Translations under genes and position numbers: made by a program
Assembly: GCA_030059665.1 (NCBI GenBank)
Contig: JANVYR010000001.1
Location: forward strand, 64,001 to 128,000
Length of the DNA: 64,000 bases
Direction of reading: 5' to 3'
From: Candidatus Calditenuis fumarioli
GTDB lineage: Archaea; Thermoproteota; Nitrososphaeria_A; Caldarchaeales; Calditenuaceae
Part shown: positions 1-64,000 of the stretch, in pieces
Numbering within the stretch: the first letter of the stretch is position 1
Layout: every line of letters begins with the position of its first letter
Notes under the pieces: model-generated
Told to the model about the DNA's origin: nothing
The model's database searches: none
The model's input: only the letters and a program-made list of their open reading frames with translations

Positions 1-151
1 GGGCCGAGGTCCTGGCGATCTCCGCCAGATCGTCGGACTGGATCTCGAGGACGCGGGCGTTGATCCGCTCCACCCTGACGGAGTGCTCCGCGAAGACCAG
101 CGAGACCTCGAGCCACTTGCCGTCGTTGGTGGTTACGAACCTCAGGACCAA
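1..151 (-). CDS. rdgB: RdgB/Ham1 non-canonical purine NTP pyrophosphatase, 5' part (runs off the window edge)
   Basis: Manual translation from TTG at 151: MVLRFVTTNDGKWLEV...LEIQSDDLAEIARTSA, the Ham1 N-terminal FVTxNxGK and EIQS motifs; downstream of kae1-bud32 as in many archaea. Confidence 0.85.
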   Translation of the reverse strand, partial: MVLRFVTTNDGKWLEVSLVFAEHSVRVERINARVLEIQSDDLAEIARTSA

Positions 152-161
152 CCCGGCCCCC

Positions 162-641
162 TCAGCCGCCGTAGTACCAGCCGGTGTCCCACATGACGAG
201 GTACCGGTCTGCCTGCCTCACGAGCTCGCCGTCGACCACCTTACCCACGTAGATCACGTGGTCTCCCTGATCGACCTTCTCGACCACCTGACACTCGAAC
301 CAGGCAGGGCACTCCTCCAGAACCGGCAGAGAGAGGGTCCTGGAGAGCCTGAACGGGTGGCCGTTGATGTTGTTCCCCTCCACCTTGACGGGCTTGAAGA
401 AGTCGGCTGCGAGCTGCTTCTGGTCGGCCGAGAGGACGTTCACCGCGAAGGACCTGGAACTCTCTACGGCTCGCTGGAGGCCGCTATCGCGTTTGAGCGC
501 CACCACCACCAGCGGCGGGTTGAAGCTCGTCTGCGTCAGGAAGTTCACCGTGGCCGCGGAGAGCTCACCACCGGACCTGCTCGTGACGACGTACAGCCCG
601 TATGTCAGGGTCCTGAGGGCCTTCCTGAACGCCTCCGACAC
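162..641 (-). CDS. Flavin reductase-like protein (DIM6/NTAB family)
   Basis: YGLYVVTS, QTSFNPPLV and GDHVIYVGKVV motifs. Confidence 0.85.
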   Translation of the reverse strand: MSEAFRKALRTLTYGLYVVTSRSGGELSAATVNFLTQTSFNPPLVVVALKRDSGLQRAVESSRSFAVNVLSADQKQLAADFFKPVKVEGNNINGHPFRLSRTLSLPVLEECPAWFECQVVEKVDQGDHVIYVGKVVDGELVRQADRYLVMWDTGWYYGG

Positions 642-690
642 GCATCAGGACCGCGGGGGCCGCACTTCAACCTTAGCCGATTACTCCGCA

Positions 691-1350
691 TCAGTCCTCT
701 ACCCTCTCCACGTACCTCCCCCTCGCCCTGATCTCCTCGACCCTCTCCAGCACCTCCCTCGTCCTGAGGGGGCCAGCCACCTCCTCGTAGCCCGACCTGA
801 AGGACTCCATGAAGGCGTCGGCGATCTCCGGGTAGCCGGACCTTAGGCTCCGGTCGAGGAGGTGGTAATCGATCGCGTGCTCCTCGATGTCTGGGGAGTG
901 CCCCGAGAGGCCGAAGTCGATCAGGTAGGGCTTGCCGCGCTGAACGATCACGTTGGAAGGCACCAGGTCTCCGTGGTAGAGCTCGGCGGAGTGGAGACGA
1001 GCGACGTAGGCGCCGAGGGCCCTCGCAATGGACGGTATGTCGCCCTCCCGTCTACTCAGAACCGACCTCAGGTCGTCGCCGAGGACGTACTGCATGTAGA
1101 TCGTTGATGTGGAGAGCTCCAAATGGACGACGGAGGGACACGGAACGCCCAACCGCTTCGCCCTGTGCATGATCCTCGCCTCCCGCTCCGTCCGCTCGGT
1201 CCTGATCTGGTGGTCGACCTCCGGCCTCCTGTAGGGCTTGGGGACCCTGGTCTTCGCGACGAGCAGCAGGCCGTTCCACCGGACGAGCCTCACCACCGCC
1301 TCCGCGCCCACCTGAAGCACCCTCAGCTCCTCGAAGGGTCCGCCATCCAA
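691..1350 (-). CDS. bud32: KEOPS complex kinase/ATPase Bud32
   Basis: GAEA loop, K-R-PKPYR, HGDL..SN, IDFGL; overlaps the kae1 3' end. Confidence 0.93.
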   Translation of the reverse strand: MDGGPFEELRVLQVGAEAVVRLVRWNGLLLVAKTRVPKPYRRPEVDHQIRTERTEREARIMHRAKRLGVPCPSVVHLELSTSTIYMQYVLGDDLRSVLSRREGDIPSIARALGAYVARLHSAELYHGDLVPSNVIVQRGKPYLIDFGLSGHSPDIEEHAIDYHLLDRSLRSGYPEIADAFMESFRSGYEEVAGPLRTREVLERVEEIRARGRYVERVED

Positions 1351-2327
1351 GGGACTTCCACCTCGTCTATCCTGTACCTAGGCCTCACCCTGCTCTCCTC
1401 TATCGGAACCGTCATGCCGTGGAGGTACATCAGGAGACCTGTCCAGGCGATCATGGCCCCGTTGTCGCCGAGCAGGTCGTCGGGTATCTGACGGAACGAG
1501 GCGCCGTGCAGCCCGACCATCCTGGAGACCATCTCGGAGAGCCGCCTGCTCCTCGCCAGCCCTCCCACCACCAGGACCTCCTTCTTCCCGGTCAGGGCAA
1601 GGGCGCGCTCCAGGACCTCGGTCAGCATCGAGTAAACGGCCTCGGTGAGCGAGAGGCAGAGGTCCTCGACCCTGTGGCCGGTCCTTGCGAGGGAGAGGGC
1701 CCGCGTGAGGAGGCCGCTGAAGGAGACGTCCATGCCCTTCACTTTCATCGGCAGGGGCACGTACCTCTCTCCCCTTGAGGCCAGCAGCTCCGGCGCAGGC
1801 ATCGGTCCTATCCCGACCTTGATGCCGAAGGCGTCGAGGCAGTTTCCCGCCGCTATGTCGAGCGTCTCACCGAGTATCCTGTACCTTCCCGCGTTGTGGG
1901 TGGTCACCAGCGTGTTCCCTCCTGCCACGTAGAGCACCACCGGGTCCCTGAAGCCGGTCGACAGCCGGCCGATCTCGATGTGGGCCACTCCGTGGTTGAC
2001 CGCGACCAGAGGCCTGTTGAGGCGGTACGCCAGAGCCCTCGCGACGGTCGCACCGGTCCTCAGGCAGGGCCCGAGACCAGGTCCTGCGGTGAAGGCAACC
2101 GCGTCGACCTCCCTCAGCCCGATCCCCGCCCTCTCGAGGGCCCTCTCTAGGACCTCGTGGGCCACCGAGGCGTGGTGCTGCGCCGCCTCCCTCGGGTGTA
2201 TCCCGGAGTCAACCGGCCTGTAAACCGCCAGCTCGTTCGCGAGTATCCTTCCGGAGGAGGTGGCTACGCCGACGCCGAAGGTGTGGGCCGACGACTCGAT
2301 CCCGAGGCAGATCACCTCTCCGCGCAA
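1323..2327 (-). CDS. kae1: tRNA t6A37 threonylcarbamoyltransferase Kae1
   Basis: GIESSAHTFG, HPREAAQHH, GPGLGPCL, VNHGVAHIE, VAGGNT, DNGAMIA. Confidence 0.96.
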   Translation of the reverse strand: MRGEVICLGIESSAHTFGVGVATSSGRILANELAVYRPVDSGIHPREAAQHHASVAHEVLERALERAGIGLREVDAVAFTAGPGLGPCLRTGATVARALAYRLNRPLVAVNHGVAHIEIGRLSTGFRDPVVLYVAGGNTLVTTHNAGRYRILGETLDIAAGNCLDAFGIKVGIGPMPAPELLASRGERYVPLPMKVKGMDVSFSGLLTRALSLARTGHRVEDLCLSLTEAVYSMLTEVLERALALTGKKEVLVVGGLARSRRLSEMVSRMVGLHGASFRQIPDDLLGDNGAMIAWTGLLMYLHGMTVPIEESRVRPRYRIDEVEVPWMADPSRS

Positions 2328-2421
2328 ACCCTCCTGGAGACGGATCGGCTGGGCCGGTCATAAGGTCATTCCGGAAGAGCTCGGAACTAAATTATGGGAA
2401 GTAGGCGGTGGGTGAGGAAGG

Positions 2422-3138
2422 ATGCGGACGATGCTGAAGGTCGAGGGCCTGAGGTCCGGGTACGGAGGGTCGGAGGTCCTGCACGGGGTCTCGCTCGAGG
2501 TGCACGAGGACGAGGTGGTCTCGGTGATAGGCCCGAACGGCGCCGGGAAGTCGACGCTGCTCCTGACGATCGCCGGGATAGTTCGGCCTCACGAGGGCAG
2601 GATCCTCTACGACGGCGTTGACGTGACGTCGCTACCGGTCCACGAGCGGGTGAGGAGGGGTCTGGTCCTCTGCCCGGAGCGTAGGAGGCTCTTCCCGGAG
2701 ATGACGGTCGGTGAGAACCTCCTGGCCGGAGCCTACCTGAGAAGGGACAGGGAGGGCGTGAGGAGGGACCTGGAGAAGGTCTTCGAGATCTTCCCGTTCA
2801 TCAGGGAGAGGTGGAACCAGATGGCGGGAACCCTCAGCGGCGGCGAGCAGCAGATGGTCGCCATCGCGAGGGCCCTCATGTCCAGGCCGAGGCTACTGAT
2901 GTTGGACGAGCCGAGCGTGGGGCTGGCGCCGGTGATGAAGGTGACCGTCTTCGAGAAGGTAAGGGAGATCCGGGAGAGGGAGGGGATACCGGTGCTGGTC
3001 GTGGAGCAGGACGCTTACCTTGCCATGTCGGTCTCCGACAGGACCTACGTCCTCGAGAGCGGCTCGGTCGTCCTCGAGGGGAGGTCGTCGGAGCTCATGT
3101 CGAACGACGACGTCAAGTCCCGTTACCTCGGCCTCTGA
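2422..3138 (+). CDS. livF: Branched-chain amino acid ABC transporter ATP-binding subunit (LivF-like)
   Basis: GPNGAGKS, LSGGEQQM, LDEPSVGLAP, VEQD; no permease gene adjacent. Confidence 0.88.
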   Translation: MRTMLKVEGLRSGYGGSEVLHGVSLEVHEDEVVSVIGPNGAGKSTLLLTIAGIVRPHEGRILYDGVDVTSLPVHERVRRGLVLCPERRRLFPEMTVGENLLAGAYLRRDREGVRRDLEKVFEIFPFIRERWNQMAGTLSGGEQQMVAIARALMSRPRLLMLDEPSVGLAPVMKVTVFEKVREIREREGIPVLVVEQDAYLAMSVSDRTYVLESGSVVLEGRSSELMSNDDVKSRYLGL

Positions 3139-3150
3139 GGGAGTCCTCCC

Positions 3151-4470
3151 TCACCTCAAAGCCTCCACCACCTCCTGGGCCTCCTCCAGCAGCGCCTCCA
3201 CGTCAACCCCCACAAGACTGTGGTCGCGGACCACGAACTCGCCGGCGACGATCAGGTGCTCTGCGGTCGAGGTGATGTCGCCGTACGCGAGGGCCTGTAC
3301 CGGGTCGCCAAGGGGCAGGAGCCCCACGGATCTTCGCAGGTCGAAGACCGCCAGGTCAGCGGGACCGCCCACCGTGATCCTCCCCGCACCCCTGACGCCG
3401 GCGACCTCCGACGCACTGGTGGTTGTCAGCGAGAGGACGGAGCCTGACGAGAACGCGGCCGGGTCCGACGAGAGGTCCTTGAGGAGGAGAGCCAGGAACG
3501 CCGCCGCCCTGAGCGGGCTGAAGGACCTCGAGGATGGACCTCCGTCGGTCCCGACGCAGAGCCTCACTCCAGACCTGATCAGCTCGAGGTAACGGCCCTT
3601 GACCGAGAGGCCCTTTCCCTTCATCGCACCGGAGACCGGACAGACCACAACACCCGATCCGGACCGCGCTATCCTTGAGACGTCTTCGGAGTCGAGGTAT
3701 ACGGCATGGACCAAGACGGTGTCCCGGTCGAGGACGCCGAGCGACTCGAGGTACCGGATGGGCGTCATGCCTGTCCTGGAAGCGACCCGCTCGACTTCTG
3801 AGAGCGTCGATGCCGCGTGGACGTAGATCCGCCAACCCCTCTCCGAGGCAACCCTCTTCGCCTCCCTGATCAATTCGGGGGAGCAGGTGGACGCCGAGAT
3901 CGGCGCCAGGCCACAGCTCACCCTGCCCTTGAACTCGCCGACGGACCTCTCCAGCTCGTCCGCGACCCTGACGACCTCGTCCGGACTCGTCCTGTTGAAC
4001 TCGGGTAGGTCCCACAGCCAGGGACACAGGATCGACCTGAGCCTGATCCGCCTGAGCGCATCGAGGTGAGCGGAGAGGTGAACGTAACCGGCCTCGACAT
4101 AGAGCGAGACGCCCTGGAGGGCCATCGTCGCCAGCTGCAGCTCGACCGCTACCCGCTCCGCCCGCTCGTCAAGGGAAGCGTGGTAGGGCATCGCGTACCT
4201 CGCCATCCATTCGTCGGGTGCCACCGTGTCGGGGAAGAGGAAGGCCGCCAACCTCTCCCTCGAGTGGACGTGAGCGTCGATCAGCCCCGGCACCACAACC
4301 CTTCCCTTACCGCCCACGACGAGCTCCGGCCTGTGGGCCTCGATCACCTCCCTCGCGGGACCCAGACCGATAACCCTCCCCTGCTCGATCGCTACCGCGG
4401 CGTCCCTCAGCACCGGCGCGCCCGGATCCATCGCGACCACGTAATCGCCGACGACGCAGACCGTCCCCAT
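3151..4470 (-). CDS. Amidohydrolase family deaminase (MtaD/SsnA-like)
   Basis: PGLIDAHVH metal motif, VHAVY, VCPVS, GTDG. Confidence 0.85.
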   Translation of the reverse strand: MGTVCVVGDYVVAMDPGAPVLRDAAVAIEQGRVIGLGPAREVIEAHRPELVVGGKGRVVVPGLIDAHVHSRERLAAFLFPDTVAPDEWMARYAMPYHASLDERAERVAVELQLATMALQGVSLYVEAGYVHLSAHLDALRRIRLRSILCPWLWDLPEFNRTSPDEVVRVADELERSVGEFKGRVSCGLAPISASTCSPELIREAKRVASERGWRIYVHAASTLSEVERVASRTGMTPIRYLESLGVLDRDTVLVHAVYLDSEDVSRIARSGSGVVVCPVSGAMKGKGLSVKGRYLELIRSGVRLCVGTDGGPSSRSFSPLRAAAFLALLLKDLSSDPAAFSSGSVLSLTTTSASEVAGVRGAGRITVGGPADLAVFDLRRSVGLLPLGDPVQALAYGDITSTAEHLIVAGEFVVRDHSLVGVDVEALLEEAQEVVEALR

Positions 4471-4549
4471 GCCCGCTGTGGATGAAGATGCAATTCAAAA
4501 CCGTCTCCAGGAAACGCAAATATACCCTTCACACAGCAGGTGACTCGCG

Positions 4550-5962
4550 ATGCCGAACAACAACGTGAACAAGGTCGTTCTCGATGAGGACGGCATACCG
4601 AAGGAGTGGTACAACATCCTGCCCGACCTTCCGGTACCTCTGCCGCCGCCTATCAACCCGGCTACGCGGGAACCGGTCAAGCCGCAGGACCTCGAGAGGG
4701 TCTTCGCGAAGGAGCTGATCAGGCAGGAGGTTAGCCAGGAGAGGTGGATACCGATACCGGAGGAGGTGAGGGAGGTCTACAGGATCTGGAGGCCGACGCC
4801 CCTCTACAGGGCGAGGAGGCTCGAGCAGTACCTGAAGACGCCCGCCAGGATCTACTACAAGTTCGAGGGCGTAAGTCCACCGGGCTCCCACAAGCCGAAC
4901 ACCGCCGTGGCGCAGGCGTACTACAACATGAAGGAGGGGATCGAGAGGCTCACGACCGAGACCGGTGCGGGACAGTGGGGCTCGTCGCTTGCGTTCGCCA
5001 CGATGCTCTTCGGCCTCAAGTGCACCGTCTACATGGTCAGGGCCTCCTACAACCAGAAGCCGTACAGGGCCATCCTGATGAGGAGCTGGGGAGCCGAGAT
5101 CTACCCGAGCCCGAGCGACAAGACCAACTTCGGCCGCTCGCTTTACCAGAAGGACCCGAACCACCCGGGAAGCCTGGGGATCGCCATCAGCGAGGCCCTC
5201 GAGGACGCCGTCACCCACGACAACACCAGGTACTCCCTGGGTTCGGTGCTGAACCACGTCCTAATGCACCAAACGGTTCAGGGGCTCGAGGCGAAGAGGC
5301 AGCTGGAGATGCTCGACGAGTACCCTGACATAGTGGCCGGATGCGTCGGAGGAGGGAGCTCCTTCTCAGGGCTTTTCTGGCCGTTCTACTACGACGTTTA
5401 CGTCTCGAAGAAGGCCCCGAAGAAGACCAAGTTCGTCGCCACAGAGCCCACGGCGTGCCCCACGATGACGAAGGGGATCTACACCTACGACTTCGGTGAC
5501 ACCGCGAAGATGACGCCTCTGCTGCCGATGTACACGCTCGGATCGGACTTCATCCCGGCACCGATCCACGCCGGCGGCCTCAGGTACCACGGCGACGCGC
5601 CGACGCTCTGCCTCCTCCTGAAGAAGGGGTACATCGAGCCCCACGCTTACAACCAGGTCGAGGTCTTCCAGGCGGCAACGATCTTCGCGAGGACCGAGGG
5701 GATAATTCCGGCGCCGGAGCCCTCCCACACCATCAAGTACGTCATAGACGAGGCCCGCAGGTGCAAGCAGACAGGAGAGGAGAAGGTGATCCTCTTCAAC
5801 CTCTGCGGCCACGGCTACTTCGACCTGCAGGCGTACCTCGACTTCTTCGAGGGGAAGCTCCAGCCCTTCGACTACCCGGAGGAGGCCATCAGGAGGTCCA
5901 TAGAGCGCCTGAAGAGCGAGTTGCCCTGGATCGACCAGCTGCCCTACCTCAAGAACCTCTGA
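4550..5962 (+). CDS. trpB2: Tryptophan synthase beta chain type 2 (TrpB2)
   Basis: [11 protein letters not shown] lysine, [36 protein letters not shown]. Confidence 0.95.
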
Positions 5963-5981
5963 CCGCGACCTGTTCGGCAGC

Positions 5982-5987
5982 TTTTTT
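5982..5987 (+). terminator. Oligo-T terminator after trpB2
   Basis: T6 run 20 nt after the stop codon in a GC-rich context. Confidence 0.45.
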
Positions 5988-6004
5988 CAGCGCGCATTTC
6001 CCCA

Positions 6005-7297
6005 TCAGAAGACGAAGGACTCGGGCTCAGCCCTTCTCCCCCTTATCCCCAGCCAGGAGACAGGGACCCTCTCGCCGGTGTAAAGGACGAACTCCTCCTC
6101 GCCCAGCAGGAGGGAGGTGACGGCCCTTCCTATGGCGTCGCACTTCATCACCCCGGAACCGCTGCCCCCGGTCGCTACCACCATGTTCATCGACCTGAAG
6201 ACGATGGGGTTCTCGTCGATCGTGTTGATCGAGTAGCAACCGGCCCACATGCTGGTGGGTCTGACGTCCTTGAGGACCGGGAAGATCTTGCTGACCATCG
6301 GGTAGATGTTGTCGTAGTAGAAGCTCTCCTCCGGCGTGAAGTCGATCCCCCATGGCCTCCCCACGTCGTCGCTGTACCCGAGCCAGAGGGCCCTCTCCCT
6401 GACGCGGGGTGCGACGTATGGGCCTCTGGGGACGAACGTCATCGGCATCGAGCGGTGGCCGTTGAAGCCATCGACGTCGAAGAACTTCGCCAGCTCTCCG
6501 CGCGCCTCGACCGAGAAGACCTGCCTCTTCTTCGGCTTGACGTGCGAGTCTATCCCGAGGGGGTCCAGCAGCTGGTTGACCCATGCGCCCGCTGCGACCA
6601 CGACGTTCTCCGCGGAGACGTCTCCGTTGTCCGTCTCGATCGCTCCGACCCTCTTCGCCTGCCAGGCCAGAGGCTCCCGCGGGTGACCGATGCTGATCAC
6701 CGGGCTCAGCCTCAGGCGCTTGACGGTGGTCCCGAACCGGAACTCGACGCCTTTGTCCAGCAGGTCCCTGTAGTAGTGTGCCACGAGCTTCTCGACGTCG
6801 AGGTAGCCGGAGCTCGGTGAGAAGACGGCGGCCTCCACGTCCCTCATCCCCAGAAGCTGCGCCTCCTCGTCGTCCCCGAAACGCAATTTCATCCAGGGAA
6901 CCATGGATCCGAGCTCGTCTGCACCCATCACCCGGGCGTTCCCCTTCCTGACGAACTCCTCGATCGCTGCGGAGTTACTCTCAAGCGCCTCCGAGTCGAG
7001 CAGTATCAGGTACCCTATGGGATGCATGCCAAGGTCGACGCCGGACCTCTGAAGGTCCTCGAAGAAGGCCACGGTGGACTCGGAGAGGAGACGGTTGAGG
7101 TTGGAGGTGAATATCCCCTTCCGGTAGCCGCCGACGCTCCTGCCGGTGTTCCCCTGACCTGGGCCGCTGAGGGCATCGAGGACCACCACCTTCCCGCCAG
7201 CCCTCCTGACGTAGTGGTACGCCGAGGCGAGCCCGAAGATCCCAGCTCCTATCACTGCGAGGTCGTATCTCTCCAACCCGGTTAAGGGAAACCTCAC
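6005..7297 (-). CDS. FAD-dependent oxidoreductase (DAO/sarcosine oxidase beta-like); likely start TTG at 7276
   Basis: VIGAGIFG Rossmann motif, NTGRSVG, VVVAAGAW, GGSGSGVM. Confidence 0.85.
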   Translation of the reverse strand: MRFPLTGLERYDLAVIGAGIFGLASAYHYVRRAGGKVVVLDALSGPGQGNTGRSVGGYRKGIFTSNLNRLLSESTVAFFEDLQRSGVDLGMHPIGYLILLDSEALESNSAAIEEFVRKGNARVMGADELGSMVPWMKLRFGDDEEAQLLGMRDVEAAVFSPSSGYLDVEKLVAHYYRDLLDKGVEFRFGTTVKRLRLSPVISIGHPREPLAWQAKRVGAIETDNGDVSAENVVVAAGAWVNQLLDPLGIDSHVKPKKRQVFSVEARGELAKFFDVDGFNGHRSMPMTFVPRGPYVAPRVRERALWLGYSDDVGRPWGIDFTPEESFYYDNIYPMVSKIFPVLKDVRPTSMWAGCYSINTIDENPIVFRSMNMVVATGGSGSGVMKCDAIGRAVTSLLLGEEEFVLYTGERVPVSWLGIRGRRAEPESFVF

Positions 7298-7391
7298 TCG
7301 CTTATAACGGATGATTGAGAGAGCAGCATGGGGCTAAACCCACACGGTCACGCTGTCCCAGAAAATGAGAGGAGTCGAATCGGAAGACCGC

Positions 7392-8414
7392 TCAGAGCTT
7401 CAGCGGAATTCCCAGCGAGGCATCGGTCCTGGAGGCGCTCTCCCGGTACGGAACGTCCGTGACGAGGGCCCTCACGGCGTCGACGTTCTCCGGCACGACT
7501 ATCGCCTCCTGGTGGACCCCCATGAAGAACATCACCTCGTTCCCGGAGACGCTGATCGAGTCCCTCCAGACCACGACCTCGTACAGGTCCCCACGCGGCC
7601 TGCCGGCCTCCCGGGCCAACTCGATCAGGCTGGCGGTGGACTTGAAACCGACCTTGGACTCCAGCAGGAGGATCCTCCGGGAGGAAGCGAGGGCCTCGAT
7701 CACCTGGTCCCTGGTGATGCTCTGACCGGAGACCCGGCCGATGAAGGAGTGGATGTGGACCTGCGTGTTGGGGACCTTCATGGCCATCGTGACGATGTCG
7801 AACCCCTTGATCACAGTTCGGACGTCGTCGGCGTGGTGCGATGGCACCTCCACGGGGTCGAGCACTATCGCGTTGATCGGGCCCTTCGAGACCTCCTCCG
7901 GGTCGGCGGCCCTCCTCGCGATCACAACCCGCGCTGATCCGAGACCGATGCCCTTCACCAGCGCGTTGATGACGCGGCAGAGGCCCGTCGTGTTGCACGA
8001 CACGACCCTGACGTACCTCCTGCCCCTCGCCTGGTCGTAGTTGCACTCGGCCACGAAGGAGACCTCGCCGACGTCGGCCTCCTCACCTCCCTGGAAGATC
8101 GCCGGCTTACCGAGCTCCCGGTAGAGGGAGAGGTTCTTCGCTCCGACTCCGTCGGGGGTCGCGTCGATCGTCACGTCCGAAGCCCTGACCGCGTCGGCCG
8201 TCAGTCCGGCGACCTCGATGCCCAACGAGGAGAAGGCCTGGGCCTCCTTCTCTGACGGCACGTAGATCCTGTAACCCTTAACCGCGGCCAGCCTAGCCTT
8301 GTAGTCGGCCTTCGTCTTCCCTATACCGATGAGCTCCATGTCCGTCTGCCGCGCGATCGCATCGGCCACCCTCCTCCCGATGACGCCGTACCCGTTTACG
8401 AACACCCTCCTCAT
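7392..8414 (-). CDS. gap: Archaeal type II phosphorylating glyceraldehyde-3-phosphate dehydrogenase
   Basis: VNGYGVIGRRVADA, VVSCNTTGL catalytic Cys, IHQEAIVVPENVDA-like C-terminus (VHQEAIVVPENVDA); ATGA overlap with pgk. Confidence 0.95.
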   Translation of the reverse strand: MRRVFVNGYGVIGRRVADAIARQTDMELIGIGKTKADYKARLAAVKGYRIYVPSEKEAQAFSSLGIEVAGLTADAVRASDVTIDATPDGVGAKNLSLYRELGKPAIFQGGEEADVGEVSFVAECNYDQARGRRYVRVVSCNTTGLCRVINALVKGIGLGSARVVIARRAADPEEVSKGPINAIVLDPVEVPSHHADDVRTVIKGFDIVTMAMKVPNTQVHIHSFIGRVSGQSITRDQVIEALASSRRILLLESKVGFKSTASLIELAREAGRPRGDLYEVVVWRDSISVSGNEVMFFMGVHQEAIVVPENVDAVRALVTDVPYRESASRTDASLGIPLKL

Positions 8415-9679
8415 GCTCCTCCCCTCCCCTTGGCGACATTTGACCATGTCTCATACGAAACGGCCAGCGCCTCGAACATCGGCATCTTCTTCCCGGCCAG
8501 GTACATGACCAGCGCACCACCTGCGGTGCTGACGTAGTCGATCCAGTCCTTGACCCCGAGCTTCTGGAGGGCAGCGTTCAGATGGCCTCCGCTGACGATC
8601 GTGATGCCGAGCGAGCTCGCGGTCGCCTGCAGTATCTCGTAGGTCCCGTAGGAGAAGCGGTCGTCCTCGAAGACTCCTGGTGGGCCGCTGACGAAGACGG
8701 TGCCGGCGCTCTTGATCAGCCTGACGTACCTCCTGACGGTCGCTGAACCTATGTCCCTCACCTGGGTCGGGTCCTCGATGGAGCTCACCGGCAGCTCGAC
8801 GCGCTCGCCGTTCCTCTCGACCGCAAGGTCCTCCGGCAGCTCGAACTTCTCGTCGTACTTCTGGTAGATCGTTCTCGCCTTCTCGACCATCTGCTCCTCG
8901 TTCTGGAGGTTCAGCTTGCCCTTGATCTTGCCGACGGCCTTCAGGAAGACCAGCGCGATCAGCCCGGTCAGCAGGATCTTGTCGGCCTTCCCTCCCTGTA
9001 TCAGGGCCTCCATAGCCTCGAGCCTGTCCCTCACCTTCGCACCGCCCAGGACCGTCACGAAGGGAGCCTTCATCACCGACTGGATCTTGCGGAGCGACTT
9101 CAGCTCCTTCATCACCAGCCTGCCTGCCATGGTCGGCTTCACCTTCGCGAACCCCACGATGGAGGGATGGGCCCTGTGGGCGGTGGGGAATGCGTCGAGG
9201 ACGCAGAAGTCGATCACGGACGAGAGCCTCCGGACGAAGTGGGTCCTCATAGCCTCATCGATGGTGAACTCGAAGTTCTCCTCGGCCGCGAACCTTAGGT
9301 TGTCGAGGACGAGGACCTCGCCGTCGCTGAGCGACCTGATCTCCTGAAGCGCAGCCCTCCCCATCACGTCGTCCACAAATTTCACCGGCCTCCCCAGGTA
9401 CTCCTCGAGGATCCTGGCGTGCTGCTCGAGGGAGACGTAGTCGTGACCTCCGACCCTGCCCTGATGGGAGGCGACGACGACCTTCGACCTGGCCAGGTCC
9501 CTCAGCGTGACAGCCGCCTCGGCTATCCGCGAGTTGTCCATGATCTTCCCGGTCCTGGGATCTATAGAGCTGTTCATGTCGGCCCTCACGAAGACCGTCT
9601 TCCCCTCGAGGTCGAAATCGTCCAATGTGAGAACGTTCGCGTTCGCTGAGGACAACACAGGCACCCCTTGCAGTTTCAA
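8411..9679 (-). CDS. pgk: Phosphoglycerate kinase
   Basis: VRADMN, SHQGR, LDNLRF, AHRAH, LGGAKV, SGGH, STAGGA. Confidence 0.95.
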   Translation of the reverse strand: MKLQGVPVLSSANANVLTLDDFDLEGKTVFVRADMNSSIDPRTGKIMDNSRIAEAAVTLRDLARSKVVVASHQGRVGGHDYVSLEQHARILEEYLGRPVKFVDDVMGRAALQEIRSLSDGEVLVLDNLRFAAEENFEFTIDEAMRTHFVRRLSSVIDFCVLDAFPTAHRAHPSIVGFAKVKPTMAGRLVMKELKSLRKIQSVMKAPFVTVLGGAKVRDRLEAMEALIQGGKADKILLTGLIALVFLKAVGKIKGKLNLQNEEQMVEKARTIYQKYDEKFELPEDLAVERNGERVELPVSSIEDPTQVRDIGSATVRRYVRLIKSAGTVFVSGPPGVFEDDRFSYGTYEILQATASSLGITIVSGGHLNAALQKLGVKDWIDYVSTAGGALVMYLAGKKMPMFEALAVSYETWSNVAKGRGGA

Positions 9680-9706
9680 CTCACTCCATCCAAGTGATAA
9701 GTGTTT

Positions 9707-9769
9707 GTGTCAGTTCGGGCATCACTCTTCATCCCCGAAGGTCAGAAATACCCGCTCACTTCATCCACG
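9707..9769 (-). ncRNA. Probable box C/D methylation-guide sRNA
   Basis: Minus strand: GUG-GAUGAAG(C)-guide-CUGA(D')-CC UUCG GG-GAUGAAG(C')-guide-CUGA(D)-CAC, with a terminal GUG/CAC stem. Confidence 0.72.
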
Positions 9770-9819
9770 TGATCTACTGTGAAGCCGTCTAATGAACGTT
9801 CCACGGAACGGTTCTCCGG

Positions 9820-12537
9820 TTACGGAGACCTGAGGCGTTTGAGCAGCTCGATGCTGGCGAAGGTGACCACTCCTCCGAGAACGCACCACAGCACGTCTTC
9901 CGGTGTCGGCACAGTGAGGTGGAGCAGCTCCCTCGTAACCGGAACCGATACGAGGACCGTGATCAGGATAAGCTCCCAGATCACCGAGAGCACCAACCAC
10001 CTGTGCGGCCTCACCCTGAAGACCGTATGCCTCAGTGACCTGCAGTTGAGGGCGACGACTAGCTCGATCGCGATGAATAGCAGGAATAGCCTGGTCCTGG
10101 CCGCATCGATGCCGTTCGGGAGGGCGAAGTAGAACGCGGCTATCAGCAGGGGCGACTCGACCACGACCGCCCTCACCAGGAAGCCGACGACCTCGGAGCT
10201 CAGCACTCCTTCCCCCCTCCTCGGTGGAGGTCTCCTCATCAGGTCCGGATCCGGTGGGCTGACGCCCAGCGCGAGGGCCGGCAATCCGTCCGTGGCCAGA
10301 TTGATGTACAGGACGTGGACCGGCAGAAGGGCCAGCGACTCCTCTCCCGAGTATCCGAGGGCCCTCAATATCACGAGAGTCGTGACGGAGAGGACGACGA
10401 TCTCGACGAGGTTCGCCTGGAGCAGGTACGCCAGGTACTTCTTGATGTTGTCGAAGATCCACCTCCCCAGCTCGATCGCCTTCACCAACGTCGACAGGCT
10501 GTCGTCCGTGAGTATGATGTCGGAGGCCTCCTTCGCCACCTCGGTCCCCCTCATCCCCATTGCAACACCTATGTCGGCCCTCTTCAGGGCTGGAGCGTCG
10601 TTGACCCCGTCACCGGTCATCGCAACGATGTAGTCCTTACGCTTCCAGGCCTCGACGATCTTCAGCTTCTGGGACGGCGTGGTCCTGGCGTAGACCCTGA
10701 CGCGCTCCACGACCTCTGCCAGCTCTTCGGCCGACATCCGCTCGAGCTCCTTCCCCGTCAGGACGAGGTCCACGTCGATCCCGCACTCCCGTGCGATCGA
10801 GACGGCTGTGAGCCTGTGGTCACCGGTTATCATGACAGGTATGACGCCTGCCGATTTGGCGGAGGATATGGCCTCAATCGCCCCTGGCCTCGGCGGATCG
10901 ATCATGCCCACGAGCCCCAGCAGGACCAGCGAGGACTCGGGGTCGTCGTCGGGCCCCGCCATCTCCTTGTAAGCCACCGCCAGCACCCTCATCCCCTCGG
11001 AGGCCAGCTGCTCGCTCACCTGAAGGACCCTCATCCTCTCGGCCTCGTCGAGCGGCCTCACCACACCGTCGCGCATGACCCGATCGCACCTAGAGAGAAC
11101 GACCTCGACCGCGCCCTTCACGTGAGAGACCAGCTTTCCATCGACCAGGTTGACCGTGCTCATCATCATCCTGTCGCTGGTGAAGGGCCTCTCCGAGACG
11201 CGCGGCGCAGCAGACCTGACCTCCTCGGGATCGATCCCTGTTCTCTTCGCGAGGACGAGGAGTGCCACCTCCGTCGGGTCTCCCGAGTGCTGGTGTTTGC
11301 CGTCAGGGGAGTGAAGCCTCGCGTCGTTGCAGAGGACGACCGCCCTGAGCAGGCTCCTGAGCGTGGGAGATTCCGGGGTGTAGGCCGAGCCGTCCTCTGA
11401 GACCAGACCACGATCGGAGTCCCTCAGCAGCCTGTCGTCGACGTAGACCGCCCTCACCACCTGCTCACCCTTGGTCAGGGTGCCCGTCTTGTCGAAGCAC
11501 ATCACCTGCGTTGATCCGAGGCTCTCGACCGCCGAAAGCCTCCTGACCAGCGCTCCGTGCTTGGCGAGCGTCCAGGCACCGATGGCGAGGGACGCGGTCA
11601 CGATCGCCGGCAGCGCCTCCGGAACTGCGGCCACCGCGAGGGCGACACTGAACAGGAAGACCTCCAGCAGGAAGCCGAGGCTCGCGTCACCTGCGATAAG
11701 GGATTCGATGAGCTCGACGACGAAGAGGACCGCGATGATCGCGAGCGCCAGAATGCCGAACTTTTTGCCGAGGTCCTCCATGCGTGCCTCGAGCGGCGTC
11801 CTCTCCTCCCGCATCTGACCCGTGAACTCGGCGATCCTCCCCAGCTCCGTCGATTTGCCTGTGGCGGTGACCACCGCCTTCCCCTTTCCGGAGACGACGA
11901 GGGTTCCGGCGTAAACCACGTTCACCCTGTCGGCCATCGGCGTCTCCTCAGGCAGGGGGTCTGTCCTCTTGTCGACGGGGACCGACTCACCGGTCAGGGG
12001 CGACTCGTCCACGCGGAGCCCGACCGACTCTATCACCCGCGCATCGGCAGCCACTATGTCTCCCTCCGACAGCACCAGAACGTCGCCCGGGACCACGTCC
12101 TCAGACGGTATCACCTGGACGGAGCCGTCCCTGAGCACCTTGCACCTGGGAGCCGTCAGCTCCCTCAGCTTCTCCAGCGCGCGCTCCGCCCTGTACTCCT
12201 GCAAAAAGCCCATCACCCCGATGAAGATCAGGATGACGCCGATCACGGCCGCCTCGATCACGTCACCCAGCAGCGCGCTGATCGCGGTCGCAGCCAGCAG
12301 TATCAGCACCAGCACGCTCCTGTACTGGTTCAGGAAGACCATCACGGGGTTCGGCCGCCTGACCTCGACGATCGCGTTGGGTCCGTGGATCCTCCTCCGG
12401 CGCTCGACCTCCTCGACCCTCAGCCCAGTCGCTGGATCGACGCCGAGCGCCCCGACCACCTCCTCGACCGTCATGCTGTGGTAGGCCCGACGGACCTCCG
12501 CCATCTCCTCCCCGACCCGGTCCGACGCCCCTCTCAA
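9820..12537 (-). CDS. P-type IIA cation (Ca2+) transporting ATPase; likely start ATG at 12504
   Basis: TGES, AVPEALP, DKTGTLT, KGAVE, TGDH, GDGVNDAPALK. Confidence 0.92.
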   Translation of the reverse strand: MRGASDRVGEEMAEVRRAYHSMTVEEVVGALGVDPATGLRVEEVERRRRIHGPNAIVEVRRPNPVMVFLNQYRSVLVLILLAATAISALLGDVIEAAVIGVILIFIGVMGFLQEYRAERALEKLRELTAPRCKVLRDGSVQVIPSEDVVPGDVLVLSEGDIVAADARVIESVGLRVDESPLTGESVPVDKRTDPLPEETPMADRVNVVYAGTLVVSGKGKAVVTATGKSTELGRIAEFTGQMREERTPLEARMEDLGKKFGILALAIIAVLFVVELIESLIAGDASLGFLLEVFLFSVALAVAAVPEALPAIVTASLAIGAWTLAKHGALVRRLSAVESLGSTQVMCFDKTGTLTKGEQVVRAVYVDDRLLRDSDRGLVSEDGSAYTPESPTLRSLLRAVVLCNDARLHSPDGKHQHSGDPTEVALLVLAKRTGIDPEEVRSAAPRVSERPFTSDRMMMSTVNLVDGKLVSHVKGAVEVVLSRCDRVMRDGVVRPLDEAERMRVLQVSEQLASEGMRVLAVAYKEMAGPDDDPESSLVLLGLVGMIDPPRPGAIEAISSAKSAGVIPVMITGDHRLTAVSIARECGIDVDLVLTGKELERMSAEELAEVVERVRVYARTTPSQKLKIVEAWKRKDYIVAMTGDGVNDAPALKRADIGVAMGMRGTEVAKEASDIILTDDSLSTLVKAIELGRWIFDNIKKYLAYLLQANLVEIVVLSVTTLVILRALGYSGEESLALLPVHVLYINLATDGLPALALGVSPPDPDLMRRPPPRRGEGVLSSEVVGFLVRAVVVESPLLIAAFYFALPNGIDAARTRLFLLFIAIELVVALNCRSLRHTVFRVRPHRWLVLSVIWELILITVLVSVPVTRELLHLTVPTPEDVLWCVLGGVVTFASIELLKRLRSP

Positions 12538-12590
12538 AACGTTACCCCAAATCTTCGCTGATGGACCTTTCCGCCGTCGCCTCGCTGCGT

Positions 12591-12602
12591 TAAACTTTAA
12601 GG
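12591..12602 (+). promoter_or_regulatory. BRE/TATA promoter of the tRNA-Gly-like gene
   Basis: TAAACTTTAAGG about 25 nt upstream of G1. Confidence 0.6.
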
Positions 12603-12625
12603 CTCGAGGAAGGAGCTCCGATCCG

Positions 12626-12699
12626 GCGGCCGTCGTCTAGCCTGGTAGGACGGCGGGGCCCCGGCCCGCAGATCCCGGGTTCAAATCCCGGCGGCCGCA
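12626..12699 (+). tRNA. tRNA-Gly(CCC)-like gene with atypical anticodon loop GCCCCGG
   Basis: Acceptor GCGGCCG/CGGCCGC, A73, D-arm GTCT..GGAC, anticodon stem GCGGG/CCCGC, T-arm CCGGG-TTCAAAT-CCCGG; loop lacks U33. Confidence 0.8.
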
Positions 12700-12769
12700 T
12701 ATGCTTCTAGAAACGACATCCGTGAAGGTTCTAGAGGCGAGCTGAGCGCCGTTGCTCGGTCGTTAAAGA

Positions 12770-14140
12770 ATGCTTAAAGATGAGCAAACAAGGAGTGCGA
12801 AATGGATGTCGGAACGAGAAGTAGACCGAAGGCGACACGAATTAAAAGCAAAGAAAGCAAGGGAATTAAAACCAGATAAACTAACGTTAGAACCTCGAAG
12901 GATCTACGTAAAGGACTTCGGCCCTATCAGGGAGGCTGATATTGAGTTGGGTAAGTTAACAATACTCATGGGACCGAATAACACAGGCAAGACCTTTACA
13001 GCTGCGCTGATACCTGCTCTAGAAGGTCTGATCATTAGCCTAACAATTATTGCAAGTGTGCCAATTTTCAAGTCTGATGAAAAGGAATATGAAAGATTTC
13101 TCAAAAACAGATTTAATGAGATTGTAATTAACATATATTCGGTTGATGATCCGAGACAGCTTATCAGACGAGGTTCTGATAATACAGTTTTAAGCTATTG
13201 GTTAAGTCCTATTGAAGTTTTGAAAGGAGATCACCAATTAAAAATAGAGTTCGATAGAACAGGTGGGATGACTTTTGATTTAGATGGGCTTAGGGAGTTG
13301 ATCAATAATAAAATAGCCCCCCTGTTATCTCCTGTTGTTTTCATACCTGCCGAGAGGGCAGGAATAATGAGGACCTACAAGCAGCTGCTCAGACTTCACT
13401 TAGAGACGAGCTGGTCTTTTGTTCCTCCATCGCTCAGGCAAAAGGTCGTGGAACTGTTAGGCAGCAAAGTGCGGCTTCCTGGACTCGTGAGGATGCTACT
13501 TGACGAGATACTCAGCATAGAGAGGTTCACCTTAGAGGAACGGCAGAGGTCCGATGTAGGAGGAGCACTAGAAGTGCTGGAGGAAGAAGTTCTGCGAGGA
13601 AGGTTAGAAATGGGGGAAGACCTTTCGGTAAAGTATCACGAGGCGGCAGCTGAGAACCCAATAGACCTGATTAATGCATCCTCCATGGTATCCGAAGTCT
13701 CAGCAATCTACCTGCTGTCTGGAATGTTGAGACGCGGCGGGTGGCTAATCATCGAGGAACCGGAGGCCCATGTCCATCCACGGGGACAGATGGGACTGGC
13801 CAGGTTCATGGCCAGGCTGGTCCGACTCGGCGTGAACGTCGTTGCCACCACCCACAGCGACCTGATAGCGCTCAAGCTGGCGCAGATGGTCGGCCTCGCC
13901 AAACTAAGCCCAGAGCAGCGGCGCAGTCTCGGGTACCGGGAAGACGAGTACCTCCAGAAGGACGAGCTCGCCCTTTACTTCTTTGAGCCGACGGAGAGCG
14001 GCTCCGTGACAAGGAAGGTGGAGGTCTCGGAGACCGGTGAGGTGGAGGACCTACCAACATATTCTAGAGTTACGGAGGAGATGTACGGTGAAGCCGTCAA
14101 ATTGCTCGAGCTTCATGGGAAAATTCCAAAACTACCTTAA
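12770..14140 (+). CDS. ABC-type ATPase (AAA_15/AAA_21-like); start may be ATG at 12806
   Basis: VKDFGPI, Walker A GPNNTGKT, IPAERAG, signature-like ASSMVSE, Walker B/D-loop IIEEPEAHVHP, H-loop TTHSD; no TM partner. Confidence 0.88.
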   Translation: MLKDEQTRSAKWMSEREVDRRRHELKAKKARELKPDKLTLEPRRIYVKDFGPIREADIELGKLTILMGPNNTGKTFTAALIPALEGLIISLTIIASVPIFKSDEKEYERFLKNRFNEIVINIYSVDDPRQLIRRGSDNTVLSYWLSPIEVLKGDHQLKIEFDRTGGMTFDLDGLRELINNKIAPLLSPVVFIPAERAGIMRTYKQLLRLHLETSWSFVPPSLRQKVVELLGSKVRLPGLVRMLLDEILSIERFTLEERQRSDVGGALEVLEEEVLRGRLEMGEDLSVKYHEAAAENPIDLINASSMVSEVSAIYLLSGMLRRGGWLIIEEPEAHVHPRGQMGLARFMARLVRLGVNVVATTHSDLIALKLAQMVGLAKLSPEQRRSLGYREDEYLQKDELALYFFEPTESGSVTRKVEVSETGEVEDLPTYSRVTEEMYGEAVKLLELHGKIPKLP

Positions 14141-14519
14141 ACACAGAAGCTCGGACCTGCAGTTTTACGACTTCGAGAACGCAGTGTTAACTGTGAACGG
14201 CGTGGAGAAAGCTAAGGGCGGGTGCGACTATGCCGTATTATCAAACGAAGGGGAGAACTGCAACCTCATACTCGTTGAGTGCAAGCGCGGACGACTTGGG
14301 GTAAGAGATTTCGAGCAAGGGAAAGCGCAGCTAGAGTGTGGGATCCGCTTCATTTTCAACGCGTTCGGCGAACCGCCTGATTTGGCGGTCCTATGCTGCG
14401 AGAAACTCGATCCTATGGTAACCAAGATTCTACAACTACCCAAAAACCAAAGATTGGTCCATAATGTCCCGCTCATCCGCAAAGGGCTAAAAGAATCCGA
14501 TTGTAGATGCTGCCGCTAA
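14115..14519 (+). CDS. Small Cys-rich protein with a PD-(D/E)XK-like motif, translationally coupled to the ATPase
   Basis: ATG at 14115 overlaps the ATPase stop by 26 nt; GCDYAVL...LILVECKRG (D..ExK); C-terminal CC and CRCC. Confidence 0.6.
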   Translation: MGKFQNYLKHRSSDLQFYDFENAVLTVNGVEKAKGGCDYAVLSNEGENCNLILVECKRGRLGVRDFEQGKAQLECGIRFIFNAFGEPPDLAVLCCEKLDPMVTKILQLPKNQRLVHNVPLIRKGLKESDCRCCR

Positions 14520-14585
14520 TGAGATTCGACCTCTTTCTCACTCTCGTGCACTTCAACCGGAAATCTCAACTCGTAGAAATCGTTG

Positions 14586-14674
14586 AGCCCCGGGAGGGAT
14601 TCGAACCCTCGACCACCGGCTCACCCGGATCAGGGTCATACGAGGCCGGCGCTCTACCGCTGAGCTACCGGGGC
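14586..14674 (-). tRNA. tRNA-Thr(CGT) with a 17-nt canonical 37/38 intron
   Basis: GCCCCGG/CCGGGGC, U73, loop CT-CGT-A^TGACCCTGATCCGGGTG^A; BHB central helix CTCG/CGGG. Confidence 0.92.
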
Positions 14675-14720
14675 CCTCGGCCGTATCGCCCTACCAGTTT
14701 GAATTTAACCCTCAGCCCCG

Positions 14721-15155
14721 TCAACGCCGTCTGGGCCTCGAGAGCCCCCAGCTGACCTTCTTCTCAGGAACAAGCTTGATCACCACCGCCTCGCCCTCGT
14801 CCCAGGGGTCGGCCCGGGCCCACTCGAACCTCTCGTAGAACACCTCCGAGACCCTCCTGAACTCCTCTCCGGAGGTCAGAAGCTCGACGGGCCCCTCGAC
14901 GAGGACTGCCCTGTTGGGCTTGTAGACGTCGACGACCAGCGCCGCGTAGGGGTTCCTCTCGAGGTTCCTGTGCTTCTTGGTTCCGGGATCCGTGACCATG
15001 TAGAACGCGCCGTCGAGGTAGACGTAGCAGATCGGTACGACGTGGGGCCTGCACCGCTCGTCGACCGTCGCCAAGCGGCAGAGCTCCATCCTCCTGAGGA
15101 ACTCCAGCTCGGCATCCGTGAAGCTCACCGGGGCCACAACCGTCCTGCCGCACAA
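14721..15155 (-). CDS. Pyridoxamine 5'-phosphate oxidase-like (PPOX/F420-dependent) protein
   Basis: RLATVD..PHVVPI, KKHRNLERNPYAALVVD. Confidence 0.8.
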   Translation of the reverse strand: MCGRTVVAPVSFTDAELEFLRRMELCRLATVDERCRPHVVPICYVYLDGAFYMVTDPGTKKHRNLERNPYAALVVDVYKPNRAVLVEGPVELLTSGEEFRRVSEVFYERFEWARADPWDEGEAVVIKLVPEKKVSWGLSRPRRR

Positions 15156-15231
15156 CGGCCTAATACCGCTATCCCGATCCGCGGAGCCGGAAATTCCCGT
15201 TTATTACGCGGTGGGGAAGTGCTGGGCCGAA

Positions 15232-15681
15232 TTGTGGCTCGAGGAGTTCCGGGAGGGGATGACGCTCTCAACGCGGAGCAGAACCGTTACGCCCTCCGAT
15301 GTGGACCTCTTCGCATCGCTCACTTGGGCCGTCAACCCGATCTTCCTCAGCGACGAGGTGGCGAGGTCCAGGGGCCTTCCCGGTAGGGTCGCACCGGGAG
15401 CGCTGACCCTCTCCTACGCGATCGGCCTCCTCTACCAGACCGGAGTCTTCGACCACATACAGGCGCTGACCAGGATATCGGAGGTCGAGTTCAAGTCTCC
15501 CGTAAGGCCTGGCGACGAGATCTCGGTCGAGGCCGAGGTGGTTGAAGTCAGGGAGGTGAGGCAGGACGCCGGTGCGGTCACTTTGAGGTTCAGGGTGCAG
15601 AACCTCAGCTCCGGAAGGACCTCGCTGACCGGGTCGCTAACCGTCATCGTCCTCAAATCGAGGCCGCAGGGCTCTAAGTGA
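15232..15681 (+). CDS. MaoC-family (hot-dog) dehydratase
   Basis: WLEEFREG, RTVTPSD..FA..T...NPI..S, VAPG, FKSPVRPGD; TTTATTA about 26 nt upstream of TTG 15232. Confidence 0.82.
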   Translation: MWLEEFREGMTLSTRSRTVTPSDVDLFASLTWAVNPIFLSDEVARSRGLPGRVAPGALTLSYAIGLLYQTGVFDHIQALTRISEVEFKSPVRPGDEISVEAEVVEVREVRQDAGAVTLRFRVQNLSSGRTSLTGSLTVIVLKSRPQGSK

Positions 15682-16466
15682 AAGAGTGCGAGCTCCCACC
15701 GGAATCGGCACTAACCGATTTATCCAGGGCCGGCGACGTGAACACGGAGAGGATGGAGTTCAGGATCAGCCGGATCGCCCCGAGGGCGAAGGTCCTCGTG
15801 ACGGGCCTGCCGGACATGGGGAACGTGGCCGGGATATCGATGGAGGTACTGGTGAGGTCCTGCAACCTCGAGGAGTTCGCATCGGCCCTCGGAGACTGGC
15901 CGCCGTTCGTCACCCACACCGGCAGCATGATCAGGTTCGAGCGGGGTTGGTACAGGTTCTACGGAAGCGACGCCCACGATTTCGTCGCGCTGACCGGGAG
16001 CTATCAGCCGCCAGAGTCGAACGCGCTTTACGAGCTCTGCAACGCGGTGCTCGACCTGGCCCAGTCGATAGGCGTGGAGACCGTCATCTCGCTCGGCGCA
16101 GCCCACTTCGGCGAGGGCTTCATCGAGAACCCAAGGGTGTTCTTCGCGGCAACCTCCGAGCGGATGGCTGAGAAGGCCAGGCTTCACGGCGCTCTGCCGT
16201 TGCCTGACGAGGGTTACATCACGGGCTACAACGGGCTCATCCACGGCCTCGCGATGGAGCGGGGCATGGAGGGCCTCTGCCTGCTGGGCGAGATCGGGAA
16301 CCCGCGAGTCAGGCAGCCGGCCGCGGCCAAGGCCGTCCTCCAGGTCCTCTCCTCGATGCTGAACGTCTCGATCGACTACACCGACTTGGACAGGGAGATA
16401 GAGCAGATGAGAGCGATGAGGGCCCTCAGGAGGTGGAGGAGGGACCAGCCGCCTGGCGTCATGTGA
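15678..16466 (+). CDS. PAC2-family proteasome assembly chaperone
   Basis: GLPDMGNVAG, YQP, ISLGA, ITGYNGLI, CLLGE, P.AAKAVL. Confidence 0.82.
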   Translation: MKECELPPESALTDLSRAGDVNTERMEFRISRIAPRAKVLVTGLPDMGNVAGISMEVLVRSCNLEEFASALGDWPPFVTHTGSMIRFERGWYRFYGSDAHDFVALTGSYQPPESNALYELCNAVLDLAQSIGVETVISLGAAHFGEGFIENPRVFFAATSERMAEKARLHGALPLPDEGYITGYNGLIHGLAMERGMEGLCLLGEIGNPRVRQPAAAKAVLQVLSSMLNVSIDYTDLDREIEQMRAMRALRRWRRDQPPGVM

Positions 16467-17238
16467 GCCGCAGCAGCCTCCTGATCAGGTACCTGAGGTT
16501 CCAGATGGCGAAGGTCAGGACGTCGTTCAGACCGAGCTTGCTCTTGCCCGAGAGGCGCGGCCTGAACCTGATCGGCACCTCGACTATCCTTGCGCCTGCC
16601 CTGAAGTAAGCGGCGAGGGTCTCGACCTGGAAGACGTAACCCTTCGTGGAAGGCGGTATGCCGGAAAGGACCCGGAGGAGCAGCGAGGAGGAGATGGCCC
16701 TGTAGCCGCTGGTGGCGTCCCTCACCCTGACGCCAGTGCAAAGCCTCGCGAGGAGGTTCGCGCCCCTACTGACGATCTCCCTGAGGCCCTGCCCTCCCTC
16801 CCATCCTCCGCCCTCCACGTACCTGGACCCGATCGCGACGTCCGCCTCTCCGGAGAGAACAGGCATCACGAGCCTCGGAAGGTCTTTTGGGTCGTGGCTT
16901 CCGTCGGCGTCCATCTCGACCAGCACCCGGACCGATTCGTCCTCCTCCAACGCCCTCCGGAAGCCCTCGAGGTAGGCGCTTCCGATCCCGGACTTGGCCG
17001 GCCTCACGATCAGCCTCACGCGCCTCTCGGTGGACATCAGCTGCCTCACCAGCTCCGCGGTACCGTCGGGGCTGCTGTCGTCCACCACCGTCACGGTGCC
17101 GTCGAGTCCAGCCCTATTCATCGCCTCCAGGACCTCGCCGAGGACCCTGAGGACGTTGCCCGCCTCGTTGTAGGTCGGGATGATCACCGCCACCCTTCGC
17201 GGCCCTGCACCCTCTCCACCCGTGCCGGATCCGCCCAA
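16459..17238 (-). CDS. Polyprenol-phosphate mannose synthase (GT2, Dpm1-like)
   Basis: IPTYNEA, VDDSSPDGT, MDADGSHDP, GSRYVEGG, DATSGYRA. Confidence 0.9.
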   Translation of the reverse strand: MGGSGTGGEGAGPRRVAVIIPTYNEAGNVLRVLGEVLEAMNRAGLDGTVTVVDDSSPDGTAELVRQLMSTERRVRLIVRPAKSGIGSAYLEGFRRALEEDESVRVLVEMDADGSHDPKDLPRLVMPVLSGEADVAIGSRYVEGGGWEGGQGLREIVSRGANLLARLCTGVRVRDATSGYRAISSSLLLRVLSGIPPSTKGYVFQVETLAAYFRAGARIVEVPIRFRPRLSGKSKLGLNDVLTFAIWNLRYLIRRLLRLT

Positions 17239-17298
17239 GTCGCCTCCCCGGATTCCCGAACTTTCCGCTCATACCTCCTCAAAACTTAAATCTGGGGC

Positions 17299-17631
17299 AT
17301 GGGATCTGGTGGGCGAATAATGGTGGATTCGTGTCCCACGTGCGGCCTGCCGAGGAGCCTGTGCGTCTGCCAAACGATCGCCTACGAGAAGCAGAAGGTG
17401 AAGGTCAAGCTGGAGACGAAGAAGTGGAACAAGGTCACGACCGTGATCGAGGGGCTGGCCGACTCGGGGATAGACCTGGAGGACCTGACGTCGAAGCTGA
17501 AGACGAAGTGCGCCTGCGGTGGTGCGGTCAAGAACGGCGTCATCATGCTCCAGGGCGACCAGCGGGAGAAGGTCGTGAGGATCCTCTCGCAGGAGCTCGG
17601 GATCATGCCGGAGAACATAGAGGTCATCTGA
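17299..17631 (+). CDS. sui1: Translation initiation factor SUI1/aIF1
   Basis: CPTCGLP..LCVC, KVTTVIEGL, KLKTKCACGG, LQGDQR. Confidence 0.92.
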   Translation: MGSGGRIMVDSCPTCGLPRSLCVCQTIAYEKQKVKVKLETKKWNKVTTVIEGLADSGIDLEDLTSKLKTKCACGGAVKNGVIMLQGDQREKVVRILSQELGIMPENIEVI

Positions 17632-17709
17632 GGTCGTTCGTCATAGGTATGGCTGGGAAGGAGAGGACGATAAAACGGAGAAGAAACGAAGCGAACGGCT
17701 ACGCGCCTA

Positions 17710-18663
17710 TCAGCCGGAGACCTCTGCGGGCTGCTTCCCCTCGAGGACCTCCTTCAAACCCTTGAACCTGTTCCTCACCGTTACCTCGGTGACGCCCGCG
17801 GCCCTCGCGATGTCCTTCTGGGTCACGTTCTGCATCGTCTCCTGGCAGGCCATGTAGAGCGCTGCGGCCGCTATGCCGACCGGGTCCTTCCCGATGGTGG
17901 CACCCCGCTTCGCGGCCTCCTTGAGCAGCCTGATCGCCTCCTGCACCGTCCGCTCGTCGACGTTGACCTTCGAGGCTATCTTGGAGACGTAGATCGACGG
18001 ATCCGTGACGGGCACCTTCAGGTTCAGGTGCTTCAGCATCAACCGGTAACCCTGCGCGATCGTCTTCCTCTTCACGAGCGGGTACGCCTTCTCGAACTCC
18101 CTCAGGTCCCTCGGCACACCGCTGAGCCTGCAGGCAGCGTAGACCGCAGCCGCCATGATGCTCCTGATCGACCTGCCCCTGACGAGCCCTGCCTTGAGCG
18201 CCTTCCTGTAGATCAGCATCGCCTGCTCAGCGACTGACTGGGGAAGGTTCAGCTTGTCCATGTAGATGCCGAGGATGTTCGCCGCCTGCTGGAGGTTCCT
18301 GGTCTCGGACGCGTTGACCTGCGAGGTCTGGTCGAGCTTCTTCAGCCTCAGCATCTTCTCCTTCGCCTCCTTCGGGAGCTTCCTTCCTCCGGCGTCCTCG
18401 CTGGTCTGGTCGATCACCGTCGAGAGCCCGAAGTCCTTGTACATGATCGAGAGCGGAGCGCCGGCCCTGGCCTTGCTTCCCTCTCCCTCCTCGACGTTCC
18501 TCCACTCCGGTCCCCTGTTGACGCCGCGCTCTATGACGACCGCACCGCACTCCTGGCATGAGACCTCTCCCGTGACCGGATCGGTGACGAGCTTCGTGCT
18601 GCCGCACTCCGGGCACATCAGGTCCTCCCTCCAAGCCCTTACCTTACCGCTCATCTGGTCCAC
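17710..18663 (-). CDS. tfb: Transcription initiation factor IIB
   Basis: CPECG...CQECG zinc ribbon, GPEWR, two cyclin repeats, GVTEVTVRNR. Confidence 0.95.
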   Translation of the reverse strand: MDQMSGKVRAWREDLMCPECGSTKLVTDPVTGEVSCQECGAVVIERGVNRGPEWRNVEEGEGSKARAGAPLSIMYKDFGLSTVIDQTSEDAGGRKLPKEAKEKMLRLKKLDQTSQVNASETRNLQQAANILGIYMDKLNLPQSVAEQAMLIYRKALKAGLVRGRSIRSIMAAAVYAACRLSGVPRDLREFEKAYPLVKRKTIAQGYRLMLKHLNLKVPVTDPSIYVSKIASKVNVDERTVQEAIRLLKEAAKRGATIGKDPVGIAAAALYMACQETMQNVTQKDIARAAGVTEVTVRNRFKGLKEVLEGKQPAEVSG

Positions 18664-18771
18664 CTACCTCCGACAGGGTTTATGCGGAACCCCATCAACC
18701 ACAAATAAGTTTTACCTTTAGATAAATGTTGCGGTAAATGGCGTGCCGGCGTTATTCCGGTATCACTTGAA

Positions 18772-20199
18772 TTAGCTCCGATCGGCCCTCGGACCTGTAA
18801 CGCGCCACCTCGGGCCCCTGGACGTGTCCTCAACGACGATGCCGAGCGCGGAGAGCCCTGACCTTATCGAGTCGGCGAGGTCGAACCGGCGTTCTCGCCT
18901 CAGGGTCTCCCTCACCTCCAGCAGGAGGCCGAGGACGCCCTCCAGTAGCCTGCTCTCGGAGGCCCGCTCCTCCGGCAGGATGCCGAGCAACCCGTCCGCA
19001 ACGGCCATCAACCCCTCCGCCTCGACCAGAACGCTGCGGGAGACCTCCTCGCTGTCCTCGAGGTACCTCGCGAGAAGGCGGGTGCCCGCGTGGAGCGACG
19101 CGAGGGCCTCGGGCGTGTTCAGGTCGTCCTCCAGCTGTCCGACGAACGAGTCCCGAAGAGTCCTCAAACGTCCGGCGACCTCCGCGTCCCGCTCCGACTC
19201 CTCGTCCCTGACGTCCCTACGCCGCAGCTCGTCGACGACCGAGACTATGCCGTCAAGGGCCCTCGAGGCCGACTCGAGCTTCTCCCAGTCGAACTCGATG
19301 GGGCTCCTGTAGTGCGACGCCGCGTAGAAGTACCTGAGCTCCTCGGCCCTGAACCTCCTCAGCACTTCTCTTATCGTGACGATGTTCCCGAGCGACTTGG
19401 ACATCTTCTCTCCTCCCACGGTTAGTAGGCCGGTGTGGACCCAGAACCTGCTGAAGGGAGCGACGCCGGAGTAGGCCTCTGCCTGGACCCGTTCCGCCTC
19501 GTGGTGCGGGAAGATCAGCTCGATCGCGCCTCCGTGTATGTCCAGCTGGGGTCCGAAGTAGGTGAGGATGATCGCGGTGTCCTCTATGTGCCAACCCGGC
19601 CTCCCGTACCCCCACGGCGAGTCCCACCCCAGCTCCTCTTTGGGCCTCCGCTTCCAGAGCGCGAAGTCCTGGGGTCGCTTCTTGGTCGGATCGGGCTCGA
19701 TCCTGTGGACGCTCAGCTCCTCCGGCTCCCTTCCCGACAGCTCTCCGTATGGCCCGAAGGCAGAGGTGTCGAAGTAGACGCCGGTCTCCGTGACGTACGC
19801 GAAACCCTTCCTAAGCAGCTCCTCGATGACCGAGATGATCTCGTCGATGTGTTCCGATGCCCTGGCGAAGAGGTTTACGCTGGAGATCCTCAGGTCCCTC
19901 AGGTCCTCCATGAAGTACCTCTCGAACTCCCTCGCGTGCTCGATCGGGTCTACACCACGCTCTGCTGCACGTTGGATGATCTTGTCGTCCACGTCGGTGA
20001 TGTTCATCAGGTAGAAGAGCGAGTACCCCCGGAACCTCAGCAACCTCGCGAGGAAGTCGTAGGAGATGTAGGTCCTCGCGTGGCCGACGTGGGAGTAATC
20101 GTACACCGTGGGACCGCAAACGTACATCTTCACCCTGTTGGACCTCGCTGGCCTGAACTCCTCAACCCTCCTGGTCAGGGAGTTGTAGAGCCGCAGCAC
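18772..20199 (-). CDS. cysS: Cysteine--tRNA ligase
   Basis: CGPTVY, HVGH, GRPGWHIE, FPHHE, KMSKS. Confidence 0.96.
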   Translation of the reverse strand: MLRLYNSLTRRVEEFRPARSNRVKMYVCGPTVYDYSHVGHARTYISYDFLARLLRFRGYSLFYLMNITDVDDKIIQRAAERGVDPIEHAREFERYFMEDLRDLRISSVNLFARASEHIDEIISVIEELLRKGFAYVTETGVYFDTSAFGPYGELSGREPEELSVHRIEPDPTKKRPQDFALWKRRPKEELGWDSPWGYGRPGWHIEDTAIILTYFGPQLDIHGGAIELIFPHHEAERVQAEAYSGVAPFSRFWVHTGLLTVGGEKMSKSLGNIVTIREVLRRFRAEELRYFYAASHYRSPIEFDWEKLESASRALDGIVSVVDELRRRDVRDEESERDAEVAGRLRTLRDSFVGQLEDDLNTPEALASLHAGTRLLARYLEDSEEVSRSVLVEAEGLMAVADGLLGILPEERASESRLLEGVLGLLLEVRETLRRERRFDLADSIRSGLSALGIVVEDTSRGPRWRVTGPRADRS

Positions 20200-20302
20200 A
20201 ATCGGTCATGCACCTTCCCCGCATCACCTCCGGCTACTCATCTACCTTTTCCCGGAGGAGGGCGTTCCGAACAGGGCGAGCACCGGCATTTCTCCACCGC
20301 CG

Positions 20303-21652
20303 TTGCCGAGGGGAAAGCGATATGTGTGGTTCCCGGATCTGGACCTGGAGTTGAGAGTCTTCGCGGACCTGCAGATCCACTCCAGGTACTCGGGAGCCAC
20401 GTCGGGCAACATGAACCTGGACGAGCTGACGCACTACGCGGACCTGAAGGGGATAGACCTGCTCGGCACAGGGGACGCGCTACACCCGGCCTGGCTGAGG
20501 GAGCTGAGGGAGAACCTGGAGGAGGAGGCGCCGGGGATCTACCGGTACCGGCGTGGAGGGAGGGTCAGGTTCCTGGTCCAGACGGAGGTCGCGACGGTCC
20601 ACGAGCACGCGGGGAAGGTGAGACGGATCCACCACGTGATACTGATGAGGTCGCTGGAGGTCGCCGAGCAGCTCTCCTACGCCCTGAGAAGGTTCGGTGA
20701 CGTTTCCTCCGATGGGAGGCCAGTGCTGAACGTCCATCCCGCGGAGCTCGTGGACGTGGTGCTTTCCACCGACAGCAGGTCCTACCTCTTCCCAGCCCAC
20801 GCCTGGACTCCCTGGTGGTCCGTCTTCGGAGCGATAGGCGGGGTCGACAAAATCGAGGAGTGCTACGCCGACAGGTCGGACAGGATTCACGCCATCGAGA
20901 CCGGCCTCAGCAGCGACCCGCCGATGAACTGGAGGGTGAGCTGGCTGGACCGCTTCCTGCTGCTGAGCTCATCCGACGCGCACAGCCCTTACCCCTATCG
21001 GCTCGGCCGCGAGATGGTGGTCTTCGAGCTGGGGGAACTCAGCTACGAGGAGGTCCTCAGGGCCCTGACGAGGTATCCCGGCAACTCGAGGGTCGTGATG
21101 ACGGTGGAGGTCCCTCCGAGCTACGGGAAGTACCACTGGTCGGGCCACAGGAGGTGCGGTGTGGGGCCGCTCCCTCCTGAGAAGGCGAGGGCGCTGAACT
21201 ACAGGTGCCCCAGGTGCGGCAGGAAGCTCACGAAGGGCGTCGAGGACCGGGTCGAGGAGCTCGCCGACAGGCCGCCGGGTTACAGGCCCGAGAACGCGGT
21301 GGACTTCGTGTACGCGCTGCCGCTACAGGAGCTGATAGCGCTGTCGATGGGGGAGGACCCGACCGCCACTAACCTGATGTCGAAGAGGATCTGGGGCGAG
21401 TACGTGAGGCTGGTGAACGCCTTCGGCAGCGAGGTGGAGGTCCTCCTGAGGGCACCGGTCGAGAAGGTGGCCGAGATCGGTGGCCCTCTGCTCGGCAGAC
21501 TGATCTCGATGATGCGGAGGGGTCAGCTCCAGGTGATTCCGGGGTACGACGGCGTCTACGGCAGGCTAGTTCTTCCGGAGGACCTGAGACCGGGGAGGGC
21601 GAGGCGCAGGTCGAGGGGCCCAGCTGACGGCCAGCTCGACGCGTTCGTTTAG
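20303..21652 (+). CDS. PHP-domain endonuclease Q-family protein (TIGR00375-like)
   Basis: DLQIHSRYS, GTGD, PAHAWTP, SSSDAHS, GKYH...C, CPRCG..LTKGV..RV..LADR. Confidence 0.82.
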   Translation: MPRGKRYVWFPDLDLELRVFADLQIHSRYSGATSGNMNLDELTHYADLKGIDLLGTGDALHPAWLRELRENLEEEAPGIYRYRRGGRVRFLVQTEVATVHEHAGKVRRIHHVILMRSLEVAEQLSYALRRFGDVSSDGRPVLNVHPAELVDVVLSTDSRSYLFPAHAWTPWWSVFGAIGGVDKIEECYADRSDRIHAIETGLSSDPPMNWRVSWLDRFLLLSSSDAHSPYPYRLGREMVVFELGELSYEEVLRALTRYPGNSRVVMTVEVPPSYGKYHWSGHRRCGVGPLPPEKARALNYRCPRCGRKLTKGVEDRVEELADRPPGYRPENAVDFVYALPLQELIALSMGEDPTATNLMSKRIWGEYVRLVNAFGSEVEVLLRAPVEKVAEIGGPLLGRLISMMRRGQLQVIPGYDGVYGRLVLPEDLRPGRARRRSRGPADGQLDAFV

Positions 21653-21658
21653 CCCACC

Positions 21659-23569
21659 TCAGTCGCCTGCGAGGTGGATTGAGTCCAGGTTCTTCGGCGC
21701 GTATATCGAGGCCCCGGGCACGACCTTCCGTGCGACCGAGGAGATCGATCCGACCGCCTCCGGCTCGCCGTGGACGAAGACCAGGTTCCTCGGCTTCGGG
21801 CTGACCCGCTTCATGTAGGCGATCAGCTGCTGCCTGCTCGAGTGCCCGGAGAAGCCCTCGATCTTCTCGACCTGCATGCGAACCGTCAGCGGCTCGTACT
21901 TCCCCTCCTCGTTCATTATCTGGACCTCCCTCATCCCCTTCAGTATCTTCCGGCCGAGGGTACCCTCCACCTGGTAGCTCACGAAGAGGAGCAGGTTCCG
22001 CTCGTCGCCGCAGAGCTTCCTGAAGTAGGACAGCACCGGCCCTCCCTCCATCATGCCCGACGTCGCGAGGATCACCGCTGGCTCCCTCGACTCCAGGACC
22101 TCAGCCCTCTGCTGCGGGCTCCTCACCAGCGTGAAGTAGTCGGAGAGGAAGACGTTACCGACCTCAGCCATCTCCTTCTGCAGCCTCGGCGACATGTACT
22201 CGGGGAACATCATGTGGATGGCCGTCGACTCGATCAGGAGGCCGTCCGCGAATATCGGGACCTCCCTCAGCTTCTTCTCCTCGAAGAGCCTCCTGAGCAC
22301 CAGCATCACCTCCTGGGCCCTTCCCACCGCCGGCACCGGCATCAGCACCTGACCTCCCCTCTCGACGGTGCGGGAGATGTGCTCGCCCAGCAGCCTCACC
22401 GCCTCCTCCCTGGTGTAGGGCACAGGCGTGGCTCCGTAGGTGCTCTCCATTATCAGCGTCTCCATCCGGGGGAACTTCGTCACCGCAGGCCCGAGCATCT
22501 CCGTCTCCTCGTACTTGAAGTCCCCGGTGTAGACCACGTTGTAGAAGCCCTCGTCGAAGTGGAGGTGGGCTATGGCGGAGCCTATGATGTGGCCCGCGTT
22601 GTAGAACGTGAGCCTGATGTCCGGGGTTATGTTGGTCACCACGCCGTACTTCAGGGTGGTGACGTACTGGGCCATCACCCTCACGTCGTTCTCGGAGTAG
22701 GGAGCCATCTCGCCCTCCTTCCCCATCAGGTTCAGGTAGTCCAGGTGCTCCATGATCATCAGCGGAAGCGTCGGCTCCGTCATGTACACCGGCCCCCTGT
22801 ACCCGTACTTGAACAGCAGCGGCAGAGCTCCGTGGTGGTCCATGTGGGAGTGCGTGATGACGACCGCGTCGAGCTCGTCTATCAGTTCAGGCCGCGCATC
22901 GAAGCGTGGGAAGGCCTCGGAGACCCTCGAGGCGCCTGCATTTATCCCTGCGTCGAGCAGGACCTTGCTCTCCTTCGTCTCCACGAGGACGCAGGAGCGG
23001 CCGACCTGTAGGCCTCCGCCGAGGAAGGTCAGCCGGACCTCGTTCCCCTGGAGGATCCTGTCCCGGAAGACCCGCTCGCCGATGGAGCGGAGGATCTCGA
23101 GCCTCTCGGATCCAGCGCCGTAGATGTACTTCCTGACCTTCTCCACCGTGGTGGAGGTCATCGGCGGCTCCCTGTTGACGACGACCACCCAATTGAGCCT
23201 CCGCTCGAGCTCCGAGATGACCGACTCGTCTATCGGGACCACGACGTCCCTCGTCTTTATCGTGAGCACCACCTCGCCCAGCTCCTCGTCTATCCTGAGC
23301 GAGTACTGGTGTCCGGAGAAGGCCTCCGCGACGGCCCTCTCCACTTCCTCCCGGGGTGCCCTGATGGACGGGTCGGGCCTGACGATCACGCGCTTCTTGA
23401 TCAGGTTGACCAGCTCCCGCGCTATCCTGTTCCTTTCGGCGAAGACCTCCGGCCTGTCGGTGTATATCGCTATCCGGGGCCCCTCGAAGTCGAGCTTCGT
23501 CGCTACCCTCTGGCCGTTCCCGATCGTGGCTAGATACCGGAATATCTCGTCCCTGAGCGCACTGAACAT
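21659..23569 (-). CDS. fttA: KH + beta-CASP ribonuclease aCPSF1 (termination factor FttA)
   Basis: N-terminal KH, VGRSC, THSHMDH, NAGHIIGS, GDFK, MESTYG, FSGHS, VHGE. Confidence 0.95.
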   Translation of the reverse strand: MFSALRDEIFRYLATIGNGQRVATKLDFEGPRIAIYTDRPEVFAERNRIARELVNLIKKRVIVRPDPSIRAPREEVERAVAEAFSGHQYSLRIDEELGEVVLTIKTRDVVVPIDESVISELERRLNWVVVVNREPPMTSTTVEKVRKYIYGAGSERLEILRSIGERVFRDRILQGNEVRLTFLGGGLQVGRSCVLVETKESKVLLDAGINAGASRVSEAFPRFDARPELIDELDAVVITHSHMDHHGALPLLFKYGYRGPVYMTEPTLPLMIMEHLDYLNLMGKEGEMAPYSENDVRVMAQYVTTLKYGVVTNITPDIRLTFYNAGHIIGSAIAHLHFDEGFYNVVYTGDFKYEETEMLGPAVTKFPRMETLIMESTYGATPVPYTREEAVRLLGEHISRTVERGGQVLMPVPAVGRAQEVMLVLRRLFEEKKLREVPIFADGLLIESTAIHMMFPEYMSPRLQKEMAEVGNVFLSDYFTLVRSPQQRAEVLESREPAVILATSGMMEGGPVLSYFRKLCGDERNLLLFVSYQVEGTLGRKILKGMREVQIMNEEGKYEPLTVRMQVEKIEGFSGHSSRQQLIAYMKRVSPKPRNLVFVHGEPEAVGSISSVARKVVPGASIYAPKNLDSIHLAGD

Positions 23570-23719
23570 GCTTGATCCATCACCACCGGATAGGGCTTAG
23601 CCCTGCCCGATCAGATGGAGGGCCGGTTATTAGCGTTTCTTCACGCTGCGGTCCCACGCGATCATCGGGTAGCACGGACTCTCAATTCCCATTCGCCGGA
23701 TCACGTTGCTATCAAATTC

Positions 23720-23824
23720 TGCCGGGGGTGGGATTCGAACCCACGACAACCGCGTCTCCCATCGAACCCGATTATGAGCGCGGCCCTGTGGCCGTGAGCC
23801 TCTGGCCAGCTGAGGTACCCCGGC
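23720..23824 (-). tRNA. Elongator tRNA-Met(CAT) with two introns (14 nt at 22/23 and 17 nt at 37/38)
   Basis: GCCGGGG/CCCCGGC, A73; intron 1 AGGCTCACGGCCAC (BHB helix GGCC/GGCC); intron 2 ATCGGGTTCGATGGGAG (helix CTCA/TGGG). Confidence 0.88.
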
Positions 23825-23950
23825 CGATCAGGAGTTCCTCCGACCCTACTCATTAACTTACACTGGACCGAACTCCGACCACCAGCACGCGGAGCCGTGT
23901 TCGGGGCATGAGGAGTCGCCGCCTGGTCACGGCCCGGTGAAAGGCGCGCC

Positions 23951-25414
23951 TCAAGGAGCCCTCCTTTTCGGTGACAGCAGCTGCAAGATGAACGCTCCCT
24001 GCCCCGCAGCCAGCAACGCGCCGAAGGTCAGCAGAGCAGCAACGCCCTCGGAGCCGACGGGCAACGGATAAGCCCTGCGGGGCGCGCCGAGGGAACCCAT
24101 GAAGGCCATCGTGTAGAGGAGCCCGAGGGCCGCGACGGCCGTGAGCACTATGTGGGCGTATGCCAGCTTCGGGTTCTCCGGCCTCCCGAAGAGCAGCCTG
24201 TAGCTGTGGTAGAGCGCACCGATCCAGATCAGGGTCACGGCGATCAGGATCGTCATCAGGTGGGCCGTGGCCGCGTAGGTCCCGTGAAGCCTGAAGGCCC
24301 ATCCGATCGTGCCGAGCTGCATCGCGAGAAAACCGTCAGCTATGTAGACGCCGAAGCCGAGCATGGCCGCGAGGACCGCAGGCGTCAGCCGCAGGCCGAA
24401 AACGTAGGACGTTGCGAGGACGTTGAAGACGGAGAAGGCCGCACCGAACCCCGTCAGCCAGCTGGCGACCTGTCCCGTGTAGCTAAGCCCCTGGGGCTGG
24501 GAGGTGGGCATCGTGAACAGATGGTGGGGGAAGGCCATGATCGCTGCTGTGGAGTAGAAGACGATCGCGAAGAGCCCGAGCTTCTCGCTGAAGAGCGTCC
24601 TCGCCCTCTGCTCCTCCGAGGCCGTGTAGCGCGGGATCAGCCAGTAAACGGTTCCGAGCGCCATTATCCCCATGGCCTCCATCAGGTTGTGGGCGAATAT
24701 CCAGAACGGGTAGTTGAAGTTCATGGGTGTAAGAGCCCAACCGATGGAACCCAACGGGACGATGCCGACGAGCGCCAGGCCGATCGCGACCGCACCAACT
24801 GTGATCGCCGCACCGAGGGGAGGCAAGATGAAGACGTAAGGGAGCATCCCGGCCATCCCGGAGGGGTTGAGCGTTCCCATGAACCTCTCGAGGACGAGGG
24901 CCTCCTGCGTCTTGCCTCCGAAGACGAGCCGCGCCAGCGCAGCCGGGTAGAGGGCCACCACCACCGCGAGCACGAGAACCACTCCCCAGACGAAGACGGT
25001 CAACCCCTCCATCGACCAGAGGCCTTTGAAGACGCCGACCGCCGGCAGCGGGAACATCAGGGTGTAGCTGGTCCTGACGCCGAGGCCGAGGACAGACGCC
25101 GCTATCATCAGCATCCCCAGGTTCAGCAGGACGTATGATGCCTTGACCAGGAGACCCTTCACCGGTTTGCCGTAGCAGAATCCAGCCCTCAGCAGCGAGA
25201 GGCCCATCATCAGCTGGAAGAGGCCGCCGAAGGTCATGACGGTCCCGTGGAAGGTGAGAAGCGTGTTGTATTCCGGTATCCTCAGCAGACCGGTGGCGTG
25301 GGCCAGGACCATCAGCAGCCCAGCGGTGCCGCCGGCGAGGAACCAAGCCAGCGAGGTCAGCACCATCAGCCTCGGATACCTCGTCAGGTCCTCCAGTTTC
25401 ACGCCGGCCTCCAC
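23951..25414 (-). CDS. Heme-copper oxidase superfamily subunit I, probable NO reductase (nNOR-like)
   Basis: About 12 TM; TFHG, AHNLME (Glu at H+4), PHHLF, AHLM (Met at the second heme-ligand position), PRR. Confidence 0.8.
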   Translation of the reverse strand: MEAGVKLEDLTRYPRLMVLTSLAWFLAGGTAGLLMVLAHATGLLRIPEYNTLLTFHGTVMTFGGLFQLMMGLSLLRAGFCYGKPVKGLLVKASYVLLNLGMLMIAASVLGLGVRTSYTLMFPLPAVGVFKGLWSMEGLTVFVWGVVLVLAVVVALYPAALARLVFGGKTQEALVLERFMGTLNPSGMAGMLPYVFILPPLGAAITVGAVAIGLALVGIVPLGSIGWALTPMNFNYPFWIFAHNLMEAMGIMALGTVYWLIPRYTASEEQRARTLFSEKLGLFAIVFYSTAAIMAFPHHLFTMPTSQPQGLSYTGQVASWLTGFGAAFSVFNVLATSYVFGLRLTPAVLAAMLGFGVYIADGFLAMQLGTIGWAFRLHGTYAATAHLMTILIAVTLIWIGALYHSYRLLFGRPENPKLAYAHIVLTAVAALGLLYTMAFMGSLGAPRRAYPLPVGSEGVAALLTFGALLAAGQGAFILQLLSPKRRAP

Positions 25415-25415
25415 G

Positions 25416-25967
25416 TCACACCACCCTGAACTTCGATGCCATCGCGGAGTGGCCGTCGCCGCAGTACTCGAGGCACCTCACCGTGTACTCTCCTGGTTCC
25501 CTCAGCTCGAGGACGATCTCCTCGGTCATACCAGGCATCAGCATGACCGTTGCGAGCAGCTCTCCCTTCGGCGAGTAGACGGCAAACGCGTGGATCGCAT
25601 CGAGGCTCCTGGCGACGAACTTGACGACCCCGGTTCTGAGCTCGTACGCGTCCAGCCTGTAGCCCCACATGAAGGCCTCCACCTGGACGACCTGCGTGGG
25701 CTCCTGTTGCGTCGAAACCGCTGTCTGGGCCTGGATCCAAGGTATCCACTGGATGCTGACCAGGTTGATCGCGGTCCACGTCAAGCCGATCGCTATCAAC
25801 CATACCACCTCCGCGGCCCTGATGAGGCGCTCGTTCTCCCGCAGTCCCTCCGCTGAAGCTCGCTTCCCCCTCCTCACCGAGAGCAGGAACAGCGCGACGA
25901 ATACCACTAGGAAAGGTGCCGTGAGGTAGACGAAGATCAGGACCGCGCCGGCACCTGTGCCCATCAT
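25416..25967 (-). CDS. CuA-containing subunit II (cupredoxin)
   Basis: Two TM helices, then DAIHAF and CLEYCGDGHSAM (H..CxExCxxxHxxM). Confidence 0.9.
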   Translation of the reverse strand: MMGTGAGAVLIFVYLTAPFLVVFVALFLLSVRRGKRASAEGLRENERLIRAAEVVWLIAIGLTWTAINLVSIQWIPWIQAQTAVSTQQEPTQVVQVEAFMWGYRLDAYELRTGVVKFVARSLDAIHAFAVYSPKGELLATVMLMPGMTEEIVLELREPGEYTVRCLEYCGDGHSAMASKFRVV

Positions 25968-26212
25968 CGCCAGACCCTTTTCCCCGTCAATATATAGCCG
26001 TTATACTGGAATTAGGCTGCAATAAGACCACCAAAAAGGGAACCGCAGCGACGGGCTGTTCGCCTAGGGACCACCACAGAGCGGGCCGGTTAGCTCCACG
26101 AGGAGAGGACGGTCCATCGAGACGGCGCGAGCGGAAAGGTCAGGGACGCGTCTGCTGGGTGGCATCGGTGGGAAGACGCGCGTTAAACGCTTAAATCAAA
26201 TGCGCTGGGGAT

Positions 26213-26788
26213 GTGGGTGTGAGCCTGAACCTGAAGGTGACGACGATAATGAACCGCGACATAGCAGCGGTCGATGCGGACAGCACCGTCGAGGAGGCTG
26301 CGAGGGTGATGGCGTCCCGGAACATCGGTGCTATCGCGGTGAAAAGGGGAGGAGAGATCGTGGGGATCATGACCGAGCGGGACGTTCTGAAGCGCGTGGT
26401 GGCGGCCGGTAGGGATCCGAGGACGACGCGGGTGGAGGAGGTGATGAGCAGCCCTCCGATATCGGTGGACTCGAACGCCACGGTGGGAGAGGCCGTCGAC
26501 CTGATGAACAGGAGGGGAATAAGGAGGGTCTTCGTCAGGGAGGGCGGAAGGATCGTTGGGATCTTCACCCAGCGCGACGTGCTCGCCCTGATGAGGGTCT
26601 GCCTCTACTGCCTCGGGGAGATAATCCGTACGCCCGGCGCTCCGAGCTCAGGCCTCATCGGCTGCAGGTGCGGTGCCCTCTACCACGCAGACTGCGCCAG
26701 AACGGTGGTTTACTGCATCGACTGCGGATCGAAACTGGTCGAGCTCGTCGAGTACACGTCACCTGAAGACACGATGGCTGCCGACTGA
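26213..26788 (+). CDS. Tandem CBS-domain protein with C-terminal C4HC3 zinc finger (RING/PHD-like)
   Basis: Two CBS repeats (IVGIMTERD, IVGIFTQRD), then C-x2-C-x17-C-x-C-x4-H-x2-C-x6-C-x2-C. Confidence 0.85.
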   Translation: MGVSLNLKVTTIMNRDIAAVDADSTVEEAARVMASRNIGAIAVKRGGEIVGIMTERDVLKRVVAAGRDPRTTRVEEVMSSPPISVDSNATVGEAVDLMNRRGIRRVFVREGGRIVGIFTQRDVLALMRVCLYCLGEIIRTPGAPSSGLIGCRCGALYHADCARTVVYCIDCGSKLVELVEYTSPEDTMAAD

Positions 26789-26799
26789 GGGGGCGATCG

Positions 26800-27600
26800 A
26801 TGGACTTCGAGATCCCCTTCTTTTTCTATCACCAGGGGAGGAGGTTAGCGACCGTCTCGATTGAGCTGATGAGGCCGGTCCGGAACCTCGGAAGGGTGCT
26901 CGACGCGCTTGAAAGTTCAGGCATCTCGGTGCTCGGGCTCACCAGCTGGTTGCCGTCCGGTGACTCGGAGTGCGTGGGCTTCCTGATGGTGGTGGACACG
27001 ACAGGACACGGAAGCGATCCGGGTGAGCTGGTCAGGAAACTCTCCGAGCTCCCTGGGGTCACTAACGTCAGGATCTGGCGCTCCGGGATCGACGGTTTCG
27101 CGGCGATGACGCCGAACGGCTTCCCGACCTTCATCGGCGAACGGGTGTACGTCATGCCATCGGTCGTCTTCAAATCCATCTACCACGCTCTGTACAGGAG
27201 CCACGGAAAGACCCTCTTCGTCATCCTTTACCTCGCAGGAAAGGCAACGGGCGAGAGGGCAGCCGAGCTCAGATCCCTCTTCATGGATCAGGAGGCGGAG
27301 CCACTCGAGTCGCTGGTCGCGATCCTCAAGGTGCTCGGCCCTCCGCTGGGAGTCCTAAGGGACGTCGAACGTTTGGAAACGAATGGAGACGTCACGAGGC
27401 TGATGGTCGAGGATCTGGCGGACTGCGTGGCTCTGAGGGAGCTGAGCCCAAGAGCTCCGACAGGTCACTTCCTCCGCGGGTTCATCGAGGGCTTCATGCG
27501 GTCGCTCGGCGAACCGGTCGAGGTCTTCGAGACGGAGTGCATCAACCTCGGACACCCGAGCTGCGAGTTCGAGCTGAAGCGCACCGGTGTCCACAGCTGA
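26800..27600 (+). CDS. ACT-like + V4R domain protein
   Basis: N-terminal L.RVLDALESSGISV ACT-like region; C-terminal HFLRGFIEG..ETEC...G..SCEF V4R motif. Confidence 0.72.
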   Translation: MDFEIPFFFYHQGRRLATVSIELMRPVRNLGRVLDALESSGISVLGLTSWLPSGDSECVGFLMVVDTTGHGSDPGELVRKLSELPGVTNVRIWRSGIDGFAAMTPNGFPTFIGERVYVMPSVVFKSIYHALYRSHGKTLFVILYLAGKATGERAAELRSLFMDQEAEPLESLVAILKVLGPPLGVLRDVERLETNGDVTRLMVEDLADCVALRELSPRAPTGHFLRGFIEGFMRSLGEPVEVFETECINLGHPSCEFELKRTGVHS

Positions 27601-27619
27601 TCCATTGGACTGGAGAAAT

Positions 27620-27650
27620 GAGAAGAGGCGGACAACAAAATCGCCTTCTC
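27620..27650. terminator. Inverted repeat between convergent genes
   Basis: GAGAAG(A)GGCG-N11-CGCCTTCTC. Confidence 0.35.
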
Positions 27651-27654
27651 GATT

Positions 27655-29127
27655 TCAGAACTGATACCTCTCCCTGAGGGCGTGGTACAGGTCGAGGTCC
27701 GAGACCACCTCATCGACCGGTGCGGGGTCGAGCTCCCTCGGATCCGATATGCGGCCGTTGATGGCGGATGCGGCGGCGGTCGCTGGGCTAGCCAGGTGGG
27801 TCCTGGCGTTGGGGCCCTGACGGTGCTCGAAGTTCCTGTTCGACGTCGAGACGCACCTCTTACCCGGCTCAACCCTGTCGCCCGGAGCCATCGCGATGCA
27901 GTAGCTGCATCCGGAGTTCCTCCACTCGAACCCAGCCTCGATCAGCACCCTGTGGATGCCGAGACGCTCCGCCCACCTCTTCGTTACCATCGATCCCGGA
28001 ACGACCACTGCCTTGACCCCTGGAGCCACCCTCCTCCCCTTCACGAGACGGGCCACCTCTATCAGGTCCGAGAGCCTCGCGTTGGTGCACGAGCCGATGA
28101 AGACCACGTCAACGGGCGTCTCCGAGATCTTCTGGCCCGGCCTCAGGCCCATGTACTTCAGAGCCCTCTCCACCGAGACTCTCTGCGCCGGATCGGCGAA
28201 GTCCTCGGGCGATGGCACCTCCTCCGTGACGCCCACCGTCTGGGCCGGGTTGGTGCCCCAGGTGACCTGAGGCTCGATCCGGGAGACGTCGAACTCGTGC
28301 CTCTTGTCGTAGACCGCGTCGTTGTCGGTCCTGAGCTGGGCCCAGTACCTCACCGCCTCCTCCCAGTCCTCGCCCCTCGGTGCCAGCGGCCTCCCCTTCA
28401 GGTACCTGAGCACCTTCTCGTCAGGGGAGATTATCGCGGTCCTCGCGCCCCCCTCGATGGACATGTTGCAGAGGGTCATCCGGTCGTCGACGCTCATCCT
28501 TTCGACCGTCTCGCCGGTGAACTCCATCACGTGCCCGATGCCTCCTCCTGTCCCGATGCTGCGGATCACGTAGAGGATCACGTCCTTGGCAGACACGCCC
28601 TCCCTCATCTGCCCCCTCAGCCTGATCTCCATCTTCTTGGGCTTCTTCAGCCAGAGCGTCTGCGTCGCGAAGACGTGCTCGCCCTCGCTCGTCCCGATCC
28701 CGAAGGCTAGGGCACCGAAGGCGCCGTGGGTGCTGGTGTGGGAGTCGCCGCAGGCCACGGTCAGACCCGGGAGCGTGAGGCCGAGCTCCGGCATGATCAC
28801 GTGAACGATCCCCTGGTAAGGGCTGAAGTAGTCGAACAGCGTTACGCCGAACTCCCTCGCGTTCCTCTTGAGGGCCTCCATCTGGGCCGCCGACATCTCG
28901 TCCGTCACGGGCAGCGTCCTGTCGTAGGTCGGGACGTTGTGGTCCATCACCGCGAAGGTCAGGTCCGGCCTCCTCACCTTCCTCTTAGCGGCCCTCAGCC
29001 CCTCGAAGGCGATCGGAGAGGTGACCTCGTGCGTGTAGTGGCGATCTATGTACAGGAGGGTCATGCCGTCCTCGCGCTCAGCCAGGGCGTGTGCGTCCCA
29101 GATCTTCTCGAAGACCGTCCTTCCCAC
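27655..29127 (-). CDS. leuC: 3-isopropylmalate dehydratase large subunit (bacterial-type)
   Basis: HEVTSP, DHNVPT, CGDSHT, FIGSCTN, GCSYC, STSNRNFE, HLASP. Confidence 0.9.
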   Translation of the reverse strand: MGRTVFEKIWDAHALAEREDGMTLLYIDRHYTHEVTSPIAFEGLRAAKRKVRRPDLTFAVMDHNVPTYDRTLPVTDEMSAAQMEALKRNAREFGVTLFDYFSPYQGIVHVIMPELGLTLPGLTVACGDSHTSTHGAFGALAFGIGTSEGEHVFATQTLWLKKPKKMEIRLRGQMREGVSAKDVILYVIRSIGTGGGIGHVMEFTGETVERMSVDDRMTLCNMSIEGGARTAIISPDEKVLRYLKGRPLAPRGEDWEEAVRYWAQLRTDNDAVYDKRHEFDVSRIEPQVTWGTNPAQTVGVTEEVPSPEDFADPAQRVSVERALKYMGLRPGQKISETPVDVVFIGSCTNARLSDLIEVARLVKGRRVAPGVKAVVVPGSMVTKRWAERLGIHRVLIEAGFEWRNSGCSYCIAMAPGDRVEPGKRCVSTSNRNFEHRQGPNARTHLASPATAAASAINGRISDPRELDPAPVDEVVSDLDLYHALRERYQF

Positions 29128-29191
29128 GTCCTGCCTCTAAAAAAGAACCCTCCTAAAACCCTGTTGCTCGATCCGGGGCGGATGGGTTGCC

Positions 29192-29662
29192 TCAGATCTT
29201 CCGGACAGGCGTCCGCGCGCCGCAGGCCTCGCAGACGAGGAACCTGAACCTCTTCTCCGCGACGATCTGGGTGTCTATCCCTCCGCAGACCGGGCACTTC
29301 ACGAACTCCTTGTAGTAGAGCTGGAGCAGCTTCCCCAGCTCCTGCTCACCTATTTTTCCGTTGATGACGAGCCTCTCTCCCTCGAGCGTTCCGGGCTTAC
29401 CCGTCTCCTTGAAGATGAACCTGGCGAGGTGCTCAGGGTCACGTCCCAAGGCGTCAGCCAGCTGCTTGAAGTTGGTTATCACGGTCCTCCGGTGGTCCTG
29501 GAGCAACGTCGGCCTCAGCGCGATCTCCCTCTCACCACCTCCTGCAGCTCTGCCCTTCAGCTGCGAGTAGAGCCGGTCCAGCAGGGCCACGTACGCTTCC
29601 CGTCCCGAGAGCTCGGTCAACGGCGACGAGTTGTTGGCAGCCGTATTTGGCTTTGAGCGCAC
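29192..29662 (-). CDS. eif2b: Translation initiation factor 2 beta subunit (start probably further downstream)
   Basis: LLDRLY, ITNF..LADAL.RDP, CPVCGG.DT...CEACGA zinc finger. Confidence 0.92.
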   Translation of the reverse strand: MRSKPNTAANNSSPLTELSGREAYVALLDRLYSQLKGRAAGGGEREIALRPTLLQDHRRTVITNFKQLADALGRDPEHLARFIFKETGKPGTLEGERLVINGKIGEQELGKLLQLYYKEFVKCPVCGGIDTQIVAEKRFRFLVCEACGARTPVRKI

Positions 29663-29809
29663 GACGTCCTTTCGCCCTTTGGGAGCCCAGGGATCGCGGA
29701 CAAACCAATTAGCTGGACGGATCGGTCCGGTCCATGGGCGCCCTCTCGTCAGAGGAATCGCATGCGAACCGGTTAAGGGTCCGTCGTCCCGTCCAGGTGC
29801 GGCGCTGAG

Positions 29810-30943
29810 GTGGTCGCGGTGAGGGTCGCCGTTGTTGGCGGCGGGCCTGCGGGTCTCGTGGCGGCGAGGGAGCTGGCGTCTTCAGGTTTCGAGGTGACCG
29901 TCTTCGAGGAGGACGAGGTCATCGGCAGGCCCGAGCACTGCGCAGGCCTCTACAGCGTCTCTGGTCTCCGCCGGATCGCGGGACTTGAGAGGAGGTTCCT
30001 TCTGAATGCGATCAGAGGGGCAGTCTTCACGTCCGTCAGGGGGAGTACGTTCGAGCTCAGGTTCCCCCATCCCGTGGCCGTGGTCGCCGACAGGGAGGAG
30101 CTCGACAGGCACCTCGCCGAGCAGGCCCTTTCAGCGGGGGCCGAGATCCGCCTCGGCACCGGGGTCGTGGGCGTCAGGAGGGGCATGAGGCACTCCGTGG
30201 TGACGAAGGAAGGGTCGTCGGAGTTCGATGCGGTGATCGTGGCAGAGGGGATGTCGCGCAGGCTCACCCGGTCCCTCTTCGGAGACCCCTTCGGAAGGCC
30301 ACCGCTCCCGATAGCGCAGTTCCTGATCAGCCGCCACGGCCTCGAGCGCGACAAGGTCTACGTCTGGTTCGAGCGGTACCTCGACGAGTACTTCTCGTAC
30401 GCCGTCCCGATCGACGAGGAGCTGGCGCGCGTCGGTCTGGCCTGCAGGAGGAACGTGATGGAGCTCGCCCGGAGGTTCCTGAAGGAGAGGTTTCCGGAGG
30501 CCAGGGTCCTGGGCCACTACGTCCACTCGATATGGCTCGACGGCCCGGCCAGCGTGGGGCTCGACGGAAGCGTCGTCCTCGTGGGAGACTGTGCGGGCCA
30601 GAACAAGCCTCTCACAGGTGGGGGCGTCGTGGTGGGAGGCCTCTGCGCTCTGGCAGCGGCGCGCCACGTAGCGGTGCTCCTGAACGAGGGAAGGGACGGC
30701 ACCTACCGGAGGCTCGTCAGGGGGATCTACAGGGACCTGAACTGGACCAAGAGGCTCAGGGACTGGGCCTCCAGGAGGATCGACCCGTCAGACGTCGTGG
30801 AGCTCGCTGCCGAGGCCGGTCTCGATGACGTGCTGAGGAGGGTCGGAGACATGGACATGCACTTCCGGACGCTGCTCATGTCCCTCCCTAACCCACGGGG
30901 CCTGATGTTCCTCGCGGGCCTCATCCGGTCGCTGCTGGTCTAA
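29810..30943 (+). CDS. Geranylgeranyl reductase-family FAD oxidoreductase
   Basis: VVGGGPAG, HCAG, VAEG, LVGDCAGQNKPLTGGGV. Confidence 0.85.
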   Translation: MVAVRVAVVGGGPAGLVAARELASSGFEVTVFEEDEVIGRPEHCAGLYSVSGLRRIAGLERRFLLNAIRGAVFTSVRGSTFELRFPHPVAVVADREELDRHLAEQALSAGAEIRLGTGVVGVRRGMRHSVVTKEGSSEFDAVIVAEGMSRRLTRSLFGDPFGRPPLPIAQFLISRHGLERDKVYVWFERYLDEYFSYAVPIDEELARVGLACRRNVMELARRFLKERFPEARVLGHYVHSIWLDGPASVGLDGSVVLVGDCAGQNKPLTGGGVVVGGLCALAAARHVAVLLNEGRDGTYRRLVRGIYRDLNWTKRLRDWASRRIDPSDVVELAAEAGLDDVLRRVGDMDMHFRTLLMSLPNPRGLMFLAGLIRSLLV

Positions 30944-32076
30944 CCCCTGGCCTCTATCGGCACGTACCTCTGTCCCGGCTCGGGTCCGGTGTACAGGTGG
31001 AGGGGCCTGATGAGCCTGTTGTCCTTCCAGTACTCGAGGACGTGCGCCACCCACCCGACGACCCTGCTGACCGCGAAGACCGCTGTGAAGTACCCGGGAG
31101 GTATGCCTATCGCGGTGTAGACGATCGGCGTCCAGAAGTCCACGTTGGGGAATAGGCCCCTCGAGGAAAGCTTCTCGATGGCAGCCTGCTCGAGCCTGAC
31201 CGCGATCTCGTACAGGGTCTTCACGCGCCCACCCGCCAGCTCCGCGGCCCTAGCGGCCATCGCCTTCACGTACTTCGCCCTCGGGTCGTAGATCTTGTAG
31301 ACCCTGTGGCCGAAGCCCATCACCCTCCTCTTCTCAGCGAGCGTCCTCTCCAGCCAGCTCTCAACCCTGTCCGGATCGCCGATCTCCACGAACTGGTAGT
31401 ATGCAGCCTCGGCAGCGCCGCCGTGGAGGGGGCCCTTCAGCGTCATCAGACCGGTGACGATCGAGGAGTAGACGTCGCTCAGCGTGGAGGCCGTAACGAC
31501 CGCACCGAAGGTCGAGGCGGGGACGCCGTGCTCCGCGTGGAGGATCAGGATGTCGTCGAGGAACTCCACCTGGTACTGCTCCGGTCTCTTGGAGGTGACG
31601 AGGTAGATCAGGTTCCCTGCGATCCCCAGCTCGGGCTGCGACTCGATCGGCTCCTCCCCCCTCTGGACCCTGATCGTGTTCCCCAGGACAGAGCCGGCCT
31701 TGGCCACCGCTTTGATCGCGTGCTCCATCTGGTCCTTCGCCTGCGGCGGGTCCTTCGACGCGAAGAGGTAGAAGGCCGCCAGCGCGTCCATCGGGCCCGT
31801 TCGCTTCGCGGCGTACTGGACGTCCCTCTTCTCCTCCGGGGTGAGCTCCATCTCGGACCTGAGCTTCGTCAGGAACGCCTCGAACTCCGACCTGCGGGGA
31901 AGCCTGCCGTTCAGGAGGAGGTAGGAGACCTCCTCGTAGCTGCTCTTCTCCGCCAGCTCCTCCACGTCATATCCCACGTAGTACAACTTCCCGTGCTCGG
32001 TGTCGATCAGGCAGAGCGAGCTCTCGAGGACGTAAACGCCCTCGAGCCCCTTATGCACTCGTTGAGCTGCCTCCAT
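30940..32076 (-). CDS. Citrate synthase / 2-methylcitrate synthase
   Basis: KGLEGV, HAEHG, GPLHGGA, MGFGHRVYK, FPNVDF, SRVVGW. Confidence 0.92.
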   Translation of the reverse strand: MEAAQRVHKGLEGVYVLESSLCLIDTEHGKLYYVGYDVEELAEKSSYEEVSYLLLNGRLPRRSEFEAFLTKLRSEMELTPEEKRDVQYAAKRTGPMDALAAFYLFASKDPPQAKDQMEHAIKAVAKAGSVLGNTIRVQRGEEPIESQPELGIAGNLIYLVTSKRPEQYQVEFLDDILILHAEHGVPASTFGAVVTASTLSDVYSSIVTGLMTLKGPLHGGAAEAAYYQFVEIGDPDRVESWLERTLAEKRRVMGFGHRVYKIYDPRAKYVKAMAARAAELAGGRVKTLYEIAVRLEQAAIEKLSSRGLFPNVDFWTPIVYTAIGIPPGYFTAVFAVSRVVGWVAHVLEYWKDNRLIRPLHLYTGPEPGQRYVPIEARG

Positions 32077-32205
32077 GCATATTGTAAAATGCGTCCCCCT
32101 CTTTTAAATTTAGTCCGACGGTTCGACGGGAGACCGAAAAGAAAGATTCGGCCTGCAGCGCTGACGGTCGGAGCGATCGAACCCTGCGGGGTTGGGGTTT
32201 CGAGC

Positions 32206-33570
32206 TCACAACGCGAAGTGGGAGGTGATCCGCGATAGGTCGTCGAGCTCCGGGAGCCTCCAGGCCAGCCCGTGCAGCTCCTCCGCCCTCTCACGGCCGA
32301 GGACTGGCGATGCAAGCCTGAGGAACTTCTCCGAGAGCTGTCGGTCGGTCATCGGGTTCCTGAAGTGTCCGGACGGGTAGATCACCTCCTCTGTGACGGT
32401 CCTGCCGTCGGAGGTCCTCACGCTCACCCTGTTGGGCACCGCCTCGGGGTAGAGCTCGTCGTACCTCGGGTCGACCTCGACCCTCGTCCGGGACATGAGC
32501 TCGAGGAGCCTGGGATCGCTCAGCTTGTCGGGCGTGTACGAGTCCGTCCATATGTCGCCGTCGAGCAGCGTCCTGACGGTTATGTAAGGCAGGCTGTGGT
32601 CGGCGGTCTCCCTCGTCCTCGGCCTCCACTTCTCCGGGTCCTTCGCGATGATCTTGTGGGAGACGGTGAAGGTAGCGATCTCGATCGACTCGATCGCCGC
32701 GCTTCCGATCCTCTCCTTGATCCTGATGGCAGCCTCGACCGCAGACATGGAGTGGTACTCGACGGGCCACCTCTTGATGCTGGTCCTCAGGAGCCTGAAG
32801 GGTTCGCCGTCAACCCCTCCCAGCCTCGGCAGCTGGTGCATCCCGCCCGCAACGACCCTCCAGAATCCCATCTCGCCCTCGAAGATCGGTGAGGGACCGG
32901 TCATGCCGTTGGACGCGAGGAGGGCCGCGAAGACCCCGTGTCTAGAGGCGTTCGCTGCCGCACAGCCCTTCCACATGCTGAGCTCCCCGGCCCTCGTCTG
33001 CCTCAGCGCAGCCGCGTTGACACCGGCGATGTTCACCGCCTGCTCCGCCCTCTCCGGATCGAGCCCCAGGAGCCTCGAGGCCCCCGCGGCCGCGCCGATC
33101 GCGATGTAAGCGACGTGATCGTACCCCCTGTCCCTCAGGGTGGCCGTGTCCGCGAGCGCCAGTGCAACCTCGTAAGCCACCGCGATGGAGGCGATCAGGT
33201 CACGGCCGGTTGCGCCGAGGGCCTCGGCCAGCGCGAGGAGCCCGGGTATCATGTCGCTCGGGTGAAGGGCCTCCCTCGAGAGGTACGTGTCGTTGAAGTC
33301 GAGGTACCTCACGGCGACCCCGTTGACGAACGCGGCCCAGTCGGGGGAGGATTTCGCTTTCGAGCCGAAGAGGGATGAGGGCCCGCCCGAAGCGAACCTC
33401 TCCGCGGCCCTTCTCGCGGCCTCGAGCGGCTCGGAGCCGTGGGCGCCGTACATCACCCCGAGCGAGTCGACGAACCTCCGAACGACCTCCCGCACGACCT
33501 GTTCCGGCAGGTCCCGGAAGCTCAGAGACGACGAGTACTCGGCGATCAGGCGCGCAGCGGTCCTCACCAA
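32206..33570 (-). CDS. prpD: 2-methylcitrate dehydratase, MmgE/PrpD family
   Basis: RYLDFNDTY..HPSD, SMWKG, K..PVEYH, RETADHSLPY, GHFRNPM. Confidence 0.9.
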   Translation of the reverse strand: MVRTAARLIAEYSSSLSFRDLPEQVVREVVRRFVDSLGVMYGAHGSEPLEAARRAAERFASGGPSSLFGSKAKSSPDWAAFVNGVAVRYLDFNDTYLSREALHPSDMIPGLLALAEALGATGRDLIASIAVAYEVALALADTATLRDRGYDHVAYIAIGAAAGASRLLGLDPERAEQAVNIAGVNAAALRQTRAGELSMWKGCAAANASRHGVFAALLASNGMTGPSPIFEGEMGFWRVVAGGMHQLPRLGGVDGEPFRLLRTSIKRWPVEYHSMSAVEAAIRIKERIGSAAIESIEIATFTVSHKIIAKDPEKWRPRTRETADHSLPYITVRTLLDGDIWTDSYTPDKLSDPRLLELMSRTRVEVDPRYDELYPEAVPNRVSVRTSDGRTVTEEVIYPSGHFRNPMTDRQLSEKFLRLASPVLGRERAEELHGLAWRLPELDDLSRITSHFAL

Positions 33571-33609
33571 GTCGGACTCACCGCGTTCCTCGCAATTCCC
33601 ATCAACAGA

Positions 33610-34371
33610 TCAACCCTCCTCCCTCGTAGGCCTTGTGGCCGCGTGGGCACCAGCTGTGACGTCGATCCTCGAGATGGCCCTGAGGACTGCCCTGCCTACC
33701 CTCTCGACGTGGCCCTTGAGCTCCTCGGCGTGGTGCATAGGAACGTGCTCCACGAGGTTGTCGCTCACCAGAAGTGCCGCACCCGACTTGACGCCGCGCA
33801 TCATGCAGATCCCGAATACCGTGGCGCACTCCATCTCCACGGAGATGTACCCGCGGCCGACCCACTTCCTGACGAACTCGGGGTCCTCGGCGTAGAAGGC
33901 GTCGCTAGAGAAGACCGGCCCGATGAAGTGCCTTATGCCTTCCCGCTCGAGCTCCTCGACCGTCGCCCTCAGGACGTCGAAGGAGGGCACCGGGGTTATC
34001 CTGGCGTCAGGGATGTACTGGAGCAACGGGCCGCTGACGTACGCCGCTCCGGTGGGAACCACCACGTCGCCTATCCTCATCCCCGGGAGGAAGGCCCCTG
34101 TGGTGCCGAGCCTGAAGATCAGCCTCGATCCAAGCATGATCAGCTCCTCGACGATCCCCGCAGCTGACGAGCCGCCGACCCCGTGGGTCGCAACGGTGAC
34201 TCGCACGCCGCCGAACCTGCCGGTGTAGGTCAGGAAGCCCCTGCTCTCGTTCACCAGCTTGGCGTCCTCCAGAAGCCCCGCCAGCTGCCTCGCCCTCGCG
34301 GGATCCCCCACCACGATCGAGCGCTCGGCGATCTCCCCTGGTTTAGCCCTGATGAAGACCGGCTCCGGCAC
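33610..34371 (-). CDS. Purine/uridine nucleoside phosphorylase (PNP_UDP family)
   Basis: Start reassigned to GTG at 34371: PVFIRAKPG, VGDPARA, HGVGG, RLGTTG, SSDAFY, VEMECA. Confidence 0.9.
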   Translation of the reverse strand: MPEPVFIRAKPGEIAERSIVVGDPARARQLAGLLEDAKLVNESRGFLTYTGRFGGVRVTVATHGVGGSSAAGIVEELIMLGSRLIFRLGTTGAFLPGMRIGDVVVPTGAAYVSGPLLQYIPDARITPVPSFDVLRATVEELEREGIRHFIGPVFSSDAFYAEDPEFVRKWVGRGYISVEMECATVFGICMMRGVKSGAALLVSDNLVEHVPMHHAEELKGHVERVGRAVLRAISRIDVTAGAHAATRPTREEG

Positions 34372-34488
34372 GCGGCCCGTCCCCCGCTGGGCCTTTTGAG
34401 CTTTCCCCCCAGCCTGAACTGAACGGATCGGTCGAAGGTTCCGACCCCGCTGATTCTTACCGGCAGGGGAACGCGGCCACGGAATCAC

Positions 34489-34496
34489 TTTTATTA
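34489..34496 (+). promoter_or_regulatory. TATA box of the ubiquitin operon (likely leaderless transcript)
   Basis: TTTTATTA 27 nt upstream of the Ub ATG. Confidence 0.55.
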
Positions 34497-34522
34497 GGGG
34501 TAGTTGCGGACTCGTCCCAGCG

Positions 34523-34759
34523 ATGAAGGTCAGGATCGTGCCGGCGGTTGGTGGAGGGCCCCCTTTGGAGATAGACGTTCCTCCCTCAACGACCATCGGG
34601 GCGATCAAGCTCAGGGTCTGCGCGATGAAGAAGCTCAGGCCCGACGACACCCGTCTCACCTACAAGAACAGGGCCCTCAGCGACACTGAAACGCTCGAGT
34701 CGGCCGGGGTCTCCGACGGCGACAAGCTCGTCCTCGTGACAAGGACCGTCGGGGGCTGA
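34523..34759 (+). CDS. Eukaryote-like ubiquitin, 78 aa, ending in GG
   Basis: RLTYKNRALSDTETLESAGVSDGDKLVLVTRTVGG* aligns by eye to ubiquitin [35 protein letters not shown]. Confidence 0.9.
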   Translation: MKVRIVPAVGGGPPLEIDVPPSTTIGAIKLRVCAMKKLRPDDTRLTYKNRALSDTETLESAGVSDGDKLVLVTRTVGG

Positions 34760-34763
34760 GCGG

Positions 34764-35267
34764 TTGCAGAGGGAGGTCCAGGAGCAGATCGGCTTCATGC
34801 CGGAGCCCCTCTGGTTCAAGAGGATAGCGCTGGAGTACCAGCTGATCAGGAACTACGAGCCCACCTTCGACGCCGTCGACGGCGACCTCACCCATTACAG
34901 AGGCGTCATAGTGGGGACGGGCTACTACGAGGGCGGTTTCTTCCTGGTGGAGATCTTCCTGGACCGCACCTTCCCCTACACGCCCCCCAGGGTGGTCTGG
35001 CACACCAGGATCTGGCACCCCAACTTCACCGATGAATCGCCAGCGAGGATCTGTGAGTCGATCCTGACGAAGGACTGGCACCCCAACACCAACGTGATAG
35101 CTGTGATCGAGGCGCTGAAGAACCTCCTCTCCAACCCCAACCCCGACGACCCGCTCAACGCATGGGCGGCCTACGAGATGAAGAACTCCTTCCACACCTT
35201 CATCGCAAGGGTCCGGCAGTACATCGAGCTGTACGCGTCCCCGGAGAAGGTGCTGAGGCAAGGGTAA
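34764..35267 (+). CDS. Ubiquitin-conjugating enzyme E2
   Basis: FPYTPP, IWHPN, RICESIL catalytic Cys, DW.P, LL..PNPDDPLN. Confidence 0.95.
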   Translation: MQREVQEQIGFMPEPLWFKRIALEYQLIRNYEPTFDAVDGDLTHYRGVIVGTGYYEGGFFLVEIFLDRTFPYTPPRVVWHTRIWHPNFTDESPARICESILTKDWHPNTNVIAVIEALKNLLSNPNPDDPLNAWAAYEMKNSFHTFIARVRQYIELYASPEKVLRQG

Positions 35268-35271
35268 CGAC

Positions 35272-36456
35272 TTGAGCGCAGGGAGCGAGCTGAGCGAGCG
35301 CTACGACCGCCAGATGCGGATCTCCGGATGGAACCAAGAGCTGGTCAGCGGAGCCTCCGTGCTGATCGCCGGCGTAGGAGCCCTCGGCTGCGAGGTCGCC
35401 AAGAACCTCGCCCTCTCCGGTGTCGGCAGGATAGTCTTGGTGGATCGGGACGTCGTGGAGCTCAGCAACCTGAACAGGCAGATGCTCTTCGACGAGTCCG
35501 ACATAGGGAGGAAGAAGGCGGAGGCTGGCGCTGAGAAGCTGAGGGCCATGAACCCCCACATCAGGATCGAGGCCTACCCCTCAGACCTGAGGGACCTCCC
35601 CGCGGAGCTCTTCGCCTCGGTCGACGTGATCTGCTCGTGCCTCGACAGCTGGGGCATCAGGAGGTGGCTCAACTCCGTCGCGGTCCTGAACAACAAACCC
35701 CTCGTCGACGGCGGCATCGAGGGCATGGTCGGGAACGTGCAGGTCGTGATCCCGGGCAGAACCGCGTGCCTCGAGTGCCACGGGACCACCCTCATCCCGC
35801 AGGAGGAGAGGATGGCCGAGTGCACGCTCCGACGGAGGAGGCCGGAGGAGCTGATCGAGGACCTCAAAGCTCAGGGCCTCGAGATCTCCCGAGAGCAGGC
35901 GGAGGCCCTCTTCAGGCACAACCTGAAGACCGTCTTCGACCTGAAGTACACGCCACCCGAGTCGGTCCCAGACGGAGAGGTCAGGTCGCTCCTCGAGTCC
36001 ATCAGGGAGAAGCTCAAGCCGAGGATGCCGGCAGTCCAGAGCGTCTCGTCCGTGATCGCCGGGATCGTCTCGACCGAGGTGCTGAAGATAATCCACCGCG
36101 GATCCATCGGTAGACCCATGAGGGGCCTGCTGGTCTACGACGCCTCCAACTCGAGGTTCACGAGGGTGCCTCTGAAGAGGATGGAGAACTGCATAGTCTG
36201 CGGCCAGGTGGACACCTCACCGCCCGAGGTCACCCTGGAGGACGGCGCCACCGTTTACAGGCTCAAGGAGGTGATAGCGGAGAGGTTCGGCTTCCCGGAT
36301 GCGGAGGTGATCCACGGTACCCGCGTGCTCGGGGAAGACGCGCCGCTCTCCTCCGTCCTCGGGCCGTCCGGGGAAGGGCTCCTGTACGTTGTCACGACGA
36401 GGAGGTACGAGCCCCTTCCCATCGTCGTCAAGCTCAGGGCACCGGGAGACCGGTAG
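35272..36456 (+). CDS. Ubiquitin-activating enzyme E1 (UBA3/UBA2-like)
   Basis: RYDRQ, GVGALGCE, SNLNRQ, PGRTACLEC, catalytic ECTL, CIVC zinc pair, C-terminal UFD-like extension. Confidence 0.93.
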   Translation: MSAGSELSERYDRQMRISGWNQELVSGASVLIAGVGALGCEVAKNLALSGVGRIVLVDRDVVELSNLNRQMLFDESDIGRKKAEAGAEKLRAMNPHIRIEAYPSDLRDLPAELFASVDVICSCLDSWGIRRWLNSVAVLNNKPLVDGGIEGMVGNVQVVIPGRTACLECHGTTLIPQEERMAECTLRRRRPEELIEDLKAQGLEISREQAEALFRHNLKTVFDLKYTPPESVPDGEVRSLLESIREKLKPRMPAVQSVSSVIAGIVSTEVLKIIHRGSIGRPMRGLLVYDASNSRFTRVPLKRMENCIVCGQVDTSPPEVTLEDGATVYRLKEVIAERFGFPDAEVIHGTRVLGEDAPLSSVLGPSGEGLLYVVTTRRYEPLPIVVKLRAPGDR

Positions 36457-36507
36457 TGCTTCGGGAAAGGACAAAAGGACGCATGCCCTCTGTTCCCGGG
36501 TAGGAGG

Positions 36508-37071
36508 ATGGCGTCGGACGAGGAGGGAGCTGGCAGGTCCCAGGAGCTCGCGGAGCTGAAGTCCTGGCTTGAGAGGAGGATCTCGGAGCTCTCGGCAGAG
36601 CTGGAGAGGCTGCGCGCGGTCATGAGGTACGTCGACGAGCTCCTCGCCGAGTCGAGCTTCAGGAGGGCCGACTCCCTGGTCACGAGGAGAGCGACCGAGG
36701 AGATGAGGGCGCCGCATCCGGAGGAGAGGCCGTCCCTGAGGACGATCAGGAGCAGATCCGGAACCGCACTGGCCACCCTCACCTACACGCAGGACGTCGC
36801 CAGGTTCGTGCTGAACCCTGACATCGTGGTTACGAAGGACCACAGGCCCTTCGCATCGTTCCTGCTGAAGAAGGTCCTCGAGGGCTACGTCAACCAGGAC
36901 ATGGAGCTGGTGAGCAGGGGCCTGCTCGACGCGAACCTCGCTTTCAGCTACGAGGTGGTCTACGAGGGCGAGAGGGTCAAGGAGATCGAGGTGAGGAATT
37001 ACCGGGAGGAGGCGAGGTTGAGGGAGATCATCAACGCCGTCCGTTGGACGCTCGAGACCGCGCTTGCCTGA
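36508..37071 (+). CDS. Hypothetical protein with N-terminal coiled coil
   Basis: RBS GGAGG before ATG; heptad-like ELAELKSWLERRISELSAELERL; host-like codon usage. Confidence 0.75.
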   Translation: MASDEEGAGRSQELAELKSWLERRISELSAELERLRAVMRYVDELLAESSFRRADSLVTRRATEEMRAPHPEERPSLRTIRSRSGTALATLTYTQDVARFVLNPDIVVTKDHRPFASFLLKKVLEGYVNQDMELVSRGLLDANLAFSYEVVYEGERVKEIEVRNYREEARLREIINAVRWTLETALA

Positions 37072-37086
37072 TCGCTCCTCCTCCGA

Positions 37087-37962
37087 TCAAGCCTGCGACT
37101 GGCTCCCAACAGAGACGTCCTCGGCCGGTCTCCAGACGTCCCTCAGGCGGTCCATCAGCGTCCTCCTGAGCCTGACCGTAACGTTCCTCGAGACCTCGAT
37201 CATCTCGTCGAGGAGGGACTCCGGTATCAGGCCCGGCGAGTCCTTCTGGATGGCCGCCAGCTCGTCGTCCGTTCCCCACCCTATCACGATCGAGGCGTCC
37301 AGCGCCGGCTCCTCAAGCGCCGTCGGGTCCACGATCACCTTGTCCCTGAGGATCCCGATCATCGCCGCGGTCGGGAGCTTCACCAGCGGAAGCGGCACCC
37401 TCTCGCCAGCGACCTTCGTGACCACCCCGTTCTGGACCTCGTACCTCTGGACCCTTGCCGATGCGAGGGCAGCGGTGGCCGCCAGAACCGCAGGCGCGAA
37501 GTAGTCGCCGTCGAAGTCGAGGACGTAGACGTCGACGTAGACGACTCCCACCTTCTGACCCGGGACGTAGACCAGCTGGTCCAGCCGGAGTGCCTGCGAC
37601 TCCCTGATGCACCTGTCGACGAACCTGGAGAGTTCTATCGCGTTCTCGTCCGGAGGCCCCGGCTCGAAGGTCCTCGACGCGAGGGGTAGGAGCTCCGCGT
37701 TGACCGTCAGGTTCCCCTTGTCAGGCGTGTCGGGGTAAGGCGACCCCAGATCGTACTTCACGCCAGCGACGACCCTCGTCTTCCCGAGCGTGACCATCGC
37801 CGAGCCCTCCGCCTTCTCGACCACGTTCAGCTCCACCGAGACGGGCCTGTGCTGGAGGAGGCCCCTGCCGTCGATCCGTCTGCCCTGGAGCAGCAGCTCG
37901 TACAGCTTCCTCTGCAGTATCTGCGTCGGGTAGGGCTTCTCGCCGAGCCGGAAGACGCTCAA
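37087..37962 (-). CDS. rrp42: Exosome complex component Rrp42
   Basis: RIDGR, AEGSA.VTLG.T, EPGPPDE, SRFVDR.IRES. Confidence 0.93.
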   Translation of the reverse strand: MSVFRLGEKPYPTQILQRKLYELLLQGRRIDGRGLLQHRPVSVELNVVEKAEGSAMVTLGKTRVVAGVKYDLGSPYPDTPDKGNLTVNAELLPLASRTFEPGPPDENAIELSRFVDRCIRESQALRLDQLVYVPGQKVGVVYVDVYVLDFDGDYFAPAVLAATAALASARVQRYEVQNGVVTKVAGERVPLPLVKLPTAAMIGILRDKVIVDPTALEEPALDASIVIGWGTDDELAAIQKDSPGLIPESLLDEMIEVSRNVTVRLRRTLMDRLRDVWRPAEDVSVGSQSQA

Positions 37963-37963
37963 C

Positions 37964-38716
37964 TCAATCGGTCACCTCTCCGTAGGCCGCGAACCTCTTC
38001 TGGAGCGCCTTCTTCTGGGCCTCGTAGAGGACCTCTATCCCCTTCTTGGCCATACGCATGGCCTCCGAGAACTCCTCCCTCGTGAGCCGGCCGTTTAGCT
38101 GGAGCAGCACGATCGAGTTTATCGAGGGAGCCATCCCAACCGGCAGGTCGGCCTCGCAGTTCTTGTCCTCCTCCTCGCTCAGGTCCAGGACCAGCCTACC
38201 GGCAACCTTACCCACGGCGACGCCCGCAACGAGATCGGCCATAGGAATCCCAGCGTCGGCCAGCGCCAGAGAGGCGGCCGTGAGCCCTGCGGTCCTGGTT
38301 CCTGCGTCGGCCTGGATCACCTCCACGAAGACCTCGATCATCGACCTCGGGTACTCCTCCAGGAACAGGACGCTCTCCAGGGCCTCCCTGATGACCTTCG
38401 AGAGCTCGTGCTCCCTCCTCGTCATCCCAGGGGCCTTCCTCTCGGAGACGCTGAAGGTCGCCATGTGGTACCTGCACTGGAGGATGGCCCTGTGGGGCTG
38501 CGCGATATGCCTCGGATGCGCCTCCTTCGGGCCGTAAACCGCGGCGTAGATCTTGGTCTTCCCCATCTCGATGTAGGCGGAGCCGTCGGCGTTCTCCAGG
38601 ACCCCGACCTCCATCCTGAAGGGCCTCAGCTCGTCGGGCTTCCTGCCGTCGACGCGGGTACCGTCCTCCCTGATGAGCAATGCCTTCTCCATCACTCCTC
38701 CACCAGCTCCTCCCAA
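37964..38716 (-). CDS. rrp41: Exosome complex exonuclease Rrp41
   Basis: [40 protein letters not shown]. Confidence 0.95.
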
Positions 38717-39378
38717 AGCGCCCTCCTCAAGACCCCCATCACCTTCTCCTTAAGGCCCTCGAGCGTCGGCTCGGTATCGACCAGCCTGATCGCCGACGCG
38801 GCTGCGAACTCGTTCTTCGTCGACGGCCCGACGATCGCGATGTAGCCGTTCATGCCGATGTAGAGCTTGCACTGGGACTCGCGCTCGATGGTCTCTTGGA
38901 GCTCCCTGTCCCGCACCAGCAACCTCGGTACCCTCGTGGGCGACATGGTGACTATGAAACCCCGGGTTATCCTGTGGGCGTCCTTTCCTCCCTTCAGCAT
39001 CACGCCCTTCACCCCCGCGAAGGCGATGGCCGTGTAGATCACGTCGCCTATCGTGACCTGGGACTCCTTCCCGGACTTCTTCGCTTTCTTGGCCCTGAGG
39101 ATGCCGGTTATGCCCCAGCCGAGGTCGAGCTCGTAATAACTCGGCTTGATGTCGACGACGATCCCTATCACCCGGTCGTTCTCCCTCGGCTTGTAGGGCC
39201 CCCTGGCCGGAATCACCTCAGCCTTCTGACCCCTGATCCTCACCATGCCCGCAACGGCCGAGCGGACCAGACCTCCGTGGACGTAGGTGAACCTACCTGC
39301 CTTGGTCCTCTCGTCCGTCAGCGGCTGCCCTGGCAGGACGAAGTCCTTGTCGTTCACCAGCTCGGTCAAAGTTCGCAC
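38692..39378 (-). CDS. rrp4: Exosome RNA-binding cap protein Rrp4
   Basis: FVLPG, YKP..ND.VIG (S1), MSP.RVPRL, IGMNG (KH). Confidence 0.88.
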
Positions 39379-39427
39379 CTTCCTATATCACGAACGCCAT
39401 GTTCATTAATGAATCGGTTCCCCTCGG

Positions 39428-40126
39428 TCAGAGGGCCCTGACGTCACCCTTCCCCGAGGTTATCTTCATCACGCGCTCGGTGATCTCCGCCAGAAGCCCG
39501 GCAGGCGCCTCGACCTGGCAGACCCAGGTGCCGTCGCCCTTCCACTCCTCCCTGCTCAGCTTACCGATGCCCCTCAGGTATGACGCGACCCTCGGCTGGA
39601 ACTCCCCTGGGACCCGGACCTCGAAGACCCTCAACGCGATCTTGATGGGGAGCACCGGCCTCAACCTCTCGATCACCTTCCCCACCTGGTCGGAGGGCTC
39701 CGCGAACGGGTCGATCTGGACGCCCACCTCCTCCATCGCGAGCTCGATCCGCTGCGGCGGTATCGGGGCGTTGGTCCTCGGGTCGACCGCGTTCCTCGAG
39801 ATCAGGTCGATGATCTTCCGCCTCTTCTCCTCGATCAGTGCCCTCCTCTGCTCAGCCGTCACCTGGAGGTCTCCCTCCTTGAGGATCACGATGGCTATCT
39901 GGTAGGGGTCGGTGGTCCCGAAGGCCTTCCTCAGCTCCTCCTCCTTGGCCCTGATCCCCTTCTTAGCGTCCCTGAAGACCTCCGGGTAGACGAGGACCTT
40001 CTGGGAGGGCTGGGCCTGACCGAGCTTGATCTTCAGGGCCAGGTCCGGCTCCACCAGGACCTCGAAGGTCGTCCCCTTCCTGCTGATCCTGGCCACCGTG
40101 TACTGCTGCGGCATCCCACCCTGCAA
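39428..40126 (-). CDS. Ribosome maturation factor SBDS/Sdo1
   Basis: FEVLVEP, VFRDAKKG, LQVTAEQRR, VDPRT..PIPP.RIE. Confidence 0.93.
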   Translation of the reverse strand: MQGGMPQQYTVARISRKGTTFEVLVEPDLALKIKLGQAQPSQKVLVYPEVFRDAKKGIRAKEEELRKAFGTTDPYQIAIVILKEGDLQVTAEQRRALIEEKRRKIIDLISRNAVDPRTNAPIPPQRIELAMEEVGVQIDPFAEPSDQVGKVIERLRPVLPIKIALRVFEVRVPGEFQPRVASYLRGIGKLSREEWKGDGTWVCQVEAPAGLLAEITERVMKITSGKGDVRAL

Positions 40127-40211
40127 CCTCTTCCGAACCTAAATGCCTTGTCTGGGAGGCGGTAACAGAAAGGGGTGGGGATTCACGGTATTTTGGTGAG
40201 GGCCGATCCCG

Positions 40212-42008
40212 TTGAGGCAGGCGATGAAGATCAGGGTCGCGGTGCTGGAGCTGGAGAGGTGCCAGCCTGACAAATGCGGTACGCCCTGCATAGCCTTCTG
40301 CCCGCCGGTGAGGAACGGCATCGAGGCGATAGCGCTCGGACCCAACGGGTTCCCCTACGTGAACGAGGAGCTCTGCATCGGCTGCGGCATCTGCGTCGCC
40401 AAGTGCCCCTTCGAGGTCATCACGATCGTCAATTTGCCATCGGAGCTCGGAGAGGACCTGGTCCACCAGTACGGCGTCAACGCGTTCAGGCTTTACAGGC
40501 TCCCGCACGTCCAGAGGGGGAAGGTGGTGGGCGTCCTGGGCAGGAACGGGACCGGGAAGTCGACCGCCTTCAGGATCCTCTCCGGCCAGCTCGTCCCCAA
40601 CTTCGGCGACCTCGAGGGGAGGAAGGGGTGGGAGGAGGCGAACCTCAGGTTCAGGGGTACCGTCCTACAAGACTACTTCAAGGCCCTCGGCTCGGGGAAG
40701 ATCAGAGTCTCCCTCAAGCCGCAGCAGATCGAGCTCCTCTCGAGGGCCGTTCGGGGGAAGGTGAGGGAACTCCTGAGCAGGGCTGCCTCCGGAGGCGACT
40801 TCACCAGGGTGGCCGAGGAGCTGGACCTGGTCCACCTGCTGAACAGGGACGTCTCGGTGCTCAGCGGAGGGGAGCTGCAGCGCCTCGTGATCGCCGCCAC
40901 CATCCTGAGGGGAGGAGACGTCCTCATCTTCGACGAGCCCACCAGCTTCCTCGACGTCCACCAGCGCTTCCGCGTCGCCTCGGTGATCAGGTCCCTCGTC
41001 AGCGAGGAGAGGGCGGTCCTCGTCTCGGACCACGACCTGGCCTTCATGGACTACGTATCTGACTCGGTCTTCGTGCTGTACGGCGAGCCCTCGGTCTACG
41101 GCATAGTCTCGGGACCGTACGGCGCCAGGGAGGGGATCAACTGCTACCTCGAGGGTTACCTGCCCCTGGACAACGTGAGGTTCAGGAACTTCCGGATCGC
41201 CTTCCAGGTGAAGGGTCCGGAGGAGAGGGCGGAGGAGACCGGAGCTCCTGGGCTGTACTGGCCGGCGATGACCAAGACCTTCGAGGGCTTCAGGCTCTCG
41301 GTCCCGGAGGGATCCATCCCGAGGGGTGAGGTGCTCGCGGTCCTGGGCCCCAACGGCATCGGCAAGACAACCTTCGTGAAGCTCCTCGCGGTTCAGCTCG
41401 AGGACGACAGCGGCCTGAGGCTCGATTACGCATCGGTGAGCTACAAGCCCCAGCACCCGGTCCCGAGGCCAGAGACCGTCGAGGAGGTACTCCGGAACGC
41501 GGCGGGTGAGAGGTTCGAGGGCGAGTTCGTCCAGTCGGAGCTGATCAGGCCCCTCAGGCTGGAGAAGCTGATGGAGAGGAGGCTCGACGAGCTCAGCGGC
41601 GGAGAGCTCCAGAAGGTCTCGATCGTGGAGGCCCTCTCGAGGCAGGCGGACATCTACTTGCTGGACGAGCCGAGCGCGTTCCTCGACGTGGAGGAGCGCT
41701 ACGTCATCGCCAGGACGATACGGAGGATAGCAGCGGACCTGAGGGCGCACATCGTCCTTGTAGAGCACGACCTGATGCTGGTGGACTTCGCCGCGACGAG
41801 GGTGATGGTCTTCACCGGCAGACCCGGGATCGAGGGGAGGGCGCTGCCGCCGATGGACCTGAGGTCCGGCTTCAACGCGCTCCTCAGGGAATTGGGCATC
41901 ACCTTCAGGAGGGACCACGAGACCAAGAGGCCGAGGGTCAACAAGCCCGGCTCGAGGCTGGACAGGATCCAGAAGGAGACGGGAGAGTACTACTATCTGG
42001 CCGCCTGA
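40212..42008 (+). CDS. abce1: Ribosome recycling ATPase ABCE1/RLI
   Basis: Two Fe-S motifs (CQPDKC..C, CIGCGICVAKCPF), two NBDs, LSGGELQ, RPRVNKPGS. Confidence 0.96.
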   Translation: MRQAMKIRVAVLELERCQPDKCGTPCIAFCPPVRNGIEAIALGPNGFPYVNEELCIGCGICVAKCPFEVITIVNLPSELGEDLVHQYGVNAFRLYRLPHVQRGKVVGVLGRNGTGKSTAFRILSGQLVPNFGDLEGRKGWEEANLRFRGTVLQDYFKALGSGKIRVSLKPQQIELLSRAVRGKVRELLSRAASGGDFTRVAEELDLVHLLNRDVSVLSGGELQRLVIAATILRGGDVLIFDEPTSFLDVHQRFRVASVIRSLVSEERAVLVSDHDLAFMDYVSDSVFVLYGEPSVYGIVSGPYGAREGINCYLEGYLPLDNVRFRNFRIAFQVKGPEERAEETGAPGLYWPAMTKTFEGFRLSVPEGSIPRGEVLAVLGPNGIGKTTFVKLLAVQLEDDSGLRLDYASVSYKPQHPVPRPETVEEVLRNAAGERFEGEFVQSELIRPLRLEKLMERRLDELSGGELQKVSIVEALSRQADIYLLDEPSAFLDVEERYVIARTIRRIAADLRAHIVLVEHDLMLVDFAATRVMVFTGRPGIEGRALPPMDLRSGFNALLRELGITFRRDHETKRPRVNKPGSRLDRIQKETGEYYYLAA

Positions 42009-43279
42009 GAACCCCTCGATCCACTCCGGTTGGGACCCTTCCTCGATCTCCTGTCAGCGAGTATCACGTACCGCCTCGGGTACGATATCTCGATGCCCTG
42101 GCGCTGGAACTCTTGCTTGATCTGGTACAGCAGCTCCTTGGAGAGCTCGAACGCGGTGGCCTGATCCTTCGCCCTCACGAGCAGCCTGAGGCGAACCCCG
42201 GATTCGCCGAGCTCCATCACGTGGACCGCAGGGAGGCCCGGCGTCGGCAGCGCCAACGGGTGCTTCTCCGCAAGCTCCTTCATGATCGCCATCGCCTTGT
42301 CCAGGTCGCTCTCGTAGGAGACGTCCACGAAGACCGGGACTAGCATAGTTGGGTCCACTATCGAGTAATTTGCGATGACCTCGTTCTGGAATATCGCGTT
42401 CGGAACCACCAGCCTCCTGTTGTCCCAGGTCCTGAGGACGGAGTGGAAGAGCCTGATGTCCTCGACGAAGCAGAACTCGTTCCTGAACATCACGGCATCG
42501 CCTATCCTGAAGGGCCTCGTGACCGCTATCATCAGTCCCGAGATCAGGTTCGAGAGGGTCGACTGAGCTGCGAGACCGATCACGATCGACGCGAACCCGG
42601 CCGCGATGAGGGAGGATGCCGCAATCCCGATGGCCTCCGGGAAGGTAACCAGCAGGACCGCGACGATCCCGAGGATCCCGAGGAAGACCACGACGGCCCT
42701 CCTGAGGAAGGTGATGGCCGTGAGGAAGCTCCTGTCGCCCTCCGCGCTCGATATCACGTGGTGGAGCACCAGGTCGACCGCCGCGGCTACTACATAGACC
42801 ACGAGGACACCGGATATCAGGTTGACGACCCTCCACTCGAACTCGCCGACGCTCGGCGCGAGGTGAGAGCGGAGGAAGAGCTGCGCGCCGAGAAGGACGC
42901 CCAGAAGGTAGACGCCGGCGTTGGTGAGCCTGCCGAGCCCCTGCAGACCGGCCCTAGCAGCCACCTCTACTGCCACCGCACCCACCACAGCCCTGACGCC
43001 GATCATCAGCCCCACCAGGAGCGCGACGAACCTGGCATTCTCCGGTGAGACGTACAGGGCCAGCTCTGAGGGAAGCGCCGGTTGCAGCGCCGCGATCACC
43101 GAGCCCAGCGCGTACCCGACCAGCACAGCGGTGACGGCCCACCTGATGCCCGAGAACAGACGGGCCGCGTACGGCCAGCGGGAGACGGACCTCAGGACCC
43201 GTTCCGAGAGCAGGAAGACCACGACCGCCAGCGCCGCGTATACGGCAGCCTCCACCAGCCTCGCCTCGGTCGCCATCAC
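41993..43279 (-). CDS. MscS-family mechanosensitive channel
   Basis: Multiple TM, GLAAQ.TLSNLISG, PFRIGD, VVPN, IEISYP. Confidence 0.88.
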   Translation of the reverse strand: MMATEARLVEAAVYAALAVVVFLLSERVLRSVSRWPYAARLFSGIRWAVTAVLVGYALGSVIAALQPALPSELALYVSPENARFVALLVGLMIGVRAVVGAVAVEVAARAGLQGLGRLTNAGVYLLGVLLGAQLFLRSHLAPSVGEFEWRVVNLISGVLVVYVVAAAVDLVLHHVISSAEGDRSFLTAITFLRRAVVVFLGILGIVAVLLVTFPEAIGIAASSLIAAGFASIVIGLAAQSTLSNLISGLMIAVTRPFRIGDAVMFRNEFCFVEDIRLFHSVLRTWDNRRLVVPNAIFQNEVIANYSIVDPTMLVPVFVDVSYESDLDKAMAIMKELAEKHPLALPTPGLPAVHVMELGESGVRLRLLVRAKDQATAFELSKELLYQIKQEFQRQGIEISYPRRYVILADRRSRKGPNRSGSRGSQAAR

Positions 43280-43355
43280 CGGCAGGGGTCAGTCCAGCTG
43301 CCCTTTAGAAGCTTAGCTCTCCCCCAGTGCGGTGCGATCGCCGCGCTGCATGCCC

Positions 43356-43661
43356 TCACCTGCGACCGGGCTGCTGACCTATCTCCCGCTCCGTCTCCCT
43401 CCTCTTGACCGCCCTATCGAAGACTATCCAGTTCCTGTACCACTCCTCGTTCTCCCTCCTAAGAAGCTCCAGAATCCACGCGGTCAGCTCTTTCGCGGTG
43501 ATCCTCTCGAGGTTCCTCTCGAGCAACCTGGCCTCGACGATCTTCGCGATCTTCCTGGCGGCCTCGGGCGTCGCACCCGATTTGAGGCAGCTGACCACGA
43601 CCTTCTCGTAAATGAAGGGCTCCTCGGTCCCGTCCCGTTTGACCACCCTGATCTCTCCCAC
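43356..43661 (-). CDS. Stand-alone ATP-cone domain protein
   Basis: VVKRDGTEEPF..EK, from GTG at 43661. Confidence 0.85.
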   Translation of the reverse strand: MGEIRVVKRDGTEEPFIYEKVVVSCLKSGATPEAARKIAKIVEARLLERNLERITAKELTAWILELLRRENEEWYRNWIVFDRAVKRRETEREIGQQPGRR

Positions 43662-43752
43662 GTCCGTGAATGCGATTGCCGGCACGATAAGCGTTTCCTG
43701 CAGGAACCGGTAGAGGTGAAGGGTTGATCAGGAGTCTCTGCTGAGGGGTCCC

Positions 43753-44205
43753 GTGGAGTCGCGGAAGGTCGAGAGGCATGGATCGCTGATCGCCGGGAGG
43801 TTCGTCAGGGGAAGCTTCTGGGAGGCCGTAAACCACCTGGGTGAGGTCCGGATGGTGATCCACTCCTACTCGGTCGACGTGGACGGCGGGCCGGTGATGG
43901 TGCTCCTCGGACCCGAGCAGAGGAGGGAGGACCTCAGGTGCTTCGTCGGCTTCCGGATCAGGGGCGGGTACAGGGTACCGGCGCTCGCGGCCCTCGAGGA
44001 GCGGCCAGGCCTCTACCTCGTCGACGAGGTGACGGGCCCGATTGAGGAGCACATCAGGAAGGCGACGGCGCTCGCGGGCTCTCCGCCGGAGCGGTGCACG
44101 ATAGAGTTCCTCGTCAACCCGCTGGACTACCCGGAGAGGATGCTGAGGTCACTCGTCTACGTTCCCCTCGAGGATGAGCTTCAAAGCGGCCCGCAGGTCC
44201 CGTGA
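43753..44205 (+). CDS. Hypothetical protein, possibly GyrI-like small-molecule-binding fold
   Basis: Host-like codon usage; C-terminal IEFLVNP..YPE..LRS.VYVP resembles GyrI-like domains. Confidence 0.5.
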   Translation: MESRKVERHGSLIAGRFVRGSFWEAVNHLGEVRMVIHSYSVDVDGGPVMVLLGPEQRREDLRCFVGFRIRGGYRVPALAALEERPGLYLVDEVTGPIEEHIRKATALAGSPPERCTIEFLVNPLDYPERMLRSLVYVPLEDELQSGPQVP

Positions 44206-44973
44206 GTACCGCACCCCCCTCGCCTCCCACCGAGGGTCCGGGTCCCTCCAGACGATGACGGACGGAACGCCTGCCCTGAGGGCCATCTCCGCGTCGGTCT
44301 CGGGGTTGTCGCCCACCACTACCACCTCGCTCCTGTCCAGGCCCATCCTCCTGAGGGCCCTGTCCAGCATCAACGGCTCCGGTTTGCCCACCACGATCGG
44401 GTTCCTTCCGGTCACCGCCTCGATCGCAGCGACGACCGCTCCCGCTCCCGGAACGGGCCCGTGCTCCGTGGGCAGGTAGCGGTCCCTGTTGGTGGCGACG
44501 AAGAGCGCTCCCCGCCAGATGGCCCTGCACGCCCTCATCAGCTTCGAGTACGTCAGCTCCCTGTCGAGCCCGACCACGACCGCCTCCGCCTCCTCCTCGC
44601 CCACGACGCGGTGCCCGGCCCTGACCAGCTCCTCTACCAACCCCGCCTCTCCGATCGGCAGAACGCCAACCTCGCCTCGCGTCTCCAGCAGCCACCTCGC
44701 CGTGACGTAGCTCGAGGTGAGGACCTCGTCCATCGCGGCGACAATGCCCATCCCGTTCAACGCCCGGTGAAGGTTGCGGACCGAGTAGGTGGAGTTGTTC
44801 GTGAGGAAGGCGAGCCTCAGACCCCTTCGCCTGAGCTCGGAGACCACCTCAACTGCGCCCTCCCGCGGCCTGAAGGAGACGAAGAGGGTCCCGTCGAGAT
44901 CGAAGACAACGCCCCTGATCGGCATCCCTGCGCACTGAAGCGGGCCGCTCATTGAACCTAACCTCTCAGTCAA
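44149..44973 (-). CDS. HAD-IIA hydrolase (NagD-like)
   Basis: FDLDGTL, LTNNS, ATNRD, GKPEP, VGDNPETD. Confidence 0.9.
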   Translation of the reverse strand: MTERLGSMSGPLQCAGMPIRGVVFDLDGTLFVSFRPREGAVEVVSELRRRGLRLAFLTNNSTYSVRNLHRALNGMGIVAAMDEVLTSSYVTARWLLETRGEVGVLPIGEAGLVEELVRAGHRVVGEEEAEAVVVGLDRELTYSKLMRACRAIWRGALFVATNRDRYLPTEHGPVPGAGAVVAAIEAVTGRNPIVVGKPEPLMLDRALRRMGLDRSEVVVVGDNPETDAEMALRAGVPSVIVWRDPDPRWEARGVRYSRDLRAALKLILEGNVDE

Positions 44974-44999
44974 ATACGCCTCCGCCCATCGGGTGACGG

Positions 45000-45533
45000 A
45001 TGGGAGGCCTCCAGCTCGAGGCTCTGATGGGAGCTCTGATCTACGTCATCCCGGCGTACGTCGCGAACGGAGCTCCGGTCGTGCTGGTCAGGGCGGTTCA
45101 GAGGCCGAGGCCGATCGACCTGGGAAGGACCTTCCTCGACGGGCGCAGGGTCCTGGGCGACGGGAAGACCTTCGAGGGCCTCATCGGCGGCCTCCTCTCC
45201 GGTACCCTCACCGGAGTCCTCGTTCACCTCCTCGTCCCCGGTCTCTACAGGTCGCTTTTCGAGCCGTTTTCGCTCTCCGCAGGCGCCATGCTCGGCGACG
45301 TCATAGGGTCCTTCGCCAAGCGGAGGTTGGGGATCTCACAGGGTGGCCCGCTTCCGGTGGTGGACCAGATCGGGTTCCTGGCCGTTGCGTTGCTGCTCGC
45401 ATGGTCCCTCTACGGCCCGAAGGAGTGGTCGGACGCCGCGACGCTCTTCCTCCTTTTCTCGATCACCGCGGCCCTTCACCTCGGAACGAACGCCGGAGCC
45501 TACGTTCTCGGCCTGAAGTCGAGGTGGTACTGA
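45000..45533 (+). CDS. carS: CDP-archaeol synthase
   Basis: PAYVANG, GDGKTFEG, GD..GSFAKRRLG, P..DQ, H..TN..AY. Confidence 0.9.
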   Translation: MGGLQLEALMGALIYVIPAYVANGAPVVLVRAVQRPRPIDLGRTFLDGRRVLGDGKTFEGLIGGLLSGTLTGVLVHLLVPGLYRSLFEPFSLSAGAMLGDVIGSFAKRRLGISQGGPLPVVDQIGFLAVALLLAWSLYGPKEWSDAATLFLLFSITAALHLGTNAGAYVLGLKSRWY

Positions 45534-45902
45534 GTGCGGGTCAGCTCCGTCAGGGCGAGGGCCATCTGCTACGCCACCGAGTCGGAGGAGCGCGTCGCCA
45601 GGGCAGTCGGAAACGTGCTCGGCGTCGACGTATCGAGGAGGGCCAGGTGGTTCAGGACCACGGGCATCTTCGGCGAGCCTCTCTCGGTCCTCGAGGTGGA
45701 GCTGACGGGTGAGGAGGCTGCGGCCGCGGCGGAGAGGTTGCTATCGCTGCTCAGGGAGGAGGAGCTCGAGGAGCGTACCGAGAGGTCTGGCGAGGGCGAG
45801 GTGATCCACCTCAGGTTCGACAAGCAGGCCGCCTTCCAGGGCAAGCTGGTGCTGGGCGAGAGGGACGCCATCAAGGTCGAGCTGAGGAGGGTCAGGACTT
45901 GA
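45534..45902 (+). CDS. RNA-binding protein (COG1325-like)
   Basis: YATESEERV, G.FGEP, HLRFDKQAA; precedes the RNase P protein genes. Confidence 0.78.
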   Translation: MRVSSVRARAICYATESEERVARAVGNVLGVDVSRRARWFRTTGIFGEPLSVLEVELTGEEAAAAAERLLSLLREEELEERTERSGEGEVIHLRFDKQAAFQGKLVLGERDAIKVELRRVRT

Positions 45903-46558
45903 GGCCCTACGCGGACATCTGGTGGAGGCCCACCTCTCCGGACCTTCTGCGAGAGATGCTCGTCCTAGCTCGGGAGATGGGTTACAGGGCCGTCGCGGTC
46001 GAGGGCGACCTGACCGGAGCTCCATCGGTGGAGGGCGTAGAGGTGCTGCGCAGGGTGACGCTCAGGCCCAAAGACGTCGGACAGCTCTACTCACAGCTTT
46101 CGAGGCTGAGGTGGAGGTACCACGTCGTCTCGGTCATACCTCCAAGCAGGGAGGTGGCTATGGCCGCGCTGAGGGACAACAGGGTGGACACGGTCGTCAT
46201 GCTCGGCGACGAGCCGATACCGGTCGATCACCACGTTGCCGAGGTCGCAAGGGCGGCGGTGGAGGTACCGCTGAGCAGGCTGCTCGAGGAACCGGAGAGG
46301 TCGCTCTCATGGCTGCTGAGGTCCGCGAGGTGGTTCAGGAGGGGGAGGGTGAGGGTGACCGTATCCTCCGGCGCCTGTGGTCCTATCGAGTTGAGGAGGC
46401 CCGTCCAGCTGGCATCCGTGCTGATCGTCGCAGGCGTTGAGCCCGAGGTCGCGAGGAGAGCGGTCTCTGACCTCCCCTACAACGTCATGCGGGAGAACTC
46501 GCTTCGCCTTGCAGGACTGATGGACCCATCAGGTGTCTGGGAGGTGACGGAGAGGTGA
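45899..46558 (+). CDS. rnp3: RNase P protein subunit Rpp30
   Basis: PHP-like, RDNRVD, VSSGA...ELRRP; between COG1325 and pop5. Confidence 0.72.
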   Translation: MRPYADIWWRPTSPDLLREMLVLAREMGYRAVAVEGDLTGAPSVEGVEVLRRVTLRPKDVGQLYSQLSRLRWRYHVVSVIPPSREVAMAALRDNRVDTVVMLGDEPIPVDHHVAEVARAAVEVPLSRLLEEPERSLSWLLRSARWFRRGRVRVTVSSGACGPIELRRPVQLASVLIVAGVEPEVARRAVSDLPYNVMRENSLRLAGLMDPSGVWEVTER

Positions 46559-46872
46559 GGAGGAAGCGGAGGTACCTGGTCATCAGCGTCAGACCTCCCG
46601 ACTCCGTCGACGGTCAGAAGGCGTTCGAGGCCCTCAAAGACTCGGTTCGCAAGCTCTTCGGCGAGGTCGGTCTCCTTTCGTCGGACCTCAGGCTGGTGCG
46701 AGGTGAGGGTCACAGGATCGTGGTCAGGTGCTCCTCGGATCAGACGTGGAACGTAGTTTTCGCGGCTACGCTGGTCAGCGAGGTGGATGGGAAGAAGGTC
46801 GCCCTGGACGTCGTCAGGGTCTCGGGGACCTTGAGGAAGGTGAAGGGATTCCTCGCAGGGGATCACTCCTGA
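46555..46872 (+). CDS. rnp2: RNase P protein subunit Pop5
   Basis: RRKRRYL, LFGEVG, VVRVSGTLRK. Confidence 0.88.
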   Translation: MRRKRRYLVISVRPPDSVDGQKAFEALKDSVRKLFGEVGLLSSDLRLVRGEGHRIVVRCSSDQTWNVVFAATLVSEVDGKKVALDVVRVSGTLRKVKGFLAGDHS

Positions 46873-47735
46873 GCCCTGCCGCAGCTCGGACAGAAGACCT
46901 CCTCGTACGGCATCTGCGCGCCGCAGAACTTGCAGCGCTTCGTCAGCTCCGCTCCCTCCCTCATCCGCTCCCGCTCGAACCTCTTGGCCACGAGGACAGC
47001 CGTCTCCGTCAGCAGCACCATCGGCAGGAACAGCACGGTGTTGGCCACCAGCCAGCCGTCGGGCGTTATGATGGCGATGATGATGTACAGGATGCCGTAG
47101 ACATAGAGCCTGTTGCGGGTGACTATGGACGTGCTCAGTATGCCGAGCCTCACCAGGAGCACGAAGATCGCGGGGACCGTGAAGAGGAAGCCCATCAGCA
47201 CCACCGTCGAGAAGACCATCATGTAGTAGTCCCCTGCGGTTACGGTGAACTCGGCGCCTATCACGTCGGCGAAGAAGGCCATGAACCTGATAACCAGGGG
47301 CATAACGAGGAAGTAGCAGAACAGCGCACCGATCGCGAAGAGCCCGACGAATGCGGCCATGAATCCCCAGATGAGCCTCCGCTCGTGGGGATAGAGCGCC
47401 GGGTTGACGTACGCGTATATCTCGTAACCTATGATGGGTGAGATCGTGGCGAGCGCCATGAGGGCCGAAGCCACGAAGTAGACCTCCAGCGGAGACGTCA
47501 CCGTGCCCGCGATGATCCTCGCCCTGCCCCCTGCGAGCTCGAGCGTCTTCTCCAGCACGAGGTTGATTATCGGCCTGTAGGTCCCGGTCACCAGCTCCTC
47601 TGGATTCGGCGAGATGAAGTCCCTCGGGAAGGCCATCCAGAAGACGAGCGCAACGACGAAGGAGACGATGACGACCTTCAGCCTGTTCCTGAGCTCGATC
47701 AGGTGCTCGGTGAACGTCATCTCCTTGTCAGACAT
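46863..47735 (-). CDS. tatC: Twin-arginine translocase TatC with C-terminal zinc ribbon
   Basis: EMTFTEHL.ELR.RL, YVNPALYPHE, AIITPD; C-terminal CKFC-x10-CPSC. Confidence 0.9.
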   Translation of the reverse strand: MSDKEMTFTEHLIELRNRLKVVIVSFVVALVFWMAFPRDFISPNPEELVTGTYRPIINLVLEKTLELAGGRARIIAGTVTSPLEVYFVASALMALATISPIIGYEIYAYVNPALYPHERRLIWGFMAAFVGLFAIGALFCYFLVMPLVIRFMAFFADVIGAEFTVTAGDYYMMVFSTVVLMGFLFTVPAIFVLLVRLGILSTSIVTRNRLYVYGILYIIIAIITPDGWLVANTVLFLPMVLLTETAVLVAKRFERERMREGAELTKRCKFCGAQMPYEEVFCPSCGRAQE

Positions 47736-47835
47736 GCCCCCACCCTATCCAAGTAGCCCGGTCAAAACGGTATCACATGCGAAGTTCGCGGCGGACTACG
47801 ACGACATTCGGACGACGCGAAGGCACGCAGCGTTG

Positions 47836-50322
47836 TCACCGTTGGGGCCTGAAGTCGTGGACGTAGTCCCAGAGCTCTAGGTACCGCGGGTCGATCCCCT
47901 TCTCCCTCACCGCCCTCTCCAGCTCAGCCCTGTCGGTCTCAAGCAGCAGCTGGATCAGCCTCGGCACCTCCTCCGGGTCAGCCTCCGCGAGGGCGAAGAG
48001 GATCCTGGCGTTGTGCTGGACGTAACGGGGACACAGGAGCAGCGCCTTGAGGAAATCCATCACCTGAGGTGCCCTCGACCTGTCGAACCTCGGCGCGTTG
48101 GCGACGACCTCGGCCCTCGCCCGCTCAGGCGTCGTCCCCAAAATCTTGGCCACCTCCTCCGCCGCCAGGTCGGCGCTCACCTCCCGGAAGGGGCCGCTCG
48201 CGTAGGCCCTCGAGAGGACCTCCCTCACCCTCTCAACCAGCTCCGGGTCAGCTCTGCCGGTCAGGTTCACTGCGATCCTCTCGGCGGCTATCCTGTCCTG
48301 CTCCCTGTAGAAGAGCCTCGTCCACTCGTAGTGGAGGTTCCACACCTTCTCGAAGAGCGCCTCGTCGATCACCGTACCCGCCCTAACCGGCTCCACCTTC
48401 CTCGAGAGGACGACGCCGTTCTCGGTGACCTCGGGTCCCAAGAGGTGGCCGTCCCGGGTGATCCGCGCCTTCAGCCTCAGGAGCGTCCAGAGCCACGCGG
48501 TGTAGATCCTGTAGGTTGCCAGGTCGTTCATGAAGCGCTGGTTCAGCTCGTAGTCGTCGATGGCCGCTGCGAGGTTCCCGTTGAGTATCTGGAAGGCGTA
48601 GTTGGCTGCCATGTAGAAGGCGTGCTGGACGTGCTCGACGGTGACCTCGCCGTCGGGTATCCCGTAAAGAGCCTGCCAGAGCCCTCCCCTCCCCCAGAGA
48701 CGGTCCGAGAAGAGGTCCTCGGGCCTCCGGAGAGCGGTGAGCGGGATCACCCAGGGCTTGATCCTGCCGTCCTCGGTCAGGAGGCCCAGCTCCCGGAACC
48801 TCCTCCTCTCCTCCGGCGTCAGGCCGCTCTCGGGCGTCGGCAGCCTCGTCCCGTCGACCTCGACGTACTGGACAGGCGCGTCGATCATCTTCTGGAGCTC
48901 CCTCAGGTCGGCCCTCAGGGGCTCGTTCCCCGCGGCGACGTACTGCTCCTCCTTCGTCGCTACCCAGCTCTGCCTGAAGAGGTCGTAGAGCCTACCCCTC
49001 ACCTTCCCCGAGAGGACGTCGTCGAGCGAGACCTCCGCGCCCGGTGGGAGGTCTTCCTCCGCCAGGAAGATGAGCCCGGTGAGCCTCTCCCTCAGCTTGT
49101 CCAGCCTGATCCCCCTGATGGCCCTGAGGTTGTACCTGTACCTCCTGTAGTAGTCCGTCTGAGGGTAGAGCATGACCGCCGCCATTCCACCGACAGGGGC
49201 CGTGACCGCCTCTCCGTCCCTCAGCCCCGCGATCAGCATGAGGAGGGCGTTGTACCGCTGGTAGGCCATCATGTTGGGTGAGGTCATCGTGACGTTCTGC
49301 GGGTCGGGGTAGTTCCTCTCGTCCTTCCACATCTCGATCAGGGACCCGAGGTAGTCCCAGCGGCCGTTGCTGGACTTCACCAGCCTCTCCCTCCAGATCC
49401 ACATGATCACCGGAAGGTAGAGGCCAGCGACCCCCTCCTCGTAGAGCATCGCGATCTTGATCTCGCCCGTTCTCAGACCCATGTAGCCCTCGAGCCCCCT
49501 CATCAGCTTCTCGACGACGAGGGCCTCCTGTGGGGTCATCACCTTCGGAACGTAGAAGTAGATCCCCGAGCCCGCGGACCTGAGGGACTCGTAGTTGTTG
49601 AGCGCGTAGATCACCGAGGAGACGACGATCGCAGGTGCGGGCTTTCCGTCGACGAGGACGTAACGGTCGAGTAGGTGGATGCCGGGAATCCTGTGGAAGA
49701 CCGCAGGCCACTGGGACCTCGGTTTCCTGAGCTCGTAGACCTTCCCGCCCTCGAGGTAGGGCCTGGGGACCCTGCCCTCGAGGACCCGCTTCACGTTCAG
49801 CCTACCCGCCCACACCGGCGGCGCCCTCAGCCCTGAGCCGTAGGGCACGTACCAGGCGGGTGAGGCGTCCTCCTCGTCCTCGAAGGCGGTGACCACGTCA
49901 GCGTTCAGCTGGTGGATGGCCCTGCTGAGGGGGTACCAGGGGCCCGTCAGCTCGAGGCCCGCCCGCCGGACGGGGTTGATCTCATCGGGGACCGGCACGT
50001 TCTCGTTCAGGCGCCAGCGGAGCGGGGTCTCCCTGCCGTGGAGGTTGTCCAGCATCCCCTGCACGATCTCCCTGAAAGTCCTTGTGTTGCCGTCAGCATC
50101 GGTGAACCTCTCCTCCCAGTCCGGGAACCTCCACTTCTCCACCACCGGTCTCGGGTCGTCGAGCAACCTCCTCCTCAGCGCAACCGCAGCGTCGATCTCC
50201 GGCCTCAGCCTGACCGTCAGCTCGCCGATGACCTGCTCAACCACAAGCCTCCTCCCGTTGACGACCTTCTCCCCCAGCAGCTCTCCGTACTCGGACCTGT
50301 CGACGAGGACATCCACCTTCAA
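47836..50322 (-). CDS. Malate synthase (large archaeal type)
   Basis: D.EDAS, GIYFYVPK, SNGRWDY, GGMAA, DLATY. Confidence 0.8.
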   Translation of the reverse strand: MKVDVLVDRSEYGELLGEKVVNGRRLVVEQVIGELTVRLRPEIDAAVALRRRLLDDPRPVVEKWRFPDWEERFTDADGNTRTFREIVQGMLDNLHGRETPLRWRLNENVPVPDEINPVRRAGLELTGPWYPLSRAIHQLNADVVTAFEDEEDASPAWYVPYGSGLRAPPVWAGRLNVKRVLEGRVPRPYLEGGKVYELRKPRSQWPAVFHRIPGIHLLDRYVLVDGKPAPAIVVSSVIYALNNYESLRSAGSGIYFYVPKVMTPQEALVVEKLMRGLEGYMGLRTGEIKIAMLYEEGVAGLYLPVIMWIWRERLVKSSNGRWDYLGSLIEMWKDERNYPDPQNVTMTSPNMMAYQRYNALLMLIAGLRDGEAVTAPVGGMAAVMLYPQTDYYRRYRYNLRAIRGIRLDKLRERLTGLIFLAEEDLPPGAEVSLDDVLSGKVRGRLYDLFRQSWVATKEEQYVAAGNEPLRADLRELQKMIDAPVQYVEVDGTRLPTPESGLTPEERRRFRELGLLTEDGRIKPWVIPLTALRRPEDLFSDRLWGRGGLWQALYGIPDGEVTVEHVQHAFYMAANYAFQILNGNLAAAIDDYELNQRFMNDLATYRIYTAWLWTLLRLKARITRDGHLLGPEVTENGVVLSRKVEPVRAGTVIDEALFEKVWNLHYEWTRLFYREQDRIAAERIAVNLTGRADPELVERVREVLSRAYASGPFREVSADLAAEEVAKILGTTPERARAEVVANAPRFDRSRAPQVMDFLKALLLCPRYVQHNARILFALAEADPEEVPRLIQLLLETDRAELERAVREKGIDPRYLELWDYVHDFRPQR

Positions 50323-50375
50323 GGCCCCACGCCCTAATTCATGGGTACCCTGTTTTTTCCCTTCCGTTGAGAGGT

Positions 50376-51911
50376 TCAGCAGGGCTCTATCGTGGCCGGA
50401 GGCTTGCTGCTTATCGCGTAGCAGACCATCGTGACCCCTGGCACCTCGTTCGTTATCCTGCGGGATATCCTGTCGAGGAGCTCGTGGGATGCCCTGAACC
50501 AGTCAGCGGTCATGCCGTCCTCGCTGGTTACTATGCGAACGACCACGATCCTACCGTGCTCCCTCTCGTCGCCCTTCACACCGACCCACCTGTCCTCGCC
50601 TACGACCGCGAAGGCCTGCCAGACGGAGTCGTAGAGGCCGGCGCGCTCGAGCTCCTCCTCGACGATCGCTGAGGCCGCGCGGCACACCTCGAGCTTCTCC
50701 TCGGTCACCTCACCGATCACCCTCACCGCCAGCCCCGGACCCGGGAACGGATGCCTCCTCACGATCCTCTCGGGGACGCCCAGCGCCCTCGCGACGACCC
50801 TCACCTCGTCCTTGTACAGGTCCCTTAGCGGTTCGATCAGGTCGAGCCCTAGGTCCCTCGGGAGACCTCCGACGTTGTGATGAGACTTGATCACGCTCGT
50901 GGCCGAGCCTGTCGCGCCGCTCTCCACCCGGTCGGGGTAGATGGTTCCCTGGGCGAGGTACCTGGCGTTGGGAACGGTCCGGGCCACCTCCTTGAAGACC
51001 TCAGCGAAGAGCCTTCCGATGACCTTCCTCTTCTCCTCCGGATCGACGACCCCCTTCAGCGCCTGAAGGAACCTGGACCTCGCGTCGACGAAGTGGACGT
51101 TCCTTATTCCGAGACCTTTCAGCGCCTCGAGCACCTCCTCCACCTCGCCCTTCCTCATCAGGCCGTGGTCGACGAAGACCACGTGCAGGTCGTCCCCCAC
51201 GACCCTGTGAAGGATCAGGGCCGTCGTGACCGAGTCGATTCCGCCGCTGACGCCGCAGATCACCGCCTCACCCGGTCTGACCGAGCGCCTGATCTCCTCC
51301 ATGATCTCCTGCACCCTGTCCACCGGGCTCCACCTCTCCCTGAGGCCCGCGGCCATCCGGAGGAAGTTCTCCAGGATCCTCGTTCCGTTCTCGGTGTGGC
51401 GCACCTCCGGGTGGAACTGGACCGAGTAGATCCCCCTGTCAGGGTCCTCCATCGCCGCTATCGCGCCCTTCTCCGAGACCGCCGTCACCCTGAAGCCCGG
51501 AGGGGGCTCGAGGACGACGTCGCCGTGGCTCATCCAGACCACCTGCCTTCGACCGAGTCCAGCGAAGAGCACCGACTCCCCCACCACCTCGACCTCGGTC
51601 CTCCCGTACTCCCTGAGGGCCGAGCGCTCGACGCGGCCTCCCATCAGCTTCGCGATCAGCTGGTGCCCGTAGCAGATGCCGAGGACCGGAAGGCCTGTTC
51701 TCAGCACCTCCTGATCTACGGTTGGAGCTCCTTCCTCGCTGACCGACTTGGGGCCTCCCGAGAGGACGAGGGCCGAGTAGTCCTTCAGGTTGACCTCCTT
51801 CAGCCTCGCGAAGTCCACGACCTCGGAGTAGACGCCCAGCTCCCTGCACCTCCTCGCGATCAGGTGGACGTACTGGCCGCCGAAGTCGACGATCAGCACC
51901 TTCTCCCTCAT
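50376..51911 (-). CDS. guaA: GMP synthase (fused GATase + ATPase)
   Basis: DFGGQY, SGGP, GICYGHQ, QFHPEV, SGGIDS, IKSHHNVGG, PFPGPGL. Confidence 0.96.
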   Translation of the reverse strand: MREKVLIVDFGGQYVHLIARRCRELGVYSEVVDFARLKEVNLKDYSALVLSGGPKSVSEEGAPTVDQEVLRTGLPVLGICYGHQLIAKLMGGRVERSALREYGRTEVEVVGESVLFAGLGRRQVVWMSHGDVVLEPPPGFRVTAVSEKGAIAAMEDPDRGIYSVQFHPEVRHTENGTRILENFLRMAAGLRERWSPVDRVQEIMEEIRRSVRPGEAVICGVSGGIDSVTTALILHRVVGDDLHVVFVDHGLMRKGEVEEVLEALKGLGIRNVHFVDARSRFLQALKGVVDPEEKRKVIGRLFAEVFKEVARTVPNARYLAQGTIYPDRVESGATGSATSVIKSHHNVGGLPRDLGLDLIEPLRDLYKDEVRVVARALGVPERIVRRHPFPGPGLAVRVIGEVTEEKLEVCRAASAIVEEELERAGLYDSVWQAFAVVGEDRWVGVKGDEREHGRIVVVRIVTSEDGMTADWFRASHELLDRISRRITNEVPGVTMVCYAISSKPPATIEPC

Positions 51912-51960
51912 CCGGCACTGCTCTTTCTCCCCCGAGGAAATAAGGGAGACCTCGCGTTAA

Positions 51961-52048
51961 CGGGCCCGCCGGGACTCGAACCCGGGACCTCCGGCTCTCC
52001 CCATCAATTTAGAAGGCCGGCGCTCTGTCCAGGCTGAGCTACGGGCCC
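51961..52048 (-). tRNA. tRNA-Arg(TCT) with a 13-nt 37/38 intron
   Basis: GGGCCCG/CGGGCCC, G73, CT-TCT-A^AATTGATGGGGAG^A. Confidence 0.92.
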
Positions 52049-52055
52049 CACTGCC

Positions 52056-52658
52056 GTGAATCCGAGCCACGTATTGTCCTTTTGGTTCAGGTCGGCACGG
52101 CGCGACACCTTGATCCGTTGGCTGGCGAACCTCGAAATCGGGATGCCCGGAAAATTCAACCTCATCGCCACGACCCTCAGGGGCCAGGAGCCGCTCGGCG
52201 TCGCGAGCCTCACCAGCATCCTCTCGGAGCTGAACGATCCTGACCCGAAGGTGGAGATCACGGAGATACACGGCGTCATCACCGCGCATACCTCGCTCGA
52301 CCCGTTCCACGTGATAGAGAGGATCAGGGAGATGGCGACGCGCGAGCCCTGGAAGGTCTCGGGGCTGATGAGGGTGATACCTGTAGAGCGGGTGGTGGAG
52401 ACCAAGCTCGAGAGGATAGCGGAGGCCGCGGAGTCCCTGAAGGGCAGGATACCTCCGGAGGCGACCTACAAAGTGGTGGTGGAGAAGAGGCACACCCAGC
52501 TCTCGAGCAGGGAGATCATCGAGGCGGTGGCGTCCAAGATCGACCGGAAGGTGAACCTCGAGAGGCCCGACTGGATCGTCCTGATCGAGGTCCTCGGAGG
52601 GCTGACGGGCGTCTCGGTCCTGAAGCCCGATCAGGTCCTGAGCTTGGTCAAGGTCTAA
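52056..52658 (+). CDS. THUMP-domain RNA-binding protein
   Basis: RVIPVE, TYKVVVEKR, KVNLE.PD.IVLIEV. Confidence 0.85.
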   Translation: MNPSHVLSFWFRSARRDTLIRWLANLEIGMPGKFNLIATTLRGQEPLGVASLTSILSELNDPDPKVEITEIHGVITAHTSLDPFHVIERIREMATREPWKVSGLMRVIPVERVVETKLERIAEAAESLKGRIPPEATYKVVVEKRHTQLSSREIIEAVASKIDRKVNLERPDWIVLIEVLGGLTGVSVLKPDQVLSLVKV

Positions 52659-53553
52659 CCTCAGACACCGAGATTTTCCTGGAGAGCTCGGACGCGGCCC
52701 TCCTGATCGCATCGCCGTCGAGCGCCCTCGGACCGGCGTGCCTGACCCGCTGATCGACCGCAGCGAGCCCGAGAGCGGTTGCGTACACCAGATCTCCCGT
52801 CTCCATCAGCCCCACCAGCAGGGCCCCTCCGAAGACGTCGCCGGCGCCGACGGTGTCCACCGCCTCGACCTCGGTCCTACCCCTCACCAGCCTCAATCCG
52901 TCGGAGACGAAGGATCCCCTCGAGCCAGCGGTGACCGCGACGATCCTGCCGGTCGAGAGGGCCAGACGGACGGCGGCCTGTGACGGTTCGGCGTAACCGA
53001 GCGCAGCGGTCTCCTCCAGCGCCAGCCTTAGCACGGACACCGAACCAAAGGTCTCCAGGTCCAACGACCCGACCTCCAGCCTGACGTTCCCGTCCTCATC
53101 GAAAGCCCTCATCAGCCCCTGAGGGTCGAGGGCAGTCCACCGGTAAAGCCGTGATGTAACCGCTATGTCCTCGGGCCTCAGCTCTCCCGCCACGGGCCCG
53201 TAGTACATCGCGTCGAGCTCCAACGTCAGGTCCTCCGCCCGTACGTCAGGTGCCCTCGCGAGCAACCTCAACCTCCTTCCGCCCTCGGGGAGCTGTACGA
53301 TCTCGTAGCGCGTCGTTTTCGCGCCTCTGACGACCCTGACCCGTTCGACCGAGACGCCGAGCCCTCTCAGCCTCTCAAGCGCCGCGAGTCCGTCGTCGCC
53401 TATGACCGAGATCGCCAGCGCGGTGTGACCGAGCGAGGCCACCGTGAGGCCGGCGTAGGTGGGAACCCCTCCGACCGACTCGTAGCTGAGCCTCCGTCCG
53501 GTGACGCGGTCGATCACCACGTGCCCCGCTATGCCGACCCTGAACCTTCTCAA
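52648..53553 (-). CDS. PfkB-family carbohydrate kinase
   Basis: GGVPTYAG, LDPQG, DTVGAGDVFGG. Confidence 0.88.
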   Translation of the reverse strand: MRRFRVGIAGHVVIDRVTGRRLSYESVGGVPTYAGLTVASLGHTALAISVIGDDGLAALERLRGLGVSVERVRVVRGAKTTRYEIVQLPEGGRRLRLLARAPDVRAEDLTLELDAMYYGPVAGELRPEDIAVTSRLYRWTALDPQGLMRAFDEDGNVRLEVGSLDLETFGSVSVLRLALEETAALGYAEPSQAAVRLALSTGRIVAVTAGSRGSFVSDGLRLVRGRTEVEAVDTVGAGDVFGGALLVGLMETGDLVYATALGLAAVDQRVRHAGPRALDGDAIRRAASELSRKISVSEVRP

Positions 53554-53749
53554 CGGTCCTCACGCCCCCGGCAGGGAGTCGGCTAAGCCTACCGGACCTC
53601 TCCCTATATCTCCGCTTGGCACCTCAGAACCGCTGCGACCGGGTTCGTTTCTGCGGATCTTCTGGTCCCATCCCACCGCCGAGAGCTGGGCCGTTTGAGG
53701 AGGGGATTACCACCAGGACCGGTGCCTGACGTCGCGGAGATCCGCTTCT

Positions 53750-53896
53750 GTTGCTTAATTAGCTTTTATAAGAATGCTTAACTGCGATGAAGCAAGTCCG
53801 TCTGCTCTTTATATACCCACTTGCAAAAACGGGGGCAGGCGGAGGTGAGCTGAAAATATCCTAAAATTAAGGCGAGATTCCCGGAAATTGGGGTCG
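53750..53896 (+). promoter_or_regulatory. CRISPR leader
   Basis: AT-rich noncoding stretch with TTTTATAA (53764) and TTTATAT upstream of repeat 1. Confidence 0.75.
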
Positions 53897-54636
53897 GAAT
53901 CTCGCGAAGAGAGTTGAAAGTGATTATCTGAGCGATCTCAAAGCAAGTGCCGCATCCCTCAGAATCTCGCGAAGAGAGTTGAAAGATTAGATATGTGCCA
54001 GCGCCGAGCGCCAAGCTCTTTAGCCAAGTTTCGAATCTCGCGAAGAGAGTTGAAAGTGGCGAACAGTAGATGGGCCGCCCCGCCGAATACCTCCGAATCT
54101 CGCGAAGAGAGTTGAAAGTTGGAGAAGTAATGTGCTTCCGGGAACTCCAGAAGCGAATCTCGCGAAGAGAGTTGAAAGGCTCACATCTACTGCCACGACC
54201 ATCCTCCGCCGAGTGAATATGAATCTCGCGAAGAGAGTTGAAAGCAAAGTTACCGTATAAGCCGCTTCATACCTCCCCAACCACATGAATCTCGCGAAGA
54301 GAGTTGAAAGCACGTAGGAGCCGCACCGTTTCCGAGCACCATCGTGTTAGAATCTCGCGAAGAGAGTTGAAAGCATGCGCACGTCTCCTCATATCCTACT
54401 ATATAGCCTGAATCTCGCGAAGAGAGTTGAAAGAGACATATTCCCTTGAGGTTTACAACGGCTCGGGAGCGACATTCAATATATTTGGCGAGAATCTCGC
54501 GAAGAGAGTTGAAAGCAGATCGACCGGATTTGCTCCTCCGTATAGTCCGGCGAATCTCGCGAAGAGAGTTGAAAGCTTATACCCACGCCTCTTCAGCTCC
54601 TCCTCAAAGTCCGAATCTCGCGAAGAGGGTTGAAAG
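53897..54636 (+). CRISPR. CRISPR array: 12 x 24-nt repeats GAATCTCGCGAAGAGAGTTGAAAG, 11 spacers of 36-58 nt
   Basis: Repeats start at 53897, 53962, 54033, 54095, 54155, 54221, 54287, 54350, 54410, 54492, 54552 and 54613; the last has an A>G change; GAAAG 3' handle. Confidence 0.98.
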
Positions 54637-54674
54637 TTAAAAGCGATTCCCGGTGGCTGAAGGCGGTGTGCGGA

Positions 54675-55919
54675 GTGGGCCATCCTCACCTGAAGGAGAT
54701 AACCGGCAGCCATGGCGACGAGCTGAGGGGGAAGAGGATCGCGCTCTGCGTAGCGGCCAGCGCATCAATCTACAGGGCACCTGAGCTCGCGAGGCTGCTG
54801 ATGAGGCACGGAGCCGACGTGGTACCGGTGATGACGCCCGAGGCCGCGAACCTCCTGAGCCCGGAGCTGATGAGGTGGGCCACTGGGAACGACCCGCTGG
54901 TGGAGGTGACCGGCCGGATCGAGTACGTCGAGCTCACGGAGGGAGAGGGGAAGGTCGACGCGGTCGTCGTGGCTCCGATGACGCAGAACGTCGCGGCGAA
55001 GATCGCCAACGGGTTATCGGACGATTCGGTGTCCCTTCTGGTCTCCTGCGCGCTCGGGAACGGGATCCCCGTGGTGGCTGCGCCGGCGATGCACGCCTCG
55101 ATGCACTCCTCCCCGGTCGTGAGGGAGCTTCTGGAGAGGTTGAGGTCGTACGGCGTCACGCTCGTGGGGCCCCTGCTCGAGGAGGGGAAGGCGAAGCTCG
55201 CCCCGCTCGAGGACGTCCTGGACGCGGTCGTTTATGCGACGTGGCCGAAGAGGCTGCAGGGTAGGAGGTTCGTTGTGACCGCCGGACCCACCAGAGAGAG
55301 GATCGACATGGTCCGGTTCATCACCAATCCCTCCAGCGGCAAGATGGGCTTCGAGGTCGCGCGGGTCCTCAGGGCCCTCGGTGGCGACGTGACGCTCGTC
55401 CACGGCCCGGTCAGCATCAGGCCTCCCTGGGACGTGAGGGCAGTCAACGTCGAGTCGGCGAGGGAGATGCTCGAGGCGGTGCTGAAAGCCTCCGAAGGGT
55501 CAGACGGGTTGTTCGCGGCGGCAGCGGTCGCTGACTACGAGCCCTCAGAGCCCCACCCGGGCAAGATCGAGAGCAGGAAACACCCGGTGCTCCAGCTGAC
55601 GCTCCGCGCGACGCCGAAGGTGGTCGAGGAGGTCAGGAGGGCCTACCCGGACCTGGACCTGGTAGTCTTCAAGGCCTCCTACGGGCCCGTCGAGGACCCC
55701 GCATCGGTCATCGGAGATTACGCGCACCTCAACCCCGTGATCGTCGCTGTGAACGACGTCTCCCGCGGAGGGATCGGCTTCGGGGCTGAGGAGAACGAGC
55801 TGCTGGCGATCACCCGTTCAGGTCTGGTGAAACGCATAGGGCCCGCGAGGAAGTCGAGGGTAGCGAGGGAGCTGGTGGAGCTTTACCTCGAGGAGGGGTC
55901 TCGGGGCGGACGGGGATGA
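54675..55919 (+). CDS. coaBC: Bifunctional PPC decarboxylase/synthetase CoaBC
   Basis: Start reassigned to GTG 54675; APAMH..M, TAGPTRE.ID.VRFI.NPSSGKMG, AAAVADY. Confidence 0.93.
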   Translation: MGHPHLKEITGSHGDELRGKRIALCVAASASIYRAPELARLLMRHGADVVPVMTPEAANLLSPELMRWATGNDPLVEVTGRIEYVELTEGEGKVDAVVVAPMTQNVAAKIANGLSDDSVSLLVSCALGNGIPVVAAPAMHASMHSSPVVRELLERLRSYGVTLVGPLLEEGKAKLAPLEDVLDAVVYATWPKRLQGRRFVVTAGPTRERIDMVRFITNPSSGKMGFEVARVLRALGGDVTLVHGPVSIRPPWDVRAVNVESAREMLEAVLKASEGSDGLFAAAAVADYEPSEPHPGKIESRKHPVLQLTLRATPKVVEEVRRAYPDLDLVVFKASYGPVEDPASVIGDYAHLNPVIVAVNDVSRGGIGFGAEENELLAITRSGLVKRIGPARKSRVARELVELYLEEGSRGGRG

Positions 55920-56245
55920 CCTGCTACGCCGTCGAGCTCTTCGTCCAGGGCAGGGGCTGGAGGCCGTGGCGCGAGGTCACGGGAGAGGACGCGCTGTTCC
56001 CGACGGAGCAGGAGGCGATGGACGCGGCCGCGTCGCTGATCGTCACGGCGATCTCGTCCTCCGGGCACCCCTACGGCTCGAGGGAGGGAGACGTGGTCGG
56101 CTTCAGGGTCAGGCCAGCCGGAGACGTCGGCTGCGACCGGACCGCTTCCACCCCAAGGACCGTCAAGTTCGGGGACGTCTCCCACAGGTTCTTCCGGAGG
56201 GGTGATGCGTACGTCCTCTATAAGACCTGGTCCTGGCCCGACTGA
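55916..56245 (+). CDS. Hypothetical protein
   Basis: ATGA overlap with the coaBC stop; host-like codon usage; no family recognised. Confidence 0.6.
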   Translation: MTCYAVELFVQGRGWRPWREVTGEDALFPTEQEAMDAAASLIVTAISSSGHPYGSREGDVVGFRVRPAGDVGCDRTASTPRTVKFGDVSHRFFRRGDAYVLYKTWSWPD

Positions 56246-57224
56246 GGGGAGGGAAACGGTCCTCGCGGTCGACATCGGTGCCAGCAGGATCAGGGCGGCC
56301 CTCGTCGACCCGTCCGACCTCGGGGTGATGGCCATCACGGAGACGCCCACCCCCCAGTCTCCGGACCCGGAGGCGATACCCAGGGCGCTGGTCAGGCTGG
56401 TCAGGGAGGGTCTCCGCGTCGAAGGGGTGAGGAGAGCCGGGATCGCGTCGATAGGCCCGATCGATTCGAGGAGGGGCGTGATAGAGCTGGCTCCCAACGT
56501 CGCCGGCAGGCCCAGGTCCATCCGGGTGGCCGAGGCGCTCTGGGACGAGCTCGGGATCACAGAGGTCTACATGGCCAACGACTGCAACGCGGCGGCCTAC
56601 GCCGAGCACTTCGCGAGGTCTGGGGAGGAAACGGGCGACCTGCTCTACGTCACGGTGAGCACCGGGATAGGCGGTGGCGCGGTCCTCGAGGGGAGGCCGG
56701 TCCTCGGCCGGAAGGGGAACGCGGCGGAGATCGGCCACTCGGTCATAGACCCCTCAGGTTACATGGGTTGCGGTTGCGGCGGTGCGGGCCACTGGGAGGC
56801 CTACTGCTCCGGAAGGAACATACCGCGTTTCGCGAGGAGGCTCGCCGAGGACGGCGAGTTGCCGAGGGATAGCGCGCTCTACCGGCTCGTCGCGGACGGC
56901 GATTTCGAATCCCGGGAGGTCTTTGAGGTCTACCGGAAAGGCGACGAAGCCTCAAGGCCCTTCTTCTCAAGGCTGGCTGTGCTGATGGCCGCAGGGCTCT
57001 CGACCGCGATCAACCTCTTCTCGCCGGACCTCGTGGTGCTCGGGGGTGCGGTCTTCCTGAGGAACGAGGACTTCTTCGCATCAGAGGTCCTTCCGAGGCT
57101 GAGGGGTTTCCTGATGCTCCGGGAGCCGAGGATCGAGAGGCCCCGCTTCGGCGAGCTGTCTCCCCTGATGGGTGCCGCCCTCCTGGCGATGCACAGGGTC
57201 GAGTCGGCTCTGGTGAAGCTTTGA
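56202..57224 (+). CDS. ROK-family sugar kinase (start uncertain)
   Basis: DIGAS, ANDCNAAA, STGIGGG, AEIGH, CGCG..GHWEAYCSG. Confidence 0.9.
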   Translation: MMRTSSIRPGPGPTEGRETVLAVDIGASRIRAALVDPSDLGVMAITETPTPQSPDPEAIPRALVRLVREGLRVEGVRRAGIASIGPIDSRRGVIELAPNVAGRPRSIRVAEALWDELGITEVYMANDCNAAAYAEHFARSGEETGDLLYVTVSTGIGGGAVLEGRPVLGRKGNAAEIGHSVIDPSGYMGCGCGGAGHWEAYCSGRNIPRFARRLAEDGELPRDSALYRLVADGDFESREVFEVYRKGDEASRPFFSRLAVLMAAGLSTAINLFSPDLVVLGGAVFLRNEDFFASEVLPRLRGFLMLREPRIERPRFGELSPLMGAALLAMHRVESALVKL

Positions 57225-57283
57225 GCAGCCACCTCCCCTCCCTCACGATAGCTCTATTTCGGCCACAGTAGCGTTCGGTCCCG

Positions 57284-59098
57284 GTGAGCTCCCAGGGCAA
57301 CGCCAGGAAGGTGATAGTCCCAGACACGAGCGTCCTGATCAACCGGACCCTCAGCAGGATGATCGAGTCCGGAGAGCTGCAGGACGCGGAGGTCGTGATA
57401 CCGATACCGGCGCTCGACGAGCTCCAGGCGCAGGCCTCCAGGGGGAGGACCGAGGGGAAGGTCGGGCTGGAGGAGATCAAGAGGATCAGGGAGCTCGGCG
57501 CCGGAAGGAACGTCACGGTGAGGTTCTCCGGTGAGCGGCCGACGCTGGAGGAGATCAAGCTCGCGAGAGGTGGAAGGATAGACGCGCTGATCAGGGACGT
57601 GGCGAAGAGGGAGGGCGCGGTCCTATACACGTCCGACTACGTCCAAGCGCTGGTGGCGGAGGCCGAGGGCGTACCGGCCGTCTACGTCCCGAGACCGGAG
57701 GAACCCCTCAGGCTCTCGATCGAGGAGATGCTGACGCCAGACACGCTGAGCCTCCACCTCAAGGCGGGAGCCCCTCCGATGGCGAAGAGGGGTAGACCTG
57801 GAGCGATGAGGCTCGTCAGGCTGAGGGACGATCCAATCACGGAGGAGGAGGTCCAGCGCCTGATAGACGAGCTGCTCTGGGCCCTCAGGAGCTCCAAAGA
57901 AGGAAACGTCGAGATCGTGAGGTCGGGTGCGATGGTGGCTCAGCTGGGAGACCTCCGCATCGCCATCGCGAGGCCTCCCTTCAGCGACGGCCTTGAGCTG
58001 ACGGTCGTGAGGCCGATCGTCAGGATGTCCCTTCAGGACTACGGGCTGAGCCAGAGGCTGATGGACCGTTTGACGAACAGGGCTGAGGGCATCCTCATCG
58101 CCGGCCCACCGGGTTCCGGCAAGACGACCTTCGCCTCCAGCCTGGCCGAGTACTACGCGAGCCTCGGTCGGGTCGTGAAGACGCTCGAGTCCCCGAGGGA
58201 CCTGCAGGTGGGACCGCACATCACGCAGTACGGTCCGCTCGAGGGCGACTTCGAGAAGACGCTGGAGATCCTGCTGCTGGTACGACCGGACTACACCATC
58301 TTCGACGAGATGAGGAGGCCGAAGGACTTCCAGGTGTACATCGACCTGAGGCTCGCGGGCGTCGGGATGGTGGGCGTGATCCACGCGAGCGACCCGATAG
58401 ACGCGATACAGAGGTTCCTGGACAAAACGGAGCTGGGGATGCTGCCGCACATCGTCGACACGGTGATCTTCCTCAAGGACGGAGCCGTCCAGAAGGTCTA
58501 CGAGCTCTCTTTGACGGTGAGGCTGCCGACGGGGATGAAGAACGAGGACCTCGTCAGGCCGGTGGTGGAGGTGAGGGACTTCGAGACCGGTGAGCTCGAG
58601 TACGAGATCTACACCTACGGAGAGGAGCGGGTCGTCGTCGCGGTGGGGAAGGGAACGTTGAAGGAGGTGGGGGATCGGGTCTCGGCGCTTTTCAGGGCCC
58701 GGGGACTGCAGGCCCCTTCGCTCGAGTACTCCCCGGATGGCACGATCGCGGTTCTTGTCGACAGGGCGGAGTTCGAGCGGCTTCCGCGGGACCTCGTCAG
58801 GCAGGTGAAGGACCTCGGACGGAGGTTCGGGGTCAGGTTGAGGCTGAGGCCGGTGCCCCCGTCGCTGGGGAGGGAGCTGGACTTCTCCTTGACCGAGTCG
58901 GGCAACTCGATCGTCTTCCAGCTGAGGGGCGTCCAGACCGGGAAGCAGGTGACGGTTTACCTCGACGACGAGTACGTGGTGACCCTCACGGTCGGCAAGA
59001 ACGGGAGGGTTAGAGTGGCGAAGGACTCGGACGCTGGCAAGGCACTTCTGGCGGGCCTCGCTGAGGGACGGAGGGTCAGGTTCTTCGCGGCAGATTAG
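57284..59098 (+). CDS. PIN-ATPase-KH protein (PINA family)
   Basis: VPDTSVL PIN domain, GPPGSGKTT, ESPRDL, RPDYTIFDEMR, C-terminal KH-like region. Confidence 0.9.
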   Translation: MSSQGNARKVIVPDTSVLINRTLSRMIESGELQDAEVVIPIPALDELQAQASRGRTEGKVGLEEIKRIRELGAGRNVTVRFSGERPTLEEIKLARGGRIDALIRDVAKREGAVLYTSDYVQALVAEAEGVPAVYVPRPEEPLRLSIEEMLTPDTLSLHLKAGAPPMAKRGRPGAMRLVRLRDDPITEEEVQRLIDELLWALRSSKEGNVEIVRSGAMVAQLGDLRIAIARPPFSDGLELTVVRPIVRMSLQDYGLSQRLMDRLTNRAEGILIAGPPGSGKTTFASSLAEYYASLGRVVKTLESPRDLQVGPHITQYGPLEGDFEKTLEILLLVRPDYTIFDEMRRPKDFQVYIDLRLAGVGMVGVIHASDPIDAIQRFLDKTELGMLPHIVDTVIFLKDGAVQKVYELSLTVRLPTGMKNEDLVRPVVEVRDFETGELEYEIYTYGEERVVVAVGKGTLKEVGDRVSALFRARGLQAPSLEYSPDGTIAVLVDRAEFERLPRDLVRQVKDLGRRFGVRLRLRPVPPSLGRELDFSLTESGNSIVFQLRGVQTGKQVTVYLDDEYVVTLTVGKNGRVRVAKDSDAGKALLAGLAEGRRVRFFAAD

Positions 59099-59545
59099 TC
59101 ACGCCTCGACGAACTTCTGACCGGACTCCTTGAGCCTCTGCCTGACGAGCTTGTAGCGCGTGACCCGGTACTCGTCGTAAGCCGCCAGGGCCGCCGAGGC
59201 TGCGGGCACCAACGCCAGCGGAGGCCCGAGCAGCAGCGCCAGCAGGGTCGAGGATGCCACGCCTACGACGTGCCCGACACGTGACCTCGTCAGAACTAAG
59301 ACCGCGCCGACGAGGGAGGGCGCGAGGGCGACGGCCGGGTTGACGGATGACGTGAGGAGGAGGTAGATGCCCGAGGAGAGCAGGATGAGGGCCGAGGCGT
59401 AGGCGTAGACTGGTGACGGGCTTCGGACGACCTCCTCCACCGGGACGAGCGTGTAGTGCCTTCCGCACGAGGGACACACGGCCTTCCATGCCTGGAGCCT
59501 GAACTCCCTCTCGCAGTCGGTGCACCTGAAGAGCCTGGTCTCCAA
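59099..59545 (-). CDS. Zinc-ribbon membrane protein
   Basis: CTDC..CPSC followed by about 3 hydrophobic segments. Confidence 0.6.
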   Translation of the reverse strand: METRLFRCTDCEREFRLQAWKAVCPSCGRHYTLVPVEEVVRSPSPVYAYASALILLSSGIYLLLTSSVNPAVALAPSLVGAVLVLTRSRVGHVVGVASSTLLALLLGPPLALVPAASAALAAYDEYRVTRYKLVRQRLKESGQKFVEA

Positions 59546-59605
59546 CCCACTCCTTGAATTCCCTGCCCTCTCTTGAACGTATGCCGTCGGCGCGGTTCCG
59601 CTCGT

Positions 59606-60841
59606 TCAGCCGGGCGGCTCCTCTCTACGCCGTGCAGGCTCCGGTCCCAACGTCCTCCGCAGGTACTCCTCGAAGGGGATCGGTGCGTTCCAAGAGACCA
59701 GAGCGGGGTCCGGGTCCTTCAGGTGGTGGCCGGTGGCTATGCAGACGTAAACCTCATCGCGTGCCAGGAAGCCCTCCTCCGCCCCCTTCTTCAGCAACGC
59801 TATAGGTGCGGCCCCAGCCGGCTCGGCCGCTATCCCCTCGGTGGTCGCCATGAGCCTCATCGCCTCCAGTATCTCTTCGTCGTCGACGCTGTAGATCCAA
59901 CCGTCTGAGCTTCTCACCGCTCTGACGGCCCTCATCCAGTTGACCGGCCTACCTATTCTTATCGCGGACGCAACCGTCTGCGGACTCTCGACCCAAACGG
60001 GTTCCTCAGAGCCCGTCGAGAACATCCTGGCGAGCGGTGCCGCGCCGGAGGACTGGACTCCGATCATCCTGGGGACCGCATCGGTCAGACCGTGATCTCT
60101 CAGCTCCTCGAAGCCCTTCCAGATCGCTGCGATGTTGCCAGCGTTCCCCACCGGGACAACCACGTTGAGCTCGAGCGAGCCGTTCAGCTGCTCCCAGATC
60201 TCGAAGGCCGCCGTCTTCTGGCCCTCCAGCCTCCAGGGGTTGACCGAATTGAGGACGTGGGCTCCGAGCTGCTCAGCACGATCCAGGACGATCCTCAGCG
60301 CGTCGTCGAAGCTCCCCGAGACCTCGCAGATCGTCGCCCCGAAGAGCCTCGCCTGGAACAGCTTCCCCGACGCGATCCTCCCCTTGGGGATCAGGACGAC
60401 GCACTCGATGCCTGCCCTGGCAGCGTACGCGGCCAGCGATGCGGACGTGTTCCCGGTCGATGCGCAGATGACCCTCCTCGCACCGGCCTCGAGGGCTACG
60501 GTCACGCCGACGCTTATCCCTCTGTCCTTGAAGCTGCCCGTCGGGTTCATCCCCTCGAGCTTCACGTAGAGCTCTTTGACGCCAACGGCTTTTGCGAGCC
60601 GCTCGCACCTCACCAGCCTCGTCATCCCCTCGCCCATGCTGACAGGCTTTCCGAAATCGGGCAGAAGCTCCGCGTACCTCCACATGCTCATCACCCTTCC
60701 CTGGAGCCTCTCCCGGTCGAAGACCTCGTCGACCCTCACCACAACCTCGAGAAGACCACCGCACCGCTCGCAGAAGACCCTCCTGAGGCTGAACGGGTTC
60801 AGGTGACCGCAGGCGATGCACCTCAGCTCATACCGCTTCAC
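59606..60841 (-). CDS. thrC: Threonine synthase
   Basis: CIACG..CERCGG, NPTGSFKDRG, ASTGNTSAS, PVGNAGN, TGHHLKD. Confidence 0.93.
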   Translation of the reverse strand: MKRYELRCIACGHLNPFSLRRVFCERCGGLLEVVVRVDEVFDRERLQGRVMSMWRYAELLPDFGKPVSMGEGMTRLVRCERLAKAVGVKELYVKLEGMNPTGSFKDRGISVGVTVALEAGARRVICASTGNTSASLAAYAARAGIECVVLIPKGRIASGKLFQARLFGATICEVSGSFDDALRIVLDRAEQLGAHVLNSVNPWRLEGQKTAAFEIWEQLNGSLELNVVVPVGNAGNIAAIWKGFEELRDHGLTDAVPRMIGVQSSGAAPLARMFSTGSEEPVWVESPQTVASAIRIGRPVNWMRAVRAVRSSDGWIYSVDDEEILEAMRLMATTEGIAAEPAGAAPIALLKKGAEEGFLARDEVYVCIATGHHLKDPDPALVSWNAPIPFEEYLRRTLGPEPARRREEPPG

Positions 60842-60854
60842 GATCCGCAGCCCC

Positions 60855-61049
60855 TCAGCTCAGGATCGCCACGATCCCGGATAGGACCAGCAGCCCGCCC
60901 ACGAAGACCGTCAGCGCCGGAACGACCTCGCCGACCGCGTTGGGGACCGACGTGGCTCCGGCAATCACCGTAAGCCCCAGGTAGACCAGGATCGCGCCCA
61001 TCGCCTTCGCCAAGGCCCTCGCAGCCAGCCGCGCCCACCTGCCGGTCAA
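60855..61049 (-). CDS. Small two-TM membrane protein
   Basis: Two hydrophobic helices; directly upstream of thrC. Confidence 0.5.
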   Translation of the reverse strand: MTGRWARLAARALAKAMGAILVYLGLTVIAGATSVPNAVGEVVPALTVFVGGLLVLSGIVAILS

Positions 61050-61252
61050 GAACCCACCGCCCCCTCCGCGCAGCCGCCTTCATTTGTATTTCATGGGGGT
61101 CGCTGAAGCCCGTAATAACGGGGGACAGAGGCCCTAGCCCGGAACCTCCAGGTACCCGAGACGACCGGAGCACCCGCCAACCCGATCACGGGACCGCGCC
61201 TCTGGGGTGGACTAGTCAACGATATGAGCAGGTCGACAGATCAATTCTCAGG

Positions 61253-62488
61253 TTGTCGAGGAGGCTGGAACCCGAGGTCGTCAGGGCTGACTTCCCCATC
61301 TTCAGCGACCCGAGGTGGAGGGACCTGATCTACCTGGACAACGCCGCGACCACGCAGAAGCCGAGACAGGTCCTTGAAGCGATAACCGAGTACTACTCCC
61401 GCCTGAACGCGAACGTCCACAGGGGCGTTTACGAGCTGAGCGTTGAGGCGACTGAGGTCTACGAGCGATCGAGGCGCAGGGTTGCCGAGTTCATCGGAGC
61501 TCGGAGCTGGAGGGAGGTCGTCTTCACCAGGGGCACGACGGAGTCGATCAACCTGGTTGCCTACGCATGGGCCCTCAGGAACCTGAGGAAGGGCGACAAG
61601 GTCGTGGTGACCGAGATGGAGCACCACAGCAACGTAGTTCCTTGGCAGCTCGTCTGCTCCCTGACTGGAGCAACCCTAAGCTACCTGCCCGTGACCGACG
61701 ACGGGTACCTCGACCTCTCGTCCCTCGACGCTCACCTCAAGGGTGCCAGGGTCTTCGCTTTCACATACGCATCCAACGTCTTGGGGACCATCAACCCAGT
61801 GAGGGAGCTGGTCAAGGCGGCGAGGGAGCACGGAGCCGTCACGGTCGTCGACGCGGCCCAGTACGTCCCCCACGCTCCAGTCAACGTCTCCGATATCGGA
61901 TGCGACTTCCTCGCCTTCTCGGGTCACAAGATGTGCGGCCCGATGGGCATTGGCGTCCTCTACGGCCGGAGGGAGCTGCTGGAGGAGATGGAGCCGTTCC
62001 AGGGAGGCGGGGAGATGATCAGGGAGGTGAGGTTCGACGGCTCGAGCTGGAACGAGGTGCCCTGGAAGTTCGAGGCGGGAACACCTAACGTCGAGGGCGC
62101 TGTTGGCATCGCGGCCGCGATCGACTACCTCTCCCAGTTCGGGATGGACCAGGTCAGGTCTCACGATTTGAGGCTGACGGAGAAGGCTCTGGAGGTCCTC
62201 GCGGAGGTGCCGAAGATCCGCATCGTCGGCCCCGAGAGCGCCAGGGACAGGTGCGGTCTGGTCTCCTTCACGCTCGCCGACATACACCCGCACGACCTCG
62301 CCGAGTTCCTCGATCGGAGGTTCAGGATCGCCGTGAGGGCCGGGCACCACTGCGCCATGCCTCTCCACACGAGGCTCGGCCTCACCGCTACGACCAGGGC
62401 CAGCTTCTACCTCTACAACTCGGAGCAGGAGGTGGAGGTTCTGGCGAGAGCCCTCAGGGAGGCCCTCTCGTACTTCAGGGCCGCTTGA
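61253..62488 (+). CDS. sufS: Cysteine desulfurase, SufS type
   Basis: YLDNAATTQKP, EHHSN, SGHKMCGP, EAGTP, RAGHHCA. Confidence 0.95.
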   Translation: MSRRLEPEVVRADFPIFSDPRWRDLIYLDNAATTQKPRQVLEAITEYYSRLNANVHRGVYELSVEATEVYERSRRRVAEFIGARSWREVVFTRGTTESINLVAYAWALRNLRKGDKVVVTEMEHHSNVVPWQLVCSLTGATLSYLPVTDDGYLDLSSLDAHLKGARVFAFTYASNVLGTINPVRELVKAAREHGAVTVVDAAQYVPHAPVNVSDIGCDFLAFSGHKMCGPMGIGVLYGRRELLEEMEPFQGGGEMIREVRFDGSSWNEVPWKFEAGTPNVEGAVGIAAAIDYLSQFGMDQVRSHDLRLTEKALEVLAEVPKIRIVGPESARDRCGLVSFTLADIHPHDLAEFLDRRFRIAVRAGHHCAMPLHTRLGLTATTRASFYLYNSEQEVEVLARALREALSYFRAA

Positions 62489-62526
62489 GGATGAAGCTAA
62501 ATGCGGGACACGGGCGAGTTGAGGCG

Positions 62527-62904
62527 ATGAGGAGGGTCGTGCTTACGGAAAGGGCTCCGAGGCCCGTCGGTCCGTACTCGCAGGCGATCGTCGCCAACGG
62601 CTTCGTCTTCGTCGCGGGCCAGGTCCCTATAGATCCCGAGACCGGGAGGGTCGTCGAGGGAGGGATCAGGGAGCAGACGAGGAGGGTTCTGGAGAACGTG
62701 AGGGCCGTCCTCGAGGCGGCCGGTTCCTCGCTGGAGAAGGTCGTGAAGGTAAACGTCTACCTGAAGCGCGCGGAGGACTTCGCCGCAATGAACGAGGTCT
62801 ACTCGCAGTACTTTCCTCGTGAGCCACCCGCAAGGACGACGGTCGTCGCTGGGATGGTGAGGGACGAGTTCCTGATCGAGGTGGACGTGATAGCCGTCGC
62901 ATGA
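62527..62904 (+). CDS. ridA: RidA/YjgF enamine deaminase
   Basis: PVGPYSQA, AGQVP, MNEVY..YF...PPARTTV, IEVD. Confidence 0.93.
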   Translation: MRRVVLTERAPRPVGPYSQAIVANGFVFVAGQVPIDPETGRVVEGGIREQTRRVLENVRAVLEAAGSSLEKVVKVNVYLKRAEDFAAMNEVYSQYFPREPPARTTVVAGMVRDEFLIEVDVIAVA

Positions 62905-62923
62905 GTCTGTGTGCTGATGTGAC

Positions 62924-63418
62924 ATGAGCCCTCTACCCTCGCTACTGCAGATTGTCGAGCTGGTTGTTGCTGCGGTAGTCCTGGCTGTGGTGCTGATTTC
63001 CATCAGGCTCCTGGTCAGGAGGATAGAGCGGCACTACCCCGACGCGAGCAAGCTGTACTACTTCATCACCAGCATCGTCGTTATAACAGCAATAGCAATC
63101 GCAGCCTACCGTTACGGGCTCGTCGACCTGCTGGTGGGTTCGCTCACGGCCATCGGCGCTATGGGAGTGGTGCTGGGCCTGGGGCTCGTTCCGTGGGTGA
63201 GCGACGTTTACGCAGGCCTCATGCTGATGCTCAACCCTCACATCAAGATCGGCACCGAGGTCGAGGTCGCAGGGAAGAGGGGCAGGATAATCCTGATCAC
63301 GCTGACGACAACGCGCATCGCAGGCGACGACTGCATCATCATCGTCCCCAACCGGAAGTTCCGGGACGAGATCGTCGTGATCTACGGCACAAAGCCTTCC
63401 GAGAGGACCTTCCTCTGA
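62924..63418 (+). CDS. Small MscS-family protein
   Basis: Three TM, D..AG....P.IKIG.EVE, VPN. Confidence 0.75.
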   Translation: MSPLPSLLQIVELVVAAVVLAVVLISIRLLVRRIERHYPDASKLYYFITSIVVITAIAIAAYRYGLVDLLVGSLTAIGAMGVVLGLGLVPWVSDVYAGLMLMLNPHIKIGTEVEVAGKRGRIILITLTTTRIAGDDCIIIVPNRKFRDEIVVIYGTKPSERTFL

Positions 63419-63419
63419 C

Positions 63420-63737
63420 TCAGTACCTCATGATCTGGACGTGCTTGACGCCCCCCACGTCCCTGCACGCCCTTTCGGGGACGAGGCCCTCCCTCACGGC
63501 CCTTCCGACCACGCCGTTCCCCACGAGGTTCACGATGGTGACCTGCGCTATGAGCGACCTGACCTCCTCCCAGCTCGCGAGCCTGCCCATGTAGAAGCTC
63601 TCCGAGACGAGGACCTCGAAGCCGTCGGCCACCTTCAGCCTCCTACCGAGCAGGTCCCTGTCGCAGGCCGCCAGGATGATTTCGCCCGTGTAGGAGTGGT
63701 GGACCTTCATCCAGTACTTCTCGTCGCCTTCGTCCAC
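63420..63737 (-). CDS. DUF424-family protein
   Basis: ILAACD..LLG, FY.G, IVNLVG. Confidence 0.8.
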   Translation of the reverse strand: MDEGDEKYWMKVHHSYTGEIILAACDRDLLGRRLKVADGFEVLVSESFYMGRLASWEEVRSLIAQVTIVNLVGNGVVGRAVREGLVPERACRDVGGVKHVQIMRY

Positions 63738-63761
63738 GCAATTCGAGGGCCCGAGTGACGT

Positions 63762-64000
63762 TTAACCTTGCACCTGTCCGGTCTCCTCTGGAGCCCCTCC
63801 GAATCTCCTCCTCTCGCGGAGGAAGGCGAGGCTGATGGCAACGGCTACCCCCCAGAATGCACCCATCACCAGCATCGTCACCAAAACCGAGTTCAGGAAC
63901 CCCTGGAGGTTCTCCAGCACCGTGATCGGGACGTTGATCAGGTATGTCCCGTTGCTCCCGGAGACCGCGATTCCGGCGACGTACCTGCCTGGTCGTTCGA
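63762..64000 (-). CDS. C-terminal fragment of a membrane-anchored surface protein (partial)
   Basis: Manual translation ..PGRYVAGIAVSGSNGTYLINVPITV..TM helix..RERRR..*. Confidence 0.6.
   Translation of the reverse strand, partial: ERPGRYVAGIAVSGSNGTYLINVPITVLENLQGFLNSVLVTMLVMGAFWGVAVAISLAFLRERRRFGGAPEETGQVQG

Follow-up and report, generated by a model that had tools for sequence, protein, structure and literature searches.

The operon at positions 34523-36456 of the window (the whole 64,000-nucleotide stretch of DNA analysed here) encodes a ubiquitin homologue, an E2 and an E1, and is very likely the core of the eukaryote-type ubiquitylation system of the Caldarchaeales (formerly 'Aigarchaeota'), with CSUB_C1474-1476 as its orthologues in Ca. 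Caldiarchaeum subterraneum. The operon is genuine but not new, as it belongs to a known kind of system already published from Aigarchaeota genomes (PMC3082918, PMC5654768, PMC6053391). The earlier note had described such operons as known from Caldiarchaeum and Asgard archaea and rare elsewhere. The E2 family occurs in 59 of 59 sampled Caldarchaeales genomes and in 6 of ~341 genomes from the rest of the phylum, and 14 control genomes lack it altogether. The window derives from a hot-spring archaeon whose nearest named contigs are those of Ca. Calditenuis sp. and Calditenuaceae JGI OTU-1; it belongs to the Caldarchaeales, where such operons were already known, so their range is not widened.

All three genes lie on the + strand, and both intergenic gaps in the ORF reading are 4 nt. 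The ubiquitin gene (34523..34759, 78 aa; Pfam ubiquitin, 1.2e-11) is followed by genes for a UBC-fold E2 (34764..35267, 167 aa; UQ_con, 3e-26) and an E1 (35272..36456, 394 aa; ThiF, 2e-61), both with TTG starts. Orthologues of the E2 start at this codon too, with ATG, TTG or GTG, and do not conserve its internal Met12, and the TTG of the E1 is the sole start codon 5' of the conserved RYDRQ motif. A TATA-like box, TTTTATTA (34489..34496, + strand), was read directly ~27 nt 5' of the ubiquitin ATG, and 12 orthologous loci, spread over three genera, have an AT-rich box at the matching position (genome GC, ~64%). With the box at this distance, transcription from a single TATA promoter would give a leaderless or near-leaderless operon mRNA. 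The earlier proposal of three co-oriented ubiquitin, E2 and E1 genes with 4-nt gaps behind one TATA box is thus confirmed, down to the exact coordinates of the ORFs. As expected in an archaeon, a scan of the stretch for sigma-70 promoters and intrinsic terminators was uninformative.

The ubiquitin ends in R-T-V-G-G directly before TGA, so that the mature form is encoded directly, and a GG-stop ending is common to all loci of its family. Like the modifiers of the Cluster I systems (PMC5654768), it is a beta-grasp ubiquitin with a C-terminal Gly-Gly. Its best single-domain PDB matches are structures of the C. subterraneum ubiquitin-like protein (6fj7, 2mqj, 6fnn; ~1e-35), whereas eukaryotic ubiquitin is matched at ~5e-5 in the PDB sequence search. 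Equivalents of Lys48, Lys63 and Ile44 of eukaryotic ubiquitin are absent, the aligned residues being R50, D65 and T46. A modifier needing no maturation step would make in vitro work simpler; diGly-remnant proteomics, which the earlier note had suggested as a check, would overlook its sites, because the remnant expected on substrates after trypsin digestion is TVGG, with a mass shift of +314.16 Da as calculated from residue masses.

The E2 carries its HPN motif at residues 85-87 (nt 35016-35024) and a catalytic Cys97 (nt 35052-35054), which aligns with the active-site Cys of UBC8, UBE2D and E2-K. These three are also its best PDB matches (~1e-19) and, among UBC-class E2s, all of which have the HPN/Cys core in common with it, the ones that it most resembles. 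With UBE2D (UBC4/5 class) among them, the description of the protein as UBC4-like is upheld. The WHPNF and PNPxDPLN motifs and Cys97 are invariant in 27 E2 orthologues, and a UBC fold with HPN loop and catalytic Cys is what characterizes the E2s of Cluster I (PMC5654768).

The E1 combines an adenylation domain (GxGxxG at residues 34-39), Zn-type cysteine pairs C166/C169 and C307/C310, a catalytic Cys184 in an ECTL motif (nt 35821-35823), a small helical Cys domain of ~70 residues following this cysteine (~184-250), and a UFD-like tail at approximately residues 315-390 (nt 36214-36441). Cys184 aligns with Cys600 of yeast Uba1 in the HMMER alignment, and the catalytic and Zn cysteines as well as the ATP-site residues are invariant in 46 orthologues. 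A PDB sequence search ranked Uba1 (7e-42) and UBA3 (7e-40) ahead of MoeB (3e-28), and the AF2 model (pLDDT 88.9) has UBA3 as its top Foldseek match (E 2.9e-28, TMq 0.74). Structural alignment of the model with VIA covers 358 residues of UBA3 (Z 34.4, model residues 3-390) and 233 residues of MoeB (Z 33.5, model residues 2-311). Whether by sequence or by fold, UBA3, Uba1 and SAE2 match the E1 over its Cys domain and tail as well, whereas MoeB and ThiF match the core alone.

The layout is thus that of UBA3 rather than of MoeB, as the earlier note had argued; domain order, catalytic Cys position, Zn site and beta-grasp tail all correspond to UBA3 and UBA2/SAE2, although, unlike in these eukaryotic NEDD8 and SUMO E1 subunits, the Cys domain has only ~70 residues. 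The ECTL cysteine and CxxC pairs of that description were found as stated. The UFD-like tail stands on the fold model, its own sequence scoring below threshold against Pfam ubiquitin (E 0.078) and giving no BLASTP match to the ubiquitin of the operon. The predicted fold, together with Pfam ubiquitin hits in the tails of E1 orthologues, supports a beta-grasp fold for the tail. The E1 layout of Cluster I (PMC5654768) is accordingly present, its last element by way of the predicted resemblance to the UBA3 C-terminus and the Pfam hits of orthologues.

Phylogenetic analysis points the same way. In a rough tree (FastTree, SH-like supports, 166 columns, chosen root, mostly unnamed sequences), the E1 falls with Asgard and Uba1-type E1s, apart from MoeB/ThiF-like proteins of 245-265 aa and also from the MoeB-rhodanese paralogue of its own genome. 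The Asgard E1-like proteins grouping with it come from Njord-, Ran- and Helarchaeota. A grouping with MoeB/ThiF, which the earlier note regarded as counting against its reading, was not seen; the rough tree shows the opposite. A corresponding placement and layout have been reported for Cluster I E1s (PMC5654768). The Asgard Ub/E1/E2/RING clusters described there (Clusters I and II) belong to a different phylum and vary in content.

The E1 is probably a symmetric homodimer, as judged from modelling. The homodimer model reached an ipSAE of 0.78 (best of three controls, 0.00), with at least 97% contact agreement between runs and a partner pLDDT of at least 84. Of 30 proteins with structures solved as same-chain pairs, 20 reach the ipSAE mark, as does 1 of 23 with single-chain structures; these counts are only a rough guide here because an alignment of our own was used. 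Structures of MoeB/ThiF dimers and of E1 heterodimers have been solved, so the score may stem from likeness to them. In common with the MoeB/ThiF/UbaA activators, the E1 is a likely homodimer with the Arg-finger helix at the interface. The E1 gene has no neighbour encoding an inactive partner of the NAE1 or SAE1 type, as in UBA3 and UBA2 systems, and none of the three ThiF-family genes in the genome adjoins the operon.

The closest characterized relative is the C. subterraneum operon CSUB_C1473-1477, which encodes Rpn11, Ub, E2, E1 and a small RING finger protein (PMC3082918). Rpn11 structures are available (PMC6043591), and the system has been reconstituted in vitro, with ATP-dependent activation, auto-ubiquitylation of E1 and E2, a stimulatory effect of the small RING, and Rpn11 reversing the modification (PMC5654768). 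We recognized the reference locus by the 9-aa propeptide of its ubiquitin and by an E1 N-terminus agreeing with the supplement of PMC5654768. Its gene order is Rpn11, Ub, E2, E1, small RING, coiled-coil genes and membrane RING. Identity to the window proteins is 73% for Ub, 58% for E2 and 45% for E1, and the TVGG end of the ubiquitin, the Ub-E2-E1 order and the tight spacing are common to both loci. The window differs in that its ubiquitin lacks the propeptide, in that a conserved hypothetical gene replaces the small RING after the E1, and in the position of Rpn11, which is divergently encoded next door in C. subterraneum and lies ~68 kb upstream here.

No E3 or deubiquitylase gene was found within or next to the operon, and throughout the loci of the family to which the window belongs, neither the small RING nor Rpn11 occurs within 1.5 kb of it. 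The C. subterraneum arrangement with RING in the operon and Rpn11 adjacent is therefore missing, as a feature of layout and not of gene set. The genome encodes an intact Rpn11 orthologue (E 1.6e-42 to CsRpn11, 6fju; C1, ~29.8-30.4 kb), an intact small RING of 71 aa (zf-RING_2, 2.7e-7; C1:264587-264799, ~165 kb from the operon) and a membrane-anchored RING protein (C1:817870-818703). The last has been retained by 59 of 61 Caldarchaeales genomes and lies 2-3 kb downstream of the E1 in the other families. Since no such gene lies in or beside the operon, the pairing of these partners with the E2 is assumed.

All 61 Caldarchaeales genomes sampled for it carry an E1 orthologue, and wherever orthologous loci were examined within the order, the Ub-E2-E1 arrangement, characteristic of Cluster I (PMC5654768), recurs. 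The three genes are under purifying selection, with dN/dS of 0.02-0.31 overall (Ub 0.02-0.09, E2 0.05-0.20, E1 0.14-0.31). From this selection, the invariant catalytic residues and the reconstitution of the orthologous proteins of C. subterraneum (PMC5654768), we infer that the operon would encode a functional thioester cascade. Transcription from the single TATA promoter as a near-leaderless mRNA would yield a 78-aa ubiquitin with a free Gly-Gly end, which would make processing by Rpn11 unneeded. The E1, probably as a symmetric homodimer, would adenylate Gly78 using ATP/Mg and then hold the ubiquitin as a thioester on Cys184. Its beta-grasp tail would recruit the E2, to whose Cys97 the ubiquitin would pass. 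Transfer to substrate lysines may be aided by the unlinked 71-aa RING and the membrane-anchored RING, and removal may fall to the unlinked Rpn11 orthologue.

Other readings of the operon fare poorly. An E1 acting as a MoeB/ThiF/UbaA-type activator, together with a small protein that would serve molybdopterin, thiamine or tRNA thiolation as a sulphur carrier and would not be a protein modifier, draws on the very good superposition of the adenylation core on MoeB/ThiF (Z 33, rmsd 1.7), which extends to the Zn CxxC pairs, and on a representative search in which MoeB-size proteins score equal to Uba1-type ones. Yet members of that class consist of an adenylation domain alone or with a rhodanese domain and lack a Cys domain, a beta-grasp tail and an E2 partner, all of which are found here. 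The Cys domain and tail account for ~125 aligned residues absent from MoeB/ThiF, a conserved UBC-fold E2 gene separates Ub and E1 in the orthologous loci examined, the ubiquitin is nearest to that of C. subterraneum and not to MoaD or ThiS, and the genome has another gene (C2:90378-91085) whose product is MoeB-like and includes a rhodanese domain. We regard this explanation as having a nearly negligible chance of being right. Conjugation without E2 or E3, as in the SAMP/UbaA system of Haloferax, with another role for the E2-like gene, could be suggested by the absence of a linked E3 gene and by the ability of the C. subterraneum E1 to auto-ubiquitylate alone (PMC5654768). It appears very improbable given that the HPN and Cys of the E2 are invariant at dN/dS of 0.05-0.20, that the E2 gene sits, translationally coupled, between those for Ub and E1 and that the orthologous E2 accepts ubiquitin in vitro (PMC5654768).

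Origin and state of the locus raise two further alternatives. Ubl-E2-E1-JAB operons do exist in prokaryotic defence islands (PMC10557695), and the same genome holds a second system of such flavour, so that a mobile defence-type operon (bacterial Bil or 'Cluster III'), or else a recent transfer from a eukaryote, might be envisaged. The operon, however, occurs in every sampled genome of the order as a conserved core locus adjoined by housekeeping exosome and SBDS genes; its codon-position GC matches that of neighbouring genes; it includes no JAB; and its E1 has the C-terminal beta-grasp missing from Cluster III and bacterial E1s. Such an origin can be almost entirely discounted. A decaying relic, inactive since the loss of its linked E3 and deubiquitylase, would agree with a small RING and Rpn11 that are not adjacent, in contrast to C. 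subterraneum, but is highly unlikely in view of the intact reading frames, invariant catalytic residues, low dN/dS, conserved promoter box and intact RING and Rpn11 orthologues elsewhere in the genome.

Among prokaryotic models for the origin of eukaryotic ubiquitylation, the Caldarchaeales system ranks with the best. The window operon, read as its core, provides an additional clean, high-GC, thermophilic copy and leaves the accepted picture unchanged, while comparing layouts across the order points to a stepwise break-up of the locus and to the conserved membrane RING as a candidate component. More speculatively, and with a good deal of doubt, the ancestral compact locus may have dispersed in the Calditenuaceae, leaving an E2 that serves two unlinked RINGs, the membrane-anchored one among them, and a ubiquitin that, being already active, is no longer gated by Rpn11. 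If true, archaeal ubiquitylation would have a membrane-associated branch that recalls the RING ligases of the ER membrane in function; we found no mention of such a branch in the cited literature on the system.

Several other genes were considered as parts of the system. The PAC2 gene that the earlier note had pointed to as a proteasome chaperone is indeed in the window (15678-16466), but a specific link to the operon was rejected, as it is one of five genome paralogues, lies 18 kb away and belongs to a family that archaeal control genomes commonly carry. A scan of the ORFs at 37-44 kb, in the neighbouring exosome/SBDS cluster, found no proteasome gene. The 187-aa gene 3' of the E1 (36508-37071) was also set aside, since it holds this position only in the window's own genus; it is present in 55 of 61 genomes, in other genera on other contigs or far from the E1, has no Pfam family and falls in Atlas clusters annotated only as 'hypothetical protein'. 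Homology between the coiled-coil gene after the Rpn11 gene of this genome and the 302-aa coiled-coil gene of C. subterraneum was unsupported (E 0.94). The second system in the genome, of Cluster III/Bil-like flavour, occupies a separate locus on contig 2 and fits that type better than the operon does.

What the earlier note had observed at 34523-36456 is confirmed and its interpretation of a eukaryote-like ubiquitin-E2-E1 operon is supported, but the three genes are the already known ubiquitin system of the Caldarchaeales. Genes for ubiquitin (34523-34759; 78 aa; Pfam ubiquitin, 1.2e-11), E2 (34764-35267; 167 aa; Pfam UQ_con, 3e-26) and E1 (35272-36456; 394 aa; Pfam ThiF, 2e-61) all lie on the forward strand and, as first described, follow one another at gaps of 4 nt each. 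Both the E2 and the E1 begin with TTG. The E2 start is supported by its orthologues, which have ATG, TTG or GTG at the same position, while the internal Met12 of the window's protein is not conserved; for the E1, whose open frame extends just five codons further, the TTG is the sole start codon 5' of the RYDRQ motif conserved in it. An AT-rich box, TTTTATTA (34489-34496, forward strand), lies approximately 27 nt 5' of the ubiquitin ATG, and 12 loci spanning three genera have an AT-rich box at the same position although background GC is approximately 64%. This fits the TATA promoter proposed earlier and would imply a near-leaderless transcript.

The ubiquitin-like protein ends in R-T-V-G-G-stop, and its best single-domain matches in the PDB are structures of the C. 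subterraneum ubiquitin-like protein (6fj7, 2mqj and 6fnn; approximately 1e-35), followed by eukaryotic ubiquitin at approximately 5e-5. In the alignment from that search, R72, V70 and the GG end of human ubiquitin are retained, while I44, K48 and K63 are replaced by T46, R50 and D65; lysines are found at positions 2, 29, 36, 37, 48 and 68. Every locus of the window's family encodes the 78-aa protein with GG-stop, and hence in mature form, in contrast to the 9-aa propeptide of C. subterraneum and the 7-15 additional residues in several other families. At four loci of families f3 and f4 that encode a C-terminal propeptide (L022, L024, L028 and L030), the E2 frame begins within the TVGG codons or immediately past them, so that the propeptide and the first part of the E2 gene are encoded by overlapping sequence in different frames. 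The E2 is UBC4-like, as had been claimed, matching UBC8, UBE2D and E2-K at approximately 1e-19 in the PDB, with HPN 85-87 and Cys97 falling on their active site; WHPNF, Cys97 and PNPxDPLN are invariant among 27 orthologues.

Sequence and predicted fold both bear out the UBA3/UBA2-type layout of the E1. Its PDB sequence matches are led by the active adenylation domain of Uba1 (7e-42), UBA3 (7e-40, residues 24-314) and SAE2 (2e-31), with MoeB ranking after these (3e-28) and covering residues 9-160 only. Cys184, within E-C-T-L, aligns to Cys600 of yeast Uba1. Across 46 Caldarchaeales orthologues the GxGxxG glycines, D58, N66, R69, Q70, K82 and D125 are invariant, as are C166, C169, C184, C307 and C310. 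Foldseek with the AF2 model (pLDDT 88.9, pTM 0.82) placed UBA3 at the top (2.9e-28, TMq 0.74) and SAE2 second, with MoeB and ThiF matching the core only (TMq 0.55, TMt 0.9). VIA-align Z-scores were tied (UBA3 34.4, MoeB 33.5), but UBA3 aligned over 358 residues, spanning 3-390 of the model, and MoeB over 233 residues ending at 311; the Cys insert, approximately 70 residues long, and the beta-grasp tail thus resemble UBA3 in the model. The tail is assigned from predicted fold: by sequence it gave sub-threshold matches only and none to the window's own ubiquitin, while many E1 orthologues carry a Pfam ubiquitin match in the tail, and that of C. subterraneum is matched by the window's ubiquitin (38% identity, 3e-9).

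Searched with phmmer, 1.84 billion cluster representatives yielded 338 matches at 1e-30 or better, and 153 sequences aligned to the Caldarchaeales E1 profile were used for a FastTree phylogeny of 166 columns. Proteins of MoeB/ThiF size (245-265 aa) are basal in this tree, which is rough, having few columns, mostly unnamed leaves and a chosen root (the MoeB-rhodanese paralogue of the same genome). The window E1 groups with Caldarchaeales, and their clade (SH-like supports 0.86-0.95) takes in E1-like proteins of Njord-, Ran- and Helarchaeota among the Asgard archaea as well as Uba1-type proteins of approximately 1000 aa. This agrees with the published separation of Cluster I and II archaeal E1s, usually bearing a ubiquitin-like domain at the C-terminus, from the ThiF/MoeB/MoeZ classes (PMC5654768 supplement), and therefore sets the protein apart from the MoeB/ThiF sulfur-carrier activators, the grouping that the earlier note had named as contrary to its reading.

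Modelling suggests that the E1 is probably a homodimer, scoring 0.78 against 0.00 for the best of three controls, with runs sharing at least 97% of contacts, a partner pLDDT of at least 84 and the N-terminal RYDRQ helix forming part of the interface. Among proteins of solved structure, 20 of 30 same-chain pairs and 1 of 23 single chains attain the mark applied, counts that hold only approximately here because a custom alignment was used, and this E1 may pass it through resemblance to MoeB/ThiF dimers and E1 heterodimers of solved structure. Near the operon there is no NAE1- or SAE1-like partner gene.

The presence of the system across Aigarchaeota genomes has already been published (PMC6053391), and the Calditenuaceae genome JGI OTU-1 was included in a cluster survey (PMC5654768). 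In our comparison, an E1 orthologue is found in 61/61 genomes of the order (4 families, 14 genera) and the E2 family in 59/59 sampled genomes of those four families, against 6 of approximately 341 genomes from the rest of the phylum and none of 14 control genomes. Named protein homologues belong to Aigarchaeota, Caldarchaeales and C. subterraneum, and the closest named contigs are from Candidatus Calditenuis sp. (85% identity) and Calditenuaceae archaeon JGI OTU-1, pSL4 (84%); metagenomes of hot springs and sediments from 12 studies contain the stretch. A relative's genome on a single 1.68-Mb contig (G024) matches Ca. C. subterraneum in its 9-aa ubiquitin propeptide and E1 N-terminus (PMC5654768 supplement), and the window genome's proteins share 73% (ubiquitin), 58% (E2), 45% (E1) and 50% (Rpn11) identity with its own.

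In vitro, the C. subterraneum orthologues show propeptide cleavage by Rpn11, activation that depends on ATP, E1 and E2 that ubiquitylate themselves, stimulation by a small RING protein and reversal by Rpn11 (PMC5654768), and from orthology we infer that the window operon would encode a functional thioester cascade. Its frames are intact, its catalytic residues invariant and its selection purifying, with within-genus dN/dS of 0.02-0.09 (ubiquitin), 0.05-0.20 (E2) and 0.14-0.31 (E1), where dS is approximately 0.6-0.7 for the nearest pair and near saturation for the others.

Further putative components are encoded elsewhere in the genome. The Rpn11 orthologue (1.6e-42 to 6fju) lies outside the window, approximately 68 kb upstream of the operon. 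The small RING gene, which here is a 71-aa ORF (C1:264587-264799; zf-RING_2, 2.7e-7), comes directly 3' of E1 in f3 and f4 but at no locus of the window's family; as in C. subterraneum, a small coiled-coil gene still follows it (E 8e-6). A candidate second E3 is a membrane-anchored RING protein (C1:817870-818703, reverse strand; L003 1483-2322) whose 279 aa include four hydrophobic stretches and, at the C-terminus, a RING-H2, and which is kept in 59/61 genomes of the order, including C. subterraneum (L050 4880-5632), and receives no mention in the literature on the system surveyed. In f2-f4 its gene lies 2-3 kb downstream of E1, beyond the gene for the small RING and two that encode coiled-coil proteins.

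Directly 3' of E1, a conserved hypothetical gene (36508-37071, forward strand) encodes 187 aa with a coiled-coil N-terminus and no cysteine; the Atlas connects it with large clusters from Nitrososphaerota that have no Pfam family. Although present in 55/61 genomes of the order, it was excluded as a system component because it adjoins E1 only in the window's genus. Convergent to the operon is an exosome cluster (37087-40126, reverse strand; Rrp42-type and Rrp41-type RNase PH, Rrp4 and SBDS), followed by an ABCE1/RLI-type ATPase (40212-42008, forward strand); the ORFs scanned around the cluster yielded no gene for a proteasome subunit. The PAC2 gene reported earlier is indeed in the window (15678-16466, or C1:79795), one of five PAC2-family paralogues in the 1.57-Mb genome, the others being at C2:559467, C1:615124, C2:2754 and C3:71407.

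Outside the window, contig 2 carries a second ubiquitin-like system (approximately 193231-194530; L047 7232-8531; L002 648-1947), in which a 272-aa fusion of a beta-grasp domain ending in RPVGG with an E2-like domain (UQ_con, 3.4e-7) is followed by a JAB/MPN+ gene (2.4e-16). The pair adjoins genes for an ATPase and a platform protein of type IV pilus-like kind (T2SSE, T2SSF), and a ThiF-type E1 that is short and lacks a tail is encoded approximately 16 kb away at C2:210523-211260.
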